From Haliotis cracherodii (lineage: Eukaryota): a stretch of DNA of 64,000 nt. The stretch is taken from positions 12,524,001 through 12,588,000 of the forward strand of contig NW_027266297.1 of NCBI RefSeq assembly GCF_022045235.1, in the 5' to 3' direction. This document shows positions 1 through 64,000 of this stretch, piece after piece. The notes under the pieces were generated by a model. That model did not search any database and had not been told where the DNA came from. It worked only from the letters and a program-made list of their open reading frames with translations. The translations under genes and the position numbers were made by a program. How positions within the stretch are numbered: position 1 is the first letter of the stretch; each line of letters opens with the position of its first letter.

Positions 1-11823: not shown

Positions 11824-14800
11824 ATCATTTACATAGGTTTTAATCAATTAATCAATAAAGCATCACATGTGTTCATGATGATGTGAGGAAACTTAGATTG
11901 AGATAGCTGCTGCACAAGTTATTTTAACAATCAATTAACAGAACTGCAGCTGTCATTGGCTTACACTTACACAGGTTACAGCAGAGAACATGTTTACTTA
12001 ACATCATGAGATGTCATTTTGAAAGTATGTTGAACATTTTACAATATCTTTTTTTGAAACACTGCATTTGTTAGATTTCACAGGACTCACATTTCCCTGT
12101 GTTGGAAAATAAGGCGGTCCTGAGGCCCTTGAGATTTACTGCTGCATTATATGAATCTAGCATGTTTATTGACCAGCTGATTCTTCACCTTTCAACATCA
12201 TGCTTGTAATTCCCTTGCTTTCATGCTTAATTTTTTCCCACCATTATCAGTGCTTCAAATTGTCAAGGGGACTATAATCATTTCAGGTGATATTGGAAAC
12301 TACTACTATGGACAAGGTCACCCCATGAAGCCTCACAGAATACGAATGACACACAATCTTATCCTCAACTATGGACTGTACAGGAAGATGGAGATTTATG
12401 TGAGTAAATGTGAAAGTTACGCAGCAATGTTTGCTCAGTTGAACATGTTCAGACTTAGGGTTAAAAGAGCAAGCATGATAACTAAAGTGGTTAGTTCACT
12501 GGTCATTGCAAAATGATGGCCCAGTGGTAAACGCCAATCTAAGGTACACTATTTGTTGTGTAGAGCTGCTCCGCTTGACCATGAATTAGATTGCCAGGGC
12601 GTGTTCTGGTCATGCTCCTCTGGCTTGTCAGCACCTCATACTCACCCATGTTTTTGGGTTTCCTCCTAAAATGAAAGTGACATGTCATGATATAAATAAT
12701 CTATTGTTAAAATCTGTATGAAATGAACACACTCACCACTTCTTAAATGTTCATTCCTTGAAATGGATAACAATGTTACCCTTACTCAACAGAGGCCTCA
12801 CAAAGCCACAGCTGAAGAAATGACCAAATTCCACAGTGATGATTACATCAAGTTTTTACGCAGCATTCGTCCAGACAACATGTCAGAATACAATAAACAG
12901 ATGCAGCGGTGTAAGTCTGACTAAGAATTCCTGGCTTAAAGATGTTAACAGTGGAATGTTATGTGGCCATTGTTAGAGCTTTACAGAAATGTTGTTATGG
13001 ATTGTTTATATATTTCACTTTCCAATCAGGATGATTCACCAAAAAATAGAAATCAAAGAATAAACAAATATTTGGCCTTTTCAATGTTAGCATTTGTTGA
13101 ATGTGGTTCTAATTTCCTGTTATCCTCCAAATAGTGTGGGTTTTTTTCTATCTGAAACAAGTGGGAGTTTTAATTGTATTGAAATAAGAAGTCAGTATTA
13201 GATATAAAGTTATACGATTTACTTAACATGAGTACAAAAGAATTGGTCAGCAAAAGAGAACCACTGTAGAGATTTATGTGTATTGTTTTGGTTTTAAGAA
13301 TTTATTATAAAGAGAATGTACTCGTTATTGTACCATACACATCATGACACTTGTCCTCACGTCTTGCTGTGTGTTGCAGTCAACGTTGGTGAAGATTGTC
13401 CAGTGTTTGATGGGATGTACGAGTTCTGCCAGCTGTCAACTGGAGGCTCTGTGGCTGGTGCTGTCAAACTAAACAAACAGGCAGCTGATATTGCTGTCAA
13501 CTGGGCAGGAGGTCTTCATCACGCCAAGAAATCGGAGGCTTCTGGTTTCTGTTATGTCAATGACATTGTGTTGGCCATCTTGGAACTGCTCAAGTGAGTT
13601 AAAAGTTTAGTCCAAGTAGCGTCAGATGTTTCTGTGTAATGAATCATTTGGTTGATAAGCTTTTAGCTATTTGGGTATTTTACACATGGGTGTAATTTTT
13701 CTTGGGTATCCACAGTTTTTAGTGGGTGTTTTTTTTACCAACATGTTTCTTTACATTTGGGTATTTTAACTTGAAAACCTGTTTCGTAACAATTCCTGTA
13801 ATCTTTTAAAACCAAATGAACAGTAGTGAACAAGTTTTGAATGTAACTGCCTAAATGAATTTCCCAATTGGCTGATAAGCAATCATTTTATCTAATAGTA
13901 GTAATATATGGATGAGTTATATTTCGATTGTGTTTTTATCATTTTTGTTGCATATTTGATACGCCAGGGATTTAATTGGTCTGCATATTTTAGTAATGTG
14001 TATTTCATGCAAATACACATTCTTATCTACACATTTTTTTGGAATACTTGTCATGGTTATGACCATTTTCTGTGATTCTTACTGTTGAAACACTTTTAGT
14101 ATACTGTCACAACAATTTCTGTGAACCTGTTGCGATAATGCAGCATAATAATAATGTAATCGGAACATATGTGTCAAGTTCTTGTGTATCTGTTTTGAGG
14201 TGGTATTGAGCTGTATCGGAGAATAATAAATTTTAAACTTACCCTAGCTTGAGAATGTAGTCATCGGTAATGAGGACGGACCTGGGGTGGAGACTGATGA
14301 GGTTGACAGGTCCTGGTTGGAAATGTCTGAGAAAACTGTTTGATGTGAATAAGAAAACTGTCTGAGATAGGATAGGCTCTCCCAATACGGTTAGAGATTT
14401 CTTATACAATATCTTAGAATCATTTGCTTTCGATTGACAGTCCAACAATGCTCTATGACATCGTTGGATTAAAAAGCAATAAGGGTGCCTAAGGCAGAGA
14501 ATGGCATTCTGCACAGTGTGAGTCCAGCATACACTGTCCCCGGCAGTCATAACACAGACTGTGGGAATCTGTGGGACTGCCTCAGTCTTTTTTGCCCATG
14601 GCTAAGGAAATCTTACTCCACAGACAAAACTCAAGTAATATATTCTCTAAATTGTCAAACACGTCCACACAGTGACGATGAGAAATGAGAATGAGTTGGT
14701 AGAGAAACGAATGTGGTAAAAGCATGGAAGGTTATTGTGCATGAGAGCATGAAATTGACCCAGTTGTTGCTTGTAACCAGAGGGATGCTTGGGTGTGTTT

Positions 14801-17800
14801 GGGCAAAACTTTTTGTTTTAGAAGCTGGAAACAGGGTTTAAGCACATTTCCACTTATGATCGAAGAAAGAACATATGCATAGTGTGAGATAGGATAAATA
14901 TATGAATATACAATTTGTACTAAAATTTCCAAGTCTTTACATGATTAACACTGTATTTTCAGGTACCATCAGCGTGTGTTGTATGTGGACATTGACATCC
15001 ATCATGGTGATGGTGTTGAGGAAGCTTTTTACACAACAGACCGTGTCATGACTGTATCATTCCATAAATACGGAGAATACTTCCCTGGTACTGGAGATCT
15101 CAGGGTATGCCCTCTTTTTTGCTTCCATATCAGTTTAGCATTTAACGACATAAAAGTTAGAATTCTGAGATAACTACACAAAAATAGGTACTTATCAATA
15201 TAGTCATGACCATCGACCAAAATTTAAAAACGGCCCTGAAACAGTCAAAACAACCAAAGACATATATGTCAAAACATTCATGAATTAATTTAGTTGGTAT
15301 ATTGAATAATGATTTCAGTAAAAGAAATATACCAAACAAGAGATAGTGTTTTATATGCTGGTGTTCATTGTTTTGATTTTGCCAATCCACACCCACAATT
15401 ATTGCAATTTGAACATGTTTTTTTTTATCCTGACAGGTTGTTTTATTGAATTGTAAATAGTTTCATTCAAATTAATTGATCATTATTTACAAAGCATTGA
15501 AATACCTAAGGTTGTCATAGTTTATTTTACTGTCATCTTAGAAACACCTATTTATGTACACCGACCCAGGACAGACAAAGTTCTACTGGTGGTGTAGTAT
15601 GTTTGTGAAACCAATGTGTGTTGACAGTTACTTGGAAGAAGGCCTACCAGTTTTAGAAGTATTATTTGACTATATTAACGTGTTTTTCTTCCTCTGCAGG
15701 ACATCGGGGCTGGTAAGGGCAAGTATTATGCTGTGAATTTCCCCCTCAGAGATGGAATCGACGATGAATCATATGAGAGTATTTTTAAACCGGTATGTGG
15801 AAATAATTTATAGTTTGGTCTGAAACAATGAAGTTAAAACAAAAACTTTCAAAGTATTAATTGATGAGCAATGATAATATGAGTACTCACATTCAACTAG
15901 ACTTTGGGGGCAAGAGTGGCCCAATGGCATAAGGCATTGCAATGTGGTGTGCAGAGTGTCCCTTATGCATACAGGAATCTATGAAACCATCCCTCATGAT
16001 GTTTCTTGGTTTGTCAACATCATACCATTCTTCACCAAAGTGATAAATGTCTAAGAGCATCATTTCAAGCTTTCATCCGACTTTAAGCTGACACACTCTG
16101 ATATATAACTGAAATACTGTGCAAGCCAACCTTTAACCAAACTAACTCACCTAGCTGGATTTTGAATTGGATTATTCCATGACACTAAGTTGATCACTTC
16201 CCTGTAAACAAAATGTAGGATATATCTGAATTACTTTTGAGTTGAGTTGTATGTTAGCATGCTAACACAGTGTCCATTGTGTATATGCTACTCTACCTGT
16301 CCCAACACTATGCTTGTTTCAATACCAGGTGATCATGAAGGTGATGGAGATGTACCAGCCCAGTGCTATTGTACTACAGTGTGGAGCAGACTCTTTGTCT
16401 GGTGATCGGCTTGGATGCTTTAACCTCACCCTCAAAGGTAAATACATGCACCCACATGTGTCTGTACTACTATTTCTAGGCAGTGAAGGGGACAGTCATC
16501 TACGGTACTGCAATTTACCTTGGAGAGTTGTGTCCCTTGGGAATGCCAGAAGCCTATGCTCATTGGTTACAATCTGGTTCACCCTGTTTGTTTCTAGGCT
16601 TGTCAGGCCCAAACACATGCTCATAGGTTTCATTAAAGTGGTAATTGTCTCAGGTGTACATCACTTTGGGCTTTCTTTCTATATCAATCTCTTATACCAT
16701 GTTGAAAGTGATGTTAAACTCCCTCACTAAAATCAATATTGATAACATGTCAGACTGGTCATGCTAGGGCAGCCTGTCCCTTCATTAATATGACTTTAAA
16801 ATCTCTAGTCTGAAAACAATGAGACATAGCTGTATTGAAGGACATGTTACTCTTTTTGTCAGTCTGTGTGATCCACCCAACATTCCTCACTGGTACTGTT
16901 GTATTGCTCAAGTTTAATGTTGGCGGCATTGTTTGGCAGGGCATGGAAAGTGTGTTGAGTACATGAAGAAGTGGAACTTGCCTGTGCTGCTGCTCGGAGG
17001 AGGGGGCTACACCATAAGGAATGTTGCTCGCTGCTGGACATTCGAGACATCCATAGCCCTTGCTGTGGACATGGCAAATGGTATGTGTGTTATGTGTAAT
17101 TTTTACATCCCCAGTTTGTATATTGCTTACCATTTTCCCCATTGGTGTCTGTGCCAAAAGCTATTGAGTCTTTTAGTCCGAACTTGGCTCTTGGCATCAT
17201 GTTATTATATGGTATTAAAAGCTGATTTTACAAAACTGAACAGAATTTTTCTAGACTTGGACAAAATTTCTCTTAACTCCATTGTTACACAGGTCACATT
17301 AATGTTCGATTTTCTTTCTGACTGTGAACACATTCCTTCTGACTGTTTGAATAAAGATAAGACTCAGTCAACTTCAGGGTATTCCTTAACCTGATCATTT
17401 CATAGGTGTATCTGATTAACTCTTGCCAGAGCTCTGGTAAAACAGTTCCCAAGTGGACATTTTTTTACTGAACTCTTCAGATCTACAGAGCGTACCCGGG
17501 GTAGTAAATATAAACTTGTCCCAGCCCTAGATTTCAATGTTTATTGTCAAAACTATGCATGTTATAGTTTTACCTGTAAAATCTTTTGGTGAGCAATTCA
17601 TGAACATTTGGCTGAAGTGAGGGTAAATGTGTATATATTCTTTGTGTGAAAAAGAGGTTAGTCACGTTTTAGAAATGGCATCAGAAAGGTTTTGAATTCT
17701 TTAATATATCAGAATTTCATAGTGTGTCGTTACGTTTCAGAGCTGCCTTATAATGACTACTTTGAATATTATGGGCCAGACTTCAAACTTCACATCAGCC

Positions 17801-20800
17801 CTTCCAATATGGCCAATCAGAACACAACAGAATACCTGGATAAAATCAAGTAAGTTTGAAATATGAGTCCACTGAATCAGTTTATAATTACCATGAATCA
17901 GGGATATGAGTGAAGGTTTTGAGGTTTGAAACTGAGACTTTGTCTTTGTGTAGTTCGTCCTCTGTAGACTGCCTCCATGGTTTAGTGGTAGAGTGTCCGC
18001 CTGGAGAGCAGAAGGTCCAGGGTTCAATTCCTGACTGCGTCATACCAAAAGATGGTACTTGTTGTTGCCATGTATGACGCTCAGCATTAAAGGGGTAAAA
18101 CAAGGACTGGTCGGCTTGGGAGTCAGTAAAGGGTTTGCGAGAAGTTCAACATTGAAAGCCCTCAAAAATGTTTTTGATGGAAAGGATGTCTTCATTAAAA
18201 CTGGCGGTGGCATTTGTTTCCAGACAATACAAGGTACCTCCATTACCCATTTCCCCTTTCCATATTTTGATGTTATGTTGATGATAATCAAGGGTGGGTA
18301 ATTTGAAATAGTGAGAACAACAGGAATGGATCCAGGGGTTAGCAATGTGTAAGTGTAGGTTTACTGAAATGCAAGTCCTGGAGATATAGAGCAAGTGGGA
18401 AGTTTGCCTAATCCATAACTGCTAGATTGATATACTTCATCAGCTGTTCCAAACAGGCAAAGTGGTATCTGAGCATCTAGTCCCACTTTACTGACACTGA
18501 TAGACACATTCACAGTCATCTTCTGCTTGTCAGATTACTGTGACAATTCGTTTTGATTTTCTGGAGTGTTGATTAAACTAAATGTTGTTTTCAGGACTCG
18601 TTTGTTTGAAAATCTAAGGATGTTGCCACATGCACCAGGTGTTCAGATGCAAGGTAAGTGGTATCATAATCATGCATTTGTTGGTATTTGTTCTTTATCC
18701 AGAGTCTTTTGGACTGATTTATGGAAACTGGATCGGATTGTGCTGAATTATGTTTCAACAACCAGCAAAATGTTATCCAGTCACTTATATGTTGCCCAGT
18801 TGAGGTCATAGGTCATAGGTCATATGACCCTTTTCTTTCAAATCCAGTCATCTAGGTTTGCATAATTTGCTGTGCAGAGTTGCGCCGATTGGGCGTTTAA
18901 ATCTACTCTGATTTTGTTTCTAGGTCTGTTAGCACCATATCCTTTACCAAAGTAGTAAATGTGTTAAGCCCTAAACAACTATGGGCTTTCCTCCCACATC
19001 AAGCTGACATACCTTGATATAACTGTTCAAAGTGGCATGAAACCAAATTCACTCACTCTAGCAAATGCTAGATGCAACCCTCTACTAAATCTTTTAACAA
19101 GAAAATTCCTTGTTTCCATCCAGCCATACCAGAGGATGCTATCCAAGATGATAGTGAAGAAGATGAAAAGGAAAACCCTGATGAGAGGATTTCAAGTATG
19201 TATTTATCAAAGTGTAATTAGTCACTGTGATATGTTTGTTCAAACAGTCTTGGGAAAATATGCCCTTTTTTGAGACAGGCACATAATATGAATGTGGTTA
19301 TAAAATCATTTTATATAAACCACTTCAGTGGAATTCCTGTTAAAGGGATACATTGAATGTTACAGTTCGAGCCAGTGACAAACGAATCGCATGTGATGAG
19401 GATCTGTCTGACAGTGAGGACGAGGATGGAATCGGACGCAGAGACAGAATGAACTACAAACCAAAACCCAAGCGAGCTCGGAACGAAGATGAGAAGAAAG
19501 ATGGAGATAAAGGTCAGTGTCATATGAATGTCCATATACTCCATTATCAATACACAGGGAGGCACTGGGGGTCGCTGTAATTTGCTGTGCAAAGTTGCAT
19601 CCCTTGGGCAATGCAGAAACCTATGGTTGTGGTTTTGAATCCCAGTTCATCCCAGTTATGGGTTTGTCAGCACCATACCTGTGTTCATGGGTTTCACCAA
19701 AGTGGTAAATATCTGAGACCTGCATCACTTTGGGCTTTCCTCCCACATCAAGCTGACACGCTGATATCACTGGAATAGTGTTACAAGCAGCGTTAAACCT
19801 AACTCACTCACTCATAGACTACACAGTTGCTCAGAGGGAAAGGAGTCACGACAGGCTGAGTGAGGTAACCACATTGGTAGTGTGTCTTACTTCTTGTGGA
19901 ACATGCCTCCAGAGCGGAAGGTTCTCCTACAAATACTAGTACTTGCAAGCCTGCATGCATGCATCCACACACACACACACACATTGCTATATAAGTGCAA
20001 ATATTTGGGATTGGGTGGTCAGACACTGTGAGTTGTTGCTTGTGTTTTCAGTCACTCGTATGTCAGGTCCACACTGAATTATTTACAGGCCTTTGTAATG
20101 TGGACAACAACATTCTCTCACTAGTAATATGTTTGGTTTGTTTTATGTTCAGGACAAGATGAATAATTACATTTATTTTCCTGTTACAGACTCAAAAGAT
20201 GATAAGAAAGATGTAAAGAAAGAGCCTGGTGAGGCCAAAGATGAGAGCAAGCAAGCTGCAGGGTGAGTTACGACTACTAGTACCTAGTTGCTCATGCTTG
20301 GGTGGATCAATTATACATAGGCCATACTTGTTTTAACATCAGTTTGCGAATCCAACAAATGTGAAAAATATCAATCAGAAGGCACTTTTGCGAACCATTT
20401 GTAAACTAAGAATTAACGTAATTCTCGTGATATTTGGGCAATAGGAAACAGCAATGGTAGCAGACCTCCGCCTACCATTCAGTCATGTGGAAAAGTGATA
20501 TAGATTAAGAGTGTTCCAGGAACAACCACTCCCCTACTTCCAATTGTCATATTTATTTGGGTGTGGTAGTGATTGAGTATTCATACATCAATCTGTTTCT
20601 AGGCAAACTGACCATTTCTTCTTTTTCCTTTTCAGTGATGATAAGAGTGAAGGCGGTGAAAAGAAAGGTGCGTTGAGTGTTTGAGTATGAATGTTAAAGT
20701 TAAGTGAGTGATCGTGTTTACTGAAGTCAGTGTGGTATGGCAGTAGTTCCACTGAATAGTCCATCCCCACAGCCGAGGCATGTCACGTTCTAATTTCTTA

Positions 20801-21374
20801 TTGTAAGCAATGTATCATTTGACATACTTACAGCATATGTTATGGAAGAAGCACAAGTGGTCCATATAACAAAGGAAGCAGTGACAATAACAAAAACAAA
20901 AACATCATGACAATGGTTTGGAATAATTTATGTTTGCATTAGCAGTGTCCAAGATTAATCATGTTAGTTAAGTGTTCCGGGGTCTTTGCTCCAAGTATTT
21001 GAAATTGTCTGTTCATGATATTTTGTTGCTCATAAGACAGTATACACCAACCACTTGTGAAGATCCAGGTTAGAATAGGTCTTCAGCATCCAATGCTAGT
21101 TTTAAGAGGCAACAATTGGGAACGGGTTGTCAGGTTGTCCCAAATGCATAGATCGATGCTCATATCAATCACAGACTTGTTTATTTACAGACTGCCTTCA
21201 TACAGCTGGAATATTGTTGAATGTGGCGTTGAATAAACAACAGTATACGCAAACACTTTGGATACATTTGTCTAATCTTTGTTATATATTGCAGAGGCTG
21301 CCAAAGAAGCTGGTGCACCCGAGAGTAAGGAGACAGACCAGAGCAGCCAGGAACCGACCAAGATGGAACATTGA
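10751..21374 (+). CDS. HDAC1: Histone deacetylase 1/2 (class I, Rpd3-like), 15 coding exons, about 515 aa
   Basis: GT-AG exons splice in frame: 10751-10796, 12287-12399, 12793-12910, 13380-13593, 14963-15104, 15700-15792, 16329-16437, 16940-17080, 17741-17849, 18595-18653, 19124-19195, 19366-19512, 20190-20262, 20636-20667, 21295-21374 (total 1548 nt). Motifs: [99 protein letters not shown]. The last three low-complexity exons are less certain. Confidence 0.97.
11480..11660 (+). mobile_element. SINE-like family C copy in HDAC1 intron 1
   Basis: gaagatctgggttagaataggtc head and shared 3' blocks. Confidence 0.75.
17968..18127 (+). mobile_element. SINE family B, 3'-truncated
   Basis: Same head and aacaaggactggtcggct core. 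Confidence 0.7.
19565..19812 (+). mobile_element. Older SINE family D (other copies near 5215-5460, 18860-19060, 40480-40700, 45130-45375, 49780-49990)
   Basis: Shared tttcaccaaagtggtaaat...ctttcctcccacatcaagctgaca block and (CACT)n tail. Confidence 0.65.
21056..21243 (+). mobile_element. SINE-like family C copy in the last HDAC1 intron
   Basis: gtgaagatccaggttagaataggtcttcagc head and shared tail. Confidence 0.72.
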
Positions 21375-23010
21375 GCTTCGTATGCTTTAGGACGTCAATT
21401 AAGGCACATTTGTATAAACTCACTACGTCCAGTTTATGGTGTAGCGATCACCCTTCACTATGGTTGTAACAAAGAAAGTAGGATGCAGCTGTTGAGGCGC
21501 AGGTGATTTACGACTGCACTCATGCCATGATGGCTCGGTTTCGTGGACACTCCTTTTCCGGTGGAATGAATTGTAATGAACAAATGTGCTACTTAGGAAA
21601 GCTGGTGCAGCTATATGTCAGGTTGTTTTACGTCTGTGAACAGACAAACCAGATTGAAATCATGAGACATAGCATATCATTTTTATCTTGCTCACTCTTG
21701 ACATATATCATGTTTACCCATCATATTTCCATGATATTTTGTATTTGTTACCATGTAATGAGGTGGACATCTCCTCTCAACTGTCACAGGGACGTATTGA
21801 GAATGTTTTGTATCTCGGACGCATGTCTCCGTCAGTGCTATGTATTATCCATGACAAGCAATCTTGCCTTGGGTTTGTACTTCAACTGTTAGTAATCAGT
21901 CACACACACTGTCAACTCACTGCATTGCTCGGACACATGATTTGGTGTTAGTTTCTATGAAACTGTTTACCTTCATTAAAAATTTCTTATTGAAAGTTAA
22001 GTGGTAGAGATTTGTCACTATCTGTTTTTGAAATGTAAAATTTGATCAGTTTTCAGCATAAAGCTTTTATCTTCACTAGTTTTGTCTATGACAAGGCAGT
22101 GGAATTCTTTTAAAAGGTGTTTGAGTAATAAACAAATAATTGTGGACGAGGGAGGGACAAGAAGGCGTGAAGCAGTAAAATGGAAAGATAGTGTTAAGTT
22201 ATTGGTGACAAAGTAATAAGTGTACATATTTGTCTTTGTTACAGCATCAGTTGACAATGACTTATAATCATGTTCATAAACAAATTGTTTTTAGAAAATT
22301 CTTAATACATTCAATCAGCATCTATTTCAGACTAAAAATAAATTAAGTTTCCAAAATTGTAAAAAACTTTTCATCTTTCTTGGATGCATTGTTTGTATAT
22401 TGAAAGTGTGTACATAGAATGTGTTTTCTTTCTTAACTGCACACTAATTTTCTTGTTGGAATTTATGCTTTCTTATAGTATTGTATTTAACTCAATTGAT
22501 TTCTTCAATCAACCCTTAGAACATTATCGGTCCTCTTATTTGGTGTGATATGTTCTGGTCTAGTCAGTTCCAAGCTTGTTGACAAGTCACACTGGAACAG
22601 AAATTGCTCATTTCTTGACCGTGTTTATGCATGTGACTACATCGTTTGGGAAAAATATAGAATTTTTGTCTTTACTTTTGTAAATATCTTTTGGCTTGAC
22701 ACATCTCAAACATAATATCTTATCAACCTAGACATTATTCGATTTAGTATTTTTGGACTTTCATACTAATTTTCTTAAGTTTTATGAAGAATCATTGTCA
22801 TACCACTGTAATAAACATCGAAAAAGCACAGGTGTTTTGTTGTGTTGCTGCTTTGAATATGTGGTCTGCCACCTTGGGAATTCATTGATATGTGTCAAAG
22901 AACATAAATCCCTTTACATTAGGGTCCCAGGACAATCTGACATCATGATATGAACTTGACAGACTATATTTGTAGGAGAAAAAATATACAACAATAATAA
23001 CATTAGAGCA

Positions 23011-23016
23011 TTTAAT
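23011..23016 (-). terminator. Candidate SPEF2 poly(A) signal ATTAAA
   Basis: About 175 nt downstream of the TAG on the - strand, followed by T/GT-rich sequence. Confidence 0.4.
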
Positions 23017-23189
23017 TTTCCAGCAAACTCCATTCATTAATGGTGCTTTTAAAGGATCTCACAATATTGTTTCATTTTTTCCCTTAAGAACATTACACAA
23101 CAATACATAATAAGTTTTGCACAGTAAGAGGAAACAATACACCCTCCTAAACAATATCACAGTGAGTTGTATGGATTACACTGAGCTTG

Positions 23190-26100
23190 CTAGTCCATGG
23201 TCTTAATGCTGTGGAAGTCTACATCATGGCCAGGGTTGGACAGGACCCCTTTCACATCCTGAAACAGTTGAGGAAGAAACATGAAATATACTTGTCAGTA
23301 CGAATATGCCTTCTACACCCACAGCATTCCACTTAAATATCTTAATACAGAGGTTACAATCTGTAGCTTTCATGTCTGATCAACTGAATTCTTGTAAAAG
23401 TAAACAAGGCCCCAAGACGAGGGTCCCCAGCACTCCTTAACAGGATTGGGTGTTGCAATGTCTGACCTGGTTGATTGTGTCATCCCTAAGGACGTAGATC
23501 TGTATTTATTGTAATTAAACTAATCAGGTGGGTATGGGGGAACAAGGCTTGGGCTAGTTATGATGTATATCAATTCATAATATACTGTAATGGAGAAATC
23601 ATGAGAATCTGTTGATTCTGGAAGTAGAATCAATGTGCCCTGAATCAAGATTGGAGTCATTTTCTGGTTGATAGGTAATTTCTAAAAAGACCTATAGTTC
23701 CAGAATCAACTGCAAGAGCAATAGCATGATGTCATAATGATTTAAAACTGGTGATTAGCTGTATTTCACAGACACACCACAAGAAGAAGTTAAATGTACA
23801 CCACACCATGGACTCTCCTGGCTGATAGTGTGTGATCATAGACTGCATGGACTGCTGATCAATCACTGGTCCCTGTTCCACAAAGTGATTTCAGTGCTAA
23901 GATGATGGTAACTCCCATACTTTAATATACCAGTTGGCTTGAGCTAAGATCACTTTGTGGAACAAGGCCCTGGTCAGTCTGGCCCACATACATTTACTCA
24001 CTGGCAGCCATGATAGCTAACTGGGATGTAAAACTACACTCACTCACACAATAGCACACTAACAATTAAGGAAAAGATTCATTCCCTCACATCAACCCAC
24101 CAGCAGTTTGAATGTCTTGCATGCTGTGACAATGTCTTGGATGAGTGGGTGTTCAATAAGGATCTTGTAGTGGACTGGTTCCACCTCTTCATCTCCCAGC
24201 TCTCGGTACACCACACTCAGACGCTCCTGTTAGGCATGTATTATAATCATAAATGATTTAGGAATTTCAAGCCAGTCAACTCATAATCAGAATTGATGGA
24301 CTTAACACAGATTCAAGAATGGAATATTTGAGAAAGACATGATCATTGATATCACAAGAGAAAAATGACTAAATTTTACAAATATTGCTCATGTTTTTCA
24401 CAATGCAAACTCAAGAAGGAAAGTTTTAATGTCAGTTTATGAGCGCCACAATAAATTCCTCTCAGTTACATTCATCATAAATGTATTTCAATATACACTG
24501 CCACATGACAATATTCATCAATGTAGACAGGACTGAAATAATTTCATGATGGAAAAGATTTCCTGATAAAATCTAGGTTAAACCAACACAGATAATCTGG
24601 AGCTGACTTTTCCTGTCATGTAGTCAGTACTACTTCCTGCTCTTACCCTGGACGTGGCATCCTCTGGGTCGGCAGACACACTGAAGCGGTGACTGTCTCC
24701 ATGGCAACTATCTCCATGGTGAAGTACCTGATTAGTAATAAAGCAAGTATAAGTATGACAAAAGTTGACATGATATATGTTCAGAACCTTTTTAGAATCC
24801 CCCTGACACTACTTTCTGGAAGACCTAGGCTCATTCCAAAATGTGATCTTAGCACTAAGACAAATTAAAGTTTGTATTAAAGTATCGGTCCATCACTTTA
24901 GCCACAAGTCAAAAGCAAAAGTTGAGTAAAAAATATTTTCAGATCATAAGCCAATCTAATATAATAATAGCCCTTATATTAATACTAAAATCCTTTCAAA
25001 ATGATGCCATGAGACGTGTTACCGGTAAGTCTATTAGACTTGAGTTACAACTGTCTTAGCACTTACATTATGTGGACTAAGGGCAATAATTCTGTTAGTG
25101 ATCTGCTATATGTAGTCCTGTAAAATTCCTAAACATGGACTCCCTTTTAAAACATTCGGGTTCAGATCTGATGAACACAGTGTAGCAAGGTTCCCTATAC
25201 CTACCTTGTACAGTGCCTCGATGGGCACCCTGGCTTCCAGAGACTCGGGAGGGATCTCCTCGGTCGTCATGGGGGGTTCCACTGCTTTCTCCTCTTTCTC
25301 CTCAATCTCTGGGGTGACCAGGGGTAAGCTGGAGGAGACAAAGTCAAGATTAGGCCATGATTGATTAATAATTAAATTTTCATCCCCCATGCCTTACATC
25401 ATGTATTGTTGCCAACACATGAAATACAAGTACCAAAACATGACAAAAAATTGCAACATTTGTTTCCTCCTTTGAGACCATCTCCGTGGTCTAATGATTG
25501 ACAGTCCGCCCGGAGAGTGGAAGGGAGTCCGGGGTTTGATCCCTGGCCCCGTCAAAACAAAAGACATTAACAGATGGTACCGCTACTTGCTGTCATCCTG
25601 CCTGGCGCTCGGCATTAAGGGGCTAAAACAAGGACTGGTCGGCTCAGAGTCAATATACTGTGTCTCAGCGGGGTATATCATGTTAAACTGAGGCATGGTA
25701 TCTCAGTGAGCTAAGACTCTAAATTGGCATCAGTCTGGACTAGTACAAGCAGCCACACATACACACAAACAGTTAATGTACACATGCATGCACATCCCTA
25801 TATAAGTGCAATAATCTTGGATATGATGTTAAACCCAATTTCACCTCACCGCTTAGTGAGTGATTGAGTATGGTTTTACGCCGCTTTTAGCAATATTCCA
25901 GCAATATCACGGCGGGGGACACCAGAAATGGGCTTCAAACATTGTACCCATGTCGGGAATCGAACCCGGGTCTTTGGCGTGACGATCGAACGCTTTAACC
26001 TCTAGGCTACCTGACTGCCCCCCTCACTGCTTAGCTTGATGAAATGCACCATATATGTAGTCTTACCAAGAATTCATACTTCATATGAACCAAATCTGTT

Positions 26101-29100
26101 GACAGTTAATGTACACACATACCTTGTTTAAAAAATAATAAAATAAAATGCCTCCCACTTCACAGTTTTAAAACTATTTTATTTGGTCTTATAACAACTT
26201 ATATTACACATAACTAGTGGCAGCCTTCCTAATGTACATTTCATGGTTACTAAAGATTTTATCATGAAACATGTGGACTTTATACAAAGTGTGTACATGG
26301 TTACATGGGTCTGTGTCACTGATAACGCTAGACGCCAGTAAGGGCGGCAGTACTGCCCTAGTAATTTACATACCCCTCCTCAAGATTCTTGAGCCTGTCG
26401 GGGTTGGCTGGAGTAGTGGACACAGGGATGACCGGCTTCTCCAGCCGGGGCATGTGTGTGCCTGCAGCCACGGTCAGCGCACGCAGGAAACCCTCATGGC
26501 TGTTGGGCACTGCACTGAAGTACATCAGCTGGAACAGAAGTATGCCATGTCACGGAGGGGACAACAGACAGGACCTGACCATCCTCCACTGACCGCCACA
26601 TGGACCCCAAACTGATCTAGGGCTATCCTTCCCTTTATACTTTCACATAGATATATTATAGTCAAAGCATCATCTTATAAATACCACTTTAAGACTCTTC
26701 TAAAGAGACATCTGTTCCACAAAGCAATTGACAACATATCCTAACTTTTAACATGTTTTCATTTTATATGTACAGCGCAACTGAGAACCTTTTCATGGAT
26801 ATTAGGCGCTATATAGATTATTATTATTATAACCACTGTCGTATAGCTGAAATATTGCCGAGAGTGGCTTTAAACAACAAACAAAACTTCTTCTTCTTCT
26901 CCTTCTCTTATTATTATTGTTGTTGTTGTTGTTATTATTATTATTGTACGAACACCAATCCGTTACATGTTTAGTTTTAAATTTAATTTGTTTTGTTGTT
27001 TTCAACACAGTCAGCAATATTTCAGCTATGTGATGGAGAATTGTGAATGATCAAGTCTAGACAAGACAAACTTGGGACTGATATTATGAGCACAATGCTA
27101 CACCATCGGGGTACAGTGGCATGCAAGCCTGATCACCAATCAATGTAGTCACCACTTACGACAAGCATAGGTTACTGGGGACCAATTCTTACCCAGAAAT
27201 TCAACAGAGGTGAATTAAAAACCTGACATTTTGTTATGATTTATTCAGCAGTATTAAAGGCACCCACCATGGCTGTATAGTTCAACACAGCTGGTGTCTT
27301 GTCAAGGTTGGCAAACATGTCAAACATGAGCTTCTTGAGGTTGGAAAGCCGGCAGTAGCTACCGGTAGTCATCTCTGTCATAGACTCCTCCGTGTTGAAC
27401 CACAAGTCTGTCTGAAAGATGACATTCAATTTGGAAACATGAAGGAGGGATACGAGTGTTGATAACCCTACTACCTGATAAGGCAGCACTTTTTAACTTT
27501 TCTTCAGTATTATGATTTGATTGATCAGAGACAAGCAAATAAACTAAATATTTTCCAAATTTATTCCTATTTGCATAAGACCTCAATCATCCACTGATAG
27601 ATCAAATTGCTAAGATTCAAATTCACACAAAAAGAATTGCTTTTACTTAATCTACCAACGATAATTGTTTAGAAAAATCTGTATATCATCTGACAGTTAA
27701 TGTTCAGGTAAAGTAAGAGTCGCAACCCTTAGTTGTGCAGGATCTGCTGATTTTGGAGGCATGACATTAAGCCCAAATGAAGAAAAGTTTCAACTCCATC
27801 TGCAGAATTACAATGAATTCTTCCTACCCTGTCATACTGCTCCCTGGTGACGAAGCCTGTGTCTTTCTGGTCCATCTCCTTGAATCTGACCAGCGTCTCC
27901 AGCAACTGCGCCTGGGTCGGTGTTGGCACTGGCGATGTCAACGCCATTAGGAAGCGGCGCCAGTCCACATACTCAGTGTTGGAGGCCAGGGTAGTAGAAA
28001 TATCCTGGATCTAATTATGAACAAAATTCTTAATTTAGTAGTAATACTTTTACAGGCCTGATAATTTTCAGCTGGTTTTAAACATGATAAGGCCCCAGGA
28101 GACACTATAGACTACTAATATCTATCACACTTTCAAGATGTAACTTTTTCCACCATTCAGACACAAGAACAAATTCAATTTCAAAATTTGTTACCTCTGA
28201 CATACAGCAACACCTTGTGAATACAGAAGATTCCACATTAGAGTGAGTGAGTGAGTATGGTTTTACTCTGTTTTAGCAATATTCCAGCAATATCACTGTG
28301 GGGGACACCAGAAATGGGCTTCACACAGCGTACCAATGTGGGGAATTAAACCCAGGTCTTTGGCGTGAGGAGCGAACCACTAGGCTACCCCACCTCCCCA
28401 TTCCACATTTTAGGAAAGTAATGGACTTAGCACAAGTGCCCAGAAAACAGGGTATCTTGACTAACAGAGTTTCACTGTATTATCTTCGGCATAAGTACTG
28501 ACACAGCTATCAAGTCAAGGGATAGCAAGAGAGAAAAGTGTTTAACTAAGTGTCATTAGAAACAGGTAAAATACATCTCTTCCTCAGGTAAAATATATTT
28601 ATAAAATACTGCTCAAAAGAAGTTAAAGACCACCCGACTTTTCTGACTATAGTTAAACTAAATACATTTCTACACCATAAATTGCATGATGCCAAGGCAT
28701 TTTTTATGAGATGATGTTCACATAAACTGAAACAACAATAGGCCATGCCTCACTAACAGACTGCTGTTTCCTGTTTGGCTGATGATAGAATAGGTGGGGC
28801 TTGTGTAGCTTGCTTGTGTTGAATGATGTCACTGAGTTCGAATTGGTGTCTACATTGTTTTAGTTAATAAGCAGTTTGTGAAGTTACTATTGTTGACATA
28901 TTTATTCATAAGAAATGAGATCAACATTTTTTGCATTTACGTTTTACACATAAGTTTCACATTTATATCTCCATAAATGCACAAAATGTTGAAATTAACT
29001 CTTTAAGAATAACAATAATACATCATAGCACTATAATAAGCCTCATAACCATGTGGCATCTTTGACAACAGCACTGTTACTTATAGACCCCCAGAGACAT

Positions 29101-32100
29101 CATCCTATTGTTTTCCAGTGGGATTAAATCTCATAAACAGGCATGGTATGTTATCCCTGGGATTCAATTAATACAACTTCCATCAAGAACACAATGTAAT
29201 ATAATGTAAAATCGATGACAAATATTTTCTTTATGTTCCCGAGGATAAAACATGCAACCTTCGTATCTGTAGCCCAGTGAGTGTACCACTAGCCTACAGA
29301 GGCGCTGACAAATCACAATGCTTTTAAGGTTGTCTTTTTCAAGCATCCCATGGACGCGGGTTTTATCATAAAAACCCTCGGACATGCTTTATCCTACACT
29401 GGAAGTATGAAGAAGCAGGACCTATTCGTCCAGACCGCGAGCCCCATCCACTGTGGGGGACCGACTCACCTGACTGGGTGTGATGTTCATCCAGACATCA
29501 GGCAGCTGCTCCATGCCATGAGTCACCGACACGATGTTCTCAAATGTCTCACAGAAGGACTTACTGGACATCACCCCTGTCGGTGCCGTCGCTGTAAACT
29601 GTGGAGTGGAAGCATTGATCACGTTGATGATGTGATGCAGAGACAAGAAAAGAAAGCATGTCAACATGCATGTCTTTGCAAATTGTACTGACCCCAGCTA
29701 AATTTGTAGATATATTTAAAATTACAAACATAATGTGAGCATTTTATTTTTGGGTCACAGATTCGCTCAAAGTTAATTTTTATCGCTGAGTTTGATTGCC
29801 CTTCTTTTGTTCTTCGTCATCCCATTATCTTGCAAAACCAAGAGTTAGCTGTCAGTCACATGATGTGTCCATAGACTTTGATTTCAATATTTCAAAGTTT
29901 TCCTTATCTTGACATTTCCAGGGGCCAAAGATCATATCTTGGCCTTTCTCGTGAGAACTGAACAAGTATATCAGATTTTGTAAATTGACACATGTGACAA
30001 CTTGCTCCACCCCTATTCTCATTCCCAAGCCTACATTACCTGTTGGAAGAGTCCCATCAACTGGTCAACAGTAAACTGGTCTGTCATTGGCTGCTCTATT
30101 GGTTCTGGATGGCCCGTTGGTGTAGGTGACCTAAGCACAACTTTATCCTGCAAAAGTACAGATAGATGTTGCATGGTTCAAGGCAATACATACAAGACAC
30201 TGCGACCCTCAACATTAGTGTCAAAATTCACGATGTATGTACATGTATGATGATGTAACTGACGAAGCAACACATGATAATACACATGTATCGAATCATG
30301 TATTAATTCTGTATCGATTTAAAAAAGTAATACATGTATAATATCTCTGAGTGAAGATCTGAAGATGTGTCAGGTAAACATTTCAATCAGCTAATCAGTG
30401 TCATAGCTTTTAAATTCTTCGTATGAATGAGCTAATGATTCAGACAAGCATATCTAGAAAACGCATATAACTGGGGAGTTCTGAATGCAAAAACTTAAAG
30501 CTGTGAAAACAATTATATTGTGGATATATTATACATTCTGCCGTATCATCTGCACCTAAAAGCATGTACTGTTTAGGTATATATGTATCTCCTATATGAT
30601 GCAAATCATTATGTCTGCAGAGATTGGTGCTTTTGGTAGTTCAAGTACTGTGCACATTTGCCTCAGTCTTTTTATACATACACAATTTCTTTGGTAAATC
30701 TGACTGAAAGATTCTTGGTCCTCAGGCACTAGTATATCAGCCAAACCTTACTTCTATAACATGCTATTTTAGCCTGAAGACAAAAAAACATATCTTGATC
30801 TACAAGACGGTCACAAAACCTCCTTGTCCAAGCTACACCATAATAATATTATTATGGAAACTTAATAAATTCAGTAATGAATTCTAATGATTCGGTTAAC
30901 ACTACATCAACGATTGAAACTAAATCTAAGGAAAGGATTTCTATTTGTACAGTATTTGTTTCATATTTCTGATCTAAATAACTATAACTATCCTATAAAT
31001 GTGATAAATGTGCAAATATGTGCATTCATTAACCAACTTCAATAAGCAAAATCATCTCAAGTGCAAATCTGCATCTGTATGAAAAATGTGTTGAAAGTGA
31101 ATCACATAAACTCCATCACCACATGTACAAGTGCAACCTTTTCTTTCTCCTACCTCATTCACATGCCCAAATGTTGCTGTGCCACTGCTAATTAATACCT
31201 CTGATATATGTGTATGAAATATATAGGCTTAAAGTGTCACCAATCATGTCTTTCTCCTACCTCATTCACATATCCAAATGTTGCTGTGCCATTGCTAATC
31301 TATACCTCTGATATATGTGAGTGAACTATCTTGTCCTAAAGTGTCTTGACATATGGAAGCAGTGATTGTGGTGTACAACATGCAGATGCAGGCTTAGGAA
31401 TGAAACTTCCTCTACAAACTCACAACTTCAACATCAACACTGATGATATCCTTTTGAATGCAAGATGAAAAATATACATTTCAATGAAGATTTTTTTATA
31501 AAGTCATTTAAAAAGATTTCACTTTCAAATCATGTAAATATGTTTTCTCTTCTTTCAGTTCCTTATAAATGCTTATCCTCCATATAAGGTTCTGTTAAAT
31601 TAGCCCCAAATTAATTATTTTCATATGTACACTCGGAGGAGGTAATATATCATTTATGACTACATTTATTCCGACTGCTCAGGCTGCACCAAATTATGCC
31701 CGGTCATCAGTTTACTGTGATGAGTTTCATTAACATTTGTTATTTATGTTTAACAAGTATCGTTATCATATGCATGATTTAACCTAAAATCTACACGGAA
31801 ATTTGTTCACAAATGACGTTTCCCTTCGAAAGTGATTGACAAAACAGTGGAAACGCGGACTTTGACTTTGACATCATAATATTTACTTAAGTGTTTAAAA
31901 ATGGGGATGTACATGTACAATCAGTGTCAATCAGTGTCAAACACTATATCGCAATATGTATTGCAATACAGATACTTGTATTGCAATATATTGTAATACC
32001 ACGTTTTAGCCAATACACTACATCCACTATAACAATGTTTATAGTTCAAGAATGTTTTCCATTTTATGCAAAAAAGGTTTCAATTATTTTTGTAATGTGT

Positions 32101-35100
32101 GGTGTTACTTCAGTGTTTCACCATGCCTGCCACACATGCAAACACAAATTGGAACATCTTGAATGTCTGTCTATGTACCCCAACAACAGGATCATTAAAT
32201 CCTTTCTCATGCTATTAACAAATGGTTTGTCAGATTCATTCTCAAACCTCTACAGGTCATTGGATATAGTTCTAATACTGCTGACAGCAGTGTACTCAAC
32301 CTCCACTCACTCAATCCAAATGGCTATATGTCATAAGCACTATATGGTATCTCTGAAGGTACTCACTTCGTCCATCATGAAGTCTTCTTGTTTGAGGACA
32401 AGCTCTGCCTTGATTCTCAGGCCATTCTCAATGTTATATCTCACTGTCTCCGACAAGTGGTCAATGCTGAAAACACAGTCATCATCATCAGTATATAGAT
32501 ACAGGAGATGTGTGTACAATACCCTTGTACTCAATCAGTCATCAACAATACTTCTTGTTTACACTATATTGCTTATTGACCTTGAAGTACTGACAATGAC
32601 AATCAGTTGCAAATGTGATTCCTAAAGTTACCAGTGTGTTCTAACAGCTGCCAGAGTCTTCTAAATGTTGCCATTGTGTTCTAAATTTTGCCATTGTGTT
32701 CTAACAATTGCAAGTGTGTTCTAAAAGTTGCAAGTGTGTTCTAAATGTTGCCATTGTGTTCTAACAGTTGCCAGTGTGTTCTAAATGTTACTGATGTGTT
32801 CTAAATGTTGCCAGTGTGTTCTAAGAATTGCCAGTGTGTTCTAAATGTTGCCAGTGTGTTTTAACAGTTGCCAGTGTGTTCTAAATGTTGCCATCATGTT
32901 CTTACTGTTGCCATTGTGTTCAAACAAATGCCAGTGTGTTCTAAAGTTGCCAGTGTGTTCTAAATGTTGACATTGTATTGTAACAGTTGCCAGTGTATTC
33001 AAACAGTTGCCAGTGTGTTCTAAATGTTGCCACTGTGTTCTAACAGTTGCCAGTGTGTTCTAAATGTTGCTGTCATGTTCTTAATGTTGCCATTGTGTTC
33101 TAACAATTGCCAGTGTGTTCTAAATGTTGCCAGTGCATTCTAAATGTTGCCAGTGTGTTCTAAATGTTGCCAGTGTGTTCTAACAGTTGCCAGTGTTCTA
33201 ACAGTTGCCAGTGTGTTCTAACAGTTGCCAGTGTGTTTGAACAGTTGCCAGTGTGTTCTAACAGGTGCCAGTGAGTTCTAACTGTTGCCAGTGTGTTCTA
33301 AGTAGTAGACAGAGGATAAGTGATAGTATTTTATCAGCATAATAAGCTACAAGTCACAGATAAGTCCTTTGGTTCTTGTAAACTGTTCCTCTATCCTGAT
33401 AAGGTCCTGTCAGGAGTCCTCCATCTGTCTTAGAGCACCGCCAAATATTCAAGTTCCATGAATAGCATATCTTAGCATAAAGTGAACAGTGTTTGCAAAC
33501 ATCACTGTCCAATCAACTGAAGGCATGAGGACCTGTGACCCAGGTATCTGTGTAGATCTCGGGGTACATGCAGCTCTAACATAGGTGTGATGATACCAGA
33601 CTGACCCTCAGTGCAGATGTTTAAATGAAAAGGTTCTGTTTAGTTATTGACAGAAAGGCATACCTTTCCATCTCATAAAGTACTGTCATGAGTCCTCTAT
33701 CTGTTTAGAGCAAGGCCAAATATTCAAGTTCCATGAATAGTATATCTAGATGCATACCTTTCCATCTCCTTGAGGTATCTGGCTCCAAGCCAGTCATTCA
33801 TGTCCTTGAAGGCATTGTCTCCCTTGCCTTTGAGGTCCTGGAGGATGGCAATGCCCAGGACCTTGATGAGATCCAAGCGAACCTTGGCGGCACGCTCTGC
33901 AAGTCAACAGTCAGCCACTCATTATATTGTATACCAGTTGAACAGCCATTAAAACAGACGAGGACAAATACTGATTATACAGTATCAAAATGTGATGTTT
34001 CTTTGGAAATACACCTGAGCCAAATTAACAGAGTGTTACCAGTTTGTCTTCAGTACTGGGATTGACTATGAACTATTTTATATCTCCAACATATCCATAG
34101 ATACACAGACACCATATGCCTTATTACAGGAACAACATACCATAAGTATTTTTTTCAGGCATTGTTTTAATTTTGAAACTGAAGCAAGATCAGTTTATCC
34201 TGAGGCAAATTATTTTAATTAAAGAATAGTCCATTCCAGAATTGAGCACAGATTCTTTGGAGAATATAACACTGAGAAAAAGGAACATTTATTTAGCTCT
34301 TTCTTTTGTGAGACAACAGATCTGTTTGCTTGTTGGTCTGACTAAAGGGGAGATAATCTAGCACATACCTTCCTGTGCAATAGCAAAGTAGTACTCCTCT
34401 CTCATCTTTGCTCTCAATAACTTCTTCTGTCTCTCTTCCTCGCACTCTTCCTCTGTTTCTGTAGGATAGAAAGCATTTTGTCATGACCTGAACAAACTAA
34501 AGATAAATTATTCAACATTTCAACTGCATATTCTCAGAAACTTCATAATTTCAATCCTTCACATAGACCATTAGGCAACAGAACCAGCCTTTTAATGATA
34601 TACTTGACCAATCAGAATCCACCCCTCACATCACTTCCAGCCCTATGATCGAGCCTGGAAATTCCAGCCTAGTTCCACAAGGGTGGAAACTGGACTTTTG
34701 TAGAATTTTCCTATTCGGAATATTCTATAAGTAATACGTTACCACTGTTATACCGAGGCTGTTGTCTCCCACAACTGCTGCTATAGCGAAATCTACCACA
34801 GAGATCTCAATTACCTCATGCAGCACGTGCGTAGCCACCTAGCTGCCATGTGACACCCTTCACTCTTGTCTCTTGCGAGAGCAAGTGCTCGGGTACGGAC
34901 GGGCGGGCAGCAGCCCAGTAGTAACGTATTACTTATAGAATATTCCGAATAGGAAAATTCTACAAATTACATTAAGTAATACGTTACCACTGTTATACCG
35001 AGGCTGACTACCACAGTAGGCGGTGGGGAGCACCTACAACCCGAATCCTGACTGCTAGCGTTCCTTCCGACCAGCGGAAGTAAACACCAAGGCGGAAGCA

Positions 35101-38100
35101 CTCGATGCGCATGCACCTAGCTAGGCGTTACCCTATAGGAATACCAAAGCACTGTCAAGCGCATACCGTAAGGCTCAATCGTCATTGCCAAAACGATTGG
35201 TGACTCCAAACGGCCCCACTGGATAGGTATTTCATCGCCGCAGCGGATGAGAACACTGTATCCGCGTGAGCTTAATCTTAGATCAGGTTAAACAGTCGAA
35301 AAGAGGGAAATTAATTTCATTCAGACCGTATATCCCAGAGCAAGCCTACTTAAAGTATGCATTAGGCGCGTGACCTAATTCCAGTATTTGTAAGCATGCA
35401 TCACAAGGTTGGGATACACGACAGACAATTAAATACATAATTGTCAAAATACAAATAAGGACAAAGCACACAAAAAGCCGCCCTCACCTGTGGTGTGAGT
35501 GCGCTGGTTTGTGGGACCCCAACTCCTGTACCCACGGCAGTGGGAACATTGGAGACGACCCAGATTGACCACCGTGCAAGGTCTGACGCCTGAGGAGTTC
35601 GGAATTGCGCTGGGCACACCCCTTAGGTGCCCGCTTGCGCCGCGATCCGCGGGCCAAGACGGTGCACACTCTCCACGACGGCATCAGCGACCTGTTTGAG
35701 GTAATGATTGGCAAAAACCGAGTCAGAACGCCAGTAACAACCTCGTAATATTCTGCGAACAGAGATATTCGAGTGTAGGGCAAATGTTGCCGCTAGCGCC
35801 CTGATCTCGTGCGGGTTTGACCCCGCTACCGGTAACCCCCGAGACCGGTACGCCAGATTGATGACAGAACGAAGCCACTACGCAATCGAGTTGCGAGTTA
35901 TGTCAACCGTGCGATTAGGGTTACACGATATGAACAGACGGTCACGCCCTTGTCTACGTTCATTCGAAGCCTTAAGATAATACTTAAGGGCCCTAACCGG
36001 ACACAGCGCTCTGTCCTCAGTATCAGCAGGATGTAAGATTTCTTTGAATGATCTTACAGTGAATTCTCTCTCCGTTTGCCCGATTCTCGGCGACGAAGCC
36101 CATGAGCAGGCCCAGGTGGAACGCTCCTTCGTCACCCCTATTGAATCATACCTTGGCGACATCGAGTGCATGAATTTCGGATACACGTGCCGCCGTGGCA
36201 AAGGAGAGGAGAAATGCTGTTTTCCAAGTCACATGCCGGAACGAAGCACTATGCAAGGGTTCATACGGAGCTTCCGTAAGTGATTGCAACACTAGGGAAA
36301 GATCCCAGGCCGGTGCCCGAAGGCGGCCCTTCTTAAGATCGTGCTGTTTGAAACCCTTGATAATACCCCGTATCACCGGCTCTTTGGAGAGACTGGTACC
36401 CATAGCAACGTCCCGTACCGTAGCAACGGACGAGACATAGTTGGCAATGGAACCCCCGGAGAGTTTCCGGGTCTCTCGCAAGTGAGACATGAAACGAGCA
36501 ATATCCTGCACAGATACCTTATCTGGCGAATGAATGTGATGTTTACAACACCACTTCGTGAAAATAACCCAACGTGCATTATACACCTTCTGGGTAGAAT
36601 CACGATGCATACTAACGTATGCCCGAGACGCCCGGCGAGAAAAACCTTTACTCCTCAGACGCTCGGTGACAACATCCACGCGTGCAGATTGAACTGCCCT
36701 GCGTTTGGATGAAGCTGACGGGTGTGAGGGTGGATCAAGAGATCCGGTCTCACAGGCAGTGGAAGTGGCGACTGCGTGACCTGGGTCAGCAAGTCGGGGT
36801 ACCACGATCTGTTCGGCCACATGGGCGCGATCAGTAACATTCGACAGCGAACTCCTCGGAGCCGGCTTAGAATGTGTGGTATCAACGCTGTCGGCGGATA
36901 AGCATAAGCGTCCAAGCCCGTCCAGTCTAACGCGAGAGCATCGTGACCGATGGCCCTCAGGTCCGGGACTGGTGAGACAAACAACGGGAGTTGATTGTTG
37001 AACCGCGTTGCGAACAGGTCGACCATCGGACGACCCAAACGTTCGCACAGCCACTGAAACACTACTGGGTTCAGCATCCACTCTGTGGGGCTCGGATCCT
37101 GAGGCCTCGATAGAGCATCGGTCAGTACGTTCCGCACACCTGGGATGTGACGGGCGCGTATCTGGCACGGGACACTGTCCACCAGAGCGTAAAACTCGAA
37201 CGTGAGATCGAGTAGCGAGTGACTGTGGGTTCCCCCCAGTTTGTTCACATAGGACACTACCGTCGTGTTGTCTGTCGCCAGCATGAGCCGGGCGTCGACG
37301 AGACGATGCTTCCAGTGATTGACTGCGTTGATCACTGCCTTGAACTCGAGACAATTGATGTGAAGACCTAGTTCGTCTACGCACCACAGCCCCGAGCTCA
37401 CCTCCCCCTCTAGATGGGCGCCCCAGCCCACTAGAGAGGCGTCTGTATACAGGTTCAACGTGGCCCGGTAGGGCCGCATAGAGACTCCTGATAAGACATT
37501 GTAAGGGACCGTCCACCACTCCAGATGCGGTCGGAGCCGATCCGGGAGGGCGACGGTCGCACTGTTCACCTCCGTAGCTAACAACTGGATTAAAAACCGT
37601 TGCAGCGGGCGGAGTTGGAGCCGACCCCGTTCGGTGCAGGCCTGGGCTGATACAAGCAGCCCTAACAGCTGTTCCCAAAAGTGAACAGTCTGTTGCACCG
37701 CTAAGACTTTGGCAATCATCGCCTGAATTTTGTGCCACCGGTCTGGGGGGACAAAGAGGCGATGGGACACCGTGTTGAACCGACCTCCGATGAACTGCAA
37801 GTTCTGAGAAGGGGTTAACTCGCTCTTGGGGAGATTGACAATCCACCCCAATTGCTCCAAGAGCCGACGTGCGAAAACGAGATGGCGTGACAGGGTGTCC
37901 GTCATTCGATTTGCTACTAGCGAGTCGTCCAGGTACGCGAAGTACCGGACACCCCTCCGGTGGAGGAACCCCACTATGGGGGTGGTTAACCGGGTGAACA
38001 GCCAGGGAGCGGATGAAAGACCGAATGGGAGTACAACCCATTCGTAGTGCCTGCCTTGAAAGACAAACCTGAGATACTTGTGATGATCCGGGTGAATCGG

Positions 38101-41100
38101 AACATGCAGATAAGCATCCTTCAGGTCGATCGAAGCGAGCCAGTCGGCCGGCATGATCAGTGCTTTCAGGTCCACCAAGCTCAACATTCTGAACTTGGGC
38201 GGCTTGCGCAGGTAGAACTCGTTGAACGATTTCAAGTTGTGAATCATTCTGAGTTCGGCACTGTCCTTCTTGGGAACTAGAAATATCCTGGAGTAAAACC
38301 CCGGTGTTATTTCTGGTAGAGCTAACTCCCGAACTGCCCTCTTCTCCACCAACCTGCCGATGGCATCGGCGAGGAAGGGAAGATCGGTTTCCGAATAGAA
38401 ACCTGCCGACGGGGCAACTGTGAGCGGCGGATTCGCTTTGAGATCGAGCCGATAGCCGTACCGAATCGTGTTGACCACCCACGGGTCGTCGAACACTTGT
38501 TCCCAATTCTCCCAGTAAGTCTGGAGTCTGGCTCCCACTGGGGAAGGAAAGGGGGGCCTGACAGGCTGCGGCAGGCGCAACTGTCCAGGGCCAAGTGACT
38601 CGGGTTCGCCTTAGGGCCAACCGAAGTTGGCGCTGTCGGCATACGAACCCCTCCAATGAGAGTCACCTGGAGGGGCCCTTGCCGTCCTTAGACGACTTGG
38701 GCTTCCCCCAGTTCCCTGTCTTCCCGCGAAAGGGCAGCTGATTGCCCATACCGGAGCCCTCAGGGCGGGGCTACTTCCCAGAGGAAGAAGAACCCGACCC
38801 CTTAGACCTACCGGCCGCAGCACCCTGGGGCGCGCTCCGGTTAGGAGCGGCACCCAGGCGCCTATGCAGGGACCCAACAAGAGCAAGTGTGTGCCGAGAG
38901 TCCTCGGCAACGTACTCCAGGGAAGCATTTAAACTGAGCAGGCAGTAGTAAATGCGCTGGTCACGGTCCGTGGAAGAACCTTCGACCAGACTGGCCGCTG
39001 CAGCCAAGTAAGTGTCTCCGTGAGACATGGAGTGCCGAGCGAGGGCGTCCAGCTGGTGCAAGGTAGCTTGCGTTACCGTAGCAGCCGGTGGGGCACGGAC
39101 ACCCAACCGCTCAACATGGGCCTCCGCGGTAGGACCAGCCTCGGGAAAGGCAAGGTCATGTACCGGGAATAAACCCTTTCTCCACGATGTCGGAGGCAAC
39201 GGGAGACCCCGACCGGAGGCCGCCGCGAAGGCGTTCTCCAAGGAAGGCTTGATACCGCGCAGCAAGGTTGATGCGGGGAAAGCCATGTCGGAAGACTCAT
39301 CGTATACCTCGGAGGAACCCACAGTCGTGGATTCCCCGCGGTACCGGCCGGGGCATGTCCTCAAAGAGGTCATAAACCATGGCCACGCGGTCCTTAACCG
39401 ATAGCGGGAGCAACGGTTCGGGGGAAGGACCGGTGACCACGGGAGCCGCCGCCGTACCGGTGGACCCTGCGTCCGACCCCGCTGCCACCAAAGTGGCCGG
39501 GGACGGAACAGCCAGCGGCCTATCCTGAGATAAGGCCGCCAGCTTGGAGTCCACAAGTTATGCAAGTAATGCAGCGACGGAATCCCCGGACAGCCCACGG
39601 GCCGCCAAGGGATCCGCCGCAGCCGTCGTGGTGGTACCCGCAAGGGGACCCCGACCGGACGAGCCGGCCACCACAGGGGTGGAAACGGACTGCACATACA
39701 GCCGGTAGCGCTCGCTTGCGGCACACCCCGCAGCTCCTGGTTGCGGGGGTAGAGGGGGTGGAGGACGGCGAAACATCCATGTCAGACATTTTGTTTGTAC
39801 TATGAACAAAGAGCAAAACATGGTTACAACACACGCACCACAAATAGTCACAAACGAGTATTTTCACAAGAAAATAAACGAGCAATGGGAATATAGAACA
39901 TACACATATAACATATAGAGGAATAAGTGATGTAAAAAACCCAAGATATACTAGAACAGGGGAACGTAAGACGCAACGTGCATACGAGACACCCCGCAAG
40001 TATAAAGAAAAAAAGGGCGGGAAAAATATTTCCTTTTGGCGGGAAAATATTTCCAAGCGTAGTTACAGCAAACGCCCGTACAAGCACAGTTTATTAGAGA
40101 GAATAAACAGTAATAAATATCACCGAATGGTCGGAGAAACAGGAACGCTTGAGCAGTTTATTGTACGTCTTGCTAGAGCAAGCGAAGAGACAAGAGTGAA
40201 GGGTGTCACATGGCAGCTAGGTGGCTACGCACGTGCTGCATGAGGTAATTGAGATCTCTGTGGTAGATTTCGCTATAGCAGCAGTTGTGGGAGACAACAG
40301 CCTCGGTATAACAGTGGTAACGTATTACTTAATGTAATTTAGTCAGTTAACTCCCTTGCCTCGGGAAGACGCTCAGCCAAAGAATACCTCTACCAGTGGA
40401 CAGATTGCTTCAGGGAAGCGGACAAGGCCTAAATGTGAAACCTAAAACTCAGGTAATAACAAGAGCACATTTTTCTTCAGCATTGAACAGTATTTCAGTT
40501 ATATCATGGCATGTCAGCTTGATTGAGGCAAGGCCAAACTACTGCAGGTCTTACACATTTACTACTTTGGTGAAACCCACCAGCACAGGACATGATGACT
40601 GTGACAAACCATGGGTAATAATCGAGTCATCTGGGATTCGAGCCTCACGATCAACTGATCCTGGCACATCTAAGGGACACAACTCTTCACAGCAAATTGG
40701 GCCTTTGATAAATATAAAGAAAATGGACAGTCATTAAGTAAAGGTGAGAGACATCCACAGTATGCTACTCACGGGGAGGTGGAGTGGGTGCAACATCAGC
40801 CTCCGGTTTCTTCTTGGGAGATGGACTGCGACTCTTGCCGCCCTTCTTTCCTCCTTTCTTAACCTGAGTCTTGGCTTTCTCTTTCTCTCTCTCTCTCTCC
40901 TTCTCCTGCTCCCTCTGTCGTTCTGCTTCTTCCTCTGCCTCACGGGCTGCGAGCTCCAGGGACATCTGTAGAAAGGCAGAACTCTGTCAAAGTATCCAAG
41001 TTAACACACATGTTAGCAAGGATTCTTGGCATCAGTGAACAATGAAATCCAAGTTGTGATGGGATTGATGAGGCAAGTCTCTCCTGTTGGTCAACATTCA

Positions 41101-44100
41101 AGTAATGTTTCAACTGTGCAGTCATTGTGACCACCTGATCTGTGACTGACCTTTGGTTGCTTCCTATGAGTATCCTTGATTATCCAGTGTGTTATATTTC
41201 CATTCTATCAAAATTAATACCCTGGACTCAGTTGTTTACATAGTTTATTCCGAGTCATTCAATTTACAGCAAAACAAGGGCATCCAGTCACATCACACAG
41301 ACGTGATGAGGGAAATGGAGACTTGATCACAATTATACCTTCCTTATACTTGTGAGTTCTGGTATCAATACAGAAGATGTACCCTCCTTTTACTTGTACG
41401 AGTATCTTCTGTATCGATACCATAACTCACAATACAATACTTAGTAACATGACACTAGATGTACAAGAGAATTGGTACACTTTTTAATATTTGATGCGCT
41501 CAAAATCCACTCATTAGGGAAACTTCAGTGTTAACCAAGAAATGTAAAAAGATATTTATGCAAGCGGTCATCCAGAAGTGATGATTTGGTGACTGATGGC
41601 ATGTTGGATGTTTTATAGGTGCTTCCAGCTAATGACGATGTTGCATTCAGATAGTTTGGTGAAACAGTTTCATAGAGTTCAATACTAATACTGAACACAC
41701 TGTCATCCAAATCTCTACAGATCTAGGGCAGTCCTGACATGCTGTATAGTGAGAGTACATAAACTCATGCTCATTACAAATCAAGAAGGAATATGTGAAT
41801 ATCTTATTTTGATACCCACTATAATTTGTTCTACAGTTGACGTGCGAGAGATTTAGTTGTTCTCTCCTAGTGACATTCAGTGCTAAATCAATCAATGTTT
41901 TCATGTTAAAAATGTCTATTTCTTGTGACAAAAATAACAATTATGTGGTGACAGCTTCAATGATAAGTCATTCCTGATATTACTTACTGGCATAATCCCT
42001 GCTGACTGTTGAGAATAACATACATCATCTTACCTCCATGTCAGAATGATGACAACTGATTGGTCTATGTGATCTTGATTACGGAAAATTCTATGTATCC
42101 TGCCTGGGAGGGAAATAAATTTCTGAGCAGGAGAATAAATCCTGTAAACCCCGACACAAAGAAAAAAGGCTGCACATGAATTTCGGAGCGGGAGAAAATC
42201 CTTTTTACCCCACTATGAAGTAAAAAGCTTTGTTAATGGTCGATTTAAAAAGATTTCATGAGAATTAACCAGTGAATGTTGTTTTATTTCAAACATTTTG
42301 AAGGGGGATGGGGGTCGGTATTGTCATATGTTATCACAATTCGGGCTCGTAGATGTTTTTGGTTAATCCCTGTTGACTTTGCCTCAGAATCCTCATTTGG
42401 GTTGCTGAAAATAATCATACTTACAATATGTGAGATGGCAGTTATTCCACTCTGTGCAGCATCAAAGATGAGTTTCTCATCCAGATCAGAAGGGGGGATA
42501 GGACTCTCCACCCCATCGTCTCCGCCCTTTTTACCCCCCTTCTTATCTTTCTTGTCTTTCCCTGGGGTGGTGCCTGGCTTGGCATCAGGGTCTGGTGAGA
42601 TGGGGCGTCGGGGAACAAGGGGGATCCTTGAGGAGGGAAATGGGGAACAATACAGATCAAGCAAAAACAACATGGAGGAAAAAACAAGTCCATTGTTTCT
42701 TTGACTTTCGATGACATGTTTGTTGTGTTAGAAATATCTTCAGTTAACAATTGACTTCAATATTTTTGTGTGTTTATGGAAGTATAGATGTGAAAAATGT
42801 ACACAAAATGTGCAAACTGTTTTTTACATTAATAACTCCCAAAACACAAAACATATTGAAGTAAATTCTTATAAATAAATATGTCAACAATAATAACTTC
42901 ACAGACTGCTTTTTTAATCATTAAAACAAAATAAATGTAGACAATAGAGCAAAATCGATGAGAGAAGAAAACCAAATGCTTAGGTTTTCTAGGTCACTAG
43001 ACATTTACAGACGTTTGCAACATCATTAATCAAAGCAGTATTGGGCAGGTCATCATCACATGAAACAAACATCCCCCCCCCCCCCCCCCGAGATATAACA
43101 TATGTTACAGCACTGTCACAGTCTTGATGATCATAAACGTTGGAAATTAAAAATTAATCATGAACACATGAGTATAGAACCAACTGGCTCCCATGGTGGC
43201 CATGTCTAAAATTTTCAAAGATATTCTGTGAACAATTACAGACATCAATGCTGGGATTATCCCTGCAACGTTTCAGAATCATACACATTGTTGGTTTAGA
43301 GGGGATGTAAGCGTAACTGATAGATGGACTGTGGAAGAAGGACAATGGATGCTGGAAGATGACATCAAAATGTCACCTGTCTGCTCCACCTTCAAATATA
43401 AGTTTCAGAATTACCTCTTCCTTTGTCCATCCCCATCCACTTGAGTTGCTTCTGGAATCACATGCTTCTCCTTTTCTTTCTCCAGGCTCTTACTGCGCTT
43501 CTTGCCGGATGGTGTACGCGATTTGGAGCGTCCGCTGTCTTTCGGCGACTTGGACCGGCTTTCCTTCGGCGACTTGGATCTGTCTCTGGGGGATTTGGCT
43601 CTTGGGGACTTGGTCTTGTCTTTGGGGGATTTGGGTGGTTCCTCCTGTGGTGTGGGTGTGGGCTCACTCCTGTGTTCCTTGTCTGCTGGCGTCTCTGGTC
43701 TCTCAACTGGCATCTGGTGGCAGAAACGTCAGCCATGCATTGTGTTATCTTGGGTGCAAGAGATCTTTATTGAAGGGGTGTATTGGGGCCCTTTGGGAGA
43801 AGGATAGGCGGTGCTGGTTTGGGAGATGAAGGTCAGAGGGTGAAGGCTAGAGGTCAGCTTGTGAAGTTTAGGGGAGGTGAAGGTTGGGGCATGAAAGTTA
43901 GGGGAGGTGAAGGTCAGGGGTGGGAAAGTTAGGGGAGGTGAAGGTCAGGAGGTGATGGTTGGAGTGTAAAGGTGAGGGAGGTGAAGGTCAGGGGTGTAAA
44001 AGTTAGGGGAGGTGAAGGTCATGAGGTAATGGTTGGAGTGTAAAGGTGAGGAAGGTGAAGGTCAGGGGTGTGAAAGTTCGGGGAGATGAAGGTCAGGAGG

Positions 44101-47100
44101 TGATGGTTGGAGTGTAAAGGTGAGGGAGGTGAAGGTCAGGGGATGAAGGGGGGAGTAAGTGTAAAGGTTGGGAGATGAAGGCTCGAGATACAATCGGATA
44201 TCCAGATGATGATTTATATGGGCATATTTTACACACAAAGGATTTGCCCACATGAAGAGAGTTCAACTGTTTATACAATGAGTTCTCACGCTTTACAATT
44301 AAGGTGGAATTGTCATACCTCACGCATAGAGGAAGAGCTAAATGTATGGCTAAAATAGTAACCTAATATGTGAATGGAACTTACCTCAATGAGTGGTATT
44401 CTGGCATAATGGGTGTTGAGCTCGTCAGGGATATGACCGTCCATGCCCCGGTAGTAGTCCTTCAACATCCGTACTGTGTCCTGGTATCTGTCCACCTCAG
44501 ACTGGAAACACATGGAACATTGACAAAAATCACAGGTGTCAAGACGAGCATCTACAGCCATCTTTGGCAAGCAGTTTCCAACTCCATCCTTGTCTGAATG
44601 CATCTTACACACTCATCTGCACTGTTGTAATTATTATTTTTAAAGTGTGCATCATAAACCAGAAAACATTGGGCACTGGTTCCTTTGTTTGTTGCATAAT
44701 GCCCAACTCAGCAATATTCCATGTCCAGTCAAACACCATTGTGTTGAAGAAGAAGGGACCTACGTAAATGCTTACCATTATCCGAGGTTCGATACAACCA
44801 AAAATGATTAATAAAGAAGGAATACATAGGGACCAAGCTTTCACTTCGAGACAACCGTAAGTTTGACAAATCAAGTTTGACACAAAAGTGTTTGACTGTT
44901 TATGACGGCGGTCTATAATAATGGAGTATGAAGCAGACAATCCAGTGATTGACATCATGAGCATCAATCTCGAAAGGTGGGATACAATGACATGCATCAA
45001 CCAAGTCCGTAAAGTAAGTATGACTACACGATCCAGTTAGTTGGCTCCTACGACAAGCATAGACGCCTCTCCTGACAAGCAGGGGTTGTTGAAGGCCAAT
45101 TCTAAACGAGATCTTCACAGGTAGTGGGCACTGGTATCTCAGTGGTTTAAGCGTCACAATCGACTGTACAGAATTGCATCCCTTGGATATGCCAGACACC
45201 TATGTTCAAGGTGTGAATCGCCTTGATTATTTTTCTAGGTTTGTCATACTCCTAATGGTAGGTTTTGCCAAAGCGGTAAATGTCTAACACCGGCATGACT
45301 ATGGGCTTTCCGCACACAAGAAGCTGCCAGGCCATGATGTAACTGAAATACTATAAAAGCCATGTAAAACTCAAGTCACTCCCTCCCTCAATGGGATCAG
45401 TATGACTCCGACTGTGTGACGAACCTGCATGAGAGTGATGTAGTGGTTGCTGAGGACCCCAAGTCTGTCGTCCAGCCAGCTGTCGTTCATGACAGTCTCT
45501 CTCTCCCCCTCAGCCTGCTCCTTCCTCTCATCACAGATGTTCCACAGTCTCTCCCTCAGGTCGTCCACAGTCTGGTGGAGCTCTGCCCGTGTCTCCTCAT
45601 CTTCTCTCATGTCATCGGGCACCTCGTTATACTCCTGTAGTCAGAGCTTACCAGTTAACACTTGCTGTGACAATTGACCAGGATCTATGTATTCAGTACA
45701 AATCTTAAGGAGGGACAAACAAATCATTGATACAATTTTCATCTAACAGGTCTACCCTTTATGATGCCTGAGCTTATGATAACATCAAAAAGTGGGTTAA
45801 TAATAATTTGCAGTTACATGATACCAATGTATAAAACTATGTTTTTTACCGAGAGAAGCTGGAAAAGATTTCTTCGGTCATGAAAAAAATGGACCATTCA
45901 CAGGTAAGACAAGAATTAAAAAGAAGAATGCATTCTACCTGCGACAGAGAGTAAACAAAAACAGATGACTTGGGATGCAGGTTGACACAAGGTTTCTGAA
46001 AAAACAATGCCCACCCCATCCTCTAGATCCGCCAGTGATTATATATAAGCCTGATCACATCTCACCTTTTGCCACTGTGAGATGAATTCCTGCTTGTGGT
46101 CAGGTCTGCGAAGGTATGCCATGTAGTCTTTCCTTTGGGTCAAGATGATCAGAAAAATGAGGAACAGCAGCAAAACATGTGATAAAAATGACTTGATGGA
46201 CCAGTTAAGTCAATCAAAATTACTAAAACATAATTAAAAACTCATAGAAAGTCTATATGAGGGTTTAAACTTGTTCATTTAAGCATTAACAACCGTCACG
46301 GTGATATACATAAACAATGTGTTTCAACCTCATAAATGCTATTGAAGAATTTTAATCTTGCACCGCTGCATGAGCTAATGTCAACCATTTCTTGCACTGC
46401 TGTGTGAAATAGTGTCTACCAATCTTTTCCTGCTGTTTTAGATAATGTCAACAATCTTTCACTGCTGTGTGTGAGATAATGTCAACCACACATTCACTGC
46501 TGTGTGTGTGAAATAGTGTCAACCAAACTTTCACTGCTGTGTGTGAGATAATGTTAACCAATCATTCACTGCTGTGTGTGTGAGATAATGTCAACCAATC
46601 ATTCACTGCTGTGTGTGTGAGATAATGTCAACAATCATTCACTGCTGTGTGTGTGAGATAATGTCAACCACTCATTCACTGCTGTGTGTGTGAGATAATG
46701 TCAACCAATCATTCACTGCTGTGTGTGTGAGATAATGTCAACCACTCATTCACTGCTGTGTGTGTGAGATCATGTCAACCACTCATTCACTGCTGTGTGT
46801 GAGATAATGTCAACAATCATTCACTGCTGCGTGTGTGAGATAATGTCAACCAATCATTCACTGCTGCGTGTGTGAGATAATGTCAACCACTCATTCACTG
46901 CTGTGTGTGTGAGATAATGTCAACCACTCATTCACTGCTGTGTGTGAGATAATGTCAACCACTCATTCACTGCTGTGTGTGTGAGATAATGTCAACAATC
47001 ATTCACTGCTGCGTGTGTGAGATAATGTCAACCACTCATTCACTGCTGTGTGTGTGAGATAATGTCAACCACTCATTCACTGCTGTGTGTGTGAGATAAT

Positions 47101-50100
47101 GTCAACCAGTCTTTCACTGCTACGTGAGTTAATGTCGACCATCTTTCCCTGCTGTGTGAGAAAGTGTCAACCATCTTGCACTGCTGTGTGAGTTAATGTC
47201 AACCAGTCTTGCACTGCTGTGTGAGATAATGTCAACCACACATTCACTGCTGTGTGTGTGAAATAGTGTCAACCAAACTTTCACTGCTGTGTGTGAGATA
47301 ATGTTAACCAATCATTCACTGCTGTGTGTGTGAGATAATGTCAACCAATCATTCACTGCTGTGTGTGTGAGATAATGTCAACAATCATTCACTGAAGCGT
47401 GTGTGAGATAATGTCAACCACTCATTCACTGCTGTGTGTGTGAGATAATGTCAACCACTCATTCACTGCTGTGTGTGTGAGATAATGTTTACCAATCATT
47501 CACTGCTGTGTGTGTGAGATAATTTCAACCACTCATTCACTGCTGTGTGTGTGAGATAATGTCAACCACTCATTCACTGCTGTGTGTGTGAGATAATGTC
47601 AACCACTCATTCACTGCTGTGTGTGTGAGATCATGTCAACCACTCATTCACTGCTGTGTGTGAGATAATGTCAACAATCATTCACTGCTGCGTGTGTGAG
47701 ATAATGTCAACCAATCATTCACTGCTGCGTGTGTGAGATAATGTCAACCACTCATTCACTGCTGTGTGTGTGAGATAATGTCAACCACTCATTCACTGCT
47801 GTGTGTGAGATAATGTCAACAATCATTCACTGCTGTGTGTGTGAGATAATGTCAACCAATCATTCACTGCTGTGTGTGTGTGAGATAATGTCAACCACTT
47901 GTTCACTGCTGTGTGTGTGAGATAATGTCAACCACTCATTCACTGCTGCGTGTGTGAGATAATGTCAACCACTCGTTCACTGCTGCGTGTATGAGATAAT
48001 GTCAACCACTCATTCACTCCTGCATGTGTGAGATATTGTCAACAATCATTCACTGCTGTGTGTGAGATAATGTCAACCACTCATTCACTGCTGTGTGTGT
48101 GAGATAATGTCAACCACTCATTCACTGCTGTGTGTGTGAGATAATGTCAACCACTCATTCACTGCTGTGTGTGTGAGATAATGTCAACCAGTCTTTCACT
48201 GCTACGTGAGTTAATGTCGACTATCTTTCCCTGCTGTGTGAGAAAGTGTCAACCATCTTGCACTGCTGTGTGAGTTAATGTCAACCAGTCTTGCACTGCT
48301 GTGTGAGATAATGTCAACCAGTCTTTCACTGCTGCGTGAGTTAATGTCAACCATCTTTCCCTGCTGTCTGAGATAGTGCCAACCACTCTTGCACTGCTGT
48401 GTGAGTTAATACAGACCTGATTTGATAGAAGTATCTATAAATTCTCTCCCTCTCATCTCGGATGTTACGGAAGACGTGTTTGCTGTTCAGCACATAGCTT
48501 TTCTCAACAGTTTCCCAGTGAGAAGCAAGAACTTTAGCCAAATCCTGGAATCAGATGCAAAGACATCAGACTAAGTCTGCCAACTTCATCATACTAAATT
48601 TAATATTTGAAACCGTACACCCTGTGTTTACTTCCAAAAAAATGTAGTGCAGTTAAATCTACAATTAACCTAGCTCTACCTGGAAAACACAGGATATTTA
48701 TCAATTAAATATATATTTATAATAGGCCAGTTTTATATCACAGGACTTTTCACTACATATGCTTGATATTACTATCCCCGTCCATGGATTCATTCATTCA
48801 AATTGCTGTCTCAGCAGTTTGGAAAGCATTCAATTTATCAATGGTCCCTACTGCATCTTAAACAGTAGTTAAGCATTAGTATTGCTCAACATGGAGCTTT
48901 TAGTTTCAAAAAGCTCCCCTATCTCTAAACATCAGGAGCTGGTAGTGAAGGAGTAAAGGGGCACTAACCAGTTCGAGTGACTGGTCCACAAACTCCCACT
49001 CCTCAGACCCTGGTAGTGGTGGAGGAGGTCCTGTGGGGACCTCGGGTTCTGGTTCCGGCTCTGGCTCTGGGACCTTGCCCTTCTTCCCTGACCGACCTCG
49101 CTTGGGGGACTTGGGTGTAGATCCTGAAGAATAATCATTGGTTGATCATTGGAGGAGAACTGTTGTTTGATTATTCTGGGTCGGATAGTAACTCTGGTCA
49201 TGAATGGGACTTACAACTGAAACTGGACTCTGACAGAGTGATTTTTGTTTAAAACTGCTTTGAACAGTATTTCTGTTATGTCAGTGTGTAGGGTGGGAAG
49301 ATAATGGTCTTGGACATCCACCATGAGCATGGGTACAAGCTGGAAAAGCTATGTCTTCCTCAAGTGTTCATCGTTACATATTGCTTCCAAAAGATGGTTG
49401 ACTACACACAGTTTTCTACAATTCTTGCTAAAAGAAGCAATGGGTAATAGATAATACCAACATATGTGAAACTAAAGACTGGAAGCAGAAGTCTCATTCT
49501 GCTACCATTCATTCACTCAGGACAGCTAATCTGTAATTATTCAAAGTTTGTTTCACTCTAAATACCTACCTCTGCTACCCTTCTTGGAGTCTCCTTTCTT
49601 GGGACTGGGACTTCGTTTGGGTGATGCACTCTTGTCCCTCTTGTCCTTGTCCTTGGAGGAAGTCCTTGAACCAGCAGACTTCTTACCAGATCCTGTACAG
49701 AAGAAACACAAACTACATCAAACTCCTCCCATACAGATGATACAGGCGTAAAATCATTCTTCTGTGCTGATTGAGTGAATGAGTTTGGTCCAATTCTTGT
49801 TTGAACAGTTTTTCAATTATATCATGGTATGTCAACTTGACGTGGGAGGAAGAGATGCTGCTCTTCGACATTTACCACTTTTGGTGAAACCCACGAGCAG
49901 GGCATGGTGCAGACAATTCAACACACATCGTGGCAAATCTGGGATATGAACCCACAATCACAGGTTTCTGGCACACCAAAAGGATGCAACTGCATGTTCT
50001 CCCTATCTTCCAGGATGGAGTTTCTGACATTACCTGATCTGCTGCCTTTAGAACTGGATCTGGACCCTTTGGTTTCTACTACAGGCTCTTCCTTTGGAGG

Positions 50101-53100
50101 TTCTGGCACAGGCTCTGGTACCTGTGTGAACAAGCAGTTTGGCGTGATGACTAATTTGTGATGAAAATGTTTCAGCTAAAATTATATCAACATTATCTAG
50201 TGGGATATAAAATCTTGTGCTACAGTTTCAGAATCTTAGAGAAAGAAAGAAAGGTCTGATTCACATTCTCAGAATACAGGAGTGGGAAAATTTTCCCAGT
50301 ATCCAATTCCACGAGAGAGAAAAAAGGTCTGGTTCTACAATCTAAGAAACCAAGAGATGGAAATAAGATCTCATTCCACAGTCTAAGAATCCAGCAGAAC
50401 AAAACAACGTCTTGTTCCACAGATTCCCCACAGCGGGATTCCAAGTCAGAATACTGGTCCCTGCATGGTTTGTTGTGACAACTCGTCCCGATTGAGTGGT
50501 GACAATGTGGAACCATGTATTGGTTACTGCAAGGAATGATGCTCATTGTATCAACCAGTGGGTTGCCTGTAATAGGGTTGATTATTTACAGGTCACCATG
50601 ATTTAGATGGAATAATGCTGACTATGGTGTAAAACAACATTCACTCACTGCATGGTATCTGAACATCTTCTGAAGTGAACTGTTTACTCACTGGCTCTGG
50701 AGGCTTCTCTTCCACAACCGGAGTCTCCGTCTCAATGGGAGCAGAACTCTCTTGATCTTTGCCTTGAATCTGGAGGGGGAGATGAACACAATTCAACACA
50801 ACAAGAAACATAAAATGTCATAGATGAGGTATACTCTACTCCTTTCTTTAAACTAATTACAGTCAAATCTTGATGTGTTGAACTTCGATGTGTTGAATTC
50901 CCGGTTGTCTTGAACTCATTCGGGAGACCCAAGTGTCCAATCCAAATCAAACATAAAACTTTCCTGATCTCTCAAACACCAGATAACTCGAATGAATTTG
51001 ATTCAAAGAGGTTTGACTGTATCAGTAACTCATTGAACTTTTAAGCCAAACTATTTTAGAGCCATTAGGATGAGAAACAAAACCAACAGGTTCCCAGTCA
51101 AAGAATTAAAACAATTTCAACTGCTCGTTTTGGTTGTATGTGTCATTAATGTACAAAAGAATGCTAGCTAGGGTGTATTGAATGTATTGAAAGATAAATG
51201 TTTGTCATTTCAGAAGTGCCTTATGTTTGTAATCTGACTGAATGTTGTTTTTCTTGTCATATCGTCTCTTGTTGAGCTAAATCATTGTATACCGATTACG
51301 AAATCACCGACTACACATCTCCTATAGTAAATCATGAAATGCTAAATACATATTTGATTAACAAATGTTATCAATTGAATGCTGTGAAGTGATCACTGCT
51401 GATACAAGTCAATGCTGCAATTATGTGTTTGGTTTATCCAAGATGGCGGACGTTTCCGAGCGAAAATGTATATAACGAACAACGTAGATAACAAACTGAT
51501 TTCTCCGGTCCCTTGTAGTTTGTTATATCCATGTTCTACTGTATAGCGTACACTCTACACATATCAAACCTCTATTCGACACATTTAAAAGTTTGTTTGT
51601 TTGTCGTTTAAACTCAGAAATATTCCAGCTTTTTGACAGCGGTCTATAAATAATTGAGACTGGACCAGGCAATCCTGTGATTGACATCCTGAGCACTGAT
51701 CTACCAAACTGGGATACGACGACATGCATCAACCAAGTCAGTAAGCCTGACCACCCGATCCCGTTAGTCGCCTGTAACAACAAGCATGTGTTACTGAAGA
51801 CCAATTCTAAGACAGATCTTCACGGGATACATTTCCAGATGAACTGCAGAAGTATGAATGTGCACCGACCTTGCTGACAGTATCCTCCAGAACCTTCTCC
51901 ACCTCCAGGAACACTGTCTCCAGAGCCTCGCTGGCATCAACCTTCTTCAGGGTGCCGAACCGAGTGAACCACTTCTCTAACTTGGGCCAGGAGTCATGGT
52001 AACCTGTGATCCTGGAAGAAACATCGACTGGGTCAGAATCATGTGAGACAATAAGACTTTTACACACTCCAGTTTTGAGAGCAGATGAAATTGAGGCAGA
52101 TTGCCTGGCCGTCTGGCTAATATTTTAATATTGAGTGAGTACTTATTTCAGTTAGTTACATCATGCCATGTCTGCTTAATGTGGAAGGAATGCCCAAAGT
52201 CACAAAGGCAGGTTGTTCTTTGTTTAACATCACACTCAAGGACAGACAAACCAGTGATTGATATAAAGAGCAACATCTCGCATCATCAGAGTATGATGAC
52301 ACTACCAGCCCAGTGACAGAGTTTGGATACCCAATCCACCTACATGTAATAGAATGCTGTGGACGTATTCAAACCCAGAATCCCAGTACAGCCAACATCA
52401 GGTTGTAAATGTTGACAGATTTTGAGAAAAGGTCATTCCAGCCCAGTGGAAAAGTGTTTAGGTGGGATTGTTTGTTTGTTTGGTTCTTATTAAACACTAA
52501 ACCATCCAGGATCTTCTCACCTCTGCTGAATCTGTTCCTGGTCATGTGATGCATCCTCTATTGGAATGACCTTCTCCTCCTTGCCGACCCCTGTAGCACT
52601 GCCCTCTGGTGGTGGGTTAAATTCCTGGTGGTATTGCTTGTCAGCCTGGACAGCATCTGTGTTGGAAGTAGATTCATGCAACTTACATGTTTCATTACAA
52701 GAGGATTCTTTCATCACACTGTACAGGAAATTGCTTCCTATTTCAAATGTATATACTGCTCTCTAAACATTTCCCAAACACCATCCAAACTTGAACAAAC
52801 TGAAATCCTTTGATACCGAAGTAATGCTTCGCTGGAAAAACAAAATCAAATCAAATTTCTTGATGGAGATGTTGTGATTTGTACGCCTAATAACATAATT
52901 ATCGCAAGTTTTCTAAAATGAAGAATATCAATGTTGAACGTCATCTGTAATCCCTCACAATATATCCTTGACATTTCTGACAAGCCAAACAATTTGATAC
53001 AGAAATCCTTTGTTATTAGCATTATCTTTTCAAATGCATGAACAATGTTCGGCCTCAACTGTCATATACTGTTTTATAGATTTTTATGTAAAATAATTTT

Positions 53101-56100
53101 GAAAATACCTCTATTTCAAGGGCCTTATATTCATGAAAACTACGGTCTGCAATTAAGGTTAAAATACTATTACTGTTATTTTAGCATATATAAAAACATG
53201 ATGTATGCATACTTTCAATCATAAACACAACAGCTTAAAATAAATATAAGAGTAAGATTTTCCATAAAACAAGCAAAACACTGACTGTCTAAATATCGTA
53301 CAAAACAGACTCACAGAATCGTCCAGCTGCTCGCTTCATACACAGGTCATCTGACAGTTCAAACTGGATGACCACATCAATCCCACTGGCTGGCTCGGGA
53401 GGGGGTGGGGCTGGGCGAGGGTCAGGCACCAGGCTGGACTTGCGGGGTTTAGCCTTGTCCTTGGGTTTTTCTTTCTGCTCCTTGGCCGTGGCATCGAAGC
53501 CAGTGAGGGCCTTCTCCAGCATCTTGGCCTGGTTGTAGGTCTGGGGGAAGCCGTCGATCACCCAGCCTGTACCCTCTGGTACTCGTCTAGTGATCAAGGA
53601 ACAGACTTGAGGTAACTTCGCAAAGGTATATACATCTTATATCATCTTATTATTTCTTTGGGGAACCTTTTAAACATTACAAACATCCTGTGAAATTTTG
53701 ACATTGAGGCAAAACAATTACAATGTTTCAAATTGTTAATTTCTTGAAGGTCTGTGTTATTTATTTTTTTCCTAAAAGATAGTCATTGATTCATACAATC
53801 TGGTAGACCTAATGTAACAAGTGGCAACAATATGTCACAATGCAATTCGTGTTTCTACACAATGTCAGAATGACAACACCTTCATTAATCATATCTCTGA
53901 AAAGAGGCAATTTGTTCGAGAACACACTGCAAAACCCAGTGTCTTCCTTACACCCAAACTGTTGAAATAAGTGCTAGATGGCTACCTTTAAGTCTCTAGA
54001 TTTCCTGCAAACCACTCTTTGCATTGTATGGTAGTCCATCAAATTTATCTTTGAAATCATAGTAATTTCATTGAAAGTTTACACTAAAACTGTACATGAG
54101 TAAGGGTGGAAGTTTATTTTTAAGTTCACAACAGAAATAGCAGGGGGTGGTATCCATGCTACTGACCTGATGACCTCCACCAGCACGTCCACTATGACCT
54201 GGTCATCTACTGGCTTGCCCCTCTTCAAATACTTCAGGGCCTTGGATCCCAACTTGGCTCGATTACTTGGCTGCTCAAACAGATGAAACATTTCATAATT
54301 CTTTATTCAATTTAATATCTAATACTCATCCTATTGCATTATGTCTCATTTTTAACACAGCAGAAGAGACAAGAATGAAGACTTAAGGGCAGGCATCATG
54401 GACAGGTTGCATTTGGGAGAGGTGTTTCAAGTTTCTACAAATGGATGCGTTCGAGAGCAGTGTACAGAACACATAATGCAATAGTGCGAGACACAATAAG
54501 TAAATATTTTGTAAAATTACAAAGGAAAATGTTTATGTCAGACCAATGGAGTTTAAAACATCCACGAGCACTGCAGAGGAAAGTCTGGTTCTTTGTGTCA
54601 AATGCTGATTCTCAGTTGGTGCATGGTTTCCAAGTCAAAAGAATCTCATATCATAAATATAACAAGCACTCGTAATTAAAACATTCACACCACAGCAGTG
54701 TCATCATAATAGTGAAGCTAAAAAAAATCAATTATCAGTATGATTTAACCAGAACTGAAGGTGTTGGTACTTAACAGGACTTGCCAAAAATACTGTGATA
54801 CTGCTGTCTATTGGCCCTAAAAAACAAAACAAACTCACCTGAGGCTTTGGTGGCCCCACTTCTTTACTCCTGCTAGAGGATCTCTTGGAGGCAGGTTTGG
54901 CCATGTCGGCCTGGGGCTCTGACAGTGGGACCTCTGCCGGCTTGTCTGGGGATTCCTCTGATGGGGTTGGTTTGTCTGCTGCCGTCACATCAGCAGAAGG
55001 GGCAGACTGAAGACCTGATTAAGAAAGAGAATTTGATCAGAATTTCACCCTTTTTTCACATGGAATTTTTGTGTCAGGAAAGCATAGGACAAAGATGATC
55101 TCACATTGCTGATCTAAAACATTCATATATTTCTGTTTGTTTAATAACACTGCACTCAGTAATATTCTAGCTATACGATGGCTGCTGGTATATAATTGAG
55201 GAATGGTGCGTATATGCATGACATTTCTGGCTGAACATTGATGTGTCCAGTCACTACGAACCTTCTGGCTGTGGTGTAGGCATCTCCTGGGGAACATTGT
55301 CCAGAGGTGTAGCACTGACTGTGGCAGGGTCTCCAGGAGCTGGAGCCAAAAGTAACCAACATTCAGAAAGTAAATTTAAACAATTTTCAAAATAACATTT
55401 ATTTTGACAATATACATATATATTTTGACATTGAAAACCCACGAAGAAAAATGGGGAGTAAATATATTGGATAGCAATAGTGTTAAGGGAGTAACTCTGT
55501 ATTCTGTATTGCACATACTCCCTATGGAGCTGAGAATGCAATTCCCATGCACACTGACTATCTACCAAGGCATTACCATCATATATTTTCACCATGCCCT
55601 TCTGTGGTAAGTCTCATACTTTATAACTGATCTTTTATCCGTCTGAAACATATCAAAACACAAAAAAAATCGAAACATCGCCAACTCACCCCCTAGCGCT
55701 GCCTGGTCTGTGGGCGTGTGCTCAATCTTCTCCTCCCCCTCCCCCTCCTGCAATAGATTAGACATAGATTGTAGACATCACTCATGCCATAGTTTATTAA
55801 CTATAAACATGATATGGAAAATGCACAATTATTGCTTTGCAGGAAGATGCATTTTCAGAGATAGATAGTTGAAGCAGTTCAGCTTTTGGGTATTAAAAGT
55901 AATATTATTAAGACTATAGTAACCCTATTCACAGAAGATTGTCAGATACTTATGAGGGTTGACTACAGTCTGAATTGTCAAACTGTCCCAGTGAAGTAAT
56001 GTTAACTTACAGCAGGTAGTTGGATTGTCTCCCCTGCCTTGTGGGCCTCCACAGCCTCGTCAACCAGCTCATCCACAATCAACACTTGCAGACGATGTTC

Positions 56101-59100
56101 TGAAGAAGAAGAGTGAGGTGAGCTACAGTATTATATTACAGATGGAGTAAAGATGAAACAGTGAGGTGAGCTTCAGTATTATATTACCACTGGAGTAAAG
56201 TGTAAACACTGAGGTGAGCTACAGCATTATGTTACCGATGGAGTAAAGAGGAAACAGTGAGATGAGCTACAGTTATATATTACTGATGAAATAAGGAGGA
56301 AACAGTGTGATGCGCTACAGCATTATGTTCCAGATGGAGTAAAGAGGAAACAGTGAGATGAGCTACAGCATTATGCTACCGATGGAGTAAAGAGGAAACA
56401 GTGAGATGAGCTACAGCATTTTGTTACCGATGGAGTAAAGAGGAAACAGTGAGATGAGCTACAGCATTTTGTTACCGATGGAGTAAAGAGGAAACAGTGA
56501 GATGAGCTACAGCATTATGCTACCGATGGAGTAAAGAGGAAACAGTGAGATGAGCTACAGCATTTTGTTACCGATGGAGTAAAGAGGAAACAGTGAGATG
56601 AGCTACAGCATTATGTTACCGATGGAGTAAAGAGGAAACAGTGAGATGAGCTACAGTTATATATTACTGATGAAATAAGGAGGAAACAGTGTGATGTGCT
56701 ACAGTATTATGTTACAGATGGAGTAAAGAGGAAACAGTGAGATGAGCTACAGCATTATGTTACCGATGGAGTAAAGAGGAAACAGTGAGATGAGCTACAG
56801 CATTATGTTACGGATGGAGTAAAGAGGAAACAGTGAGATGAGCTACAGCATTATGTTACCGATGGAGTAAAGAGGAAACAGTGAGATGAGCTACAGCATT
56901 ATGTTACTGATGGAGTAAAGAGGAAACAGTGAGGTGAGCTACAGCATTATGCTACCGATGGAGTAAAGAGGAAACAGTGAGGTGAGCTACAGTTATATAT
57001 TACTGATGAAATAAGGAGGAAACACTGAGATGAGCTACAGTATTATGTTACCGATGGAGTAAAGAGGAAACAGTGAGGTGAGCTACAGCATTATGCTACC
57101 GATGGAGTAAAGAGGAAACAGTGAGATGAGCTACAGTTATATATTTCTGATGAAATAAAGAGGAAACAGTGAGATGAGCTACAGTTATATATTACTGATG
57201 AAATGAGGCGGAAACAGTGAGATGAGCTACAGTTATATATTACTGATGAAATACGGAGGAAACAGTGAGATGAGCTACAGTTATATATTACTAATGAAAT
57301 AAGGAGGAAACACTGAGGTGAGCTACAGTATTATGTTACCGATGGAGTAAAGAGGAAACAGTGAGGTGAGCTACAGCATATCATTACCCAATTGGTATAA
57401 GAAATGATCAAGTGAACTATTGTTATATCGCCTTCATTGATTATGATCGTAAAGAAAGTCAAAGCATCAATAACATTTACACATTAACTTAGATGGGAAA
57501 TTTTTGATTTTATTCAACAAATACCAATAACTATCATCGAAACTATACCCTAGATTTAAATATAAGAATTATTTTTGTAGTCCCAAGAAATTATAAGAAA
57601 AAGGAAGGTAAAAAATAGCAACCTGCAGCAAGCTTGGTGATACATGTTGTTTTGCCACTGAAGACTTTGCCGAGAATACAAGCTCTCACTGGGAAGGGAG
57701 GGAACTCTGGCGGTGGAGGCGGAGGCTGAAACAGATTATGACGAAATACTGTACCATGACTGAGTTTAGATTGATGCTGCTTTGAACAGTATTTCCGTTA
57801 CATCATGTCGGCTTGCTGTGGTAATACCCACAAGCAAAGTATGAAGCTAACAAACTAGAGGTGAGGTGAAATGGGGTTTAACATCGTGTCCAAGATTATT
57901 GCACTGATATAGAGACATGCCTGCACGTAAGTGTGTGTGGCTGCTAGTACTAGTCTGGACTGATGCCGATTTATAGTGCTAGCCCACTGAGGTACCATGC
58001 CGCAGTTTAACATGAATACCCCACTCAGACACAGTATACTGACTCCGAGCCGACCAGTCCTTGTTTCAGCCCCTTCTTAATGACAGGGTAACAACAAGTA
58101 CCATCTTTTATCGTCTTTTGGTATGATGCGGCCGGGGATCGAACCCCGGACCTTCCACTGGACCACAGAGGCGGTCCTCACAACAAACTAGAAACATTAG
58201 GAGGGCAAACACCTGGGATAGATATCTGACATCACGTGCTTCTCACACCTCTAAGGGATACAAATCTGCACAGCAGATTGTTGCAGCTTACATAACTTGG
58301 CCTCCTGGGCCCCCAAATGAAGCACATTCTCTGGGGGTCTTGCCTATTCTAAAATCATTTCGAGATCTAAGCTATCAAAAAAAGTATCATTAATCTCACT
58401 TGGAAAAAGAGTCACAGCTAAATGCTAAAGTTAATCCTTTAATTTCTTTTTGAATAGATGAATAATTTTCCTGTTCCTCTTCATGTTTTGAATACTTTAG
58501 AGATGGATAAAATCAAAACAAAATAATTTAATTAATCATCTGAAACTAATTACTATATGACAACATACCGATGGAGGGTGCACTAGGTTGAACAACCTGT
58601 GTATGATGTGGCCCAACACAGCATTATCCTTTGGAGGTTCTGTCTGCTCCGAACCTTCTGGCGGCTGCCACTCCCCGATCATGTTCTACAACAAAAACAG
58701 AACATTGCAAAAAATAACTACAACCTTTTGAGGGATGATGTATGAATTGATTCAAGAATCTGCAATGATGACATCTCCAAGACTAAGGCTGATATTAACC
58801 TACACAGATCATTGTATATGCAACGGTAGAAACAGTTTCAGTCCACTAGTCCTTATAATGATAACATGTAGCAAAACCCTTAAAAATGGCAAATTTCTTC
58901 TAGTGCTTATGTTACCTTAAATATTGGGCAGTTGGGCAAGGACACTGGTACATGTCTATTTGTATTTCTAAGGACAGTCATTAAAATCTGGAGACGATAA
59001 ATGTCCTTAAACATTTCAGTTTCATGTCATTACATAGAAAAATACCCATGGAAAATACAACTCCATGCAAATCAGTAAAGAAATATTCATTGTATACTTC

Positions 59101-62100
59101 CAAGGGAGCTGATAACGCACACTGACGGAGGTAAAAATGAAATGAAATAATCTTTGAGCAAGCTTGTGTAAAGTCTGGTGCTATTTTTTTTGGACAAATA
59201 AATTGTTGGATGAATGAGAACAGCTATTTCACATTATGAGAAAAAAAAGTCGAAACTGAGAGCTAGTCATATCACTTTGATGAAACATATGAGTATAGTG
59301 CTGACAGACCAAGGATCATAATCAGGGCAAATCTGGGATATGAACCAATGATCACTTGATCTTGGTACAGTTAAGGGACACAACCCTGCACAGTGGATCT
59401 GAACTCAACACACAGCTGTGTTACCTTGTACTCCATGAAGTCCCCTTCGTCCAGCAGCTGCTGTCTCTCCTCCTCCAGGATCTGTTCCGGCGTCAGTTCT
59501 GCTCCCTCCACAGGGCTCGGCTCAAACAGAGGCTGACCCGCCACAAACACAGCTGTCCATTCCCGCATCAGCTTGGGAGGCAGTAAGCTGGAAACCATGG
59601 AGGACTGACTCACAGACTGGTCTATGCTGGTCTCGCTAGTTATTACTTATCTTAAAGTCTCATCATATCTTCTATCTACAGTAAACAGTATCCTATGATC
59701 TTTTACATTGAGATCCATGTTGGGGCTAAGGAGTAGAACAGGTCCCAGTACCCTGTGAATATTATTAGAGCAGACCATGTTGGGGATTGAGTGGTAATTT
59801 ATTATTGTCATACACATTGTGATTGTTGCTCATGCATTCAACCACTGGTTTGTCTGGTCTAGACATGATTACTGGCAGGACACCTAGATATGAATATATT
59901 ATTCCTGACAATGGCATAAAAAGACATTCACTCAGATTAAGAAAATAATAGTCTTGGTTCTCAGGCACTGCCCGCATCATCATGAAGTCTGCTGCATGTT
60001 TTGTTTATATTTGCATTTTCCACAAAATGAAATAATCCTAATACTTAAAAACAATGCGATCCAATATAGCACACAGTTACTTCCCTTTACATGCGCACTG
60101 CTTTACTGTGTAGCAAAAAAAACCCCAAAAAACAATGATTGCCCGCACAATATTTTCAAAATATCATTGCCTGAGAACCAATTCTTTTATTATTTTAAGC
60201 CTCATTTATTTCATTTACACCAAACCATACCAATCATTCTGATCTGTTTCAACATGTTTTGCAACAATGTTTCAACATCTGCCAGTAAGACCAGATATGA
60301 CATCAGTTTGCTTTTTTCTACAACTCAGATTCCAGATAATCAACGCAGTCTTCATACTAAGATTAATTTCCATTGTGTTATGACTGTCCCTGCACTAAGA
60401 TCTACTTACCCGTTAGTGAGTTCTCTGTACTCTGCCACCTTGCTGGCGAAGTCGACCACCTGGTTGACGACATCGGAACAGATGTCGTAGTGCTTCTTGT
60501 AGCGGTCTGCTGCCCTCTGTGCTGCGATCTGGTCATGGAGCTCCTTGTCCTTCTTGGTTTGTTCCATGTACTCCAACTTGGACAGTCTAGCTAGTTCCTG
60601 TACATCAAAGTTTGGAAATGTAAACTTTTCCGAAAATGTCCATCAAGTTCTTTTTTGAGTGAGTGAGTTTAATGCTGTCTAAAACAGTATGCAAGTTATA
60701 TCACTGCTAGTTAGCTTAAAGTGGGAAGATCTCAGTGATGCAGCTTTCAGATGTTTACCACTTAAGGGAAACCGTATGATGCCGACACACTTATGTACAG
60801 TCAATATTACAGGCTAAATGCTAGAACAGTTATAGCATAATTTCAGCATCCATTAATGCCAGTGTGTCCCAATGCTTGGGGGATTGATGCTCAATCACCA
60901 CTCTGAGTCTTACAGCTGTATGCTGGTGCTCCTTCACATATGCTCATACCCCAATGCTTGGGGGGAATTGATGCTGTCGTTATAGTAACATGAGAATCCC
61001 CTTAATGCCAAATTCATATTGTGTTGATGTATGTGCTGTATGTATAATTGTTTATTACTTAGATCACCCGTTTAATAAACATACAGCTGTATTACACATT
61101 GTGTAATACCAAAATGCGTGCTTATGTACTCTCGGAACACGTTTCACGAACAAATATTGAAAGCTCTCAACATCCCTCGGCTAATTCAACGACATTGCAT
61201 GTGGAGTTGATAGATCACTGAGAGGAGCTTAAGCACACTCGATGACCCCAGCAACCTTGTTGCTAGGCTGACGTCACATGGCATTGTTTTGCCGATGGAT
61301 CTTGCAACAAAATTCCACAAATTACGTCATCGGGTATTGTGACGTTATTGTAAACTTTGAGGAGCAAAGCCTGTTTCACAAGGCGATTGTATTGTAGCGC
61401 AACGACAGTCGTTAGTCTAAGTTAAAGTATGTGAGTTGCGATAATCTTAGCCCTATGATAATTTTGTGAATTCTAAAGGTAGACAGTTGTATGGTATTAA
61501 ATTCATACGTTTCAACTTTTGACGTGTTTGAAGTATTATTCTGTTAAACTCAATTGGACTATGCCGTGGATCGTGTAGATGTCAGCCTATTCATACTCAA
61601 CAGTATAATTCTAAAAACGTTATAAATGGGAAGTAATAAATAAAATACTAAACTCACTCCTGTGTAAAACCAGTTTTATGAAACTCGTGAATAGTTGTGG
61701 TATCTGACAAGCGAAAGCGAGTCAGATACCACAATTATTCACAAGTTTCATAAAATTGGTATTACACGAGAGCTCGTTTAGTATTCTATATGTAGATTCA
61801 TATATATAGATTAATATTTCACTGGATTATTTTTATCATTTCCCCTTTGGAACAGCATCGTCGGTGCAGGGATTGCATATTGGTACTTTTCTTAAAAACA
61901 TTCCCCTAAGTTTCATTGTAGAAATAATTTTCTAAGACCTTCCTCACCATCCTCTCATTTGCGGGAGTTGATAAAATCCTGAATATTTTTACGCTTCCCT
62001 ACTTCGGGATTCCTTTACACGAGGAACTTTTAGGATTTTTAAAAAGTCATTTCAAAAAGATTCTTCTTTTAGGTCCTTTGATATTGGTTTCTTCCTCTGC

Positions 62101-63404
62101 TGGCATGAATCCCCCATAAGAAAACCTTCATTTTCTATGGTTTCCGGCTTATACGTTTTTGACTGATTGCTGAGTCTATTGATAATAGACGTTGAACTTA
62201 CATGACGTCATCTCAAGCATGACGTCATATAACTATGGAACTGAAAAGAGATGATTGTAAACATGACGTCAAATAACCATGAGAATCTGCCACAGATCTC
62301 AGCTTACTCTACGCATTAGAGTCCTGCCATAGGTCTGAGTCCTACATATAATTGTCCTTTCGCAATGTCATCACAAGAAATAGTCTGTTGTATTTCTGTG
62401 TTTTGTTGGCATTATAAACAGCAGGGATACCTAGAAGGGCTTCACACATTGCACCCACATGGGAAACAATGCTTTAACCACTTGGCTATCCACTGCAACA
62501 ACCCCACTATGTTGTCGGTGTGTATCACCATCTCACAAAGTCTGTACACCAGTCTCTCTAACCTTCTTCGTAGTATATGTATTGTGACACATTTATCATC
62601 ATAAAGATTTTGTTATTCACTCAGATGAAATAATAATTAACAAACAAATCTGACCTTACAGATAGAAGCAGATAGGGCTTGGATGAGTTCAAATTTACGA
62701 CCCGCATACCTGACCCTACCCGGGTACCCACTGTTGGTCTCAAGAGTTGGGAACAAAATGTCTGATTGGGAATTGTTTTACCTCAGCCCTGGCAAAAATT
62801 ATTTGGATACATGTATGAAACGATCAGATCATACGTACACTGAAGTTGACTGAAGCTTTATCTTTACTCAAACATATACAAGTCAAAAGTAATATGTGCA
62901 TCGTCAGAAAGAAATGCTAATAATAGTGACTTGTAGTGTAACCACTGAGCTATAGTGTGTTTTCGTTATCAAACAATATATCACGTGACTAACCACGGGC
63001 CCGGGTAGTCCTATGGGTACCTGTGTCCTACTCAGGACCCACCTGACCCGAGTACCCGAGTTACCCGTCCCAACCCTAGAAGCAGAATAGTCTCCTTTTG
63101 ATACTTTGCCCCTATCTTGTCACTATCTTTGGGCACATGGGTAGGATACTTTTCTGTTAATTAAGCCCCTGTCATACAATACTGTCCAAAATAAACCACA
63201 GTAACTCAGACTCACAGCTTCTTTGTCCAGAGCATCTTCAAAGTCCCGGAGTCTCCGTTCCTCGTACTGCTTCTCCCGAGTGATGCGGTTGGTTCGGATC
63301 ACCTCCTTCTCATGCCTGGCCTGCAGCAACTGCACAGCGATGCGTCTCTCCTGCTGCGACTGCCGCATCAGCCGGTTCACCATCATCTCCTCACGCCGAG
63401 CTTC
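23190..63404 (-). CDS. SPEF2: Sperm flagellar protein 2 (SPEF2/KPL2), 5'-partial; 36 coding exons in window, about 1640 aa
   Basis: Phase-compatible GT-AG exons (- strand): 63216-63404, 60410-60597, 59425-59587, 58569-58685, 57623-57725, 56011-56099, 55690-55747, 55262-55339, 54839-55014, 54167-54270, 53315-53586, 52521-52656, 51870-52011, 50692-50769, 50034-50121, 49570-49692, 48969-49123, 48417-48544, 46066-46132, 45425-45634, 44385-44501, 43415-43713, 42425-42626, 40773-40965, 34369-34458, 33758-33896, 32367-32466, 30040-30147, 29470-29598, 27828-28010, 27268-27411, 26374-26528, 25205-25328, 24647-24727, 24101-24226, 23190-23258 (4923 nt, ends TAG). Recognisable SPEF2 motifs: NRLMRQSQQERRIAVQL, P-loop GKVFSGKT, adenylate-kinase-like WVIDGFPQT, EF-hand-like DQKDTGFVTREQY, C-terminal EHPLIQD. 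Confidence 0.93.
23869..23969. mobile_element. PIF/Harbinger-like MITE (about 100 bp)
   Basis: 21-bp TIR G(T/G)CC(C/T)TGTTCCACAAAGTGAT and a 3-bp CTG TSD. Confidence 0.65.
25480..25850 (+). mobile_element. tRNA-headed SINE, family B (about 370 bp)
   Basis: tRNA-like head, core aacaaggactggtcggctc..agtca shared with 17968-18127 and 57860-58180, tail gatgttaaacccaatttcacctcac. Confidence 0.8.
25857..26021 (-). mobile_element. tRNA-derived SINE, family A
   Basis: Reverse-complement near-copy of 7857-8020; TSD cctcac(c/t)gcttag at 25844-25856 and 26022-26034. Confidence 0.88.
26887..26946. repeat. Compound trinucleotide microsatellite (TTC/TTA/TTG)
   Basis: Direct observation. Confidence 0.85.
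28240..28400 (-). mobile_element. SINE family A, diverged copy
   Basis: gagtgagt tail, ttttagcaatattccagcaatatcac, gggggacaccagaaatgggcttcacac shared with family A. Confidence 0.8.
32625..33300. repeat. 20-bp minisatellite (TGTTCTAAATGTTGCCAGTG)n, about 33 copies
   Basis: Direct tandem repeats. Confidence 0.95.
34728..34874. repeat. DIRS 3' inverted terminal repeat (147 bp) with a unique extension at 34697-34727
   Basis: Exact reverse complement of 40185-40331. Confidence 0.95.
34921..35006. repeat. DIRS internal complementary region (ICR)
   Basis: 34921-34966 is the reverse complement of the left element end and 34964-35006 is the reverse complement of the right end; they are joined through a shared AAA, i.e. 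the circle junction. Confidence 0.93.
35623..38656 (-). pseudogene. DIRS tyrosine recombinase ORF, overlapping the RT ORF in another frame; disrupted in the catalytic domain
   Basis: 836 open codons ending ...KTAFLLSFATAARVSEIHAL; then TGA (36146-36148), a frameshift near 36085 (FVAEN to GQTERE), LCPVRALKYY, TAG (35878-35880), and HEIR (HxxR), CYW, FANHYL (catalytic Tyr); natural stop at 35623-35625. Confidence 0.88.
36655..38580 (-). CDS. DIRS reverse transcriptase - RNase H - adenine-methyltransferase-like ORF (641 codons, uninterrupted)
   Basis: PVGARL; FYSRIFLVPKK; SIDLKDAYLHVPI; LPFGLSSAP; YLDD; RNase H YTDAS, HINCLE, TDN and NVLTDALSR; MT-like DLFAT...DALALDW...YAYPP. No ATG at the ORF start. 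Confidence 0.95.
   Translation of the reverse strand: MRLPQPVRPPFPSPVGARLQTYWENWEQVFDDPWVVNTIRYGYRLDLKANPPLTVAPSAGFYSETDLPFLADAIGRLVEKRAVRELALPEITPGFYSRIFLVPKKDSAELRMIHNLKSFNEFYLRKPPKFRMLSLVDLKALIMPADWLASIDLKDAYLHVPIHPDHHKYLRFVFQGRHYEWVVLPFGLSSAPWLFTRLTTPIVGFLHRRGVRYFAYLDDSLVANRMTDTLSRHLVFARRLLEQLGWIVNLPKSELTPSQNLQFIGGRFNTVSHRLFVPPDRWHKIQAMIAKVLAVQQTVHFWEQLLGLLVSAQACTERGRLQLRPLQRFLIQLLATEVNSATVALPDRLRPHLEWWTVPYNVLSGVSMRPYRATLNLYTDASLVGWGAHLEGEVSSGLWCVDELGLHINCLEFKAVINAVNHWKHRLVDARLMLATDNTTVVSYVNKLGGTHSHSLLDLTFEFYALVDSVPCQIRARHIPGVRNVLTDALSRPQDPSPTEWMLNPVVFQWLCERLGRPMVDLFATRFNNQLPLFVSPVPDLRAIGHDALALDWTGLDAYAYPPTALIPHILSRLRGVRCRMLLIAPMWPNRSWYPDLLTQVTQSPLPLPVRPDLLIHPHTRQLHPNAGQFNLHAWMLSPSV
38663..39789 (-). 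pseudogene. DIRS gag-like ORF1, fragmented
   Basis: Starts MSDMDVSPSS...CGVC; pieces lie in three frames (39558-39851, 39297-39554, 38771-39724) with in-frame TAA at 39558 and TAG at 38771; the basic tail QLPFRG...GPSR ends at TGA 38663-38665. Confidence 0.7.
40185..40331. repeat. DIRS 5' inverted terminal repeat (147 bp)
   Basis: Exact reverse complement of 34728-34874; followed by atgtaaTTT (element end 40340). Confidence 0.95.
41350..41432. repeat. Inverted repeat with 29-bp arms
   Basis: 41350-41378 versus 41404-41432, 2 mismatches. Confidence 0.85.
43825..44180. repeat. Purine/G-rich degenerate minisatellite (GGGGAGGTGAAGGTCAGG-type)
   Basis: Repeated ggaggtgaaggtca and ggttggagtgtaaagg units. 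Confidence 0.85.
44893..45122 (-). mobile_element. SINE-like family C copy
   Basis: Reverse complement of the family C blocks. Confidence 0.75.
46355..48410. repeat. 35-37-bp minisatellite (GAGATAATGTCAACCACTCATTCACTGCTGTGTGTGT)n, about 2 kb
   Basis: Direct tandem repeats with a variable (GT) tract. Confidence 0.96.
50860..51019. mobile_element. Tc1/mariner-pogo-like MITE
   Basis: TA|CAGTCAAA...TTTGACTG|TA termini with a TA TSD. Confidence 0.75.
51590..51826 (-). mobile_element. SINE-like family C copy, near full length
   Basis: Reverse complement of cccgtgaagatc...gctggaatattt...aaacaaac. Confidence 0.82.
56110..57390. repeat. 48-bp minisatellite (CAGTGAGATGAGCTACAGCATTATGTTACCGATGGAGTAAAGAGGAAA)n, about 27 copies
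   Basis: Direct tandem repeats with two interleaved unit variants. Confidence 0.96.
57860..58180 (-). mobile_element. SINE family B copy
   Basis: Reverse complement of 25480-25850 over most of its length; B-box GGTTCGATCCC. Confidence 0.8.
61644..61785. repeat. Long palindrome/hairpin
   Basis: 47-bp arms 61662-61708 and 61721-61767 (4 mismatches), plus outer arms aatactaaac/gtttagtatt. Confidence 0.9.
62673..63078. mobile_element. hAT-like MITE
   Basis: TAGGG...CCCTA imperfect TIRs, perfect 8-bp TSD GAAGCAGA (62665-62672 and 63079-63086), subterminal ACCCG repeats. Confidence 0.85.
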
Positions 63405-64000
63405 CTACCAGGGAGGAGGAGTATACATTTGTAAAACTAATCTGGAGGAATATACTTCAGGCCAAATCAGTTATTAGATTTTCATCCCGACCTACCAACT
63501 ACCAAATACCCTGCCTCACATAATTTTATTGTCCTTATGTACCTACACACCTTACCATGCACATATATATCCTCTCCATGACCAAAACATATTGAAATGT
63601 AATGAATTTTTGAGTTTCAAAACACTGGTATGTTTTTTAGGGAGAAAGACCAATCAGAGATTAAAAGAAATGAAATATCAGCGCTCAAACGCCAGACCCT
63701 TTTCCTCCTTGGAGCGCTGGGTATTTATAAATATTTGTCATTTAGTCGTGTATATAGATTAATGTATTCAAAAGATATATATGTAAATAAGTTATTAGTC
63801 CTGGGAAAGCTGTATCATATAAATTCTAGCCTGCGGGATATTATAATGGCACAATAGGGAAATCATTATGGTTAATCACAGATTGGAAACACTCTTGAAA
63901 AAGGCATTTTGAAAACCAAATTTTCAATACGTTTAAAAATAATCTGGTTGTCTTTTTGAGAAACATGCTAAGGATATGTTACTGTGAAAACATGTATCAT

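Follow-up and report, generated by a model that had tools for sequence, protein, structure and literature searches.

We find that low-level read-through of the gag stop codon, yielding a Gag-recombinase fusion, is probably the best explanation, judged from sequence, for how the tyrosine recombinase (YR) of a DIRS1-like retrotransposon family is translated. The evidence lies in the layout of the element and its relatives, in a recombinase frame that is open beyond chance, in the lack of a usable AUG, in a bias of the junction stop codon and of the base that follows it (+4), and in the loss of splice signals in one subfamily, termed C.

In intact copies, gag and the recombinase occupy one frame, split by a single UGA-C. 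We propose that a small share of ribosomes would read through this codon and cross ∼660 stop-free codons over the reverse transcriptase (RT) frame to produce a Gag-recombinase fusion, in which the bridge peptide would be a linker only; in this DIRS1-like family a stem 3' of the stop would stimulate the event. The subfamily to which the analysed copy belongs, termed A, would have inherited the signal; it closes gag before the stop.

The element in the window and its subfamilies

The element spans ∼40340 to 34697 (5.6 kb) of the window, by which we mean the whole 64-kb stretch of DNA analysed; all coordinates are positions within this window, and the element, with every feature below, is read on the minus strand. 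It is a DIRS1-like retrotransposon, matching the description in the available text of PMC3266345. Its inverted terminal repeats (ITRs) are 147 nt long with a complementarity of 100% (40185-40331 and 34728-34874). The left terminus with its ITR occupies 40185-40340, the outer 43 nt of which match the internal complementary region (ICR), and an inverted-repeat search placed the right ITR and right extension at 34697-34874. The ICR itself (34916-35006; inverted repeats I2 and I3) has halves that overlap by 3 nt at 34964-34966, so that both the ITRs and the 3-nt overlapping junction of DIRS1-like elements are present.

The coding part of the window copy is damaged. In the ORF list a gag remnant (38771-39907) ends at a TAG; set against the intact subfamily, it has deletions of 101, 6, 2, 9 and 180 nt, and a Pfam search with it gave no match. 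The upstream ORFs of relatives show a weak blastp likeness to one another. The RT/RNase H frame, +1 relative to gag, runs with its methyltransferase (MT)-like tail from 38610 to 36655; it matches RVT_1 (E 1.2e-20) and RT_RNaseH (E 8e-4) and contains the motifs YLDD and DAS..GWG, as in DIRS-type RT and RNase H. The tail has no Pfam match to a methyltransferase-like domain; it carries DLFA and YAYPP motifs, which we take to be markers of the DIRS MT domain. The recombinase-frame ORF (36146-38662) consists of ∼660 poorly conserved stop-free codons over RT followed by the YR domain from ∼36680, with a Phage_int_SAM_4 match at 687-745 of the ORF. The recombinase domain therefore lies 3' of pol, as expected of a DIRS1-like YR ORF, and is broken in this copy: the frame is cut by a stop at 36148, and the remaining 3' part (35484-36145) has an 8-nt deletion near 36089 and further 1-nt indels.

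Copies in the same genome fall into three subfamilies. A search returned 174 candidates, of which 40 were scored, and 63 own-genome copies were aligned over the junction. In subfamily A, which includes the window copy and has a within-divergence of ∼1%, the five gag deletions and the 8-nt YR deletion recur in all six full copies; the ends of the 101- and 180-nt gag deletions are not GT-AG. This subfamily is likely non-autonomous and mobilised in trans, a behaviour demonstrated for truncated DIRS-1 (PMC7192593, in the part available). Subfamily B is younger (divergence 0.3-0.5%) and is open throughout in 11 of 18 copies, which were fetched as best RT hits. An intact B copy has a gag of ∼521 codons (499-560 stop to stop), then TGA-CTC, then 1012-1015 same-frame codons running over RT; the RT frame, of ∼758 codons in +1, opens 269 nt before the TGA. 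Its first ORF (521 codons, with a Cys-rich N-terminus and a basic tail) has no Pfam match and is named gag by position, and its recombinase ORF of 1015 codons has matches to Phage_int_SAM_4 (E 1e-4) and Phage_integrase (E 0.0016) that fall short of the curated cut-offs. Subfamily C is ∼15% distant over the junction. Between B and C there are 0 shared YR-frame stops vs 2.5 expected, a difference that is not significant alone (P 0.07).

At the junction the minus strand reads ...CCC TCC AGG TGA CTC, as the earlier note on this DNA reported, with the TGA at 38665-38663; the candidate read-through site TGA-CTC (38660-38665) contains the sole stop in the gag/recombinase frame of intact copies. The TGA is present in 61 of the 63 aligned copies, and in 19 of the 20 of subfamily C, which bears out the expectation that an alignment of genomic copies would find it in frame. 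The note had also ended gag at this codon. In the window copy gag ends instead 36 codons earlier, at a premature TAG (38773-38771), and only an AUG at 38749 opens a frame, of 28 codons, that reaches the TGA. Because the TAG closes gag first, read-through from gag is impossible in the window copy: the Gag-YR proposal remains the preferred interpretation across the family and in many relatives, but cannot operate from gag in the copy for which it was made. The long frame said to follow the stop without a nearby ATG is indeed there, with 838 codons open (836 had been given) and its first AUG at codon 208 (38041), whereas the recombinase that it leads into is, as described above, not intact.

The TAG at 38773 occurs in 24 of the 63 copies, all of subfamily A, and is a sense codon in B and C. 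A TAA in the RT frame (38611-38613) is found in 19 of 63, every one of which also has the gag TAG, and is likewise sense in B and C. The earlier note had RT opening after this TAA, inside the predicted RNA structure, and suggested that the structure might govern RT expression. Because RT in subfamily B opens 269 nt before the TGA, the opening inside the structure is incidental, the product of a lesion in subfamily A and not a family feature; the suggested control of RT, which rested on this subfamily-specific nonsense codon, is not supported.

The recombinase frame across families

To place these observations in a wider setting, we searched for RT homologues, finding 719 at E≤1e-20 among 7994 scored, and assembled 128 loci: 80 from metagenomes, 28 from genome collections and 20 stretches of the own genome. 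The genome-collection loci are presumably host DNA in bacterial bins. A search of viral contigs gave one distant relative. The YR frame was open across RT at 71 of the 128 loci, had a stop inside at 13 and was frame-broken at 7; 10 were cut and 27 had no YR match. The 84 usable loci were grouped into 59 families at 75% RT identity, and in 50 of these the YR frame is open across RT, with stops inside the overlap in the other 9. Synonymous resampling of RT codon usage predicts ∼20 stops, with at least 3 in every one of the 200 resamplings run for each family; in the third frame, stops are about as frequent as predicted (35.9 vs 32.6 expected). The absence of the ∼20 expected stops, together with the ordinary third frame, therefore indicates that the YR frame is kept open by selection. 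The peptide that it encodes over the overlap is barely conserved between families (median 43 bits vs 379 for RT).

Twenty-nine families have a gag of at least 400 codons followed by a single stop, 1-166 nt ahead of the RT anchor, after which the YR frame is open; their RT identity is 32-74% (median 40%). The first Met of the YR frame lies anywhere from codon 7 to codon 684 in these families, and in 7 of the 29 it follows the stop by no more than 30 codons. Near the YR domain the families have no Met column in common (5 of 26 at most in any column), and one related YR ORF of 994 codons lacks any Met. In intact copies of the present family, the first recombinase-frame AUG is ∼20 residues inside the conserved domain. 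One locus, L068, has gag and YR fused as a single ORF of 1626 codons (on a single contig).

The phase of gag is not uniform. In the 47 families whose upstream ORF is long, gag shares its frame with YR 31 times and with RT 8 times; in the remaining 8 it occupies the third frame. One of these third-frame families has four copies in the own genome, and some of the off-phase families may be single-copy indels. DIRS elements therefore also reach YR without an in-frame stop.

The junction stops of the 29 families are TGA in 16 and TAG in 13, with no TAA, whereas TAA ends the YR frame in 10 of 26 (Fisher p 2e-4). Measured against local base use, all 13 TAG stops have C or G at +4 (p 0.001); 10 of the 16 TGA stops have C there (p 0.007), so that UGA-C accounts for 10 of the 29, and 7 of the 16 continue with CT (p 8e-5); UGA is followed by CUA or CGG in 2 of 16, and UAG-G occurs in 7 of 29. 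These contexts resemble read-through types II and III as set out in the available text of PMC3159437. Three features bear on how these values are to be read. Families entered the set of 29 only if their frame was open and their gag long, and the context classes were defined post hoc. The stop p values are too small, because stop type clusters on the RT tree (TAG families need 7 changes vs 11.2 when shuffled, on a quick tree) and the families are not independent. The definition of a leaky context is also less specific than it may seem, since 5 of the 8 third-frame gag stops are leaky by the same definition.

Routes into the recombinase and RT frames

How, then, is a recombinase frame without a usable AUG reached? 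Ribosomes might terminate at the end of gag and then resume translation close by with no AUG, releasing a free bridge-plus-recombinase protein and perhaps RT as well. Reinitiation of this AUG-independent kind is known from L1 ORF2, and it would account both for the opening of the YR and RT frames at about the gag stop and for the occurrence of gag in all three phases (31/8/8 of 47). We nevertheless consider it unlikely: it leaves unexplained the absence of TAA among 29 junction stops, the +4 bias, the excess of in-frame gag and the fused ORF of L068. Entry by frameshifting, whether +1 from gag to RT and then −1 to YR past the stop or directly in the other phase classes, seems somewhat more doubtful. 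It gains from the families with an off-frame gag and an open YR frame, in 9 of 10 of which YR opens before the gag stop, and from the sequence TTT_CG, found in the gag/YR overlap of all four third-frame members of this group. Against this, TTT_CG turns up as well in 2 of the 8 families that have +1 as a dead frame, and no −1 slippery site came to notice between stop and RT anchor; two rare events would be required in the present family, and the stop bias would go unexplained.

Splicing, either from a donor at 38666 to an acceptor at 38538 or by a long intron that skips RT, is very improbable. In subfamilies A and B the donor CAG|GT and the pyrimidine-rich acceptor are in phase and would excise 129 nt in frame; over the 150 nt ahead of the stop, scores for donor-like sites slightly exceed those of controls (p 0.02 with a crude matrix), and B and C both retain a second such site at 38751, through which gag could be joined to RT in B but whose in-phase acceptor is the one that C has lost. 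The sister subfamily speaks against splicing: C has lost the donor GT in 19 of 20 copies and the in-frame acceptor AG in 20 of 20, and keeps the TGA in 19 of 20, so the splice donor that the earlier note offered as its alternative disappears while the stop stays. Across the 29 families, the base before the stop is G in 7, acceptors are not enriched (p 0.92) and intron phase is not shared; no acceptor ahead of the YR domain is common to more than 5 of 26, and the 82 locus records that include both flanks, counted with their duplicates, contain no intron-less copy. A long intron would, moreover, make an open frame over RT unnecessary. No sequencing run that contains the stretch is recorded as RNA. 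Contigs of four presumed-RNA runs (four studies) over 35100-40150 contain, among the 15 joints listed out of 16, none at the proposed sites and none with GT-AG; contigs cannot show absence, so they were not counted. One joint, 38013-38238 in 3 of the 4 runs, was rejected as a splice, being identical to a genomic deletion in four own-genome copies. Least probable of all is an internal AUG on a shorter RNA, with the open frame over RT a relic or by-product. The 7 of 29 families with a Met no more than 30 codons past the stop, the overlap stops in 9 of 59, and the half of 28 published DIRS1-like elements that are without a long overlap (PMC3266345, available text) would fit such a start. It does not account for the ∼20 expected stops that are missing in 50 of 59 families, and it has to contend with a first Met that varies in position between codons 7 and 684, occupies no column common to the families, is inside the conserved domain here and is absent from one ORF.

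If read-through of the gag stop is the route, a stimulatory structure might be expected beside it. The earlier note described a nested stem, and its parts are present in the sequence (38591-38670): a predicted outer stem of 11 bp over the stop (38670-38660/38601-38591), an inner stem of 7 bp (GGGUUCG, 38650-38644/38608-38602) that starts 12 nt after the UGA, as had been claimed, and an apical GCCAAC-UUCG-GUUGGC hairpin (38631-38616). In the 80-nt segment originally folded this nest is the minimum free energy (MFE) structure (−39.5 kcal/mol, z −4.17, with 0 of 200 shuffles as stable), but the segment was hand-trimmed and the fold depends on context: the mean pairing probability of the outer stem is 0.98, 0.00, 0.73 and 0.22 across four flank contexts, and for 38585-38680 a different fold is the MFE. 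The inner stem has pairing probabilities of 0.71-1.00 in A, B and C when folding begins 9-14 nt past the first base of the stop. A start at that distance mimics a ribosome sitting on the stop. The apical hairpin appears in the MFE folds that retain the inner stem.

B and C were compared over the stem. One pair just 5' of the stop changes from G-C to A-U, two pairs change compatibly and two outer pairs are broken; 5 of the 9 unpaired nucleotides between outer and inner stem differ, and 37 of the 38 paired nucleotides from the UGA onward are unchanged. This pattern agrees with the stem, but the region codes in two frames, and its 3' flank is likewise conserved (11 of 130 changed). In the alignment 87.9% of cells are paired; the number of double-change pairs is reached by 171 of 500 shuffles and the covariation score by 10 of 500, in sequences that are related. 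The check for stem covariation that the earlier note had proposed thus yields one compensatory pair, but no covariation clearly above controls. Across families a 3' stem is not enriched (8 of 29, p 0.81 vs control stops), pairing of the stop is not above that at control stops (p 0.23), and the fold z-score 3' of the stop is mildly raised, equally so at +250. A 3' stem is therefore plausible in this DIRS1-like family only and is not a general feature, as far as predicted folding goes.

RT, which lies +1 to gag, probably needs a separate +1 route; frameshifting at UUU_CG or at the stop, initiation at an internal AUG, and splicing are all candidates. The sequence CCC UUU CGC lies in the gag frame at 38726-38734, where CCC TTT is kept in 62 of 63 copies; in subfamily C, TTT CG is kept in most copies, with the third base changed. 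TTT_CG is found in the gag tail of 12 of the 29 families, in which FR pairs are written as TTT_CG in 12 of 16 cases vs 20 of 49 elsewhere (p 0.02, post hoc). UUU_CG as a PA-X-like +1 shift motif for RT is a weak lead. A shift at the stop on a homopolymer codon is not supported (7 of 29, p 0.07), and an RT-frame Met before the anchor is absent in 15 of 29 families. The RT frame overlaps the gag tail in all 29; its openness there was considered as evidence for frameshifting and set aside, because amino-acid make-up explains it (28 of 29 open vs 26.5 expected).

Read-through and the +1 lead can be combined in a more ambitious scheme, which we regard as possible but on balance doubtful. The majority of DIRS1-like elements would make three proteins from one RNA by double recoding at the gag end: a PA-X-like +1 shift at UUU_CG would give Gag-RT, and a leaky UGA-C or UAG followed by C or G would give Gag-recombinase by way of a 2-kb overprinted bridge selected only for the absence of stops. 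In the present family, the nested stem, being able to cover the stop, would tune the ratio.

Comparison with known systems

Were read-through confirmed, two features on which the available parts of the literature examined are silent would have one answer: a leaky gag stop would explain both how an AUG-less recombinase frame is translated and why no stops accumulate in 2 kb of unconserved codons. It would also couple the recombinase to Gag, so that it would be packaged at a low, fixed ratio, change the annotation of DIRS ORF3, and supply an extensive natural collection of read-through contexts drawn from elements of animals and other eukaryotes. In our literature search, read-through of a gag-stop-YR arrangement in DIRS was not found described; its scope fell short of key older DIRS papers, which may note the in-frame stop. 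The long overlap is already published; the present work adds stop statistics across families, a test of splicing and of the stem in a sister subfamily, and a corrected account of the window copy.

The closest relatives in organisation are the long-overlap DIRS1-like elements. The long ORF overlap has been reported for Dictyostelium DIRS-1 and for half of 28 elements in the available text of PMC3266345, which found none in its molluscan elements. Such elements share with the present one gag, RT/RNase H and YR, ITRs, an ICR with a 3-nt junction and a right extension, as well as a YR ORF that overlaps pol and has its catalytic domain in the non-overlapping 3' end. The same text describes the overlap and gives neither a translation route for YR nor a single in-frame gag stop; the parts available of PMC9210276, PMC3783388, PMC5633606, PMC2685390 and PMC6681497 mention overlaps only.

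For RT, the nearest parallel is the PA-X type of +1 frameshift at UUU_CGN (PMC3498833, available text). The present family likewise has CCC_UUU_CG in the gag frame within the gag/RT overlap, with RT in +1. It differs in that the motif is found in only 12 of 29 families, with a post hoc p of 0.02, and in that the FR it encodes is also part of the basic gag tail.

For the recombinase, two classes of read-through invite comparison. In type III, gammaretroviruses use gag-UAG-G-pol (PMC3159437), and gag-stop-pol retrotransposons such as Candida Tca2 are arranged similarly (PMC2194720; both from the text available). The likeness lies in a leaky-looking gag stop proposed to set the Gag:enzyme ratio, and 7 of 29 relatives have UAG-G; the difference is that the in-frame partner here is YR and not pol. 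As a caution, expression of Candida Tca2 pol reportedly turned out to be independent of read-through.

Type II read-through is that of alphaviruses, at UGA-CGG or UGA-CUA with a 3' stem after a spacer of 8-12 nt (PMC3159437, available text). The earlier note had assigned the junction to this layout, and the assignment stands in part. A single conserved in-frame UGA is followed by C and by an in-frame downstream enzyme, and an inner stem is predicted in A, B and C at a 12-nt spacer, the spacing in Sindbis virus according to the same source; but the context is UGA-CUC, and the stem is not enriched across families. The stem here would have 7 bp plus extensions, with an outer helix that can cover the stop, and the structure is not general among relatives. 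The product, too, differs from the alphavirus case: it would be a recombinase, reached over a 2-kb overprinted bridge.

Possible reinitiation and an RT deletion in subfamily A

In subfamily A, the non-autonomous group to which the window copy belongs, an AUG (38749-38747, minus strand) lies 24 nt past the premature TAG (38773-38771) that closes gag, and a frame of 28 codons runs from it to the TGA (38665-38663), the candidate read-through stop between gag and the tyrosine-recombinase (YR) frame. Ribosomes could still get to the TGA by reinitiation at this AUG, although YR is broken in this subfamily. One sub-lineage (L015, L019, L022, L023) has lost 222 nt in frame within RT (window 38013-38238), and this joint also stands out among the contigs of three of four runs, which we guess to be RNA.

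Gag phase in other DIRS elements

The position of gag relative to the downstream frames varies among DIRS families. Gag lies in the RT frame across a stop in eight families (L078, L060, L100, L055, L056, L071, L149, L080), with two intervening stops in L055 versus one in the other seven, and C or G follows the TGA or TAG in 6 of the 8. On a quick tree of RT, this layout switches several times. A further young family in the black abalone genome itself (L171-L174) carries gag in the third frame, with the RT and YR frames both opening upstream of the gag stop and CCT TTT CGC 33 nt upstream of that stop. Gag and YR form a single 1626-codon ORF, with no stop between them, at L068:1446-6323; this arrangement, seen in one contig only, represents either a natural fusion or a lost stop. 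Elements on short contigs of bacterial MAGs labelled Sedimenticola, Breoghania and Brevinema (L131-L153) presumably reflect host contamination of the bins.

Surroundings and termini of the window element

Tandem arrays flank the element at a distance, with 20-nt units at 32524-33296 and units of about 30/74 nt at 43821-44155. An ORF scan also found an open frame of 147 codons (42284-42727, minus strand), part of which is rich in lysine and glycine; it is perhaps a host-gene exon, in which case the element would sit inside an intron of that gene. The internal complementary region junction is TTT. In the window element (40340 and 34697) and the copies of intact subfamily B, the coding strand starts ..ATTACATT and ends ..CTACAA, the boundaries being approximate; these A-rich termini differ from the NTT ends in the tabulation of PMC3266345.
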